Source: Podarcis cretensis (taxonomy: Eukaryota). From it: DNA of 64,000 nucleotides. Made by a program: the position numbers and the translations under genes. How positions within the stretch are numbered: the stretch's first letter is position 1; every line of letters starts with the position of its first letter. The notes under the pieces are model-generated. The model had not been told where the DNA came from and made no database searches. It worked only from the letters and a program-made list of their open reading frames with translations. Below, piece after piece: positions 1 to 64,000 of this stretch. The DNA lies in the NCBI GenBank assembly GCA_951804945.1, contig OX638149.1:63364001-63428000 (forward strand). The letters run 5' to 3'.

Positions 1-269
1 GACTCGTAATCTGGGGAACCGGTTTTGCATCTCCGCTCCTCCACATGCAGCTGCTGTGTGACCTTGGGCTAGTCACACTTCTTGAAGTCTCTCAGCCTCA
101 CTCACCTTACAGAGTGTTTGTTGTGGGGGAGGAAGGGAAAGGAGAATGTTAGCCGCTTTGAGACTCCTTTGGGTAGTGATAAAGTGGGATATCAAATCCA
201 TATCAAATCCAAACTCCTCCTCCTCCTCTTCTTCTTCTTCTTCTTCTTCTTCTTCTTCTTCTTCTTCTT
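1..269 (+). mobile_element. Squam3-type (tRNA/Ther1-MIR-derived) SINE, 5' end cut off by the window edge
   Basis: GACTCGTAATCTGG...GTGACCTTGGGCTAGTCACAC...GATATCAAATCCAAACTC followed by a (CTC)/(CTT)n tail; near-identical to copies at 7331, 50756 and 53455. Confidence 0.85.
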
Positions 270-603
270 TGGAGGGAAGGGTCGCTTATCACTGGTCTCT
301 CTCTGAACTGAGGGAGAATTAAAGCCAGAGAGTGACCACCGGAGAGATGCCCTGGTGTCTTGGGACGATGGCAGCCTTTTTCCAACAGGCACACCGCCTG
401 CGGGGGCGTGGCGCCCAGTGTAGGCGGGGAGGGCAACCGCAATGGCACCCCACTGGGATCGCGCTGCCGGGGGCGCTGCACTCCCCCCGCACTTCTCTTC
501 CTCTGCCAGTGGGGTCCGCACTCCATATCTTCCTCCTACATGAGAGTATCCCCTACCATGCTGGGTCTCCCAGTCACCTTTGAGTTTTTCTTGGGATTAG
601 GCA

Positions 604-810
604 CCATAGAATCATAGAATTTTAGAGGTGGAAGGGACTCTGAGGGGCACCTAATTTGACCCCTGCAATGCAGGAATCAAAACTAAAGCATTCATGACAG
701 ATGGCAACCCAAACTCTCTAATCTCTTAAGGTCTTCTTGAATCTCAGTTCTGTCTTCAGCAGCATTGGTTAGCCCTCCTAATTTGGTGTCATCTGCAAAT
801 TTGATTACCA
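604..810 (-). mobile_element. Degraded CR1-related fragments (3' tail plus RT motif)
   Basis: CATAGAATCATAGAAT is the reverse of the CR1 ATTCTATG tail; 735-806 on the minus strand reads IKFADDTKLGG, a CR1 RT motif. Confidence 0.6.
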
Positions 811-1681
811 TTGTGTCAAATAAGTGCTGCCTGTTTGTTTATTTAATAAACAAAACACTGAGGTCATGAATATGACACATCTGGAAGGCAACATAAAAGT
901 ACTTAAAACTGGATACAAAAATGGAGGGATTATCCTTTGGCAACAGAAGGACAATTGAAACAAAGTGCTTCTAGTGCTTACTTAATATCAATAGGCAAAA
1001 AGTTCCGCAACCCAGTGTAGACACACTAAGCATTTTTTTAAATTTATTCTTTTGGTAGAATGAGGGTGAACATTATATATGGGCCTTTGGTCTGATCTTT
1101 TTTTGTTTCCTGGGCTGCAGAGGAAGAGCTGCCTTCTACTCATGCAATGTTGGACACAAGTGATACTTATTTTATAGACTAAATTTAGCATCCTCAAAAG
1201 AGGAAAAATATACCAGAATATGGATTCTACATTTTTTTTTCATGCATTCTCATGGTGCAATGTTTATGTTCCTTGCTGGCATGGGTTTGAAGGAATATGA
1301 AACAACAGGCTGTTCTCTTGGGTTTATTATTGTCACTGCACCCTGAGATAATGCAGCAGTGATACCAGGAGATAGCAAGGTAGAAGTGATCATTATTTCT
1401 GAAACTCAGCCATGCATCAGGTAATGATTTGTTCCTATTAGCTTGGTAACACTGTGTGAATTTTATTAGCCAAAATCAGCTTTACTTCTTATTTTCTTGG
1501 CCTGGTTTCCAGCAGAGGTGTTGCTTATTGAGTAAGAAAGAAGCACAGGAGAATGAAAAAGAGAGGAGGACAATATGTGGGTTGTTGATTTTCACGTGCC
1601 AGTGAGCCTCAGCTAAGATGAAGGGGAAACGTCTACCAACAAGTTACGGTATATGGGAAGACGTTGTTTATATGTATAGAC

Positions 1682-1997
1682 CAGGGGTAGGCAAACTAAG
1701 GCACAGGGGCTGGATGCGGCCCAATCGTCTTCTCAGTCCAGCCCACAGACGGTCCAGGAATCAGTGTGTTTTTACATGAGTAGAATGTGTCCTTTTATTT
1801 AAAATGCATCTCTGGGTTATTTGTGGGGCCTACCTGCTGTTTTTACATGAGTAGAATGTGTGCTTTTATTTAAAATGAATCTCTGGGTTATTTGTGGGGC
1901 ATAGAAATTCATTCATTTCCCCCCTCAAAATATAGTCCGCCCCCCCCCAGAAGGTCTGAGGGACAGTGGACCGGCCCACGGCTGAAAAAGGTTGCTG
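1682..1997. mobile_element. hAT (Charlie-like) MITE with an internal 63-bp duplication
   Basis: Starts CAGGGGTAGGCAAACT; 8-bp flanks GTATAGAC (1674-1681) / GTGTAGAC (1998-2005); direct repeat 1767-1829 / 1838-1900. Confidence 0.75.
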
Positions 1998-2959
1998 GTG
2001 TAGACCTACCCACACCAAATTGCATTTCAGAGCTGGATCTCTGTGCAAGATCATGGAGAATTACTGAAGCGCAATTGTCTTTCAATGCAGAGACTCTCAA
2101 AAAGGTTTTTGGATGTCCCCACTCACCTGGGGCTTCAGGTGGGCAGTGTTTGCTGCCCAGTGTGGTCAAAGCTAGGACCTTCTTCCCACATGGCTGCGGG
2201 GGGGGGGGATGCCCAGCACCTCACCTTCTAGTCGCATAGGTCTGAGGAATGGAGAATATTTATGCTTCCTTAGATTAAAATGTGGCTGTGGTAATGCCTC
2301 ATGAGCTCATATCTACTAACCAGCATAACAATGTAAAGATGAGCTTTTGCTCATGTCAGATAGCTGAGGAAAAACATATGCAACATTTTCACTTCAGGCA
2401 TATGCATTGTAAGAGAAGAAGAGGATTGCCTGGACTGAGGAGGTCCCTCCCTGAATAGGGGCAGGCACATTTGTCAATTTCAATTCATCCTAGTTTCTCA
2501 TTTTTCTAATCTTGCATCCAATTCCCCTCATTTCATTGGCAATTCACATTAAACAAAATCCACATAATCATTATTATTTCCGTGCAAATTTCTAATAGTA
2601 AATGCATTTTTTTAATGCAATTTTGTCTAATATACTCATCGTTGCAAGCTCCCCCCCCCCCAATTTACGCAATTTGTGTGCTGTTTCCACTCATATATGC
2701 ATGGCTACGCACCCTTTTAACTGCATTAACTGTTGTTTGGTTGGAGGTGTACATCATAAAATTCCAAGAAGTGTGAATTTTGAAGGATAGCTGTATTTCA
2801 GTTCACAAACTGGTCTGAGAAGTGTGGCTCAAACAATAACCATTTTCCTCGCCCAGTCCTACCTGTGACTCATGTATTTATCCTTTAGATGCTAAGCTAA
2901 TGATGCAATGATTCTTCAGATTCAGACAGATGTGTTAACATTTCAACAGAATCTAATCC

Positions 2960-3370
2960 TAATAATAATAATAATTTAATTTATATCTCGCCCTCCCCAG
3001 CCAAAGCTGCTCACCTTTCTCTGGGCTCCCCAGAGCAGCTAACAACAACACAGCATTCTAAAATCAATTCATTTTAAAATCAATTCAAAATCAAATTAAA
3101 TTAATGGCAACCATTGGGCTAGAGTTCTGTGAGGATTACCAAAGTAGAGGGTCAGACTGTGCCTTAGCCAAAGGCCTGGAGGAACAGCTCTGTCTTGCAG
3201 GCCCTGCGGAAAGATGTCAAGTCCCGCAGGGCCCTAGTCTCTTGTGTTCCACCAGATCTGGGCCATGGCTGAAAAAGCCCTGGCTCTGGTTGAGGCCAGC
3301 CTAACCTCCCTGTGGCTCGGGACCTCCAAGATGTTTTTGTTTGAAGACCGTAAGGTCCTCCGTGGGACAT
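2960..3370 (-). mobile_element. L2 LINE 3' fragment
   Basis: (TAA)n tail on +; minus-strand peptide RTLRSSNKNILEVPSHREVRLASTRARAFSAMA resembles the L2 ORF2 C-terminus of the 62212-63108 copy. Confidence 0.75.
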
Positions 3371-4010
3371 CCCTAAGATTTTGCACTCGTTGCATTTCAA
3401 GTTCCTGAAATAAAAATTTGATATGAAACCAAACTGGAAAAATATGCCTAAACATTTCAGGATCTGCAAAAAAAACCACAAAAAGCAAAAAACACTTAAG
3501 CTCAGCCCACTCAACCAATTTAAATTCATTTAATTACACTTTCTGTAAAGAAGTTCACAGCTTTGTTCTTACCAGATGGAAACAGCCCCTTATGTGCGTA
3601 AATTATGCCAGTAGCTATCTTATTTTCTGCTACTTTTCTTTTTCTTTTTCTCAGTGATGACTATTATGCTTTTCTAAAAAATATATATATTTCCAATAAA
3701 CACATTATAAACACAGAGCAAATTGTCAGCTTTGTTAACTGCAAGGGGTAAAGGAAGCAGCAGAAATAGCTAGAGTATACATATAAAGGAGCTGGACACC
3801 TGCTCTGCGAAGTAGCCTATTTATAGATAAAGCTGACAGCAGTGACATTGTAAAAAGAAAGTTCTCCTTTCCACTAACTTGGCATTTGTGGATTGTTGGT
3901 CATTTGTCGGAGGATGAACACACCTCTTCGCATCTGAAAGAAGAATGATCCATAAAGCATTGCTTCATGTTGGCAATACAATCCATAGTTAACATCAGAG
4001 AGAGAGAAAG

Positions 4011-4012
<2 letters not shown>

Positions 4013-4053
<41 letters not shown>
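4013..4053. repeat. (GT)n microsatellite
   Basis: Direct reading. Confidence 0.95.
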
Positions 4054-4054
<1 letters not shown>

Positions 4055-4287
4055 CGGTAGTCACCATGAAGTTCCTACAGTAAGTTCCACACTTTAAACA
4101 TTTTTTTTGGGGGGGGGGAGGGGAGGGAAGGTGCTGGTACTGTATACCCTTGAGCACTCCCAGAAAAAAATCCCTGGGCAACATCATTCAGATCAAGAGG
4201 AGCAGGTGACAGCAAAGGTTGCAAGGTTTTTAGCTGGGGCAATTAGAATAAGATCCATTATTTGACTATTGATCCAAACCCCCAATA

Positions 4288-4554
4288 CAGTGGTAACTTT
4301 GGTTTACAGCCACAATCCGTTCCAGAGGTCCATTTGTTTAAAAAAACAAAACAAAAAAACAGGCTGTAACCCAAGGCGCGCTTTCGCCAATTGGGCTTCC
4401 AAAATTTTCTTTGTTCATAATCCAAAAAGAAAAAGAAAAAAGGTTGTAATCCCAAAAAAAAAGGTTGCAAACTGGGACACACAATTCTGGGTTTGATGTG
4501 TTTGTAATCCAAAATGTATGCAAACCAAGACATATGCAAACCTAGGTACCACTG
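4288..4554. mobile_element. Tigger/pogo-type (Tc1-mariner) MITE
   Basis: TA|CAGTGGTAAC...GGTACCACTG|TA; terminal inverted repeats and TA TSD. Confidence 0.75.
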
Positions 4555-7330
4555 TATGTATTTTATATAATTGACTTTTTACCTTTATCTTCTGTATACT
4601 GTATTTTGTTTGTTTTATTGCTGTGGCGGGTGGCTGATGCAAATAAAGATTCATTCATTCACCCAGATCGATTCAATCTCCTATTAAATCAAAGTATACA
4701 CCTCAAGAGCCATTGGCACCATCTTGCTGCTTTTGCACCACCTCTTTCAGTGCATGGGAGGTATCCAACACAGTATTTCCAACAGCACAAGCAATGGAAT
4801 GAATCTGCTGCATCTCCTCCCGCTTCACATCCCTGCAACCCCAGGAGGGTGGGGGGGGACCCAGAACAGATTTAGGGGGCACATGGGAAGAGAAGGAAAG
4901 AGGAGGTAAGTTTGGTTGCACAATCAAAAGTCCTTGCACTCACAGAACTACTTCACTGGATACCACAGGCAATGCCCTGCCATTTGTTAATTGGTAACAC
5001 TATCATCCTTGTGTGCCTTTCAGTGTAAGCAGTTGCTCACTCATCAAACATCTATGACCTTTTCAGAAACCATCTTAGCAGACACCTCTATCCCTCTTGT
5101 TTCCCATGGAACTTTTTTTTAATTACAATAATATAATATCTTTATTGTGGTCCAAAGACCCATCAAACAATTTCAGAACAAATTCAGTTAAGACAGCCAA
5201 CCACAAAAGAGAGAGGAACCAAGGCAGTCATTTTGTTTTGTCTCAAGCATGATGATCGTTGTTTCTTTTAACGTCTGAGAGAAACTTTGCCACGGCCAGT
5301 GTAATATCATTAGACCTGTCATCCAAAAGATATTTAATATGGGAGGCTTCAGATTTTCCTTCAGATTTTTTAATTATAGCAGACTATCTATTGTTTTGTC
5401 TTCTTAAAACTACAATTGCCTTCAGACTCCTCTGTTTAGTATGTTCTCAAGAACAGTCCTGCTGGCAAATACTCTGCTTTGCATTCTCTTAGAAATCCTG
5501 TCTTTGCATCCCCATCAATCCATAGTCTTCTGTGGAAACCCTCCTACAGCCTGAGAGCATTGTCCCGCTCCTTCACCAGTCACCAGCAGCAGATCTGTTT
5601 TCTTTTCCTTTTTTTTTTACTGTGGTGTAATCTGCTTTGAAGACATATGCTGAAATCCTCTGCACATCTCCTTGGGGACAAGACCTCCTGAACACAGCAG
5701 GCGTTGCTTTTGTGTAAATATGCATACGGTTGCATGCTTTTAGTCTGGGAAGACAAGCTGTATACCACGCATGAGTAATCCTATTGAAATTTGCAGTTGT
5801 AGTTGTATAAAATTGCCAGTAAGGCAATAAATGTAAGTACTAGTATTTATGACACACTTTCAAGTGGTCATTTTCAGAAATGGAATTGCCTTCACAATAA
5901 ATGTAGAAACTGCATCCACACTGCTCATTGGCCACAGTTAATAATCTTACTGCTTGTGGGTACCCTAGTGGTAAATTTATCTATTCCTCTGAGTTGCTTG
6001 ATTTCTCTTTCAGGATGTTTTGGACAAACTGCTTTCCCCCTTGTAATATAGAGAAATACTCATTGTTTAATTCATGCAGAAAAGCTCCATGGAATACATG
6101 CCTTGACATAATTTAAATTATATCTGGCTCTGCTTTCCTGTGTTCATATTTTAAACTCTGCCTTGTGAACTTTAAATTTAAGCATTTCTGGCATTTGAGG
6201 TCAGAAATCTTCACTGCAGAATTGTATATCCTTTGGATAATATATTATAACAGATCATAAATTATCTAAACCTGTTTTACAATGCTGTTGAAGAACCCTA
6301 GTTTCAATTTTTGTCCATATTTTAAAATTGGATGCTCTGAAGGGATATGGCTTTTTCTGTCCAAAAGTCACTGGAACTATCTTTTCATGCATCAATGCTA
6401 ACAAATGTAGGTGAGTGTAAGGTAACAAAGCTACATTTTAACCAACAGCAGTTCTTGCTTGTGTAGATAGCTCTTATCTTGGAAAGATGCTGGAAGGCTA
6501 GCAATGAGATGTGATCTTCCAGAAGCTATTGCAATGATTTTAATAGGTAGACCTTGAATTTGAACTCTCAGTTTTATTAATATAAAAACTAGCTCCTGTT
6601 TGCTTCCTGGCTCAGTAATCCAAAAACTGTTGCTAAGTAGGGATGGGAAAGAAATTTAATTCAATTCACACTAGAAGGCCACCCTACCTAGTTCACACTT
6701 TCCAAAACAATACACAAAATGGAAACACAACAATCCTTTGAAATTTGCACTTCTCTGAATTTTCAGATGTAGTTCTTCTACCAAGTAATCTCTACAGAAA
6801 CACATTTACTATGCTTAAGTGTGCATAAGAAACAATATATTTGTTCGAATATACAAAAATGTATTAAACTAGGCAAATTTTTCGACAAAAAAATGTATAT
6901 TAGGAGAAACTCACACTAAAATGTGAGTGTACTTTCATGAGGATAAAACTCACAAACTGATATATTCACCCACCCCTCGTTGCTGGCCAGTTAAAACCCT
7001 GAAGATAGATAGATCTAGGCATTTCAGTTCACCCACAAACACACTCTCTTCTTTCTGCCCTCACATATCCACTGAAAAAGGAAGGGAGAGAACAAAGTAG
7101 ATCTAAAATATCCCTCTATTGTCATTGTTAGCCATGTGAAATGAATCTCCATGTTCTGTGATAATGATATGGTTAGTTTTTCTACTGTCTTTTGTAAAAT
7201 TTAAAATGCATATTTCCAAAACTCAATTTTAAATCAGAAGCTAATAATAGAAAGCATGCAAATCATAGCAGTGCTTTCATTATTGATTTAAAATGTAAGC
7301 TGAACATTGTTGATTTAAAATGAAGCTGAA

Positions 7331-7565
7331 CAGTGTGGTGTAGTGGTTAAGAGCGGTAGACTCGTAATCTGGTGAACCAGGTTCACTTCCCCGCTCCTCC
7401 ACATGCAGCTGCTGGGTGACCTTGGGCTAGTCACACTTCTCTGAAGTCTCTCAGCCTCACATAGTGTTTGTTGTGGGGGAGGAAGGGAACAGGAGAATGT
7501 TAGCTGCTTTGAGAATCCTTAGGGTAGTGATAAAGCGGGATATCAAATCCAAACTCTTCTTCTTC
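7331..7565 (+). mobile_element. Squam3-type SINE
   Basis: tRNA-like head TGTGGTGTAGTGGTTAAGAGC (box A) and GGTTCACTTCC (box B), same body as 1-269, (CTT)n tail. Confidence 0.9.
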
Positions 7566-10500
7566 GTAAACAACATAGGTTTGATGCAATTCCACAGAAA
7601 GTGCAGTGCCGAGAGGGGGGGCACACATCATGGGGTATAAAGGTGTCTTGTTTACCGCTCCCCTCTTGCATCAGTGCAAGGCTGCATTGCCTCGTTCCAA
7701 ATGAGAGAACGCATGGTGGCAGTTGTAGGAGGAGGTAAAAGAATGGGAAGGAGCAACATTGCAAATGGGTAGGGCCACACTAACACCCTCTTGTGTGCAT
7801 GAAGCATACACATAGGGAGACAGACGGCCACACATACCTAGACACACACCTGCAGGCAGGTACCAACATAAACGTACTCTCACCTGCAGCCATAGCTTGA
7901 AAAGCAGAAATTAGAACTAGAACCAATGACAGGCAGAGGCAACTAAATCCAGTTTTGCCATCATTCGTTCTCTGCAGTGTTCTACAATGGCAATACTGAG
8001 ACTGACAGCAGGAAACTGACAACTGATTGTAAGTAAGAAGGCCAGCAGGTGGGGGCAGACTGAGGTTGGTGGAGCAGCCCCCAACTTGCCTTGGTGCAGC
8101 AGCCTGCACTCCTTATAACAAATCAAATTTGGCATGGGAAAATCACTAATGTAGGCAGGTATTAAGAATCCAGACCAAATTTCCCACTGGAGATCATCAT
8201 TGTCAAAGTTCATAGTACCAATCACCTCTTGAGCAGGCACATGTGTGCACATCTATTACTTCTGTTCGATTGGTGGATTGCATCTGTTGCCATTAGTTGT
8301 ACAAAAATGATCAGCTGAAAACAGAGCTGAAACAGGAAATGAAAATGGCTGCTGCACCATTGCAAAACTCTTTCCCCTCCCACCCATTGATTTATAGTAA
8401 TCTGCAAACTATGATAGCGGCAGCTAAAGAATGTAGAAGTCAATCTCAACCAGCTCTTAAAATAAGATGGATGAGAGCTGCCAATTAGTTATCATTTACT
8501 GAAAAGCTATACAATATTTTATTGCGTGCAGTGGCATTTGAAACACTTTCCATGCAGAAGGAAAGGTTTTGGTCTCCACACGCCAACTACGTTAAACATC
8601 TAATTGAATTACATTTGCAGCTGTTAATTAACATAATCAAAGTACACTCAGGTAGATAAGTTGCTATTATTACCGTATAGTGAAGGGAAGGCATTCAGCA
8701 TTAACAACTAGTGTCTTCCATTTCCATGGGAGTATTAAAATCCCAAATGCGTAATTCGATTTTATACTGCGAGGCAAAGGAGATTTGCAAAAGAGTTTCT
8801 GAGGGCGCACTAGGTATGTTCTGAGAACACTTTTCTGTGCTGCTGTGGGGTAGCAGGCAGAGAGAATGGAAGGATTATATTTACAACCCCAGAGACGGGA
8901 ATAGGAACTTGAACTTTTGAGTTGCTTACTTTCCTTCATTATTACCAAAACACAGACTGACAGTGGGCTAATATAAAGCATCTTAAAGCCCTGTTTGTTA
9001 GTTATTTATGGCTGATTTTTAAAAAAATGTTAATATATTGATTCCCAACAAACTTTCAGATAGCTTATCAACAAGACAACCCATCACAGGCACGTTTGTG
9101 TCCTAGACCTAGAATATAGTAAGAGAGGAAGGAATGTTCCTTGTATCACATCCATCTGGTCAAGTATTGTGAGCTCTGAGAGGTAACAGCTTTCTGGGAT
9201 GTCTAGCAGAGATACTGTATTTCCTACCACTGCTATCTGATCCTTGATGCCAAGGATTTAACCTGGCACCTTTTGCATGGAAAAGAAGTGCTCTACCATT
9301 GAATGACAAATGTTTTATTGGTTAAGTGGTGATGCTTAGCTATTCCTAAAAAGAACTATAATGTTCACTCTGGTCAAACGATGCTTTGATGGCAATGCAT
9401 GCAGTGAAAAAAGAGGCCATATCCAAAAGTGAAGGGGGCAACAGAGAACATGCAACCCACTGTACAAGGCAAGTCTAGAAAAAAGACTATGATGCTCTCA
9501 CCATGGCTTGAGCTGGGCATCAATAGCACAGCATCACAGGTCACAGGAGCCCTGCTTTCCCTGTTTCTTTGTCATATTTACTCTTTGAGTACAAATGCTC
9601 TACATCAGCAGTGGGGAACCAGAACTAGCTGGTGCACTGGATCCCTACAATTTGTTTCTGTGGGCCAGCTTTGACAAGTGGTTGGAGCTGCCCACCGGTG
9701 GATCACTTGATGGCACAATGACATTAGGTGACCTGTTTTCCTCTGCCCCTGTGGTTTGATTTGTAAGCACGACCCATAATCAAGTATATATGTACCCCCA
9801 CCCCTGATACCAAGTTGTTAGGCTAATTTGGAAGGCGAGTCTGATCAAGGTATGGAAGATGCCAAAGATAAATAGAACACCTGTGTTTCAAATTGCAAAG
9901 GAATTCTAGAAAGTTGTCAGCCATTTGTCTATGATAAATCAAACACACACCACAATTGCCTCATTACGTAAATCATGTTCAAAATACCACAACACACATG
10001 TAACTGGCTGTAAAGTAATATTACATTGTAATCGTTGGACTTGACTATCCTTGGACTTTACGACAATATAAACATATAGAAGATTAATAGTAATATGATA
10101 TGTTATTGTCATCAGGAACAGTGCTTTGCAATTTTTTGATATGGCGATTAGATTACAGTTTTATTATATATAATGTTATGTTACCTTACAGCCAGTTACG
10201 TGTGTGTTGTGGTATTTTGAACATGATAAATCAAAGGCAGAATGGGGACAGTCTTTGTCCATATGCTTTCTCAAAAAGCAGTTCAAATTTTGTATTGCAA
10301 CATGCAGTCTAAGGATTCTAGGTAGAAAAATAGCTGAAGGTAATTCTTGTCCCCCCTACCCTAGTATGTGTGTGGGACTACCCAGTAGGATCCACCATCT
10401 TCTAATTTTAACATTTAAGATCTATGCAGCAATGAAAGCTTCACTTCTATCATATTCTGAGTTCAGCAAATTGCCAGTGCTGTTTCGTATCCTTCTTTAA

Positions 10501-13500
10501 TATCAATGTCTGGCCTACAAAGAGCCTTTTTAGGCTTCTCATAGGGCTTGTGGATACTCTAACCAAATCACATGGTCTGGGGGTTCCTAGTCATGATATG
10601 GCATAATGATGGTAATGGCATGGGCAACCAAAAAGGACCAGATACCTTGTGTAAGGTGAATCTTATCAACTCTTGCTTAGTGAGTCACCAAGAATCTCGG
10701 GGAGGGGGCGGGAATACCCCCTGCAAGATTGGTCAGCATATCCCTGCCTAGACTCACTAGAGCATTTCTACTATCTGAGGCTGATTTGGAGCAGCATGAC
10801 CAGTTTGGTTGCACTGGGTGTGGAGTCTTGGGGGCACTACAGGGGGTGCCACAACTATGAAGTAGAATGCAAGGCAAGAGGTGGGGGACACTGGGTTTTG
10901 GCATCACACAGGGCGCCACTGAAATTTGAAACCCCAAGGTCTGCCACTTTTATGCAAGCTTTCAGTGCGGCTGTTTAGTAGAAGACAAATTTACCTGGCA
11001 TAACAGATGAAGCTTTCAGCATCCGATAGATGCTAGACAGTAACAGAAATGAACCATCTATGAAAACAATTGACTGTTTGGACTTCGGGTCTAGTTAGGA
11101 AAGTGCCTAAGCTAATTATATTTGCCATCGTTTAAAATGGTAAAGAGCCTACCTTGAAGTTAATTAGGCTTTTAGAGGTATTCACTGTTCATTATTTTAC
11201 TCCACTATGTTTTAACACAGTGTACCCACACTGAGTGTACCCACACTGTGGGCTCAGACAATGGTGATTAAGACTCATGTCCAGCATGAGTAAAAGTTTT
11301 CTGTTTTCTGTCCTTCTATTTAAGAATATATTATTTTGAATTTGTGGCAGCAGTATTGTTAAAAGATGGTGATGAGGCCGGACTAAAACTATTCCTGATG
11401 TATCATTTTTCTCTCATTCATTGCTGTTTCTAAAATGGTCTAGGATAGCATTGTCTCTAGAAAAAATTACATTATTAGTACTTCAAATATGAGCCAGGGA
11501 AATTTATGGGCATTATCTCAACTGCGAAAATAGGAGATAGCATATGACTATCAGTTAAACGAACAAATTACCAGTCCAATTCTGGCTTAAATTACAAAAA
11601 TATGAATCTCACGAATTGCCTTTAAAATCAGATAACTTACATTTCCATCACAGGTAGGGAAAATTGGCTCAAGTATTTTGGGTAAAGTAGAGAACATTAC
11701 AGTTTAATATTTCAGTACCTATATTTATGTCGTTCCAAAGCAGTTCAAGTATTAGGAGATGATATTACAGCACAGTTGTATGAGTGACTGTTGCTGTCAT
11801 TATAATAACAGCCATATAGTACATTTCACCCTAAATAGTACCAAAGATGCTGTACTATAATGCTGAAATAGCAAAGCACAGTCCATTACTTAATTGTTCA
11901 AGTTGGAACCTGAATTTCAGACTGATGACAGTGAGATGCACATTGGATACAAATCCATGCATATTCAGAAAAGATTATAATAGTTCATTTAATAATGAAG
12001 CCTAGAAAAAACAGAATAAATGGTAAATGAAGCATAAGAAAATCAGAATAGTGATGCTCAGCCAGCCTACTGCTTCAGATCTCCAAGTTGCCTTTCCAAA
12101 TGTTGCTGAAAAGAAAGATAGGGAGGAAAACAGTGGTAGACATGTCATTATTGTGTTTTCCCCATAAATGGTAAGATGGGCATAGATCAATGAACCTGCC
12201 CACCTCACAGCCACTTCTGAATCATCATTATATTTATTAATGAGCCCACAAAAAATTTAACCACTTTATGAGAAATTAATGGCATGAGATTTTCATTGCC
12301 TAGTTAAAATATTTCTGTTCTCCAAGGATTTTTAAATATTGCTGCTTTGGGCATTTTGCTACTCATATCTAAAGAAATCTCTGGCATAACTCCCTGAGCG
12401 TTCTCCATGCAAAAGACATAAATAAAACAAATATGTAAGCTGCAGATTGAAGTTTGGATATTGCCATGTGACTTGCTTGCATAGCCACAAACTTGTGTTA
12501 GTTTTATTCTTAACTATACACTTTTATTGGCTTCCTACTACTTTAGGATGCAACCCATATGCACACTTACCCAAATGTGCATTATATTGTACATTCAATT
12601 GCATGCCTTCCCCAAAGAAGCCTAGGAATCACAATTTAGTGAGTAATCACCATCCCTGCCTCTATCAATCAAACTTTGAGCTTCTTAAAGCATGAGGGGA
12701 TATATATTGCCAATTAACAAAGCCTCACTTTGAATCTTCTACAGACCCTTCCCCCTTTTCATGTTTGGTGGAGGTAGAGAGTGTTTGGAAATTTAAAGTC
12801 ACTTCCTTTACAACCATATCACATCACACAGCTCTACACTGGGGAAGTAGGAAGCAAAACGAACATTGCAAAGCATTTACCACATTGACTGGAGTTTTAT
12901 TTACATAGTTCTATAGAGCACACAAGTTGCTGTTGTTGTTTTTTACAGTTTTGCACAAGTGGCTTATCATTCTGTTCCATTTGAAATAGTTCTATGCATT
13001 TTTCAATGGTAATGATCTCATCTGTTTCTGTCATTGTATATTCTATTGCTATAACCTGGCCAGGGACGTTGTGGTGAAGGGTGGGTAAGAAATCTTAAAA
13101 CTAATATGTATACAGTGAAGGAAAACTATAAGCACATACCAAGACCTCATGCAGATATAGTAAAACATCACCTACTTTTCTTTGTGTTTCATCTGCAGAG
13201 GCTGGGAGTGAAATCTGCTGAACTTTACTCATCAGCAAATCCCATCACACTCAATGAGGGATTAGAGAGGGTGGGGGCCAAAGTAGGAGCTTGCATTTTA
13301 CACTGTCCTTTCAGTTTGGCTCTAGCTGTGCACAAGTGATGCAAGAGGGGCATTCTCGCCCACATTAAAAAGGCTTCCAATCAATTCAATGGGGTCTACC
13401 ATAGCACTGCAGTACAGCTGCTTATGTGCATCCAAATGTCTGGATCTATATCTGCACTGCCCACATGTACATGTGTTTCCCATGCTGGTTTAGGGCATTC

Positions 13501-13609
13501 TTATGTTTAACTTTGCTTAACTTTCATGTGCCATTGATGATAGCAGACTTCTCTCTGACTTTGTCCACATGTGCGATGAAGGCAAAAGAAGAGGAGAAAC
13601 CAACATGGT

Positions 13610-13712
13610 TTCTTCCAGATTTTGTTGGACTGCAACTCCCATGATCCCTGACCATTGGCCATGCTGGCTGGGGCTGATGAGAACTGGAGTCCAACAACTT
13701 CTGTAGACCATC
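13610..13712. mobile_element. Small palindromic non-autonomous DNA element (related copies near 46340-46475 and 57425-57540)
   Basis: CAGATTTTGTTGGACT...AGTCCAACAACTTCTG inverted arms around GGCCATGCTGGCTGGGGCTGATG, a core shared with the other copies. Confidence 0.55.
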
Positions 13713-14635
13713 CCATTAGCTACCACATGATACTGACCGTCATGGGTACCACTCCAAGATACACAAACTCTTGAGCCAAACACCATCACTTCATTATCAG
13801 GGCAGATTCAAACAGAAGGTATGGTATGCAATTCACCCACAATATTCTTCTTCTACTCCCTGAAGACAGTTACTTAATACAGTTAATTCAAGCCTTTTCT
13901 CAAACCTAAGATGGCAGAGTAGCGCAGGGGGACAAGAGGGAGTTTGTAGAGTTAATAGCCGTGACCTGCTGCCATTCAGCTCTAAATTTTCAAGGCAACA
14001 TCTGAGTCCTCTCCCCCACTCAAAGTTTTCTTTAATAATCAGCTGGAATTCTTCTTCATGGATCTTTTTGTGTATGTGCTGTAATGTACATGGTGAGTCT
14101 ACTGTCAGGCTCATTCAGATACAGACCAATAGCTGCAGCGAGCTTCATTTCAACTTTCACCTTCACCTTCACCTTCACCTTCGCTGTGTGAGGTAGATAT
14201 TTTGGTAGCGGGACATGAAAGGTTGTCATTTTTCTTCTTCTATGAATACAATCCTAGGATGGAAGCATGGAGGATGAGAAAGTAGCCATCTTCTTTTAGA
14301 AGACATAATTAAGGGGGAAGTGAGGAACAACATACTAGTTCAACCAAAGAACAGCTAGAGAGAGAGAGAGAGACTACAGTAATAAAAATACCCTTTGTTC
14401 TATACAGACGGGACATGAGATTATATTGCACCAACTGAGAGCAGTACTGATTTTGCCTAATACTGATGGTTAGAACATTCCCCTTCACGTTTCAATTGCA
14501 TGAAGGGGGCACCATATAATCACTGGAAAGCAGGGCACACTGGTTTCTCTGTTTCCAAATGCCCAGGCATTGGAATGGATGCCTGCACTGAAGAAGCCTA
14601 TTCCTGAACATTAGTTTGTAAATAGTCTTCCAGAT

Positions 14636-14767
14636 TCATAGAATCATAGAGTCGGAAGGACCCTAAGGATCATCTAGTCCAGCTGGAATATGCAGCTTTC
14701 CCATACGGGGATCAAACCTGCAACCTTGGTGTTATCAGCAGCATACTCTAACCAACTGAGCTATCCA
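14636..14767 (-). mobile_element. tRNA-derived SINE with CR1-type tail (Squam2-like)
   Basis: Minus strand begins GGATAGCTCAGTTGGTTAGAG, has box B GGTTTGATCCC and ends ATTCTATGA. Confidence 0.7.
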
Positions 14768-14851
14768 TGCTAAGTCCCTTTGGGAATCCTGATTGCATGT
14801 GAGCAGCTGCTTATGTATAGGCTTATATATTGCACACGTCCATGCCTAAGG

Positions 14852-15157
14852 CAGGGGTGGGGAACCCTTTACAACCTGAGGGCCACATTTCCTTCTGGGC
14901 AACCTTCCAAGGGCCATGTGTGAAAGGGTGGGTGGGACCCTAGGCAAAAGTGGGTGGAGAAATAAATACGTTTGTACAGTAGACCTGTTTATATACAAAC
15001 AACTCTCTGTCCTCCAGACAAGCAAGAGGCCTTATCAGAGTTCAAGGGCACATTCCAGCCAGGCAAAAGCATTTGGGGTGTGCAGCAGAGCCAGGGAGGG
15101 GCATAGCCTGGAAAGATTTGCAGACAGAGAGGCATGGACGGCCACAGGTGTCCCCTG
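14852..15157. mobile_element. hAT-type MITE, degraded
   Basis: CAGGGGTGGGGAACCTTTT...GAGGGCCAC start; ends ...GTCCCCTG; TSD not clean. Confidence 0.5.
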
Positions 15158-15329
15158 GGTTTAAAGTAATCACAGAATGCCCCCTTCATTCAGTTCACAC
15201 ATGGAAATGCTGTCAACATATTAAACTGATAGAGTGGGGTACTGGGCTCCCCCCCCCCATGGTATGTATTTTTGTACTTTTATATTGTAAACCACCTTAA
15301 GATCCTTGGATGAAGAGCAGTATAGAAAT

Positions 15330-16265
15330 TTAAATAATTTTATTTATTTCACAAGCAGACAAACATACATTGAACACTCACATAAACAGAAATACAAATA
15401 ATAACCCATATAATAAAAATAAACAAGAAAGAGAAAAAGAATAAAAAAATTAATACATCCATGTGACTTCCCTCCTCCAATACTCATCATCCCTTAAACT
15501 TTAAGTTCCTATTTACATTGCATCTTATACATCTCATCTTTAATGCTCTTAAAAAGGTAAAGGTAAGGGTACCCCTGCCCGTATGGGCCAGTCTTGACAG
15601 ACTTTAGGGTTGTGCGCTCATCTCACTCTAGAGGCCGGGAGCCAGCGCTGTCCGCAGACACTTCCGGGTCACGTGGCCAGCGTGACGAAGCTGCTCTGGC
15701 AAGCCAGCACCAGCGCAGCACACGGAAACGCCATTTACCTTCCCGCTATAAAGCGGTACCTATTTATCTACTTGCACTTAAGGGTGCTTTCGAACTGCTA
15801 GGTGGGCAGGAGTTGGGACCGAACGACGGGAGCTCACCCCGCCATGGGGATTCGAACCACTGACCATGCGATCGGCAAGTCCTAGGCGCTGAGGTTTTAC
15901 CCACAGCGCCACCCGCTCTTAGAATATTAATTTTTCCTAGGTCTACTTTATGAACTTAGTCTATACATACCAACATGTTCTCCTTAGAACAGTATTTACT
16001 CATATACTCATCAAAACATTGCCATTCTAGCTTTAGTTTCTTATTTGTCTGATATCTTATGGCTGCTGTTAATTTCGCCATTTCTATAAACTCAGATAAT
16101 TTACATATCCAATATTCTTTTGTGGGTAAATAATTTCCTTTCCAATTATTTGCGAGTAAAAGCCTGGCTGCAGCTGTTGCATATAGAAATAATCTTTTCT
16201 TATCTTGTGGGATGTCTATTAAGCCCAGTAGATATGCCTCTGGTTGTTTTTTTTCCCCCTATTGA
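15330..16265 (-). mobile_element. 5'-truncated L1 (ORF2 C-terminus + 3'UTR) interrupted by a Sauria SINE
   Basis: Minus strand ~16245-15990 reads PEAYLLGLIDIPQDKKRLFLYATAAARLLLANNWK..., homologous to the ORF at 24830; 17-bp TSD AAGAGC(A/G)GTATAGAAAT at 15313-15329 and 16266-16282. Confidence 0.85.
15552..15914 (-). mobile_element. Sauria SINE (Squam1)
   Basis: (ACCTTT)n tail read as AAAGGT on +; tRNA head GGGTGGCGCTGTGGG and box B GGTTCGAATCCC on minus; flanking repeat GCTCTTA at 15545-15551 / 15915-15921. Confidence 0.9.
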
Positions 16266-16502
16266 AAGAGCGGTATAGAAATGTACTAAATACACATTTG
16301 AATAAAATTTAAAAAGTAGAAGATGGAAGAGAAATTAAGAACAGGACATATTAGGAAGGCTAATATGAGGACTGAGAGAGAGACTGCACATAAGCTTTTA
16401 GTCTTTTTGTTGGTGTTCTTTGACAAAGCTGCTCTTACTGTGTCAGTTTTGTTGCAAACCTTTTTGGCTTCTTTCCTCTGTTTCTTTATTTTATGAGACT
16501 AG

Positions 16503-16662
16503 GGAACATCAGAAGAGCCCTGCTCAATCACACCAAAGGCCTTGATGGCCCAGCATCCTGTAATCATAGCGGTCAATCCGACAGCTGTGAGAAACCCACA
16601 AGCAGGGACTGAGTGAAATAGCAGTCTTCTCACTTGTGATTGCCAGTAACTGGTATGCAGGG
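16503..16662 (-). mobile_element. Old CR1 3'UTR fragment
   Basis: GAACATCAGAAGAGCCCTGCT...CCCAGCATCCTG; reverse-complement similarity to the 47640-47775 region. Confidence 0.5.
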
Positions 16663-18881
16663 ACTTATTTTGACTTCTATACTTCTTATAAACAGCTTAG
16701 GAACTCATAGTGCTGCTACGCTTCCTAACATGGGTGCAAAATGGCTCGTGGGTGCTGCTGCTCAGAGCCACTCCAAGTTTCATATTGTGGGAAGCCTCAT
16801 ATTAATCTCAAGGCAGATAACCAATGGTGGAAATTTCCTTAACACAGGCCAAAGGAATGTCAGTACAGTGACAGCAAGAAGGGATAATATCACTGAAACT
16901 GACCAATTAAAGTCATGGTGCTTCTCAGACAAATTAGAGCAAAGGCAATTAGTGCTGCTGCCATGTTCAAAACCAGAGAGAGGAAGAGGAATGCGGAGAC
17001 AGATTTGTGGAATACCTATATGGGCTCCTTAATAGCAATTGACCACATCCCCAGACCTACGCAGAGATAAAGAGCAGAACTGAGACAAATTAGTGGCACC
17101 CCTGGAGGGCGGGGGGCATGTAGCTCAAGCCCAAAAACCAATTAAGCTTAATCTAGGGGTGCCAGGGGAGTGACAACAGTGACACATCAGAAGCCAAGCA
17201 GCCCCACAGATGTAATTTTCTATATGAAGTGGTGCCAGATACAGGAGTCAGTATTATATATGTTATGCTGGCTGAGGGAACTGTCTGAGTGCAATATCAC
17301 CTCATGAAACCTGCTAGTTGAAAGGAAGCCTCTTATTTCCTATGGAACTCATTCACAATCCTGTCTGTCTTTCTGTGTAAGTTGGAAACCAGCTGCTGCC
17401 CAGCAGAGAGGCCTTCCTGACACTGGAACAAGCAGTTGTGCTATTATGGAGTGATGATTAATATTCTGACTTCACAGAATGAAGGTGTTTGATACAGAAT
17501 GTGGTTGACTCTTACCTGTCAAATTTGGCCTGCTAGGGAAAGGAGCAATAAGGATTTCGCCCGACGGTTAGATCCTGTCCCCAACACCTGTCACACAGGC
17601 TCGGTTAAGGATAGACAGACCAATTAATGTGCAATCCCTCTCAGTTCTGCATCAGGACAGGACTAAGTGCATCGTATCCTGTTTCCCAGACGAATTCACA
17701 GAGCAAGGAGCCCAGGGAACCATTCAAGTCTGTAGGCATCTGGATTACTCATGTTAAGTGTTTAAAGCACATAAATCTGTTTTGGTGGAATGGATGCAGT
17801 GTGGCAGCCCCTGGACTTTCTAAAGGGATCTGCAAGATGGCAGGTTCTGAAAGACACCCACAATCTGTTTGGGGACAATTTTAAAATCTGAGTTCAGCGG
17901 ATTCCTCCTCATCCCTAGGCTCGATGCATGAACGATGAAATGGATGGCAGCCACTGGTACCCATTCACCAGGAGCTTAGAACACCCTCTATGCCTATGCA
18001 AGATGCAGAGATCTCAGCTCTATGGAGAAAGCTTCCAGACCTACCAGTAGCCTTTTTATCACTTCTCATAAGACAGTCAAATACACCAGTCCCTTTTTAT
18101 TAGTATTTCCTGAAATTCACTTTAATTCTGCTATGAGATCTTTTTTGAAAAACAACAACAACAACAATAGCCACAAACCTATCTAATTGGGGGGGGGGGG
18201 ACACGACATTCCTACCATGCTGATCCCAAGATGGTGAAAGAGATGGCTGGGGGAAAGTGGCCGAATGTGGGTCTAGCCTGATTAGTGAGAATATAGATAG
18301 AAAATGAAATATACAACACACCCGCAGTAACAATTTCAATGTGTGGAATTCAGCTTTCTCTTCAGTCTCACAGCTCCAAAGGGAAGAGATGAGAGGCTTG
18401 GCCAGTCCAAGCTAATATTTCATTTCTCTTGCAGAGCTGTACTCTTTGTCAACATTCTGTCTGCCGTGATGTCAGGCTTTGAAGTCCTGATGATTGACTG
18501 CCTTGCAATACACTCGAAGTCCCGGCAGTGAGCTGCTCACCAGGACTTTGAAAGCACTGCCAATATGGTCTGGTTGGGCAAATGGAGAGGCGTGGTGGGC
18601 CTAATTGGGCCGCTGGGTTGGAGGCTCCCCACCATACAGTTTCTTAAGGTGTCTTTTTCATTGCCTGTTTAACAACATAGCTAAATGAAACCTTTGCATC
18701 CCAATTTGCTGTGTTTCTGAATACTGACGTTTAAGGGGAAATCAGTAAGGCTTTTACTTTACCGGGAAAAATAGCCATTGTGGTTGTAAACAATGTTAAG
18801 AAGCCATTAGACTAAATGTGATTGGGTCATGCTTCTTTGGTCTTTTCTCTCTCCATTGGCCTCTTAAATGTCCATTTAGGT

Positions 18882-19226
18882 TAGTGGTTCCCAAACCTTT
18901 TGAAGCCACCACCATAAACTCATCCCCAGTGACACCTACCCTATAAAAAAGAATTATTCATAATGAAGGTTTGCATGACCCACTGTGGAGGACAATAATA
19001 CAATAAAATTCAAAACAGTAAAAATTAATTGCACATTTATTCCAAATCCAATTTAACCTATGCAGTTTAATTAACTCAACAAAATGAATGAACTTGATCT
19101 GGTGATACCATCTTTTCAAAGTCTGATAGTCGTTTACACTTCCAGCATTCCCCTGCTGCCATCTTGCCTTTTAGCACCCCTTAGGAAATCTCTGGGAGGC
19201 AGGAGTCTCCATTTTAGAAACCACTG
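18882..19226. mobile_element. hAT MITE
   Basis: TAGTGGTTCCCAAAC...GAAACCACTG termini; 8-bp flanks ATTTAGGT / GTTTAGGG. Confidence 0.6.
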
Positions 19227-20519
19227 GTTTAGGGCATTATAGGCACTGTATTAGTTTCAGGGAAACACTGAGATGGGGAGCTGATTTTGCTGGTGAACTT
19301 GTGCCAATGTTTTGAATTTTATGGATGAAAATTAATCTTCTAACCATAGAGGAGCCAGTTCCTCCCGTGCAATTACATACAGAAGTTGGAAATTTCACAT
19401 AACTTTCTGCAGCTTGAGAAATGATTTAAGGCCCTTTATACTTGTCCTTTCGGGAACTTCTTAAGAAAAAGTCAATGCAAACATTTAAGTGCCTGTTTCT
19501 GAATATAGATGCTTTACTGAGCAGAAGGAACAGACAGTTGTTCAGGATGTTTACAGTGATACAGATGTCAAGGTAGTCATGACTCAGACAGCAGTTGATG
19601 GATTTCATATTTTAGATCCCCCCACATTTCCTGCTATTGACTGCGCTTGGTAATAATTTCTTGTTTTATGTCAGTGTGAACTTCCAAAATGTTTAGTGAA
19701 AGCACCATAAATATTCAGAGCTGCATATTTTAACACATTGCACTTATCTGGCTGTCACTGAGTATGCATGAGGAAGGATTGCTTTCTTCCGTTAATGTAT
19801 GTATCAAGATTCTTTTTATATCCAAAGCTTAGGGTGGGTTGCAGGATATTTTTAATCAAAGGGTTTTTGTTTGTTTTTAAGTGAAAATACAGCAGAGTTT
19901 TATTATTATTTTTTTAAAGGAAAAAAAATCTAAGCAACGTGAAGTATCAAGTGGATTTAAATCTCAGTCTACAATGGCTGGACAAAATAGCGTTTAAGTT
20001 CTGTAAGGCAACAGTTCCCAGCTGGTAGTCTGTAGACACCAGGGGGTTCTGCGAAACCCACCCATAGAGTCTGCGACACAGGCCTATCAACTGGCCGGGA
20101 CACCCTGTTTTGGGGTGCTATGCTCTCACACAAGTGCACAGAGCCCCAAACTGCATGAAATATCAGCTGGCGCCATGTCTCATGTGAGCTTGCACACCCA
20201 AAAATGTCCATGTGTGTACCGGTTTTGCCCTGGTACATGTTGGAGGATATGGTGGCATCATTCACATAATAAGCACTAACACAGAGATATCAACATTTTC
20301 AAAAGTAGGGGGTCTGTGGATTGACTCTTGAAAAAGAGGGGGTTCACAGTGCTTAGCTAACTGGGAGCCACCTCTAAGGCATGGAAATAAAACAAGATAT
20401 GAGCACATGCAAAAGGTTCCAGCGTGAGGGTACATCATTTCCTCTTCTGAGACTGAATCTGAACCCAGCCTCCATAAAGGCTAAGGGCAGAAGTCAGCAT
20501 CATTTTTAAGCCCATGGGC

Positions 20520-21028
20520 TGTCAGGATGCTGTCAGTGGCTCCTGCCTGATTGCCCAGGAAATCAGCAAGACAGAGAAAACACAGGCGTTTTAGTCCTTT
20601 TTATTATTATTCCAGATGCCAAGGCAAGGCAACCAAGCACCATTCAGTATCTAACGCTGCTTGAGTGAAGCTCCATGCCTGTCTTCTCTGTACTTTATGA
20701 GGCTCCTCCCCTCTGTGGTTGCTGTTAAGGGCCAACTGCCTTTGGGCCCTCTGCTTTGCTATTCTCAGTGAACAATTGGTTTTGGGGAAGGTAGCGGGTC
20801 CTGGGAGACTCTCCAGTGACAGCATGTCAGTCAGTTGCTGCTCGGGCCCTGCCTGCTTAGTGCTACCTAGCTCCTCATTTCCCATCATTTCCCAACTTCT
20901 TCCCTCTTCTTCTTCCTCTGGGGTGTGCCCTGTGTCAAACCAGTCCTGTAGATCTATACTATCTGCCCCTTGCTCCTCACTGGGGAGGTGGTGTCCACCA
21001 CTCCTCTTCATCTGCCCGGTCCCTGACA
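20520..21028 (-). mobile_element. Solo LTR (Gypsy-like)
   Basis: TGTCAGG...CCTGACA perfect 7-bp terminal inverted repeat; 5-bp TSD TGGGC (20515-20519 / 21029-21033); AATAAA on the minus strand near 20600. Confidence 0.8.
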
Positions 21029-22760
21029 TGGGCATTGTTGGATTTCTGAGCCAGCATGATGAGCACAACTTCCTTTGGTCCTTCCCTCTCCCCTCCCCTG
21101 GTTCACTCCACCCCATGAGGCAAAAAGGGAAAGCACACAAGCACACACATACACACACAAACTTCCAGGATTGGGGTAAAAGATTCAGAATCTGAGCCTT
21201 GAGAAGTGCATACGGTAAGGATGAAAAAGGAAGTGGGAAAGATTGTGACTCTTCCAACTTCCTCCTTCAGCTTTATGCGCTTATCAATGCAGAAAGATGT
21301 AACCACCCATTACCACGTCATGGCAGTGAAGTGGGGCGAATTCATAAACTTTGTGGGTACACATATGCATCACACTGGTGACTCCAAGACTATGTGGTAT
21401 AGGCCCTTTGTCCTCTTCCCTTTCTTTCCAACCCCTGCACAGATGAATAGCACAAAGCATTTATATGCCTAGGAGCAAGTCTTTTATTTATCAGGGGAAG
21501 TAGCAGCCATCACGAAATTTATAAACCCTATCCCTTGACTTCTCACCATTTAAGCTAAATCACGTCCCAGTAGCCTTCAAGAAACTGCAATCGAGGAAGC
21601 TAGCTAAGGGACACACACAGTGCCAGCATGCCAAAACATTGAAAACAAAATAAAAACCCCTTGGATGTGCCTGCAAGACTATAATCCAAGATACCAATTT
21701 AAACACAATTATTTCTGAAATAATTATTGAATAGGACTTTTTTAAAAAAAATATTGGCTTGCTGCAAAGGGGTCTAGCATCAGTTGAAAGATTTGTTTGT
21801 ACAAAATGGTGTGTGTGTGTGTGCGCGCACGTGTGCGTTTTCTGCTCCGCTCCCTCCATATGCAGTAACCAACACCATATTTTATGCCATTCCCAAGGGT
21901 CCCCTGGTCCTCTGGATTAGCTTTTTAAGGGCACTGGAAGGTGCAGGAAAGCACTTTGTAAAGTGCTGCTGGGAATTGTAACTCTCTGAGGGGTACAGTA
22001 CAGAGCCCAGAATTATTGGAGGGAAAGAAGTTGCTTCTAATGTGCTTTAAAGGTAAATAAAGCCTTAGCATCCAAGTCCATGTCTCACTGCAGGTTGATG
22101 GTACCTTGGAGCAGTTTTCCCCCTTTTATACCCTTATTTACAAAAGAGTTGTTTCTGTATTGCATAAGCCTATCTAGCAAGAGAACCTGTACCATTGTTC
22201 CAAAGTGAAAAACCAAAGTGGAACGTATTAGGTGGCAGTGATGTTACGTGGTGAGCTTTTGAGTTTGACCTAAAAGCTTTCCCGCTTTTGTACACGGTTT
22301 TGTTTTCCTGAATGGTAAGAGCAGGTGCTTTCACCCTGGGATGTAGAGCTTAATTGGGTTGCCAGTGGTTCTGCGACTGTGCATTTTTACTTTGTGGCAA
22401 GAAGACAACAGGACGGAATGCTTCTAAATAAAAACAAATAATTACATACAAAAGTTCCGATTCCTATTTCCCTCCCTTAAAGTGAACTCTTTCTCTCTCT
22501 CTTTTTAACTTAATAGCACACATTATTATATTGATGATGCTGGCTGGATTAAAAGAGAGAACTGGAGTAGCTTGTTAGATGACTACTTTTGTACACTGTT
22601 CGGCAATCTTTTCTTTTGAGTTTTTGTTTCATTTCTTTCGCTGTATGGGAGGCAGTGTGTGCAGAAAGACATCATTCTGATCTTATGAAAATGTTTCTGT
22701 TTACTTCAGTGTGAATTGGGATTGTGTTGCAAGTAGAATGCTCGGTGCTGGCCTTCTGTA

Positions 22761-23002
22761 CAGTGGTACCTCAGGTTACATGCACTTCAGGTTACATACG
22801 CTTCAGGTTACAGACTCCACTAACCCAGAAATAATACCTCGGTTTAAGAACTTTGCTTCAGGATGAGAACAGAAATCGTGCTCCGGCGGCATGGCAGCAG
22901 CAGGAGGCCCCATTAGCTAAAGTGGTACTTCAGGTTAAGAACAGTTTCAGGTTAAGAATGGACCTCCAGAACGAATTAAGTACTTAACCCAAGGTACCAC
23001 TG
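22761..23002. mobile_element. Tigger/pogo-type MITE (family A)
   Basis: TA|CAGTGGTACCTC...AAGGTACCACTG|TA; near-identical to 27052-27293. Confidence 0.9.
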
Positions 23003-24829
23003 TACCACACTAATATATTAAGGGACAGATAGCTACGACCAATGACTAGTGATGGTGGCAATTTGATTGTGCAAAATACTGCTCATGATTAAAACCCCCA
23101 CACACATTTAGCAGAGGAACAGCTTGTAGATATACACATCAGTGAGTGTGTAAGAGGAGCAAAGTGGGTCAGTGAAGTTCACAGAAGAAATGTGCTCATA
23201 AAGTAGGTTTCTATTGGAATCGTATGGAAGAATGCACAGGGAGCTGAAAAGACATTGATGCAGTTAGAAGCTATAATGAAAATAGAATTGCATGATTATA
23301 TGTATATATTACATGAAACTTCTCAGTAACACCTTAGGAAATGTGATTTTGTATATATATATACTGGTAAACATCCTAAAGAAACACAAGGGATGCAAGG
23401 ATGGGATTGTCAGTACACACATCCACTGCAGAATGACTTTCTGGAAATAAATACTCTTAGGGAGTTCAGTGAAAGCAACCAGTTATTTGGAAATTGATTT
23501 AAATTGGTTACAGCTTGAAATGGGGAGTACCAGATGAGTACTAGCACATTGGTCAATACTTTCAGTTGTTATCGGTTGCAACTCAAGTTGTTTTAAACTG
23601 TTTCTAATATTATTTTTAATCCTGGGACTTTAGGTTGAAGGGCAGGTAAGAAAACGATGATGATGATGATGATGATGATGATGATATACAATTAAGCCAC
23701 CATCACCCTCAAAAAGCAAAACAAAATGTATTTTTAAAATAAGGATAATGATGTGTACATACACATATTCTTTCAAGCAATAGGTCTTTATTGGTTCAAA
23801 TGAATGGAGAAGCAACATGCACTGAGGTGAGGATACGAACTAACCTAATCAGATGGTTCAGCACTTGAAAAAATGCAAGAAATACCCTCATATTTTGATG
23901 CTGCATTTTGACCAATAGCGGCATGGAGTGGAACCCTAACATGTCCACAGAATACAGGATTAGCTTATGGGAAATGTCCAATGCTTAGTGAGACCATTAG
24001 TCCATTGAGCTCAGAATTGTCTAAATTGGCTGGCAATGGCATTCCAGTATTTCAGGCAAGCACCTTTCCCTAGCTCTACCGGTCTTCAATATGTCAGAGA
24101 GGTACCAGACAGTCCGTCTGCATGCCAAGTATGTGATCTCTAGCACTGAGCTACAGACTTTCCCCAAGTCATATTCATGCTGACTTGATGTCTTCAGTTT
24201 TAAGCAGTGACTTTCATGTGTGAATGAGCCATCAGAGATCAAAAACCACACAAATGAATACTTTTCATATCATCTCACAGAAGTTTCAAAACGGCTCAAT
24301 TATTTATTTAATTTATTTGCCCACTAGGGCCAGCTGTGATTCATTAAAAACTGGCTAAGCAAGTAATAAGAAACAGAGTTCCAGTATTCCGGACAGAGTG
24401 AAAAATAAACTACAATTCTGTCACAGATCTCTTTAGTTATCTTATTCTAAATTAAAAACTCACAGCCTAGTCAGCTATTCCTCAGGGAGAAAACTCTCCA
24501 ACCCCTTTATTATTGTAATTGGACTTTCCAAGACAGTGGACACCAGATTGTACACCATAACTGTATACAGTATTTAAACAGGTGATCACGCCATAAATTT
24601 ATATATTGTCATTGTCTCTTTCTCTGTATACGTGAGTTCGCAGAAGTGTACTACAAAGTGAGTGAGATGATGTTGCTATATTCTTGCCCAAAGGCCAAGA
24701 GGCAACAGGAGTCAGAGTAACTTAAAGAGCCGTCTTTATTCAGGAACAACATATAAAGAAAACATAGCAGCTTTGATGATACTAGAAGATTAACACACCC
24801 TAAGGGCACAAGATGTTGGACATAACATA

Positions 24830-25405
24830 ATGATGGCTGACTGGGAACAGTTATGGACCACAGGTATGAAATTTATGGCATGTAATGCCCTAAGAGAAAA
24901 CTTAATGAAAATGATTTATAGGTGGTACATGACACCAATCAAGCTTGCAAAAATTTACCATTTGTCCGATAATAAATGTTGGAAATGTAATGAGATTGAA
25001 GGTACATTCTTTCACCTTTGGTGGACATGCCCAAGGATTAAGACATTCTGGGAGATAATTTATAACGAAATGAAAAAGGTATTTAAATATACCTTCCTGA
25101 AGAAACCAGAGGCCTTTCTCCTGGGCATGGTCGGCCAATTGGTGCCAAAGAAGGATAGAACATTTTTCATGTATGCAACAACAGCAGCAAGAATACTCAT
25201 CGCGAAGTATTGGAAGACACAAGATTTACCCACCTGGGAAGAATGGCAGATGAAGTTGATGGACTATATGGAACTGGCGGAAATGACTGGCAGAATCCAA
25301 GACCAGGGAGAAGAGTCGGTGGAAGAAGACTGGAAAAAGTTTAAAGATTATTTACAGAAATACTGTAAAATTAATGAATGTTGGAATGAAGTTATATGGC
25401 TTTAG
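24830..25405 (+). pseudogene. L1 ORF2 C-terminal fragment (cysteine-rich zinc knuckle), frame still open
   Basis: CWKCNEIEGTFFHLWWTC = CX2CX8HX4C; KKPEAFLLG, YATTAARILIAKYWK and W..K..Y.E.A motifs typical of the non-mammalian L1 ORF2 C-terminus; no endonuclease or RT domain in the window. Confidence 0.9.
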
Positions 25406-25744
25406 TAGAAATGTTATAAGGAATTAAGTATAAATAGATTAATAGAGTATCAAAGGAAAAAATAAGGTTAGAATGTGTTAAGATAATTATAGGATAGAAA
25501 ACAGAGAAAGATGGAAAGGAATTGCTGAAACAGTTAACAGAAGTGGAATACAAAAAGGGAGGTGTGAGGAGGTCACGGAAATAAGTGAATGAAAGATATG
25601 ATACTGAAACTATTTGATGTGTTTTAAATTGTGTGGTTTTTTTTGTTTGTTTTGTTAGTTTAAATGTGTTGGTGTTGTGTAGTGTTTTTGTGTTGTATTG
25701 TATTGTTTTTATTTTTTGTAGTGTTTAAATTGTTAATAAATATT

Positions 25745-26644
25745 GGGACTTCCGGGTTAGCGCCTTTGGTAATGGCAGAATTCCTCTGATCGGGAGGAAT
25801 TTACTCCATGGAAACAGGGTCTGGCCGCCACAGCGAAGGCGGAGACCCACTAAAAATCACAGGCAGGAGAAGCCTGTGAACCTGGGATTCGGCTGGCACC
25901 TTTTGCGCCTCCCCTACTCGTGGGGAGACCCGGTTTCGGGGATCTGGAGCGACGTGGGGCGAGCGGCGCAGTGCTTCGAACTGATTGCTTCTTGCACAGA
26001 GTGAAGCCGCACTGCTGTTGCCGGAGAGCGCTGACTTTTTCCTGTGGACAATTCGATTTTAAACAACTACCCATGAGTAGAACGGAAAATTGGATCTATA
26101 AATGTCTTAATTTGGCACCGAAATGGGAAGGTTTTAAACAGGAAGTCCGCCTTCCCCTTTTGTAAATAGATTGAAGCAAAGACGCTGCAAGCTAAGGTCT
26201 TGGAAAGTCTTCCGCAAAGGATTAAACTTCCATCGATTAAAACTATTAAACCCCCCTTGGAAGCAGGAGATTAATGGAATAGTATTAATGGAAAATAAGG
26301 GTAAAAATAAGTTAAGATATTTATATGACAGAAAATAGAGAAAGATGGAAAGGAATTGCTGAAACAATTAATAGAAGTGGAATACGAAAAGGGAGGTGAG
26401 AGGAGGTCGATGAAACAAGGGTATGAAAGATAGACTACTGAAATGGTATAATGTATGTTTTTAAATTGTTTTTGTTTTGTTTTGTTTAGGTTAATGATGT
26501 GTTTTGTATTGTTGATATATTGTATTGTATTGTTTTTTTCCTTTTCTTGTTGTTGTTTTTCTTTTTGTCTTTTTTCTTCTCTTTCCTTTTTGTAAGTTTT
26601 AAAAGTAATAAATATTATTTAAATAAAATAAAATAAAATAAAAA
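25745..26644 (+). mobile_element. Non-autonomous bipartite L1 derivative (5'UTR fused to 3'UTR), 900 bp
   Basis: 20-bp TSD TTAAATTGTTAATAAATATT (25725-25744 / 26645-26664); CpG-rich head GGGACTTCCGGGTTAGCGC; 26335-26450 aligns with the host L1 3'UTR 25500-25610; (AAAAT)n tail. Confidence 0.88.
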
Positions 26645-26859
26645 TTAAATTGTTAATAAATATTATCTAAAAAAATATATAGAAGATTAACACACCCTAA
26701 GCCCAGCTAACTGGATTAAGTAGAAAACCACAGCGATCCAACAAGGAAGGGAGCTTCTATCAAGGCAATCTTGTAAGGCCATAAATATAAGACTCATAGG
26801 TCTACAACTGATTTACAGCCTCTGTCCTAAGAAGTCCTATAATAACTGTTTCCTTATTC

Positions 26860-27012
26860 ATACCCACTGCACACTGACCTGCTGTTTTCAGTGAAATAGC
26901 TACTGTGACTCCAAGGTTTCTTTTCTGGACAGTCACAGACAATTCAAACCCTGTCAGCTGATATGAAGTTTTCTATGGCTGTTTTGGTTCAAACATACCA
27001 TCACTTTGCACC
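26860..27012 (-). mobile_element. Degraded CR1 ORF2 fragment
   Basis: CACTGCACACTG...ACTCCAAGGTTTCTTTTCTGG...CATCACTTTGCAC resembles the reverse of the CR1 CKVMH...E.DLGV region. Confidence 0.45.
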
Positions 27013-27051
27013 CAAAGTGAAAATGAAATGAAAATTAGCATTATTCATTTA

Positions 27052-27293
27052 CAGTGGTACCTCAGGTTACATACGCTTCAGGTTACATACACTTCAGGTT
27101 ACAGACTCCACTAACCCAGAAATAATACCTCGGGCTAAGAACTTTGCTTCAGGATGAGAACAGAAATCGTGCTCCGGCGGCGCGGCAGTAGCAGGAGGCC
27201 CCATTAGCTAAAGTGGTGCTTCAGGTTAAGAACCGTTTCAGGTTAAGAACGGACCTCCGGAACAAATTAAGTACTTAACCCGAGGTACCACTG
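27052..27293. mobile_element. Tigger/pogo-type MITE (family A)
   Basis: TA|CAGTGGTACCTC...GAGGTACCACTG|TA. Confidence 0.9.
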
Positions 27294-27931
27294 TATTTAT
27301 TCACTGTACCTGTCAGTTGCCTAGGAAACATCATTCTCTGGTCAAGTCATAATATAATAAAAACAGTTGAAAATCACAAGTCCATATAATGAAATGCAGC
27401 ACAAACAATACAACAGTAAAACAGTTTTGAAAATCTAAAAATCAGATAAAGTCTGAGTTAATTAAAAAAACAAAAGCAAACCACTGGTGCTTTGGTGCTT
27501 AGACCCTGCTTGCAGTTTTCCCACAGGAATCTGGTTGACCTCTGTGAGACCAAGATGATGGATCTAGCAGACTCTTCTTATGTTCTTTAAAGGACCACAG
27601 AGGTGGATGAGCACATTAAAAGCAAAGTACCAAAGATTAAAAACACAGTTTTAAAAGCCTGTGATAATAAAAAATATTTAGCTGGAACTGAAGAGACATA
27701 AAAAAAAGGCAACTGGGCAAATCTCTCTGTGTAACTGAGGGGGTCTCCGATGAGAAGACACCTTAGTTGTATCTCAGCTTGCAAGGGCACTTAGAGAAGC
27801 ACTTTTGATGAATCAAAGAGCACATGTTAAAATATTAAAATGTTCACAAGTTACATGAAATAAATGGGTGGCATATGCTGTATGACATGCATTAACTTAG
27901 AACTAGTAGTGATTGGCATGGTGAGTCTTCA

Positions 27932-28383
27932 TTTTTATCATCTTTTTAAAATATTATTTTATTAATTTTCCAAAAACAACAAAAATAAAAACATTTGACT
28001 TCCCCCTCTTCCCTTCCCTAGTTCCATTGTTTATCATCATACTGCATGTCCATTTTAAATTATAAAATCATTAAAATTATTTATTATCCAGTCCTAATGT
28101 CTTTACAAGTATTTTTAAAATCCTGCTAATGTATTAACCTGTGTACATTGCTTCTGTATGCATGCAATAAAGTCCTTCCAATCTTCTTTAAATTCATCGT
28201 CATCTCTTCCTCTTAATTTCGAAGTCAATATTGCCATTTCAGCATATTCCATTAATTTTACTTGCTAATCTTCTTTAGCTGGGACACCTTCTTCTTTCCA
28301 ATGTTGTGCTAATAGTATTCATGTGGCTGTTATTGAGTACTTAAATAAGTCTTTTTGCGTTCTTGGTATATCCACTCCTGTAA
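27932..28383 (-). mobile_element. 5'-truncated older L1 fragment
   Basis: Minus strand reads DIPRTQKDLFKYSITAT*ILLAQHWKEEGVPAKED*QVKLMEYAEMA (L1 ORF2 end with stops); 17-bp TSD GGCATGGTGAG(T/A)CTTCA at 27915-27931 / 28384-28400. Confidence 0.85.
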
Positions 28384-29599
28384 GGCATGGTGAGACTTCA
28401 GTGGTCACCTGATGGCTGGTTGGTTTTGTCACTGCTGCATACTGGGAGATAGAGGGGAAGGGTGATGCCGAGGCTGGCATGGTGCAAATACATTGGCAGG
28501 GTCACTGAATTGGCTCCGCCTGTGTGTTTGCACTGCACCAGTCTTGTGTCTCCCCCTCTGCCCTCTGCCCTCCAGTAAGCAGCAGTCTGACTGGCCAGAC
28601 ATCAGCTGAGCCACCCCACCTCATTCTCTGCTTCCCCTGAGAACCTAAAAGGAGATGCCCTTCTAGCAGAGCTTCTGCTAAAGAGGAACAAGCCTTTTAC
28701 TATAAGACAGGTAGAGCAAGATCCTTATAGCTGATCAAGACTGCGCAGGGGTCCTTAGACTGAAAGTAATCTATTTCTTACAGCAAGGAGTTTGGATCAT
28801 GGACATATTTGTTTCTATCTATATTTTACAAAATTTCTGCCCTCAAAGTGACTTCCATATTAGAAACCCAAAGGCACAAGAAATAATCAGATTCGAAAGT
28901 TAATACACAACGTCAATTAAATCACTAAAATAGCAGCATAAATCTGCTGATTTGTTTTAAGAATACATCAGTACAGCAGGAAGTTAAAACAGATTGAAAT
29001 CATGGAAGAATGAAAGAGTTTTTGCCACCCCACTAAAACTCAAGTGAGAGGTGGCATGGCCATAACCAAGGAGGAGACAGCTGCCCCCACCAATCAAAAT
29101 CAATAAGAATAAATACAAATCTGAGGTTCTGCCCCCTTAACAAAAGCCTGTCCCTAACAAAAATCCTGGTTATGCCCATGAGAGGGGGCCATCTGAACCT
29201 ATTTCAAGAGGGAGTTGCTCAATATAGTGCCACTGCCCAGAAAGCCTATGTTCATGATTCCACCAAGCACACCTCCGAAGGTGAAAGAACATGGAGCAGG
29301 GCCTCAGACATTATAGTACAGTACTGGAACAGGTTCATGTGGGAGATGATGGCCCTTCAGATAACCTGGTCATTGAGGGTTTTATCACAGCACTTTGAAT
29401 ATCATCTGCCATATTGTTGCATTAGTCACCCAGTTTGAAGAGATCTTTGGGGAGCACTTCAAAGTCCAATTGAGAGTTCATTGTCCCAAATAATTTGGCA
29501 TCATCTGCAAATGTTGCTGCCTTGCTATTTCACCGTTGTGGCTTGTAGCATTTGTGAGTGAGGTAGCCTTGGAAGCTGAAAGAAGAAAGGTGCACTTAA

Positions 29600-29990
29600 A
29601 TGAGCGCCTAAACAACAACTACAAATAAAGCAAAGGTGGATGAAAGGAAGGTCGACAAAAAGGTTACTGTAAATAATAAGAAGTTTGTAAGCAACAAAAG
29701 GTCAGTGAGGAAGATGGGCCTCTTAAGTGATGGCAGCAGCAATTTATTGACAAAAGAAGTAGACAGTTCTATGAAATTGGATGAATTCTATTGCAGCCCT
29801 CACAAAAGAGGGCAGGGTGAGATGCCAGAGCCAGACATAAATTTCCCCAGGGCAAAAACTAATGGCAATAATAAAAAATAAATAAATAAATAAATAAATA
29901 AGAATTGTGGCAAAACGGATGCTCTAGAAATAAGCTCATCTGAACTCTGAAGGCTAACAAGACTTGAGGCAGCTCTAAAGGGAGGGAACA
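29600..29990 (+). mobile_element. Old CR1 ORF2 remnant
   Basis: NNKKFVSNKRSVRKMGLLSDGSSNLLTKEVDSSMKLDEF resembles the CR1 linker N.K.F...KR..R..GPL.D....LT......LNEFF; interrupted by (AAAT)n. Confidence 0.55.
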
Positions 29991-30735
29991 ATCACACAGC
30001 AATAGGAAGAGGCTTTGTTTCAAACAATAATAAGAGGGCTGGTTAAAAAGGCAGCCATCACCTATTCATACCCTACCCTGATCTCAGAGGTTATCTGGAA
30101 GGTCACACGTCACCACAGAAGCCCTAATGCCTCCAAGGCTACCTTCTGCTGATGTCCAGTAAGGACATCAGATGTGCATCCCTGTGTTCAGCCATTATCC
30201 TTGAAACAGTTCATGCATGTAAGTGGCAAAGTCTGCCTGGATCTATTCAACTCAGTGTTCCAATCATGAATAGAATTTGCTCTGCCTCTGTCCATGAAGC
30301 GAGTCCTACTTAGAATGGTGTGGTGGGTAAGTTCCCCCATACTGTTGTCACATCATCATAGCTACAAACATAGAATCAAAGAGTTGTAAGGAACTTCAAA
30401 TTTCATCAACCTCCACTTCTGCCCACCAATGCAGGAAATGCACTGAAACAACATCCCTGATATCATACTGGGAGGGCCATATAGGCTTGTGTTTATCAGA
30501 TGACTGTTTGGAATTCTTAAAGAGTGATCAACCCAAATAGGGAGAACCCAAATAGATGGACTCAGCTGTTCCTAGCCAAGCTTGCATACTCCAGGGTTGA
30601 TGAAGTTTGTTCCCTGCTCTCACATCCACAGCTTTTCCCAGCAGGTCCTTAACACCAACACCCCCCAAGGCTGCTTCCTTTTCACCCTCTTTGATGCCAG
30701 AGCATTTCACAAGTGCTACAGGGTAGCAAAATATG

Positions 30736-30767
<32 letters not shown>

Positions 30768-32526
30768 AAATTTATACTCCATCTCTTGGAGGTAAAATCT
30801 TCCTCCTCAACACTAAATCTCTCTCCCTCTTTACACTCTCAGAGTGTGAGATTCAATTAATATTCTGACCCCCTCAGATGCCCTCACAGTAATCATAGGG
30901 TTAGAGTTGCAGCCTTAAATGCGCTTTACTTTTACCTTTGTATTTTGATTGTGCAAATGGCTTTGGCTTGGGGATTGGGATTGGCTGGTTGCTTTGCTTG
31001 TTTGTACATTATTTTGCTAGTAATTTGTACTAAGTTTCTTTGGGGAAATTAGATACAATGGATTTTAAAAATAATAATAATAATTGAAGTGCACACATTC
31101 ATGCAGCATTTAGTAGTCATCAGAAGCTGTAGAATCTAATGTGCCTTTTGGAGGTGGCTAGAAACATTTCCTAAGACATCAACCCAGTGGCATAAATACA
31201 TCAGAACTGACCCTGGACTATTGTTTTCCTGTGTGGTGTCCTTCCAGCTGACTAGCCTGTGCCACACAGCGGAGACAGAAATTCAAAGCAAGTTTTCAGG
31301 CTCTCCAAGCAGGAAAGCAGCAAACTCCTCCAGACTCAACCAATTCCATCTTGTTTTAAAGTACAGAAGTGTTTGTGAGATAGAGCCTCCCATGGTGTGC
31401 CCTCTTCCGTAGTTCTGTAGCTTTGAAAGACCCTCTCTGAACTGCCTCATACTGACTGCTGTGCTCAGTAGTGCAGCTGGAAGAGACCCTTGGGGGAAAA
31501 GAATAGCTCCAAATCTTTATGAAAGCTCTAAAGCACAGAGCACACCCCAGATTCCCTGAAAGCTTTCTTTTACAACAGCAGATGTTGCTACTTGCACGGC
31601 AGAAACAACTTTGTGCTCTCTGGAGGAAGGAGTTGGTAGAAACCTATGAGAGTAGCTAGGAAGGGTTTGTTCCATATTTATTTTTATTTTAAAAAATGAA
31701 CTAAACACGCTTGTGATTTATATATGCTGGGTTCTGTCGATGCCGTAAATTGCTTGCAAAAACACAAGGGCAAGTATTCAGGTTGGACTTGGCCACATTG
31801 ATTTTTATTCCCCATGACTGTGAGAGAGATTTGCAAATGTTTCACTTTTCACAGGGAGGGTATAAAACAGCATGAAAATGCCTGTAACAAAAAAAAAAGT
31901 TTATTTTTAAAACCAACAGCAGCCTCAGTGACTTTCTCTGAGAATGAAGGTTTGAATTCTCCCAGCACCAAAGACTTCCCTCTTTCTTTCCCTTTATGTA
32001 TATTTATGAACTATGTGCCTGTGGGGGAAGGAAAAGGATCACATGGCCTGCTCCCTCGCTCTGTTTTCTTATTTCCTCGCGATTGAGTTTGAAGAAACTG
32101 TGGCTGCGGCTTTCCTTTTCACAGCATTGATCAGGCACTTGTGGCTGCTGCTACATACTAATGTCTGGCAAACACCTCACTTGTTTTGTAGTCTGGGAAT
32201 GTTTCTGTGGTTTGCAAGTTGCCAGTAGCACCCAGTCAGCCTGAAAGATACCATTCTTTAGAGCAGTGCAAGTGGTTCTGGGCTTCAGGAAGGAGGCATG
32301 AGAGCTCTGACAGGGGCTTTGAGTCCTCCTGCCTCCTTCCCAAAGCTGGGCAAGTGCTTACCAGGCTTTGGGAAGGATGTAAGAGGGCTCTAGGACCTAG
32401 CCAGAGCTTCACACCTTTTCCCAAAGCCACTGCTTAAGCCAGTGCCGTGAAGGTTGGGGAAAATGTTTGATTGTATAGGAGGGGTGGGGAACCTGTGGCC
32501 TTCCAAACATTGCTGGACTATGGATG

Positions 32527-32636
32527 GTATTCAGCTAAGTTTTATGCAGGGTAAAGCCATTGAAATTAAATAACATGACAAAGTTAGGTCCATTAATTTC
32601 ACTGGGTTTGTTCTGAGTAAAACTTAGTTGAATATT
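32527..32636. mobile_element. Palindromic MITE-like element
   Basis: Inverted arms TATTCAGCTAAGTTTTA...CCATTGAAATTAA / TTAATTTCACTGG...TAAAACTTAGTTGAATA. Confidence 0.6.
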
Positions 32637-33135
32637 GCCCAATTAACAAGTTGCAGTGCCTGCTGGGAGTAATGATTCAACAACATCTGGTCATCCCCCT
32701 TTGCTTCATAGTGAGCTTTCCAAAGGCACCACAAACCATTAGTTTGACCTTTCAAAAATCTGTGGGGTTTTTAAAGATGTATGATGTTTTCCAACCCATA
32801 GCTGTATGCATCTCTTATGTTTCTGGGTGTACCATAGTGAATGTGCTATTTTTTAATGAATATGTGGTTTTAAGGGTATGTGCTTATTTTCTAGATGAGC
32901 TACCCAAATCCATCTGTTTGCAATGCTAGTTACTTTTGCTGTGAAGACAATAGCACTAACTTGCATGTGCACAGGAAGTAAATGCTTGTGGGGCTGGTTC
33001 TAGACACATCAAGAAGCGCTTCATTTTAAAGCATTGTAAATTTAAACAGGGAAAACAGGTAGAGAAAAATGGGACTCCGCATCGTCATCTGGTGGCACAA
33101 TGTTAGATCACACATACGACACATATAAATCGTTT

Positions 33136-33471
33136 TGACGCACAGCGTAAATTAATAATGCAGAGTTTTAAAGAATAAAAGCTTTACTGAGTTAAAATAA
33201 ACTTCTTCATAAAAACATTCTTCATAAAAACATGGTTCCAAACAGTTTGATTGAGATTACATACTGACTGTTCACAACTGAAGCAGACTGACTCTGCTGA
33301 AAAACTTACAGAGAGCACAAAGTGAAAGTGGCTACTAAGTCACATGTCAGAGTGACTCAACAATTAGCAGTTAGGCCTGAATAACTTTAGTAGGTCCAAA
33401 TGATTGTGCAGTCCCAGCACTTCCCAGCCTGCTTTGCTGCTTCTGCTCTCATGTGTCTTTGTCACATGACA
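33136..33471 (-). mobile_element. Probable solo LTR
   Basis: TG...CA ends (TGACGC / CATGACA); 5-bp flanks CGTTT / CGCTT (1 mismatch); AGTAAA-type signal on the minus strand near 33185. Confidence 0.5.
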
Positions 33472-33764
33472 CGCTTTTACTTTACCAATCTAGCTGAGTC
33501 CTGGGTCTTAGTGCATAAGATACTGTGCAAGTCTCAAGGGCCAGATAGAGAGGCCTTGAGGCCATGTTCAAGCCCTTGATTTGAGCTTCCTTACTTGTGC
33601 CTTAAGCCAAGATCTTCTTGTTAGTGCTGGGGCTCAGCTACAAAATGTAGTGTTCAGAGTAAACACAGATCCATAAGTCAGGGTTGGACCTTTAGCTATG
33701 GACCCATTTAGTAGTGGGAACTTTTTGAAACCTGCAGGTCCCACAAACATTTCTCATTTAACTA

Positions 33765-34118
33765 CAGTGGTGCCTCGCAAGACAAAATTAATTCATTCCG
33801 CGAGTTTTTTCATCTTGCGATTTTTTCGTCTTGCGAAGCACGGACTTTGGAAAAGCTTCAAAAATCACCAAAGTCTTCAAAAACCTCAAGAAAGGCTACC
33901 ACACCGCGTGCTATGAGTTGCTCCTCGAAGTGAATGCACGGTTTTAAGAAAAAGGAAACAAACTTGCAAGACAAAGGAAACAAACTTGCAAGACGTTTTC
34001 GTCTTGCGAAGCAAGCCCATAGGGAAATCCGTCTTGTGAAGCAACTCAAAAAACGAAAAACTCTTTCATTTTGCGAGTTTTTCGTCTTACGAGGCATTCG
34101 TCTTGCGAGGTACCACTG
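33765..34118. mobile_element. Tigger/pogo-type MITE (family B)
   Basis: TA|CAGTGGTGCCTCGCAAGAC...GTCTTGCGAGGTACCACTG|TA; internal repeats of TCGTCTTGCGA. Confidence 0.9.
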
Positions 34119-34829
34119 TATTTGTTTGTTTGAGAAAAGGCTCACATCTCAGACTGCGGGTGAGGTTACTTTAGTATTTATAGACATTTCCTCACCACTG
34201 TATACGCATAGCTTGCCACCAACACATTTATGATTAGGTGAAAAAGGGTTTTTCATCCCTCGTCTGTTCTGTTTGCATAAGTTTAGATGGAGATATCACA
34301 CCTACACATTTCATTTCTCTAAATTGAAAATTTGTGTGTGTGTTTGTGTGTTGAACCAAAAGTTGTTGGTAGTTGTTGCAAGAATGAGCTCATCTATGTT
34401 TATAGTCGCTTGCTTTGATATATGCGAATTGGCTTGCTTTGATACTGTGGGTCCTGGGATGCTGGGCTCTTGGCCCACAGAAGGGAGCTATCTGTAAGCC
34501 TTGGATAGTTGCCACCTATGGCCTCAGCGGTCAAGTGAATTGATGGGAAGGTCTTGACAAACTGCTTTGTGTATAAAGAATGTATAAACGTTTGCTTGGG
34601 TGCCAACAAGTCATTATGACCTCTCACTGTTGCAGTGTTCACCCCACAACTGTAAAGGTGTTGGGGGCTCCAAGGGCTGTGCTATAAATCTACATCTCCT
34701 TTTAATAGAGCACTAGAATTGATAGCTCTAGTATTTTCGACATCCTCCTTTGGTATCTTTGCATCAAACAACTCCCAAGAGCTCACCTTTGGGCTGGTGG
34801 ATTAGAACTGTATATAAGGGAGAGTGGGG

Positions 34830-34846
34830 GGAGGGAGGGAGGGAGG

Positions 34847-34898
<52 letters not shown>
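34830..34898. repeat. (GGGA)n(GAAA)n microsatellite
   Basis: Direct reading. Confidence 0.9.
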
Positions 34899-34951
34899 GT
34901 TAAAAACATTTGGTACAAACAAGCAATTATAACAACAACTATCATTTTGCA

Positions 34952-35212
34952 TTTTCTTCTTTGGCGACCACTCGTAGCCTGCACACGAATTTGTTTTATG
35001 TGTGGAGATCAGTACACGATGACCAATGCACCGTCTTCGCAGTAAGGCTTTGCTTGTTCTGCCATTGAGGACTTCTTGGTTCATTGTCCAGCTGCTCCCC
35101 TTTGACCTTACTGCCTTGGGTGACCATGCTGGGAGTATGAGACTCCCTATGGCTTCACTCACAAGGATCACAGGAATGTGCAAGCCCACTCACCATGACA
35201 AGGTGATGATCC
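34952..35212 (-). mobile_element. Short RTE-derived non-autonomous element (RTE-like 5' head + RTE-like 3' end)
   Basis: Minus strand begins GGATCATCACCTTGTCATGGTGAGTGGGCTTGC...GGTCACCCAAG (resembles the recalled RTE/Bov-B 5'UTR motif CCTTGTCGTGG..GGGGCTTGC) and ends GGCTACGAGTGGTCGCCAAAGAAGAA. Confidence 0.55.
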
Positions 35213-35659
35213 AGCGAGTGAGATTTTTATATCTTCACAGAAACACAGGCAGGTTTCTTCCAAAGCATTTCAAACCATATGTTGTGTTTGCACATCTTTG
35301 CAGAGGTTTCTAAATGCTTGTTTTTTTCTTTTCTTTTTTAAAGTTTCCAAATCTTTTCAGAGTTTTAAACTTTTTCAGCATGAGCAAATTCCAGCAGTTT
35401 CTTCCTGTAAAAAAATACGGTTACATTTTAACACAGGGTAAGGTTTGTTTGTTTTTGAAAGAGAGAACAATCAGACTGTCATAAGAAACTAATCATACTA
35501 AAGGTTGCCACATTCAGCTCAATCCAAAACAGTCAAACCTTTTCAAACATTTAAACTATTATATACTAATAGTAACACCTTGAACCTGGCCTAGTAGTAA
35601 ATCAGCAAACACTGCAAATCTCTAAGCAAGGCTGTTGTACACTACACAGCAGTGGTGTG

Positions 35660-35662
<3 letters not shown>

Positions 35663-35702
<40 letters not shown>
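35663..35702. repeat. (CA)n microsatellite
   Basis: Direct reading. Confidence 0.95.
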
Positions 35703-35706
<4 letters not shown>

Positions 35707-35764
35707 TTGAGCTGGTCATTACAATTTTTCATGTGCTGTTTTTAGTCTGATTTTTATCTCAGTA

Positions 35765-35978
35765 CAGTCTTACCTTGGAATCCAATGCCACAAACCCGGA
35801 AGTGTTCTGGTTTGCGAATGTTCTTTTGGAACCCAAATGTCCGACAGAGCTTCTGCGGCTTCTGATTGGCTGCAGGAGTTTCCTGTAGCCCATCAGAAGC
35901 CGTGATTTGGTTTTCAAATGTTTTGGAAGTCAAACGGACTTACGGAACGGATTCCATTCGACTTCCAAGGTACAACTG
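35765..35978. mobile_element. Tigger/pogo-type MITE (family C)
   Basis: TA|CAGTCTTACCTTGGAA...TTCCAAGGTACAACTG|TA. Confidence 0.8.
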
Positions 35979-38601
35979 TAATTTTTCAATAATTTGTTTG
36001 CAATGTTTTTAAATGCAGTGTGAAACCCCCAGAGAGCCTCTGCCACATAGTGAGTGAGCTGTATAGGCCAGTGGTCTGCATCCATTGAACAGCTGAACTG
36101 AACTGTTACCGGTATATGCATAGCTACTGTTAGGTATTAATGTTAAACACTATACCGCATAGAGAAAATATCAAGTACCTGAGTTGAACTTTATTTTGTT
36201 CGGCCAACCATGTTTTCCCTTTCCTTTGGCCTTTCAGTTGGAAAAAGCTATTCTGTTGTGAATTTTGAAACAGCTACTTTTATCCAGAAAGAGTTGCATA
36301 AAATTACTCAGTGGAATGATTTTATATTTAGTATTTCTAAATATTCTCGAATATGGATGAAGGAGTTCAGTTATAGAGGGACACATTGTGGGAGATGTTT
36401 GTTTCAGGTATTCAAAAACTTCTTTGCATTATCCCTTTTGCAAAGAGGATTTCACTTCAGATCCTTGCATGTGGAATGCTATTGAGATGCAAAAATATTA
36501 TGAAAAACACCATTATTTTTTAAATGAATTCCTTGCTAATGGCGGGTTTTTTTTTTTTACACAAGGCTACTAAAAGGATGCAAAGCAGCCCATTTATCTC
36601 AAAATTTGCATTTTAATGACACTAGGCAGAAGGGCAGGAAGGCATTAGAAGTTAATTTTAGAATACTGGAGTGGGGGACCCTCTTAGGACTTCGTGCTAC
36701 AATAGAAGAGGCCTGTCATGGTGATAATAATAATAACTACTTGCTTTCATTAATCGTGTCAAAAAGAGAACTATGACACTGATTAATTAATGATTGGCAA
36801 GCCAGTCCTTCCTAATGGAACTCCTCGTTCATCGACAGTACCACTTTGGCTTTTTGTGAACAAGAATCAGCCTTTGATTAATGTATTATCATTTTTCACT
36901 GCTCTCCAAATGAAGCTTTCTTCTCCCGCTACCCCCCAAAGCGGTGCATCTTAGTTACGTTTGTGACAGTAGTGATAGGTTGTGTGAAGAGTTATTTTCA
37001 TGGTTGGCATTCAGGATGATGCAAACCACCATTATAGCAAAGTGTGGCCAGCTCATGTGGTTCAAACAAGTGTTTTTGGTGAAGGGGAAATGCTGGGCTC
37101 ACCCAAGACCCACTGGTTTCAACATGAAAACTACAGGATAATCGTGTACAGATCTCCTGAGAAGTAACCCCCACTGAGTCAACAGGGATTACTTGGAGGT
37201 AAGTGGAATGTGTAAGTATCTCCTGCTGACACCAACCAGATTTGGAGTGCCTGCAACTGAGGACTCATTCCTAATTTCATTTTCATACAGTGACTCCACA
37301 ATTCCCGGTGTTCATTAGTGATAACTTCTATTTGCACCCCTGATGTCTGGCACATGTACTTCCCATGAAAAAATGTTATTTCCCTGTTGCCCAACATTTC
37401 TCTTACTCTGCTTGTTCCAGACAAGAACAGGTTAACTAGCCTGCCATTCATTAACAGTATATGTTGACTCCCTATTCTCTTTTCCTCATTCTCAATGAAG
37501 CCAAAGCAAAAAGCTTGTTATATTTCCCGTTATTTGTTTCTGAAGCTACCACCGTAACGCTGAACTTCTGTGTCATGGGAATATTCAAGTGTACAATTTG
37601 TTCCATTTTCTGGTTTCATCTAATGGAACATTAGTACTGCTGGGTCATCACAATGCAGCTTGAAATATCTTTGTTTTATTCCTTTGATATATTGCCTGTA
37701 TATGTGCATAATTCTAGCATTTCTCGGTCTTGCTCATCCTGTTATTTCACTTGACTATGAAAGTATTTTTGCAACAGGTTGCTTTCCACTTCTCTCTATG
37801 CAATATGTCTGGAGATTTTTCTCAGCTGTGGATCAACTATGGAACATTCCTCATAATGAAATAATAACATTACAGGAGAGTTGTGTGCTGGCTTCTAGCA
37901 TCTCTCTGATTTACATTTATTTATTTATTTTGGTCCCCAGGCTGTTCCCAAGTGGTTTTAGGACTACGAATACCAGTGTGCTTACAGCAGGCACTATTTG
38001 ATTAATGAACAATTATTTTGAGTTAATCATTAGATACTTGCCTATGGGGACTGCCTTAATTAGCTAAATGCAAAGAATTTCCTATCTCTACACAGACAGG
38101 CTGTGATATTTTCTTTCCATAAAACAAAAATAAGATAAAAAGGATGTTAATCATGCTCAGCCGCCTGTTTGAGCAGCTATTCTGCTGGGATTTTTCCTTC
38201 CCAAAGCTCAACATCATTTGTGACTTCATCAGGTCAAGGTATGCAATGTATTAGGGGTCCAAAATATTCTTCATTGACCTAGCAGTCAAAAAATGCATTT
38301 TTAAACTGCTTTTCTACACTGTAGGTAGCAATAGAGATATTTTTATATATAGATCTTGACTTCCATATAGCTAAAAGTGGTCCTGCAATGTCCTGTAACT
38401 GTATCAGTGCCATTCTTAGATGAAACATCTTAGATTTGAACATGAATAGGAAATATGGTAAGTCCTTAAATGTTTGTCCTGCAATGCATGCAGTAGTGTG
38501 GTACCAGGCATACCTCAAAGATATTGTGGATTCGACTCCAGACCACCACAATAAAAGCAAATATCACAATAAAGTGATTCACGTGATATTTTGGGTTTTC
38601 C

Positions 38602-40422
38602 GGACTTCCGGGTTAGCGCGATCCGGTTAATGGCGGAATCGGCTCTGTTGCAGACGGGTCTCACCGCGACGGCGACGCGGGGACCCTTAGAAACCGCAGG
38701 CGCGGAAGCCTGCGGACCTGGTGACTCGGCGGGCACCTAAAGCGCCCCCCGACCCACGAAGAGCCTTTTTAAAGGCTGCGGAGAGGGTACGGGGAGTGGC
38801 GTGGTGCTGTGAGTAGACCGCTACTGCAGTGGAGCGAAGCCGCGAGCCATGGCCGGAGACCGCTGACTTTCTTCCCTGAAATTCGGACTTTAACTAATCC
38901 GTGAGTAGATTGGAATTTGGACTTTAAAAATTTTATCCTTGAATTCGGCACGACCGGGGGATGTGCTAAAGGGAAGTCCGCACCCCCCTGCCTACAGAAA
39001 ATTTAAAGCAAAGATCGGAGAACTAAGGTGGAGAGTTCTTTCTTTGATGTTTTGTAAAAGATAATATTTGCACGAATTTGACAGAAGAAGATTTGTGCTG
39101 GAGAGTAAGAGTGGAATTTTAGAAGTTTTTGTTTAAACCCCCCCAGACCAGGGGGTGTCCTCTATGTGAGCTGGAGAAAAAGGAACGAGGAGTTTGACAG
39201 CTGTCAAAGGAGCTGTCAAACGGGCAGCGAAAGTTAAAAACTTTATTATTTAACACTTTTTTGGACTTAATTTGCTACATTTGAACTAAAGTGGTTGGAA
39301 ACAAAGTAGGGAAATAACAAGGTAAAGGACTATTGGGAAAAGACTATTAAGTAACTAGAATCCCCCTAGGGGAAACATTGAAACATTACAATGGCTGCAG
39401 ATGGAAAATTACAGGCAGAGTTAGAAAGAATGTTTTTTCTTGTGGGAAAACTGCAGGAGCAGACTACGGTGATGAGTAAACAACTTATAACCTTGAACTC
39501 TAAAATAAGCGACTCTGCTGAAGGCACAATGGACTTGACTGGGAAAAAATCTGCAGCTGAATCAGAAGAGATAACTTTGGAACAGGGGGAGAGTGAGCAA
39601 GGGCCAGTACAGATGGAGACTACCAACCACAAGCTTACATTGTTAGAATACAAAGAAGAAGACCCTTGGATTACAAATCTGCGAAAGACGCGAAAGAGGA
39701 GGGAGGAAGCCCCTGGAACATTTGGAATATTTGAATTTAAAAGAAATAAGAAATATGACTGGGGCTTCCTCTTTGAGTATGGATTGGTTGACCTTCTGCA
39801 GCAGCTGGTGTCAAGTACTTTGGATGGAAGAAATTTTGATGAGACCGAGCTGGAACTTCCTCGAAACCCGAGGACCAATGAGGAGAGCTACCAACAAGAT
39901 CGGCAAAGAGAGACTGATAGGGACTTAAAGGCCTCAGATGTGAGGAATCCAGGCTAAAAACTGTTTTTGTGGACGTGGGGACAGTTGGAAGGGACAGAAA
40001 CCGGGGCTGGGGGGGGGGGAGGAGAATCTTTTTTTAAAAAAAATATTTATGACTTTTGTGTTTGATTATTATGATCTATTTTTAAGATAAAAGGGAAATT
40101 CGTGGAAGGAATTCGAGTCGACCTTAGAAAAGCTTTTAATATTTATAAGAAAATTGGATAAGTAAAATCTGGCCAAGTAAAAGGTTTTTTTTAAATATAT
40201 ATATATATAATAATAATATGTAAAGGATGAGAGATATGAATTTGCTGAGTTAATTTAATTGAACTAGGATGTATGAAGGGGGGGTGGGGGGAGGTCAAGA
40301 ACTGGGGTTAGGAAAGTAAGATTATGAAACTTCATACGTGTTGTCTTTGTTTATGTGTGTGTATGTTTGTCTTGATAAAATGTGAAAATTTAATAAAAAA
40401 TTTTTTTTTTTTTAAAAAAAAA
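38602..40422 (+). mobile_element. Full-length non-autonomous L1-type (HAL1-like) retroposon, 1821 bp
   Basis: Perfect 17-bp TSD GATATTTTGGGTTTTCC (38585-38601 / 40423-40439); CpG-rich head GGACTTCCGGGTTAGCGC; a single ORF; G-rich then GT-rich 3'UTR; AATAAA at 40392 and A-tail. Confidence 0.9.
39391..39957 (+). CDS. 188-aa retroposon protein, putative divergent or shortened L1 ORF1-like protein
   Basis: Strong Kozak context ACAATGG; uninterrupted; located where ORF1 would be, after a ~790-bp 5'UTR; heptad-like LQAELERMFFLVGKLQEQTTVMSKQLITLNSKI; basic cluster RKTRKRR; no RT or EN motif. Confidence 0.6.
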   Translation: MAADGKLQAELERMFFLVGKLQEQTTVMSKQLITLNSKISDSAEGTMDLTGKKSAAESEEITLEQGESEQGPVQMETTNHKLTLLEYKEEDPWITNLRKTRKRREEAPGTFGIFEFKRNKKYDWGFLFEYGLVDLLQQLVSSTLDGRNFDETELELPRNPRTNEESYQQDRQRETDRDLKASDVRNPG

Positions 40423-40858
40423 GATATTTTGGGTTTTCCAGTGCATAAAATGTTACATTTACACTATACTATAGTTTATTAAGCCAGGCCCTCTGACTGC
40501 AGGGATGGTGGTGGGGAAACAGCTCCAGCTCTAGCCAGCTCCACTCCCATGGCCAGAAGAGGGGCAACCATGAGGGGCTTTCTTTCCCTGGAAGTGGCCT
40601 GCAATATCTATCTAAAAAAGCTATCTAAGAAAGCAAACACAGCAAAAAGTAGATGGGATTTCCTTGTCAGGAGCCAGCACATTCATAAACTCATGTTAAG
40701 CCACTGTTTGTCTTACATGCAAATGAGGCCAATGGTCCGCATATAATGCAGACCTCATATACCTGTTGCATGAACCTGCACCACATATTAGTTTGCTTGG
40801 AAACTGTTGAGCATCTGTCATGTAACCAACCTGCAGACTTGAGCATGGCTCCTGAGTA

Positions 40859-41099
40859 CAGTCGTACCTTGGTTCTCAAATGCCTTGGTACTCATACGTT
40901 TTGGCTCCCGAACGCCAAAAACCCATGAATAAGTGTTCCAGTTTTTGAACGTTTTTCGGAAGCCGAATGTCTGATGCGGTTGTCGGCTATTGTTTCCAGG
41001 GTGCCTGAGCCAATTGGAAGCCACTGCTTGGTTTTTGAACGTTTCAGAATTCGAATGGACTTCCGGAATGGATTATGTTTGAGAACCAAGGTACAACTC
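40859..41099. mobile_element. Tigger/pogo-type MITE (related to family C)
   Basis: TA|CAGTCGTACCTTGGTTCTCAAA...TTTGAGAACCAAGGTACAACTC|TA. Confidence 0.85.
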
Positions 41100-43408
41100 T
41101 ACACAGAAAGGCGGGGATATTTCACAGAGATAGAATTTCCTTTTAGACATTCACCAAACTTGGAGGATCTGTAACCACTCATGGCCAGGGGTAAACTAGA
41201 AAGCTACAATTGCAGGAAGAGGAATCACATGCCATTGTAATTTTAATATATCTATACGCTCATAAAACTTGAACACGCTTCAAGCCTTTGTGTAAAGATG
41301 GATTTGCTCTTATTTTTGTTTTATGCCTAAAAAATAAAATTAATCACCCTTTTACAAAAACAGAGAGAGGCAGAAAATTGAGATACACAGACAAGGAAAA
41401 TTGTTTCCATGAAATGTAATAGAACAATATGCAAGTGGAGGAAACAAAATTGACCCTAGTAATCATCCCGTCAATCTCACATGCAGAGAAATATTTTATT
41501 CAATTCAACTGTAATTACTTTTGTTCATTAGATTAATCTATAAGATCTAGTCTTTGGGCATTTTAAAATAGGATGAAGTAATGCCATATTTCTTCTTGTG
41601 TTGTAAAGAGGTTTTCTGCAAAGAAGTTGCCAGTGTCTCCCTTTCAAAGGGCTGACATTGCTGAAATCAGCATTTTTATGAGAGAATCCTGGTTTGTAAA
41701 GTTTTCATTGCTGTCGCGGATCAACAAGCAGTATGTTTTCGCCATATTTTTATCTCAATATGTTTTAATTTTCTGTGCCAAGCAAAATACCATATAATTG
41801 CCATCTAAACCTGCAATGTTACCTTTCACCTCATGGTCAAATATGCATATGTAACAATGACGATGGTTATTCTCATTTATGACTTATGCTGTATAAATCC
41901 AAGCAAAATATCCAACCATATACATGACTGTTTATGCAACTTCAAGATCTATGATTCAATGGAGTTCTGTGTGAAACCATATGTACGATGACACCTGGGG
42001 CATAGATTGCATCAAAAATTGGGAAAGCAAGTAAAAAGTATAAGATGTCTACTTTATGTATGTAGATGTCTACTTTATGAACTTCCTTCATTTCCAGTCT
42101 TGTCTTACAATTACACACACCCCATTACAATTTATGCATAAAGTTTGGTTATCTTACTCCCCCTACAAAAAGAACTACATTAAATAGGAGGAGACAGAGA
42201 ATGAAAGATAGCTTATTTTGTATAAGAATTGTTTCTGAGACACTGAAATTGGGGGAAGAAAACCAATGGAACTATAGATCTTGCTTAAAATCAATCATTA
42301 ACATTTATTGGCCTCATCTCCGAGACTCGACACCAGGTAAATGAAAGCAAATGAGTGTCTGTGCCAAAACATAGCACGCTGCTCAATGCAAATGAATCAT
42401 TGCAGTGCAGGCAGAGGCTTTTAACAGACTAGACACTTGCAAAATGCAAAGAAATTCCATAGCAGTAAAGAGGATACTGATGAGTCAGGCAACTGCATGA
42501 CATGCCGTTTTAGGGAGTTCAAGTTGGCTCTTGCCGCCTACACAAATTCAGCCTTATATTCTCTTCCAAGAAGAGAAAAGGGAGCTCGTTGTTATGGTCA
42601 TATAAGAGTTCACGGACATGTCTTGCAACCGAGCCCATGGTTGGCCTAGTTGCTGAGACTGCACCATATAACAAATACTTTCCAGTAGCTTCAGGGCTGA
42701 GTAGGAATTTTTCTTCTCTGCTTGCATATTGGCCAACCCCAACAGGTTGTTTTGTAAAAAAATATCTTGTACTGGATTCAGGGGACAAGGGATCTAGAGA
42801 GTAGCTGCAGTTAATTGGTCAGCCATGTTGTTGGCAGGGAAGGCTATATTAGTTAAGGGGACAGGTGAGCAATCTGAAGACACTTTTGCAGGTGAAGAAG
42901 TGAGTTGGTCTGTGGGGCCCTTGGCCAGGATAATGTCTGTTCTTCCGGCTAAGCTGCCAGGAGTTGTGGGACCTTGGGTGGGGTGGGGCAGCAAAACTTC
43001 TCTTCTCACCATACTCACTATGCCTTACTGAGCCCCTTGGAATCTGCAGTCTTGCTGTCCCAAGGCTGAGAGTAAAGCTAGCTTCCCACTCCTCTAATTT
43101 ACCCTGCAGATCTTATTAATAAAAGGTGGCGATAAGAACTCATCACTCAGTTCTCACTTCTTTTATTCCTGGGTCCAATTGCAACAAGTATCCATATTTG
43201 AGGACAAGACACTAGTTTGGGAAGTGGAGGGCAAGCCATATGGCACACACACAGTTCTGTCCTCCAATGCCTGAGGCAGCTGCCTGCATTTGCCTAACAA
43301 CAGAGCCCTGAATGGAAGGAAGGCGAAGATGTGTTTCCTTCCCGACCTGTTCTGTTGGAAGTGAAGTGTCTGTCCCCATGTATTTATATCCCCCCACCCC
43401 AATTGTTG

Positions 43409-43770
43409 GATGATGATGATGATGATGATGATGATAATTTATTACTTATACCCTGCCCATTTGGCTGGGCTTCCCCAGCCACTCTGGGTGGCTTCCAACA
43501 GAACATTAAAAACATGGTAGAAGATCAAACATTAAAAACTTCCCTGAACAGGGCTGCTTTCAGATGTCTTCTAAAAGTCAGTTGGTTGTTTATTTCCTTG
43601 ACATATGATGGGAGGACATTCCACAGGGCGCGTGCCACTACCGAGAAGGCCCTCAGCCTGGTTCCCTTTAAGCTCACTTCTTGCAGGGAGGGAACTGCCA
43701 GAAGGCCTCGGCACTGGACCTCAGGGTCCAGGCTGAACGGTAGGGGTGGAGATGCTCCTTCAGGTATACT
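43409..43770 (-). mobile_element. L2 LINE 3' fragment with (CAT)n tail
   Basis: Colinear with 62255-62580 (TATACCC.GCCCAT.TGGCTG...GAGAAGGCCCTC...CTCCTTCAGGTATACT); (GAT)n on +. Confidence 0.85.
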
Positions 43771-44148
43771 AGAACTTGGAACATGGAAGCATGTACAGGA
43801 TTATTAGAAACTAGATTATTAGAGATGATTCAAGAAGGCTGCTTCTACATGCAGTTTGTAAAAGGAAAAAAGAGAGACATTGTCCCTATCTTTACAACAA
43901 AAGAAAAAGCTACCTTTTTACTCAGGTCATTCAGTATATGTGAACAGTAGGTCTGGGTCTTAGAAAAACTCATCAGTACATTGTACATTATGATGATTGT
44001 GCTAGGATTACAATACAGCTTGTTAAAAATACAAAATTGTTAAGTGCCCACAACGTTAAATGCTTTATTTCACAGTTGTACACATCTGAAAGCAGGATTC
44101 TATAGAGAGCCAACTTCCAGGTAAGAATAAATATTGAGGTGCAATCTA

Positions 44149-45265
44149 TTTTATTTTTTTTAATAATTTTTATTAACTGGCCAATCACATCAAATTAAAT
44201 CACATCATATAAATTCCGAATTACAAAGCCAAATTTTTAAATTTTGTTGGGGGAACCCATACTTCAAGATCCAAAGGGGAATTCAGATCATCTTCTTATT
44301 ACTGCGTTAATGTCCAAATCAGTCCCAATCAGTCCAAACAAAGTTCATAATTCTATCCAGTCTTATCTTGGTGTTGCCACATCATATCTTGTTCGTATAA
44401 TTTCTCTTTTTCCTTTACGATCTCTTCTGTTAGTCTCCTTAAGCCGATAGCAAGTGTAATAATCCTGTGTGGATTTCCCGTTCCTTCACTAAGTCCAGAT
44501 GGTTTCCATATATCTCCTTCGTAGATAACATCACTTTATCCATCGTAAATTTTGGCATTTGTCGCTCTTAAGTCCCACCGAGGAGTTGATTCACGATATG
44601 TAAACAACTCTATTTCTCTCTTTCTCCTCCCAGACCCAAGAGCTCCCACAATGCCTCACAAAATGGCGAACGACATTTTTTCCTGACTGCGTCACTCCAA
44701 AACTCTTAGCTTTCCAGCTTCATCTTGAAACATTGCTTTGGATCGAAAGTTTATCTCCACACAGCCTTAAATCCACAGCTTAAGTCCTTAATTTGTGACT
44801 CATTAGGGGAGGGGGATTCTTGTTAAATCACATAAAAAGGTAGAGGCAGGTTTTTCCCCCCCTCCCCCTCAGTCATTACCGTATCTTGACGTTCTTCTCG
44901 TATTTTATTGTTGTCTTGTTATCAGAGATCTCTTCTGTCAGCAGTATTTACTCCCCTTTTTCCTTGATGTATGTGCAATTAATCATGTCCAAATTATTTC
45001 TTTTAAAGATCATTGCAACCAGCGGCGCGAATCGGGGACGGCGTCGAGGAGTGCCGAAAATCCCACAGGAGGGCTTTGTGCCTAGTGCCCCCACCCCCAC
45101 AAATTCGGGGGTGGTATAAGGCACAGCAGGCAAGGGCCGTCCCCCCCCATAATCCTGGGGGGGTTAAGGAGGCTAATTACCCCCATCATAGCCTCCAAAT
45201 TACCTCGTGTGGGTCGGAGAGATGTTATTGTCAGCCATCTTCCGATGCGCCACCTAGTGGCCCCC
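44149..45265 (-). mobile_element. Full-length non-autonomous poly(A) retroposon, 1117 bp, no RT
   Basis: Perfect 17-bp TSD TATTGAGGTGCAATCTA (44132-44148 / 45266-45282); T-rich tail with TTTATT on +; GC/CpG-rich 5' head on minus GGGGGCCACTAGGTGGCGCATCGGAAGATGGC. Confidence 0.85.
45234..45262 (-). promoter_or_regulatory. Candidate CTCF site (45247-45262) and YY1/ETS motif (45234-45244) at the retroposon 5' end
   Basis: GGCCACTAGGTGGCGC matches the CTCF core CCA(C/G)(C/T)AG(A/G)(G/T)GGCGC; CGGAAGATGGC contains the ETS core CGGAAG and the YY1 core AAGATGGC. Confidence 0.6.
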
Positions 45266-45316
45266 TATTGAGGTGCAATCTACCCTGTCATGTAATTCTC
45301 CCTTCCTAAACTTAAT

Positions 45317-45683
45317 GGTAAAGGTAAAGGTAAAGGTAAAGGTACCCCTGCCCGTACGGGCCAGTCTTGACAGACTCTGGGGTTGTGCGCCCATCTCACT
45401 TAAGAGGCCAGGGGCCAGCGCTGTCCGGAGACACTTCCGGGTCACGTGGCCAGCGTGACATCGCTGCTCTGGCCAGAGCCAGAGCCGCACACGGAAACGC
45501 CATTTACCTTCCCGCTGGTAAGCGGTCCCTATTTATCTACTTGCACCCGGAGGTGCTTTCGAACTGCTAGGTTGGCAGGCGCTGGGACCGAGCAGCGGGA
45601 GCGCACCCCGCCGCAGGGATTCGAACCGCCGACCTTTCGATCGGCAAGTCCTAAGCGCTGAGGCTTTAACCCACAACGCCACC
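45317..45683 (-). mobile_element. Sauria SINE (Squam1), young and CpG-rich
   Basis: (AAAGGT)n on +; highly similar to 15552-15914; box B GGTTCGAATCCC on minus. Confidence 0.92.
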
Positions 45684-46823
45684 ATGAAGCTTGATATCAC
45701 CATTTAAAAAGCAATGATGAAACACTTGCCTTAAAAAAACAACACATCAGTGCTTTGAAATATTCTTTTTCTATGTGTGTGTTTGAGGGAAAAATAATTG
45801 AATGGAAAGCAATTAACATTTCTGAGTCATTTAGTCCCCATTATTTAAAATAAAGGGAGGATAGATGTCAATCATTGTCAAAACAATGTTGCATGGAAAT
45901 ACACATTGGAGTAGATAAAAGCATTAGTGCTGTCAGTCTAAAATTCAGAAATAATATGTGTTTTGCAAGAATCCATAAGTTGCTGGTCAAAGATTTCTGA
46001 CTAACAGTTTGGGTCTTTTAAATAGAACTATAGAAAAAAATATATACAAAGGAGCTGGTAGTATGATGGATGGAACTGAACAAATTTATAACTCTTCACT
46101 GCTGTTTTGAATACACCCATGCCAAATATCTACAAATCTGAGTAGCAATAAAGATTGCAATAATAACCATCTGTCAGTGCGCTTTTCCAGCTTCTGTTTT
46201 CCAGGCTATAAAGTTCTGCTTCATGTACATATGCAGAACAACTCTTTCCTGTTTTATTTCATGGTAATTCTGACCTGATGCAGCCAAGCATAGAATGAAG
46301 TGAGGAGAAAAATTGGACTGGTTATTCTGGTTTAATCCAGCCTTCCCCAACCCATGCCATCCATATGTTTTGGACTACAACACCCATGAGCCCCAGGAAG
46401 TGTGGCTGTGCTGGTTGTAGATGATAGGACTTGAAGACCAAATCACCTGAAAGGCATGAGGTTCAGGGAAGCTGGCCTAGCCTGGTGAGCCACTGTTCTG
46501 GAACAGCTTGATAGTATAATGCTTAAGGCCCTGTGGGCTGTTGCCAGGTGAAAATGAGATCCAATCAACTTTCAGCACTGACAGATTATTGGTCCTGAGG
46601 GAGGAAGTGGCTATCTAGAAAGGAAAGATTGCAAAACTGTGTTCCAGATTTATTTTATTTTATTTTTTGCTGTAAGGGCTCTGGGGTGGAAGTTTCCCTG
46701 GCAGGATGCAGAGATATTTAGTTATGCCCTAATTGTCAGGAATTGAATTCTATGGCTAATAAAAACAGAAATATAGGCTTCACCTGTTCCGCTTCGTTAA
46801 TGCAACACTTGCCTTAAAAATAC

Positions 46824-47098
46824 AGGTAAACGGTAAAGGTAAAGGACCCCTGGACGGTTAAGTCCAGTCAAAGGTGACTATGGGGTTGCAGAGCACATCT
46901 CACTTTCAGGCTGAGGGAGCCGGCGTTTGTCCACAGACAGCTTTCTGGGTCATGTGGCCAACATGACTAAACCGCTTATGATGCAATGGAACACCGTGAT
47001 GGAAATCAGAGCGCACAGAAATGCCATTTACCTTCCCGTTGCACTGGTACCTATTTATCTACTTGCACTGGTGTGCTTTCAAACTGCTAGGTTGGCAG
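46824..47098 (-). mobile_element. Sauria SINE, older subfamily, 5'-truncated
   Basis: GGTAAAGGTAAAGGACCCCTG...GGGTCATGTGGCCA...CCTATTTATCTACTTGCAC...AACTGCTAGGTTGGCAG. Confidence 0.85.
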
Positions 47099-47324
47099 TG
47101 CAGCAGCAAGCTATTCTACAGACAAAGGTACAACACATCTGATCAACCCTGACAAGTCAATGGTAAGAGAGTGCTTGCTGCCCCAAATTCAGCTGGGGAG
47201 TCAAGTCTGCTCTCTGTGTGGAAAGATTTGGGATCAGAGGAGGTAAAGGAAAAGTGTTTTGTACAGTCAGCTGCAGGGAGTGAGAACGTTGCCTGCGTGC
47301 GTGTACAACCGTGTTGACGTTCTT

Positions 47325-47775
47325 AATATTTATAAAAATTATACATGGAGGAAGTTGGATAGAGAAGAGTTTTTCTCCCTCATATCACTAGAATTGTGGA
47401 CATCCAATGAGGCTGAATGTTGGAAGATTCAGGAGGACAGATAAAAGGTAGTACTCCTTCTCATGTCACAGCTAAACTATGGAACTCACTCCCAAAGGAA
47501 GCTGTGGTGACTACTAGTTGGATGGCTTTAAAAGAGGAGTAGACACATTCATAGAGGACAAGGCTATGAAGACCTACGAGGCATGATGGCTGTGTTCTAC
47601 CTCCACTCTCAGAGGCAGTATGCCTCCGAATGCCACTTGCTGGGAACTGTACGTTGGCAGACTGCTGCTGCGCTCACATCCTGCTTCTGGGCTTCACAAA
47701 GGCATCTGGGTGGCCACTGTGAGAATAGGATGCTGGACTAGACAAGCAATTGGCTTGATTCAGCAGACTCTTCTT
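47325..47775 (+). mobile_element. Old CR1 3' end
   Basis: TTTATAAAAATTATACATGG...ACATCCAATGAGGCTGAATGTTGGAAGATTCAGG...CTATGGAACTCACTCCC...GGATGCTGGACTAGA. Confidence 0.7.
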
Positions 47776-48073
47776 GCGACCTTTTATACTCTTTTTTTTT
47801 TGCAGCATTAATTAATCTATATTAATTAACCTTTGTTTGAGCTCTGTGTGGAACCTCTTAGAAGTGCCTTTGCCAAATATAACCTAAACCAAATAGGAAA
47901 AGGACTGATTTCTGCTTAGTAGCAAGCACCTCTAAGTGACACTTATCCTTTAATATTTATTTTAATGCAAGTTAACAAAAAAACAGACTAAGGAATTCTC
48001 TATCAATGACAGTTTCAGTGAATCAGATCAGAAATGCATCTAGCTTTCATTCCACCAGTGTTTAATTGAGCTT

Positions 48074-48180
48074 AATAAAGCTGGCATCATTTAGAACTAT
48101 GAGCCAGTTTTTACCACACTTAGAATCAAGATGTGGTAAAAAGCTGGCTCATAGTTAAACTAAGTGATGCCAGCTTTATT
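48074..48180. repeat. Near-perfect inverted repeat, ~46-bp arms
   Basis: AATAAAGCTGGCATCATTTAGAACTATGAGCCAGTTTTTACCACA / TGTGGTAAAAAGCTGGCTCATAGTTAAACTAAGTGATGCCAGCTTTATT. Confidence 0.85.
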
Positions 48181-48193
48181 TTCTGAGAATGCT

Positions 48194-49005
48194 GTTGTTG
48201 TTGTTGTATAGTTGTTTAGTCGTGTCTGACTCTTTGTGACCCCATGGACTAGAGCACTCCAGGCACTTCTGTCTTCCACTGCCTCCCGCAGTTTGGTCAA
48301 ACTCATGCTGGTAGCTTCGAAGACACTATCCAACCATCTCGTCCTCTGTCGTCCCCCTCTCCTTGTGCCCTCCATCTTTCCCAACACCAGGGTAAAGACC
48401 CTGGCCAAAGTATTGGAGCCTCAGCTTCATGATCTATCCTTCCAGTGAGCACTCAGGGCTGATTTCCTTCAGAATGGATAGGTTTGATCTTCATTGCAGT
48501 CCATGGGACTCTCAAGACTCTCCTCCAGCACCATAATTCAAAAGCACCAATTTTTTGGCGATCAGCCTTCTTTATGGTCCAGCTTTCACTTCCATATATC
48601 ACTACTGAGGAAAACCATAGCTTTTACTATATGGACCTTTGTTGGCAAGGTGATGTCTCTACTTTTTAAGATGATGTCTAGGTTTGTCATTGCTTTTCTC
48701 CCAAGAAGCAGGCGTCTTTTAATTTTGTGGCTGCTGTCACCATCTGCAGTGATCATAGAGCCCAAGAAAGTAAAATCTCTCACTGACTCTATTTCTTCCC
48801 CTTCTGTTTGCCAGGAGGTGATGGGACCAGTGGCCATGATCTTCATGTTTTTGATGTTGAGCTTCAGACCATATTTTGCACTCTCCTCTTTCACCCTCAA
48901 TAAAAGGTTCTTTAATTCCTCCTCACTTTCTGCCATCAAGGTTGTGTCATCTGCATATCTGAGGTTGCTGATATTTCTTCCAGCAATCTTAATTCCAGCT
49001 AAGGA
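48194..49005 (-). mobile_element. Bov-B (RTE) LINE, 5'-truncated
   Basis: Minus strand encodes NLRYADDTTLMAESEEELKNLLLRVKEESAKYGLKLNIK and RQRTRWLDSVFEAT..LREAVEDRSAWSALVHGVTKS; (CAA)n tail; 13-bp TSD TTC(T/C)GAGAATGCT at 48181-48193 / 49006-49018. Confidence 0.93.
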
Positions 49006-50755
49006 TTCCGAGAATGCTAGATCAGTCCAATTCTACTTGAGGAGTAGCAGCTTTCCACATTCTATTCCTTAAAATGGATATCTTTCTCGAAGAGTAATTG
49101 CTTTTTGCTCATCATCAAAAACAAGGACCAATGGAAAGATACAGGGCAAAGATGGGGCCACGATCTATATATAAATGGAGTGAAGTACAGCACTTAATTT
49201 TTGAATTTAGGAAACAAATTGTGCACATGCATGGATGCTTGAGTAGTCCCTTAGCAAATCTATAGGCCAGCCTCCTCTATGACATGTTGGTTTTTGGTGT
49301 GTATTTGTTGGAGATCAGCTTTGAAAACAGTTTGAAAACTCTCCCATAAAAGCGCAGTCCAGGGAAAAAAGGCAGCATACAGTTCTGCTTCATATATAAA
49401 TTGATTGCTCCTACTCATGGTTCTCTTGAAATAGACACACCACAGTGGCAACAATTGCCTCAATATAGCACTCCACAACTACTATACTAAATCAGCCATA
49501 GCCACAGCAGTGAACATATGGAATTATATTAAATTTAGAATGATCATTGGCATAGTCATTACAGCCTGCATTTGCACATCCATCCCTCCGATAAATCCAC
49601 AGCTAGTGCATTTGGATGCATGTGTATTCCAAATTTCAAGTGCTTTGGAACTCCCAATGCACACCACAGACTTAGGCTCATGAGGCATCTAAGCTGCTGG
49701 TTGGAGGAGGGAACTACAGGAATTCCAATTAAGAAAGACCACTTGCAGCCTATAATCTTCCTGGACTGAGATGTGGCAACCACTCTATTGGCTGCTATAA
49801 GGATGCTAAGACTGGATGACTTCCCTTAGTCTGAACAACTTGTTGATGAGGGAGATACCCCAGCCTTCATCCAGCTTTCATGTGGCTTTGAACTTGTCAC
49901 CTGTTCTGAGATCTGAGAGTTTGTTTCTGGTTCCTCATAGCGTTCTGCATGCCTCACTCCAAAACAGGGAGACTATGGAAAACTTCACAAAGTAGGTTCT
50001 TTGAACCCACTATAAAATATATCCCTCCCAAGAGATCCACTTCCATGGAAGAATAATATAGTTATTTTATCTTGGAGAATAGATTTGTGTTCATTTCCAC
50101 AAATTGTGGCCACCAATCACCAGCTACAGAACTCCTTTTAAAAAAAAAAAAAACCCTTCACCAAACGCTTTCCTAACTATTAAGGCTACTTTATAAAGAA
50201 ATATTTCAGAAACATCTTTCCTGCACTGCATGTATCTTTTACCTGGGGTGTCTCCTGGTTCAATTATTCACCAGTATCCAGAGGTTTCATGTTGTGCTTC
50301 ATACATGCTAAGCAGTCATTTGCATTCCAGAGCTACATCCTGACTCTTCTGGTTCTTCTCTGACATCCTTCAATGCACAGCATCCATAATGAAGATCAGG
50401 TGACAGTGGGTAACTATACCAGCAGTTCCGCTTCTTGAGGCAGGAAATATTTTTTCCTCTGTGGCTTATAAAGAGTCTGACAGCCCCTTTCAAGCAGCCT
50501 AAGCATAAGCAATTAATAGTAGCAATAGAGAGCCAGAGCTGGATTACCTATTATGCTAAGTATGCTATAGAGTACAAACATAGCCAAACTGAGCCCACTG
50601 CTGCACCGTAATTATTGGAGAGTTTCTCCCTTTCTCCTAATGATGAGCTCTTTTAAAACTCACCAAGCCTCAGATGTAGTGGTTGCATCTTCCTTGATAA
50701 TAAACATTTTCAAATACTAACAGTCTGCGAAACATGAAAATGTGAGGTAGTAAAT

Positions 50756-50981
50756 GAAGAAGAAGAGGAGGAGGAGTTTGGACTTGATATCCCGCCTTTC
50801 ACTCCCCTTAAGGAGTCTCAAAGCGGCTAACAATCTCCTTTCCCTTCCTCCCCCAGTAAGGCTGGGAGACTTCAGAGAAGTGTGACTAGCCCAAGGTCAC
50901 CCAGCAGCTGAATGTGGAGGAACGGGGAATCAAACCTGGTTCACCAGATTACCAGTCCACTGCTCTTAACCACTACACCAC
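50756..50981 (-). mobile_element. Squam3-type SINE with an internal deletion
   Basis: Reverse complement of the 7331 copy; (GAA/GAG)n tail on +. Confidence 0.85.
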
Positions 50982-51742
50982 TAAGGAACTTCTGGGTGAA
51001 TGCCGTATGGGTGAACCATTGACATTACTGGGTGTTGCAGGAAAGCCAAAAGAAAGTATGGCCTAGGAATCAAAGGCCCAGGTCGTATGTTTGTCAGAAG
51101 AACATTTCCCCCTTAAAACCCAGCATGAAAAATTAGGCTTAACAATCTCTAAGAAATATATTTAGCTTCAAAAGACATTTAGATTTCTTAACCACACATG
51201 TTTCAGCTGCAAAATACTATTAGCTGATTTTCCATGGTTAAATTAGTGAGTAATCTGAATCTTTGCTGCTGGAAGGGATTAGGATATAGAGAAAGTCCAC
51301 TGGTGCCTGCTGGTCTCGGTTGACAAGGGATGGTTTTCATCACAGAAATAATGTTTGCAAGTGAAGGGCCCTGGAATGGGGTATTGCTGGACCAGGGTGA
51401 GGATGGAGCAGAGATGACCATAGATTGCTGGATCCAAAGCTTTGACATTCCTTCTGGAAGAGTCCAATCCAGCCCCCTTGGCTACACCAGCCTGCATCTA
51501 ACAAGCCACACCTACATACAGAGAGAAACCTAAAGTGATTTGGTTTTGGACATGTTTTGGAAAGGGGTTGGGCAGCTCAGGGTGGAATCAGCTTATTTAT
51601 GAACCTAATCATAATTCAAAGGGATATTTTTTTAACCGCAGAAAAACCAAATACCATTATTCCCTCTGCTCCCAAACTGATGGCAGTGGTGTGTCATATC
51701 TGGATCCCCTGATCCTCCAATTAGAAAATCTAGTGATTTTTT

Positions 51743-51744
<2 letters not shown>

Positions 51745-51798
<54 letters not shown>
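51745..51798. repeat. (AAT)n microsatellite
   Basis: Direct reading. Confidence 0.95.
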
Positions 51799-52222
51799 GC
51801 ATGCACATGACACTTCCCAAGTCTTGCAGGACTCAGATTTGGCACAGTAATATCCAGTGGCAAAGGATCCATCCAGGACATGGTTGTGACTATGTCGCCA
51901 CACTAGTTTTCTTTCCTTTAATCCATCTCAGCACATGCTCCTTGCTATTGATTCTCTGTTCTCCTCACTGTTCATTATTCAGCAGTAACCTCCTTCAGAA
52001 ATAAGGCTCAATGAGTTCAAACAATGCATGGAGGCAGAGATGGATTAAGTTGCCAATTTTGGTTTCTCTCAGTGTTCCATGTTGCCAACTGTAAGTTCAC
52101 ATCCTCCCATTTCTGCAGCAATTTGAAAATTTTACTTTAAGACATCCAGATGAAAAATTGCACGAATTTTCATGCACATTTCTTCTAATTTATACATTTT
52201 TGGTACACAATCTTCCCTTATA

Positions 52223-52440
52223 CAGTGGACCCTCAGGTTACGTACCTCTCTGGATATGTAATCTTCAGGTTGCAAAAGCGGCAAACCCGGAAGTATTTTT
52301 CCGGGTTTCGCCACTTGTGCATGCGCAGAAGCGCTCTATTGTACCACGTGCGTGCGCAGAAGCAGTGCCTCTGGTTACGGATTTTCCAGGTGTGCACGGA
52401 CCCCCAGAATGAATTAAATCCGTATCCAGAGGGTCCACTG
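52223..52440. mobile_element. Tigger/pogo-type MITE (family D)
   Basis: TA|CAGTGGACCCTC...GAGGGTCCACTG|TA. Confidence 0.88.
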
Positions 52441-52490
52441 TACACATTGGGGGGGGGGCAAGTGCTCTCTCCTAATATTTGTTTTTAATG

Positions 52491-52525
<35 letters not shown>

Positions 52526-53134
52526 ACATTTTTGTGCTGAATTTTTTATTAGAAAACTGCATTACAAAATTCAGAGAACTTTGAATTTTAGAGAGCTGTG
52601 ATGTGATTTGTTTGTTGGTTCTGTATGTGTAAATTAGGAAGGTCTGGATTACAATGTGAACTGAATACATTTCTCCTCCAACCCTACATGAAGGTGAGAT
52701 TGGGGCAGAATTTGGTACCCTCACCCCCCCCCATATAACCATCCTTGCTGGGTCCATCCCAGACTGTTGCAAGCCCTGATCTGAGGTTGGCACTTACATG
52801 ACTTGAACTGAACACAAATAAGCTCCTCCTGGGAATTGGGAGCACTATATTATGGAGCAAGCAATCATATGAAGGAGGAAATACCTGTTTACACAAATTA
52901 AGTGTTAAGCTATCATTTCAGATCTCCCACCCGATGCTCAGAGTTCTGGGCAGAATGCAGCCCAAAGTAGATGGTCAGGTGAGTAACAGTTCAGGCAGAT
53001 TCACAGCTAATTTCCGAAGACAGTTTTTAAAAAGCCTGATGTCATCCAACACACTGGCTTTCTAGTGCAGCCTTAGTCTTTGACACTTTACCACTTTCAC
53101 AGCAAATGATGGTGATTTGGCCCTTGCCTATTAG

Positions 53135-53136
53135 GG

Positions 53137-53175
<39 letters not shown>
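53135..53175. repeat. (GGCA)n microsatellite
   Basis: Direct reading. Confidence 0.9.
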
Positions 53176-53454
53176 CAGTCTCCCAGGTGTCTCCTCCACA
53201 CCACCAGCCTCTGCACAAGCATGTCCTCCACAAAGTCTGGTTTGCTCTTGATGCTGGTGAGTTGGTTACTGATTTCGCCTGGGCTACTTGGAGACTTCGG
53301 GGTGGGGTAACTTCTACAGGACAGGACAAGAAAAGCTTTCGCTGCTGGCTGCTTCAAGTGGTGGCTTAACAATCTTCAGCTCAGTGACATCCCCGTTGAC
53401 ATTTGGGATAGGATATAATGATATAGCATCATTCTCATGGGTATTCTGGAGAGA

Positions 53455-53729
53455 GAAGAAGAAGATGATGAAGGAGGAGGAGGAGGAGGAGTTTGGACTT
53501 GATATCCCACTTTATCACTCCCCTTAAGGAGTCTCAAAGCGGCTAAAAATCTCCTTTCCCTTCCTCCCCCACAACAAACACTCTGTGAGGTGAGTGAGGT
53601 TGAGAGACTTCAGAGAAGTGTGACTAGCCCAAGGTCACCCAGCAGCTGCATGTGGAGGAGCAGAGACACGAACCTGGTTCACCAGATTATGAGTTTACCA
53701 CTCTTAACCACTACACCACACTGGCTCTC
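53455..53729 (-). mobile_element. Squam3-type SINE, full length
   Basis: Minus strand begins GAGAGCCAGTGTGGTGTAGTGGTTAAGAG; full body; (CTC/CTT)n tail. Confidence 0.92.
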
Positions 53730-54847
53730 CTCCAAAGATGGCTGAACTTATTGCTCACATTCTTCATGCAATATTTTTTCTTTTAACTCAACACATTGAT
53801 AACTTCAAATATGTACAGAACAATATCAATAGACTGGGCGATGAAGAATATAACAATTTCTGCATTCTGATTGAGGATCACATGCCTGAGTTTGTCATAT
53901 TATTCCATGGAGAAATATAAGGAAGAAATGTGTATATAATATTTTCTGGAACAGAATATGAAGATGGTTTCTCTTCACTTCTTATAGGGCATCCAAGAAA
54001 TGAACAGCTATAGTTTGGGGAAAATATTGCACCATCTGTCTGTATCTTCAACTCCTGCTATTCTACTAATATTTGCTTCAGGAAACAATTCCCAAAAGAT
54101 GGAATGAATATGCATCACACTGCAATGTCTGGTCACTTAACAAATATTGGCAGTTCACCTGATCAATTACATTCAGCTCAAGTATGATCTACTACTTAGT
54201 TACACCAGAATACATCAGAAGTCACTATAAATTCAATACTGTAGCATGGAAAAACTGCTGCTGATTATTTACTTTTAACCATAGCTTTTTGGGGAGGGGG
54301 GATACTTACCTTTTTATTGTGATTTAAAATCATATTGACAGTCTTGCCGTGTATTTTAGAGATGTTTGCACAGAGCACCTTGGGATTTTGCTGTACTCTT
54401 AGATGACAGCTCTGTAGAAGTGAGATTGGAAACCATTTGTGTAGAAACAGAGTATTTGAACAGAATGCTACTGATTGGTGTATTTTGGCCTCCTTTCAAA
54501 AAGGTAATTAAGCATGGACGGTTCTTATATCTACTGAAAAGAATTGTAAATATGATTCAGTGCTCCTGTATCCTAGAAAAACATGTTTGCATAATTTTGC
54601 TGATTTGTTTCCTTAGTAATTGTTTTACCTTCACCTGACTAGTGAAAGAAAGAGTTGAACAAGCTACAAAAATAGTCACATTTCCTAATCTTTACTACAC
54701 TGAAGTAAAAACTTTGACTTCCCTTTTTTATTTGGGTAATGAGAAATTAAAAGTTCCCCACCTTCATCTTATCTTTGCTTGACAGCACATTTCATAGAAA
54801 ACCTTTGAACTCTTCAATCACTCTTTCCTAGTCATGTTTGACTATCA

Positions 54848-55185
54848 TTGTTGTTGTTCAGTCGTTTAGTCGTATCCAACTCTTTGTGACCCCATGGACC
54901 AGAGCACGCCAGGCACTCCTGTCTTCCACTGCCTCCCGCAGTTTGAGCAAACTCATGCTGGTAGCTTCGAGAACACTATCCAACCATCTCGTCCTCTGTC
55001 GTCCCCTTCTCCTTGTGCCCTCAATCTTTCCCAACATCAGGGTCTTTTCCAGGGAGTCTTCTCTTCTCATGAGGTGGCCAAAGTATTGGAGCCTCAGCTT
55101 CATGATCTGTCCTTCCAGTGAACACTCAGGGCTGATTTCCTTAAGAATGGATAGGTTTGATCTTCTTGCAGTCCATGGGACTCTC
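54848..55185 (-). mobile_element. Bov-B (RTE) 3' fragment
   Basis: KLRLQYFGHLMRREDSLEKTLMLGKIEGTRRRGRQRTRWLD; (CAA)n tail; colinear with 48194-48515. Confidence 0.92.
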
Positions 55186-55331
55186 GACAGTATGTTTTTT
55201 ATGCAGGGACTGTTAATATACAGAATTTACAACTGTTGCATCGGGAATCACTAACCATTAATGTCACTAGCTGGCAATAAGTGATCATATATAAGAAGTA
55301 CCAAACAAAGTAAAGTATTCTTTATTACTCA

Positions 55332-55335
<4 letters not shown>

Positions 55336-55399
<64 letters not shown>

Positions 55400-55403
55400 T
55401 GTG
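55336..55403. repeat. (CT)n(GT)n compound microsatellite
   Basis: Direct reading. Confidence 0.95.
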
Positions 55404-56390
55404 CACATGCTATTTCTATGTCATTTCTATGCTCTCTCTTTTTTTTTACAGCATCTGGTATACTGATGTACTAAAATGTGAAAATGGTAAGAGTGTTAAA
55501 TAAATGTTAAAATAGTAAGTAGTAGTAGTGAAAGTCAGCTATCGATAATACTTTCCACAAAAGTTGTGACAAAGGAAACAGCTTCAAGCCTAGCAGAGAG
55601 ATTCATTGGTATGAGGACAGGAAAAACCTCTCTGCAAAGAGGCCAGTTACACAGAGAGTAAAATTCCTTCCCAGCTCTGTGAACTAGCAACCAGTCATGT
55701 CCAAAGCAACAGTAAATTAAAATGAGGAAGGGTGGCTGGAAACCATGGAAACTGGAGTAGCTGAGGGTGCTGCTGCCAGAATTTAGCCACCCCCCCCCCC
55801 CCCACTTTTAAATGCATCCCAGAGCAGAAAAGTTTCCTTTCTGATCTGTACCAAGGAGTGCTGCCTGGAACCACCAGGAGACAGAAAGGACTCCTGTCCC
55901 CTCACCTGTGCAGGCAGGGCAAGTATGCCCACTGCCAAGAGCAGCGAGTCTGCATTTCTCCTCTCCTTTAAGGTAGACTCACAAGAAAAGGAACATTTCT
56001 GTCTTTTTAAAAAAGTGACTTCTATATTTCTGGTTCTCCAATAGTTCATTGCAGCTCTTCCATCCTTCATGTCATTGCATTATTTTAGATAAAATATATA
56101 TCTCCTTTCACATTTTGTGAAAACATGAAACATCAAATTGGATTACAGTCATCAAGAGTTCTATAGCAAAGTCATCCATTAAGGCAGACGTAGCAGAGTG
56201 ATAGCTTAATTCCAGTGCTTTAAATCTGTGGCTTTTAACATTGCAGAATTCTTCCTGTGGCATTAATGAAAGGCTCCCACATATATTTTCTAAGAAAATC
56301 ACTATACTATCAGAAAGCATGGTTAGATCACCTAGAGATGGAGACAAACTATATGTGTAATGGAAAATATTTTACCACACAGTGAGTACA

Positions 56391-56866
56391 GCTGGGATAG
56401 CTCAGTTGGGAGAACGTGAGACTCTTAATATCAGGGTTAAGGGGTTTGACCCCCACGTTGGGCAAAAGATTCCCGCATTGCAGGGGGTTGGACTAGATGA
56501 CTGAAATATACTCGGAGTCAAGAGTGGATTTCATGCTCTTTATTCAGCTCATAGTGGTGAGGAGGAATGGAAGTTCCCCCACAATATCTGCTTTATATAC
56601 ATTATTTACACAATGGGCTGCATGTGATTGGCTAATTCCAGGATTCTCCTGTAGACCAATCAGGTTGTGGATTCACTTCCACCTGAAGCTCGATTGGGTG
56701 GCTCTTGTGGACCAATCATACTGCGGCATTGTTCTAGGACCAATCAGACTGCTGCATTCTGCATCCTATTGTTCTAGGACCAATCAGACTGCTGCATTTT
56801 GGATCCTATTCAACTCAGTACATAACAATGACATCCATGGTCCCTTCCAACTCTACAATTCTTTGA
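56391..56866 (+). mobile_element. tRNA-Lys-derived SINE with CR1-type tail (Squam2-like), split by a solo LTR
   Basis: GCTGGGATAGCTCAGTTGG...GACTCTTAAT...CCCCACGTTGGGC; GGGGTTGGACTAGATGAC resumes after the LTR as ...GGTCCCTTCCAACTCTACAATTCT. Confidence 0.8.
56502..56827 (-). mobile_element. Solo LTR, 326 bp
   Basis: TG...CA ends; 5-bp TSD ATGAC (56497-56501 / 56828-56832); on minus, a CCAAT-box array, then TATATAAAG (~56591), then AATAAA (~56539). Confidence 0.88.
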
Positions 56867-57783
56867 AAAAGCAAAGAGGGTCTGCTTCTCTCTATCTTTC
56901 AACCACCACATGTGCAACCTCTGGCTTAAAAATATTTTTGGTCGGCTTTCCTCTTGGTTCTGATTATCTTTTAAAGTGCCTCCATGGAGATGTCTGTAGA
57001 TTTCTGAACCACCATAACTGTAACAACAATATACTGATGGGGACAAGAAATTTACAATAAAGTAAGGCAACATATGATACAATTACAAAGTGTACATTTC
57101 TGCAGGGCTTTGGGCACAAAAAATATTACCACATTACAGAATGCTCTAAGGAGCTGACAACAGACAGGCTTCTGGATAAAGTCTGGTTTCAAGACCTTCC
57201 TTAGATGATAACACCTCAGGTGTGCTTCAGGGCCCTGATTGCAGTTTTCACAATCAGGACTTCAGGAATGCTCCTCTCTTTAAAGAAGGATAATACCACC
57301 AGCAAGGGTCCAGAATTATAGGCAGGTGACTGCTGAAAGGACCATCCAATCAGCACTTTGCACAACCCCGTTCTGTGAATGGGAGGGGGGGAGAAGGAGC
57401 ACTGATTTGTGACTGACACACAGCAAAGTTGGGGAACTTATAGCCTTCATGATCCTGCTGAACTACAACTGCTAACATCCCTGACCATTGATCATGCTGG
57501 TTGGGGCTGATAGGTATTGGGAGTCCACAAATTCCCAACCTGTAATAGATACAGTTTTATCAGCAGTATGCAAATCCAGTTTCTACTCAAACTAGGGGTA
57601 GGGGATAGGTTCTGCCTGAGGCCAGTCTATGGAAGAATAATAGAATTGCAGAGTTTGAAGGGACCCTGAGGATTGTCTAATTCAAGTCCCTGCAATGCAG
57701 GAACTCGCAGAATAGGGCACAGGTGAAGGAGATGAGGGATGGTTGTCCCATCTGGCAAGCAGAAATACTTGTGTTGACTGACC

Positions 57784-57900
57784 AGAGCCAGGATGGTGTA
57801 GTGGTTAGAGTTTCAGACTAGGACCTGGGAGACCAGAGTTCAAATCCCCCACTCAGCCATGAAGCTCACTGGGTGACCTTGGGCCAGTCACTGCCTGTCT
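57784..57900 (+). mobile_element. Older Squam3/MIR-like SINE 5' half
   Basis: AGAGCCAGGATGGTGTAGTGGTTAGAG...GTTCAAATCC...GGGTGACCTTGGGCCAGTCAC. Confidence 0.75.
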
Positions 57901-58334
57901 GCCATGGAAGGAGATGTTTCAATAGAAGGCTGGGACACCTTTATAAGCGTCAACATTCTAAAAGAATGACATCTGTTTGGCTAACATTTTGAAAACTGGC
58001 ATACATGATCTAGCAGATGAAATCTACAAATCTGCCAAATTTCAAATTGATACAATAAAAACTGTCACAGGTACATATAGTTACAACATGCTGTAAAGTG
58101 ACACATTTACCCATTTTCCAAATTTTGAAGAGATATGTCACATATGTTTATTTTAAAAAGTGTGTAAACTACTGATGCAAATTACTCTGGTTTATCAAGG
58201 AAGGAAATCCTTCACTGGTTTGCTAAAGATCAATGAGTATTAAGGTTTTTCCGTCCCATTAAAGCCCATGGCAGTGAATACTGGCATATGAGACCGTTAA
58301 TTATTAAAGAAAAAATTCTGCCTGTACTCCAATA

Positions 58335-58572
58335 CAGTGGTACCTCAGGTTACAAACTTAATTCGTTCCGGAGGTCTGTTCTTAACCCGAAACCGTTCTT
58401 AACCTGAGGTGTACTTTCGCTAATGGGGCCTCCTGCTGCTGCCATGCTTTCCCAGGATTTCCATTCTCATCCTGGGGCAAAGTGCTTAACCCGAGGTACT
58501 ACTTCCGTGTTAGCAGAGTTTGTAACACGAAGTGTTTGTAAACTGAAGCATTTGTAACCCGAGGTACCAGTG
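58335..58572. mobile_element. Tigger/pogo-type MITE (family A-related, inverted relative to 22761 and 27052)
   Basis: TA|CAGTGGTACCTC...GAGGTACCAGTG|TA; GCTAATGGGGCCTCCTGCTGCTG is the reverse complement of the family A core. Confidence 0.85.
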
Positions 58573-59124
58573 TAATTGCAACGAGAAGAAAATAGTGGAT
58601 GCTTGTTCAATGCCTATTCTTTTAGTTGAATATGGCACTGTGATGCAGTGGTGAGTTGAAGTTATTAGAAATACCATTCAGTATTTGTATCTGAATGCTA
58701 TTTTACTCTATGTTGAAATGTGTCTTTTCTTTCAAAACTCATATTTAAGAATACAGCCCTAAGCACATTTTCCTGGGAGTAAAAACCAGGAATAGACATT
58801 CAGGGGATTGTAGCATAAATGTGATTTCCTCTCAAAAGTTCAGTGAGAATTTTGATACATTTTAACTGCTGGGAAATGCCTTGCAATATTTCAGAAAGTA
58901 CAAATTTGGTGAATCATTACATTCTGCCTGCACATTTGTTCAAGAGATGCAGCTGAGTTGTACAGAAATTCACAAAGAACAAATCCTTTTGGTGTTCCTA
59001 TGTGCAATGTGGGGGCACTAGACATTTGGTTCCCAAAATATTCACTAGTGCAGTTGGGGAACATGGATACCGTTTGTTACGTGCTGGCTCTTACTGACTT
59101 TTCAATTAAATTCCATTTTGCAAG

Positions 59125-59395
59125 TAGTCATGTGTGAAGCAGCCCTGAAAGACATATTTTGACCCTAAACAGACTCCAAGTATCTGAAGGAGTACCACCC
59201 TCACATAGATATGCCTGGGGGTTAAGATTTGAACGAGAGACCCTGTTAAAGGTCTCTGTGCCCTGTGAAATTTTGGTGTGGCAGCGCATAAGACAGCCTT
59301 CTCTGCTGCAGCCCTTAAGTTATGGAACGCCTTCTCCTCTGCAGTGCATCTGGACCCAACATTGAAATATTTTTGGAGGTGTGTGTTTGACAAGG
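59125..59395 (+). mobile_element. Old L2 3' fragment
   Basis: CAGCCTTCTCTGCTGCAGCCCTTAAGTTATGGAACGCCTT (AFSAAAL.LWNA) resembles the L2 AFSVVAP.LWN.LP motif. Confidence 0.5.
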
Positions 59396-61558
59396 TGAGC
59401 CCATTGGCTTAGAGGTGAAAGATGAGAAAGTTATAATAGTCTTGCCTTTGTAAGTGGTTCTATGTTTTGAGTGTGGCTTCAAAATACAGTTTTATCTATT
59501 ATTTTAGCTGCTGGTTTCATGTGTGAGTTATTTTAATCGCTACAGTGATTGAGGTATATCCCCCATGGTCAAGGGTGAGTTGTAAATGTTTATAATAAAT
59601 ACATAAATATGATGAATGCATAATATGTAATATAGTAAAATACATACATAAATATGGTTATTCAGTCCAGTGTATTGTCCATGCAGCATATGGGTGCACA
59701 AGCCTGGCCTCAAGGGAGTATATAAGAGAAACAAATTGCTTGCCAAAATTACCCTTCAGAAGTTGGCAATAGATATTTTTTTACTTGTTTCTTGGCATCC
59801 AGTACAGAAGACTTTTACAACCACTTACTGCAGCCAGCCTTTATAAAAAAAAAACCCTAAAGGACTTCTCCCTCCTGGGACATTCCAACAGTCAAGGATT
59901 TTTTGTTGTTTGTTTCCCATTCTCATCCTAGATCAGATAGATTAGCTAGGTTATGATGGATCAGTGTAATAAGAACTATAAGCCAATCGATACTGTAGAT
60001 ACTGCAAGATGAAAATAACAATAAAGCTATAATTGAGAGAAGTGAAAATATACCAGGGACTTGCCATGGAATGAAAAAAGAAGAAAGGAATAATGCCTTG
60101 GGTTTGTATCAGAGACATAGACATGGATTTGAAAACCTGCCCTGTGTACAGACACCTGCAGAAACTATGATGGACGAGTCAATTAAAAAGAGGTTGGCAA
60201 TCATTTAGATTTGCTGTCAAAACCTACCAATAAAAGAGGAATTCAGGTTCAGCATTGCGGTTCCAGGAATCCAAATTAAATACTATGGTTCCAGAGATTC
60301 GTGTTTTTGCTCCAAAGATTCTGGCAGCTGTACAAAAACCCACCTGCTTTCAGCTGATCCCACAAAACTTCACTTCATTGTTGTCACACATCAGTGAGCA
60401 CTGTGTATATTTTAAACACCTGCATTTTAATGATATTTTACCATTCTTTCCCACCCAGCCACACACTATAATTCACCAAATCCCACTATGAAAAGTTAGC
60501 AGACTAAAGGAAAATGCACGGGCACAGAAATCACAAATGATTAGTAGAATTATAGACTTTTGGAGCTGGAAGGGACTTTGCAGTTCCGATACCCCCATCT
60601 CTTGTTTGATGTAGGAATCCCTGGCAAATAAATATCCAACTTTAGATAAAAGATCTCTAGTTTAAGGAAAGAGAACCAATCCACCCCTAAGGTGCCTTTT
60701 CCCATCATTGAGAAGTTTCTCCAAATATTTAGCCAACATCTGCTTCTCTGCAATTTTTATCTTTCTGTCTGGAGCAACAGAGAACAAGTCTGCTGAGTTT
60801 TCTATTCTACAGGCCCTCAGCTATATATCCTATGATGCAGTGCATCTCAAATTGGAAACATCTGGAGCCTTGAAGTAAAGTAAGCATTTATTACAGCAGA
60901 AAGAATGGAATCACAACTAGAACCAGACAAAATCAGCATTGGAACACAAATTTTACATCGAGATATAATGGAGAATGGTATTCCTTGAGTGAGTTTGTAC
61001 ATAGCTTCTTTCAGGGTTCTGTTTTATATTAAAATGTGATCCAAACATAAAACCATTTTTATACAGTCGTATTTGAAATATTTTCCCCAAAAGGTCTGAA
61101 ACCAGTAGGTTTAGAAGGTATGTGCTTTTTTCTTGGGGAAGCACTTGCAAAGGTTTTCTAAATCAGGCAAAACTTTCTTGTAGCCCTGCTCTTTAAAACA
61201 CACAAAAAGGTTACAGAATCTACTCATAGAACCTGCATTAAGTATATGCTGTTTTGAGATGACAAGTACTTAATTTACACACAGGAGCAAATACAATCAA
61301 GTAAATGTGAGAGCTCATTTACAGTACACAATTATTTTTTGCCTTCTTTCCTCTTCTCACTCTTTATCAGAAAAAAAAAAAATGTTGCAGGATTAACACG
61401 TGCTGCCAATTATTTCCAGGCAATTAATTATGGTTCCAAAAACCCATCCTGAATTTTAGGGGGCAAATTAACTGATACTGAAAAGGTTAGTATGAATTTA
61501 GCTTTGCCACTCACAATTGATTGGTGGTTTTGGAGAGGCTTGAAGATACCTGCTTCTT

Positions 61559-61652
61559 AGGCTGCAATCCTATATATACATTTACTTAGAAGTAAACCCT
61601 AGTGGCCTCAGTGGGGCTTATTTCTGAGTATACATGTATAGGATTGTGCTGT
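61559..61652. mobile_element. Small palindromic MITE-like element
   Basis: Inverted arms GCAATCCTATA...AGAAGTAA / TTATTTCTGAG...TATAGGATTGT. Confidence 0.5.
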
Positions 61653-62211
61653 CAGTCATTCCAGAATACACATAAGGGAATTCCATCACTATATCCAGTA
61701 AGCAACTTTGGCGTTTCAGCTGCTTATTTCCAAGTCTTGCAGAATAATCAATAACAAGACATACAGTATTGTTAAATAAAGCCAGATATAACACGTTGAA
61801 TATCTTTTTTTCCAAAAAAAAACAAACTAAGAAAACTTTAGCCATAGTTTGTATTTATTTATTTACTGGGAAAGATATTGTTTTAGGAGAGATTTAAATC
61901 TAGGACTAAAATAATTTTTGCATTCATTTATTGTAATAATTTATGTATGTCTAGTCGTCTGAATTTTATGTTGAGAAGACAAGCAGGCATTTCTGCTCCC
62001 TTGTGTTTCCTTTTACTATGGAAGGTAAAGATATATTGTAAGAAATCAGACTGCAAGCTATAAAAGTGTTATGTAACACAGTGCAACTTTAAATTCTGTA
62101 ATGGAATTGCATCTTGCAATACAAAATGATGTCTAGCTGTCTATATCAATATGAAAAAACAAAGCATAATTTTGAAGTTGGTTTCATGAAAGCAATCTCT
62201 TTAGCAAAGAG

Positions 62212-62255
<44 letters not shown>

Positions 62256-63108
62256 TTATACCCCGCCCATCTGGCTGAGTTTCCCCAGCCACTCTGGGCG
62301 GCTTCCAATAAAGTGTTAAAAACAATACAGCATTAAATTTTAAAAACTTCCCTAAACAGAGCTGCCTTCAGATGTCTTTTAAAGATAAGATAGCTACTTA
62401 TTTCCTTCACATCTGAAGGGAGGGTATTCCACAGGGTGGGCGCCACTACCGAGAAGGCCCTCTGTCTGGTTCCCTCTAATCTCACTTCTCTCAATGAGGG
62501 AACCACCAGAAGTCCCTCGGCGCTGGATCTCAGTGTCCGGGCTGAACGATGGGGGTGGAGACGCTCCTTCAGGTATACTGGACCGAGGCCATTTAGGGCT
62601 TTAAAGGTCAGCACCAACACTTTGAATTGTGCTCGGAAACGTACTGGGAGCCAATGCAGAAAACGTACTGGGAAACAATCCCCACGTAGAGCACATTGCA
62701 GTAGTCCAAGTGGGAAATAACTAGAGCATGCACCACTCTGGCAAGACAGTCCGCAGGCAGGTAGGGTCTCAGCCTGCGTACCAGGTGGAGCTGGTAGACA
62801 GCCGCCCTGGACACAGAATTAACCTGCACCTCCATGGACAGCTGTGAGTGTGCACCTGGTCCTTCAGGGGCACAGTTACCCCATTCAGGACCAAGGAGTC
62901 CCCCACACCGACCCGCCCCCTATCCCCCCAAAACAGTACTTCTGTCTTGTCAGGATTCAACCTCAATCTGTTGGCCACCACCCATCCTCCAACCACCTCC
63001 AGGCACTCACACAGGACCTTCACTGCCTTCACTGGTTCTGATTTAAAAGAGAGGTAGAGCTGGGTGTCATCTGCATACTGGTGAACACCCAGCCCAAACC
63101 CCCTTATG
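62212..63108 (-). mobile_element. L2 LINE, 5'-truncated, with internal deletions
   Basis: HQYADDTQLYLSF...W..ANRLRLNPDKTEVL; LVHALVISHLDYCN; LTFKALNGLGP.YL...RTLRS...RAFSVVAPTLWNTLP; (ATT)n tail. Confidence 0.93.
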
Positions 63109-63313
63109 AACAGTGCCCCAAGCTCCAAGCCCCTCTAGACGGTCCAGAAGGATGTTATGAGATGAGGAACATATGAGGAAAAATTCAAGGGTGTATGTAC
63201 TCTTTCATTCAAGATCATAATGGAGTTTGGGGAAAATGTGAACGATCTGTGATAAGATCTTAATTGCCACTGGTCAGCTAATTGCTTTATGGCCCCAATT
63301 AGCCCCAGTATAA

Positions 63314-63838
63314 TGTGGTCCGGCACGCTTCCCAGCTCAGCCAAGCCGCGCAGACCTTCTTCTCTCCGGTTTCGCCTTGCAGAGTAAAAACACAGCGGAT
63401 CAAAACTGTTGCAGTCTGCTTCAGATCCAGACAAACACACCAAGCACCTGTTTGTCCAAATTCATCAGTTCTTTATTGCAGCAAATATTTACAGCTCAGC
63501 ATTTCTCAGATTCTCCTGGACTGCTAGCATTCATGGCGTCCGTCTCTCTCAGAGACAAAGAGAGAACAACAAGTAGAGCTCCTCCCTCCTTCCAAACGTC
63601 AGAAGAATGGGAGGCACAACTCAGAACAAAATTAACCCAGTAAGTTCTGAATCCCAACACTATTATAGTCATATAAGTTCTCCATATTAATGGTAGCATT
63701 CATATCAACTTTAGAGTCTTTCCCCATGTGTATTCATAGCCAATTCCAGGATGGAGTCATTTGGTGCACCACCCCACCAGGAACACTGGATTATCTACAT
63801 GGCAACATTCCAGAAAACAGGCTTTTAGATTCCTGACA
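63314..63838 (-). mobile_element. Probable solo LTR
   Basis: Minus strand begins TGTCAGGA (like the 20520 LTR terminus) and ends GGACCACA; AATAAA on minus at ~63472; ATAAT at both junctions but overlapping the TG/CA ends. Confidence 0.5.
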
Positions 63839-64000
63839 TAATAGCTTCTATTTAAACAATAAGAGCTGGTTTCTGAATAGGAAACATTCTGTTAAAAGTA
63901 ATCAGTGGTGGCTCAGCTAATCTGCCTTGTTTTCCCTCAGATCTCCCCTAGTTCAGGATGAATTTATTCATAACAAAACAAAACAAAACCTGCTAGATGA

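Follow-up and report, generated by a model that had tools for sequence, protein, structure and literature searches.

The window, i.e. the whole 64,000-nucleotide stretch of DNA analyzed here, contains a 1.82-kb element on the forward strand, the features of which are collected in Table 1. Its 188-aa frame is the sole long ATG ORF within the element and starts in a strong Kozak context (A at -3, G at +4), as the first-pass annotation had described. A second long ORF is absent, and with it the ORF2 endonuclease and reverse transcriptase (RT) that characterize an autonomous L1. The perfect 17-bp target-site duplication (TSD) noted earlier is present on both sides, and the element does interrupt another repeat: the flank is dispersed in the genome (best 40 of 40 scored matches) and is continuous across the TSD in paralogous copies (e.g. 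L306, L309, and L315). This flanking repeat is putatively a Tigger1-like one. The 3' end had been described as AATAAA with an A-tail; both are present, with the tail being 9 A only and a T13 run lying between it and the signal.

The 5' UTR of the element is ~70% identical over 230–350 bp to the 5' UTRs of the full-length L1s L097, L107, L093, and L101, and it probably carries an internal Pol II promoter. A SINE was rejected, i.e. the head is an L1 5' UTR and neither tRNA, 5S, nor 7SL, and no tRNA or Rfam match was found within the element.

Table 1. Features of the element and of its target site, in positions of the window
Feature	Positions	Strand	Remark
5' target-site duplication (17 bp)	38585..38601	+	exact repeat
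L1-derived 5' UTR with CpG-rich start, predicted internal Pol II promoter, and five upstream ATGs	38602..39390	+	
188-aa ORF, an eroded and internally deleted L1 ORF1p	39391..39957	+	
N-terminal heptad helix (~residues 3-40), derived from the N-terminal portion of the coiled coil of ORF1p	39397..39510	+	
C-terminal 12 codons (RDLKASDVRNPG) and stop; most constrained part	39919..39957	+	
3' region from the last ~40 L1 ORF2 codons and the L1 3' UTR	39958..40391	+	traceable via intermediate subfamilies only
AATAAA, T13 run, and 9-A tail	40392..40422	+	AATAAA at 40392-40397
3' target-site duplication (17 bp)	40423..40439	+	exact repeat

Copies, subfamilies, and a non-coding branch

A search of the genome (1.51 Gb, 51 contigs) returned 3079 candidates. 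All of the best 40 span nearly the whole element with 93–100% identity, i.e. the genome holds at least 40 full-length copies. Among 30 fetched copies, 29 have their own exact TSD of 9–23 bp, which confirms independent insertions, and 28 carry the intact 188-aa ORF. Nine related coding subfamilies (S0–S8) form a graded series that leads from the 395-aa L1 ORF1p to the 188-aa protein. A one-off L1 deletion or a chance ORF, in favor of which speaks only the absence of database matches, is refuted by the full-length copies with independent TSDs and by the nine subfamilies, and we give it practically no weight. The element is not single-copy, its ORF is not mostly broken, and overall dN/dS is not near 1.

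Searches that used three Logan homologues and another relative present in the window revealed further subfamilies, which are 1.8–2.2 kb long, have the same 5' end, and carry TSDs. Beyond the genome, homologue searches returned Logan proteins only (6, 11, and 3 in separate searches). Most loci were collected by protein similarity, which favors intact frames, the exceptions being S8 and S0, which came from DNA searches. The codon analyses keep the 101 of 131 loci with a complete ORF and leave out the other 30.

A mismatch-tolerant search finds TSDs in 103 of 129 copies across the nine subfamilies. As the inner TSD bases differ little between pairs (17 of 1347), with no trend among the nine, all subfamilies have recent copies, an age estimate to be read with the bias of best matches towards young copies. 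At insertion targets, A-rich sequence follows pyrimidine, and numerous copies carry an extra 5' G, both of which are expected of L1 priming on capped RNA. Intact L1s are also present in the genome: 2 of the 20 L1 copies fetched (L206 and L207) carry ORF1 and a 1245-aa ORF2. The target sites and these L1s suggest that the element is likely mobilized in trans by L1 ORF2p.

The series includes a non-coding branch. An unselected 800-kb sample contains 2 pieces of the ORF region, both of a broken branch, and copy number is accordingly rough; the same sample yielded L267 (8150–9890), a full-length relative with a broken ORF. Together with L320–L344, this copy forms subfamily SN, with 1600 candidates and 99% identity in the best 40 of 40 scored matches. 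For equal 701-bp queries, SN has 1600 candidates vs 1084 for S8, and SN is younger, with a mean pairwise distance of 1.2% (18 copies with the 5' end) vs 3.5%. All 25 SN copies fetched share the loss of the start codon. A 48-codon frame over the helix remains, and we see no selection on it (pN/pS 1.1–1.35). SN nests within the coding series near S3, and compared with S3 the broken branch has 24 gaps (3 in frame), 5 stops, and a pN/pS of 1.0–1.2, which provides a control without selection. Because SN is young and abundant with a broken ORF, the protein is dispensable for mobility. The first-pass annotation had suggested that the protein may serve to capture ORF2p, a role that is not needed given that SN is the younger subfamily and no less abundant. 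A further broken relative, L271, is older.

A number of minor features concern individual copies. A second family member in the window (25746–26664) is of S0 type and lost its ORF through a private internal deletion; its 20-bp TSD was identified by eye (25725–25744 and 26645–26664), and it sits in the tail of a 5'-truncated L1 (~24805–25744; 22-bp TSD 24783–24804 and 26680–26701). For the S3 copies L051 and L053 (also L201 and L202), 2 of 4 are inserted within the ORF region of older family members, and the target sites of such insertions are similar and purine-rich. L035 and L036, separated by 6.5 kb on C7, do not differ in element or TSD, and represent a segmental duplication, not two insertions. 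Among the S0 copies L174–L184, the coiled coil contains varying numbers of heptad (7-residue) repeats (231, 238, and 245 aa). S3–S8 and SN share a uORF of 32–38 codons (window 38630–38740) that starts ~28 bases into the element, and every coding subfamily checked (S1–S8) has a GT(A/G)AG donor-like site near +300 to +335.

Origin from a host L1 lineage

The copies almost certainly represent a HAL1-type element, which keeps ORF1 only and derives from an L1 of the same host genome. The host is probably a lacertid lizard, since the best matches to its L1 ORF1p carry Podarcis names. The proposal of an RT-less, L1-derived, and multi-copy HAL1-like element is borne out by the copy series and by S0, which is colinear with the L1 copy L101. 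A BLASTP chain connects L1 ORF1p to the 188-aa protein in 8 steps, each with 37–66% identity and E of 1e-38 or better. The direct match is weak (33% over 100 aa, E 1e-4), and a profile match of the 188-aa protein with ORF1p, with the bridging subfamily S0 in the profile, has a probability of 98.3. We collected full-length L1s via an ORF2 fragment in the window. The ORF1p of the host L1 is 395 aa long, and its model comprises a coiled coil (54–168), an RRM (172–262), and a CTD (266–327), and matches human ORF1p structures (Foldseek E 2e-10).

The subfamily S0 (231–245 aa) is colinear with L101 except for three deletions, which remove the first 51 ORF1 codons, 42 RRM codons (strand 3, helix 2, and the start of strand 4), and 3.7 kb. 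Through the 3.7-kb deletion, a Ser-Pro close to where ORF1 ends came to abut the last ~40 ORF2 codons, and this junction created the final Gly-stop. In later subfamilies, 17 CTD codons (the final strand and helix of this domain) are gone along with parts of the coiled coil, and S7 and S8 lost 26 more RRM codons (strand 1 and helix 1). Splicing was rejected as the source of the deletions: 3 of 4 junctions lack GT-AG, and the 5' one is readable as GT-AG with a poor acceptor. No direct protein match was found between L1 ORF2 and the 3' end of the window element; the match is seen only in S0 and an intermediate copy.

The motif RA(S/T)(D/N)R(R/K)SP is found only in one L1 lineage of the host (L101, L107, L205, and L221), the direct progenitor. 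S0 shares 77–82% DNA identity with this lineage over the 5' UTR, the 3' part of ORF1, and the 3' end, and 69–73% over the 5' part of ORF1. The lineage differs from the family in its autonomous structure, with a 395-aa ORF1p and ORF2; among its fetched copies, none has both frames complete, and L205 is the closest. S0 lies near its L1 parent and S8 lies far from it in the ORF, the 3' UTR, and, at about half the pace, the 5' UTR; both have recent copies. One explanation for the divergence of S8 would be serial copy-of-copy replication of a short, promoter-carrying element. In UTR trees rooted on the distant L1s L206 and L211, S0 falls with the L101 lineage and S1–S8 fall outside. Since the deletion junctions are common to all of them, we attribute this placement to long branches, and recombination may also lie behind it. 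In most lizard L1 ORF1p lineages, a variable linker leads to a conserved C-terminal tail that resembles EEQxLGAVGG (L107 C-terminus, alignment A4); the half-L1 family has lost this tail and fixed a different terminus.

The first-pass annotation had seen no clear RRM or CTD in the 188-aa protein, and in-frame deletions have indeed taken out the greater part of the RRM and a portion of the CTD, i.e. the protein lacks the intact RRM and CTD of a functional ORF1p. The AlphaFold2 model of S8 has a pLDDT of 79–92 for residues 1–40 only (mean 52.8) and contains no strands, and a fold search with this low-confidence model returned no match. Searches of Pfam and PDB returned no sequence match to the protein either, which says little because the lizard L1 ORF1p itself has no Pfam ORF1 match. 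An ESM Atlas search of the protein gave no lead (best score 0.79).

HAL1 has been described from mammals (PMC5753468, PMC5322556, PMC3627910), and the classical HAL1 is reported to be explained by ORF1p binding its own message (PMC2241872). According to these sources (PMC5753468, PMC5322556, PMC2241872, PMC3627910), mammalian HAL1, including rat RNHAL1 and guinea-pig HAL1, shows the same loss of ORF2, one ORF1-derived frame, poly(A), TSDs, many copies, and long-kept coding capacity. In the lizard family, ORF2 is likewise deleted, the single ORF is homologous to ORF1p, and copies have poly(A) and TSDs of variable length. By contrast, its host is a reptile, its ORF1 product has about half the length and lacks most of the RRM and part of the CTD, its peak constraint is on a C-terminus made by a deletion junction, and it has a non-coding sister branch; this separation relies on how later papers describe mammalian HAL1, and the elements of Bao and Jurka 2010 may show similar erosion. 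Because the RRM is mostly lost, the usual HAL1 explanation, i.e. RNA binding in cis, cannot apply as such. We found no reptile HAL1 or comparable ORF1 erosion in the openly accessible papers searched.

Selection along the ORF

Codon comparisons indicate that the 188-aa protein is probably selected for function at its ends. The path from S0 to S8 covers ~1.4 substitutions per site, and over this distance the frame stays open from the same start to the same Pro-Gly-stop, with 38.5 stop gains expected on the backbone and 0 present. Of 250 gaps in the UTRs, 50 have a length divisible by 3, whereas gaps in the ORF either keep the frame (17 of 33) or are compensated within 21 nt. Using codon likelihood on 45 sequences, in windows chosen after the alignment was seen, we find a dN/dS of 0.38 for codons 1–24 and 0.59 for codons 25–49. 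Across codons 50–124, values are 0.81, 0.76, and 0.83, and mostly not significant (P = 0.21, 0.046, and 0.39). Constraint then returns in codons 125–154 (0.43) and 155–176 (0.51), and is strongest in the last 12 codons (177–188; dN/dS 0.15, likelihood-ratio test P = 2e-12). The ORF proposed in the first-pass annotation is therefore under selection, with an open frame and constrained ends (dN/dS 0.15–0.59).

Parsimony with CpG sites removed gives 8 non-synonymous changes vs 39.8 expected in the last 12 codons (P = 1e-9), and 16 synonymous changes vs 16.2 expected; by this method, backbone constraint on residues 1–40 is weak (0.84). The stop type varies (TGA, TAA, or TAG) while its position stays after Pro-Gly. 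As the synonymous rate is normal and the stop type switches, constraint is on the peptide and its free end, and not on the RNA. Terminal branches have a dN/dS of 0.58 and tests within single subfamilies are not significant, so the neutral baseline of the method may be below 1. Logan homologues keep both ends, with 8–12 of 12 C-terminal identities vs 24–53% in the middle.

At the N-terminus, the heptad-like pattern noticed earlier is well supported: hydrophobic residues fill 85% of a/d positions vs 21% of the others over residues 7–39, in a count based on 45 related, non-independent sequences. At the C-terminus of the 45 aligned proteins, the final G is present in 44, the preceding P in 43, and the R three before the G in 44. 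A Ser-Pro phosphosite was rejected as the cause of this constraint, S186 being D or N in S5–S8. The basic cluster RKTRKRR, also highlighted by the first-pass annotation, is not conserved, i.e. it is found in 2 of 27 intact copies of the window copy's subfamily, while 25 of 26 in a sister subfamily have RKMRKMK. This rules out a conserved basic cluster or nuclear signal.

Possible roles of a dispensable protein

We consider it somewhat probable that the family is an ORF1-only L1 deletion derivative, likely copied in trans by ORF2p, whose eroded protein likely confers an optional advantage in cis on its own RNA. Because the element is non-autonomous, the main selection would act via effects on its own RNA, and because the RNA-binding fold is lost, the ribosome would be the simplest remaining link in cis. 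A recent preprint reports that ORF1-only RNAs are mobilized only with their own functional ORF1p, that RNA-binding ORF1p mutants do not support mobilization, and that the access of ORF1 RNA to ORF2p is unresolved (bioRxiv 10.1101/2024.05.03.592410). The engineered ORF1mneoI RNAs of that work similarly consist of the L1 5' UTR and ORF1 only and are trans-mobilized by ORF2p, but they reportedly need an RNA-binding-competent ORF1p, whereas the lizard 188-aa protein has no such fold (bioRxiv 10.1101/2024.05.03.592410). With this fold lost and RNA-binding mutants reportedly immobile, RNA binding in cis is closed as a route here. The 188-aa protein is expected to resemble these mutants, which counts against the explanation we favor, as do the five ATGs upstream of the ORF in the leader of the window copy.

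As a tentative mechanism, the protein may act in cis as a nascent-chain tether. When translation reaches the stop codon, the conserved last 12–33 residues would still be inside the exit tunnel, where they would slow release. The middle, loosely constrained and tolerant of length change, would serve as a spacer, and the heptad helix, being exposed, would bind to ORF1p chains or L1 particles and so bring the poly(A) tail close to new ORF2p. The ribosome exit tunnel spans ~30–40 residues, and the constrained terminus (12–33 residues) fits this length. The C-terminus may resemble XBP1u-type arrest sequences. However, known arrest peptides show no match to the 188-aa C-terminus, and degron motifs fit it equally well, which counts against a tether. 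The complete scenario, i.e. an L1 parasite with a gutted ORF1p in which a junction-born, ribosome-slowing C-terminus would hold the coiled-coil helix on its own mRNA and couple it to L1 particles, is a more doubtful proposal.

The C-terminus could instead be a Gly/C-degron, a reading we consider no less doubtful. In that case, the RNA would gain from translation or from a short-lived helix, and the product would be destroyed via a CRL2 ligase, which would remove truncated ORF1p because it would be harmful to the helper L1 or the cell. KLHDC10 is reported to recognize -PG and APPBP2 an Rx(2-4)Gx(0-3) motif (PMC7458402, PMC11568203). The near-invariant G, P, and R match the KLHDC10 -PG and APPBP2 RxxG consensus at a free C-terminus, and a fixed stop position is a requirement of a C-degron. 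Yet constraint reaches at least 33 codons upstream (dN/dS 0.43–0.51, codons 125–176), the invariant A181, S182, and D183 lie outside the minimal motifs, and the retention of the heptad helix is left without explanation. A degron also acts after release, so its benefit would be shared with other copies. The helix is central to the model of the first-pass annotation, in which the released protein joins L1 ORF1p trimers by its coiled coil, as an adaptor that captures ORF2p or as an L1 poison. This helix is the only confidently predicted structure, its register is kept, and it is constrained, and a dominant-negative ORF1p has been proposed for L1TD1 (PMC4161310). We nonetheless find this model unlikely, as peak constraint is at the opposite end (last 12 codons), only the N-terminal coiled coil is helical in the model, with the part beside the RRM at pLDDT <50, and a free protein without an RNA-binding fold has no evident tie to its own RNA. 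Poisoning would, moreover, remove the element's own source of ORF2p.

That the protein has no function of its own, with an open translated frame being favored for RNA stability or ribosome association in a family heading to a non-coding retroposon, appears quite improbable. The middle of the ORF is nearly neutral (dN/dS 0.76–0.83), net charge ranges from +5 to -9 among S1–S8, ORF identity is similar to 3' UTR identity between neighboring subfamilies, and SN spreads without the ORF. None of this accounts for the fivefold deficit of amino-acid changes in the last 12 codons at a normal synonymous rate, or for the same two ends being kept in Logan homologues.

The family provides a natural deletion series of ORF1p that stayed mobile. 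Its stages (full domains, half an RRM, no RRM, and no ORF) are each represented by recent copies within a single genome, and together they illustrate how a LINE can become a non-coding Pol II retroposon. It indicates that HAL1-type elements can keep coding under selection after the RNA-binding fold is lost, and the 12-residue C-terminus is a testable unit. Should the tether be true, it would be a protein-based counterpart of Alu ribosome docking and a new route of trans-mobilization, with a living series in one genome from L1 to half-L1, minimal adaptor, and non-coding retroposon. If the ends are inert, the family would still represent a radiation of HAL1 in a reptile, in which rates of change are strikingly unequal.

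StopGo/2A and other arrest peptides have, like this family, a short C-terminal peptide ending in (N)PG with amino-acid constraint. StopGo/2A was rejected: its core octapeptide (D/G/C/N)(V/I)ExNPGP, as described (PMC12846837), is not matched by SDVRNPG followed by a stop, in which the N occurs only in S6–S8 and the stop follows the Gly. L1TD1 and Bex/Tceal are also ORF1- or HAL1-derived proteins with possible new roles; these are fixed host genes (PMC4161310, PMC8290160), whereas the lizard ORF travels in a mobile multi-copy element. In Podarcis muralis, the annotations P0023 and P0024 describe a TRIM39-like RING/B-box protein in which the RRM and CTD of an L1 ORF1p make up the C-terminal half, i.e. 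either a real TRIM-ORF1 fusion or a gene-model artefact.
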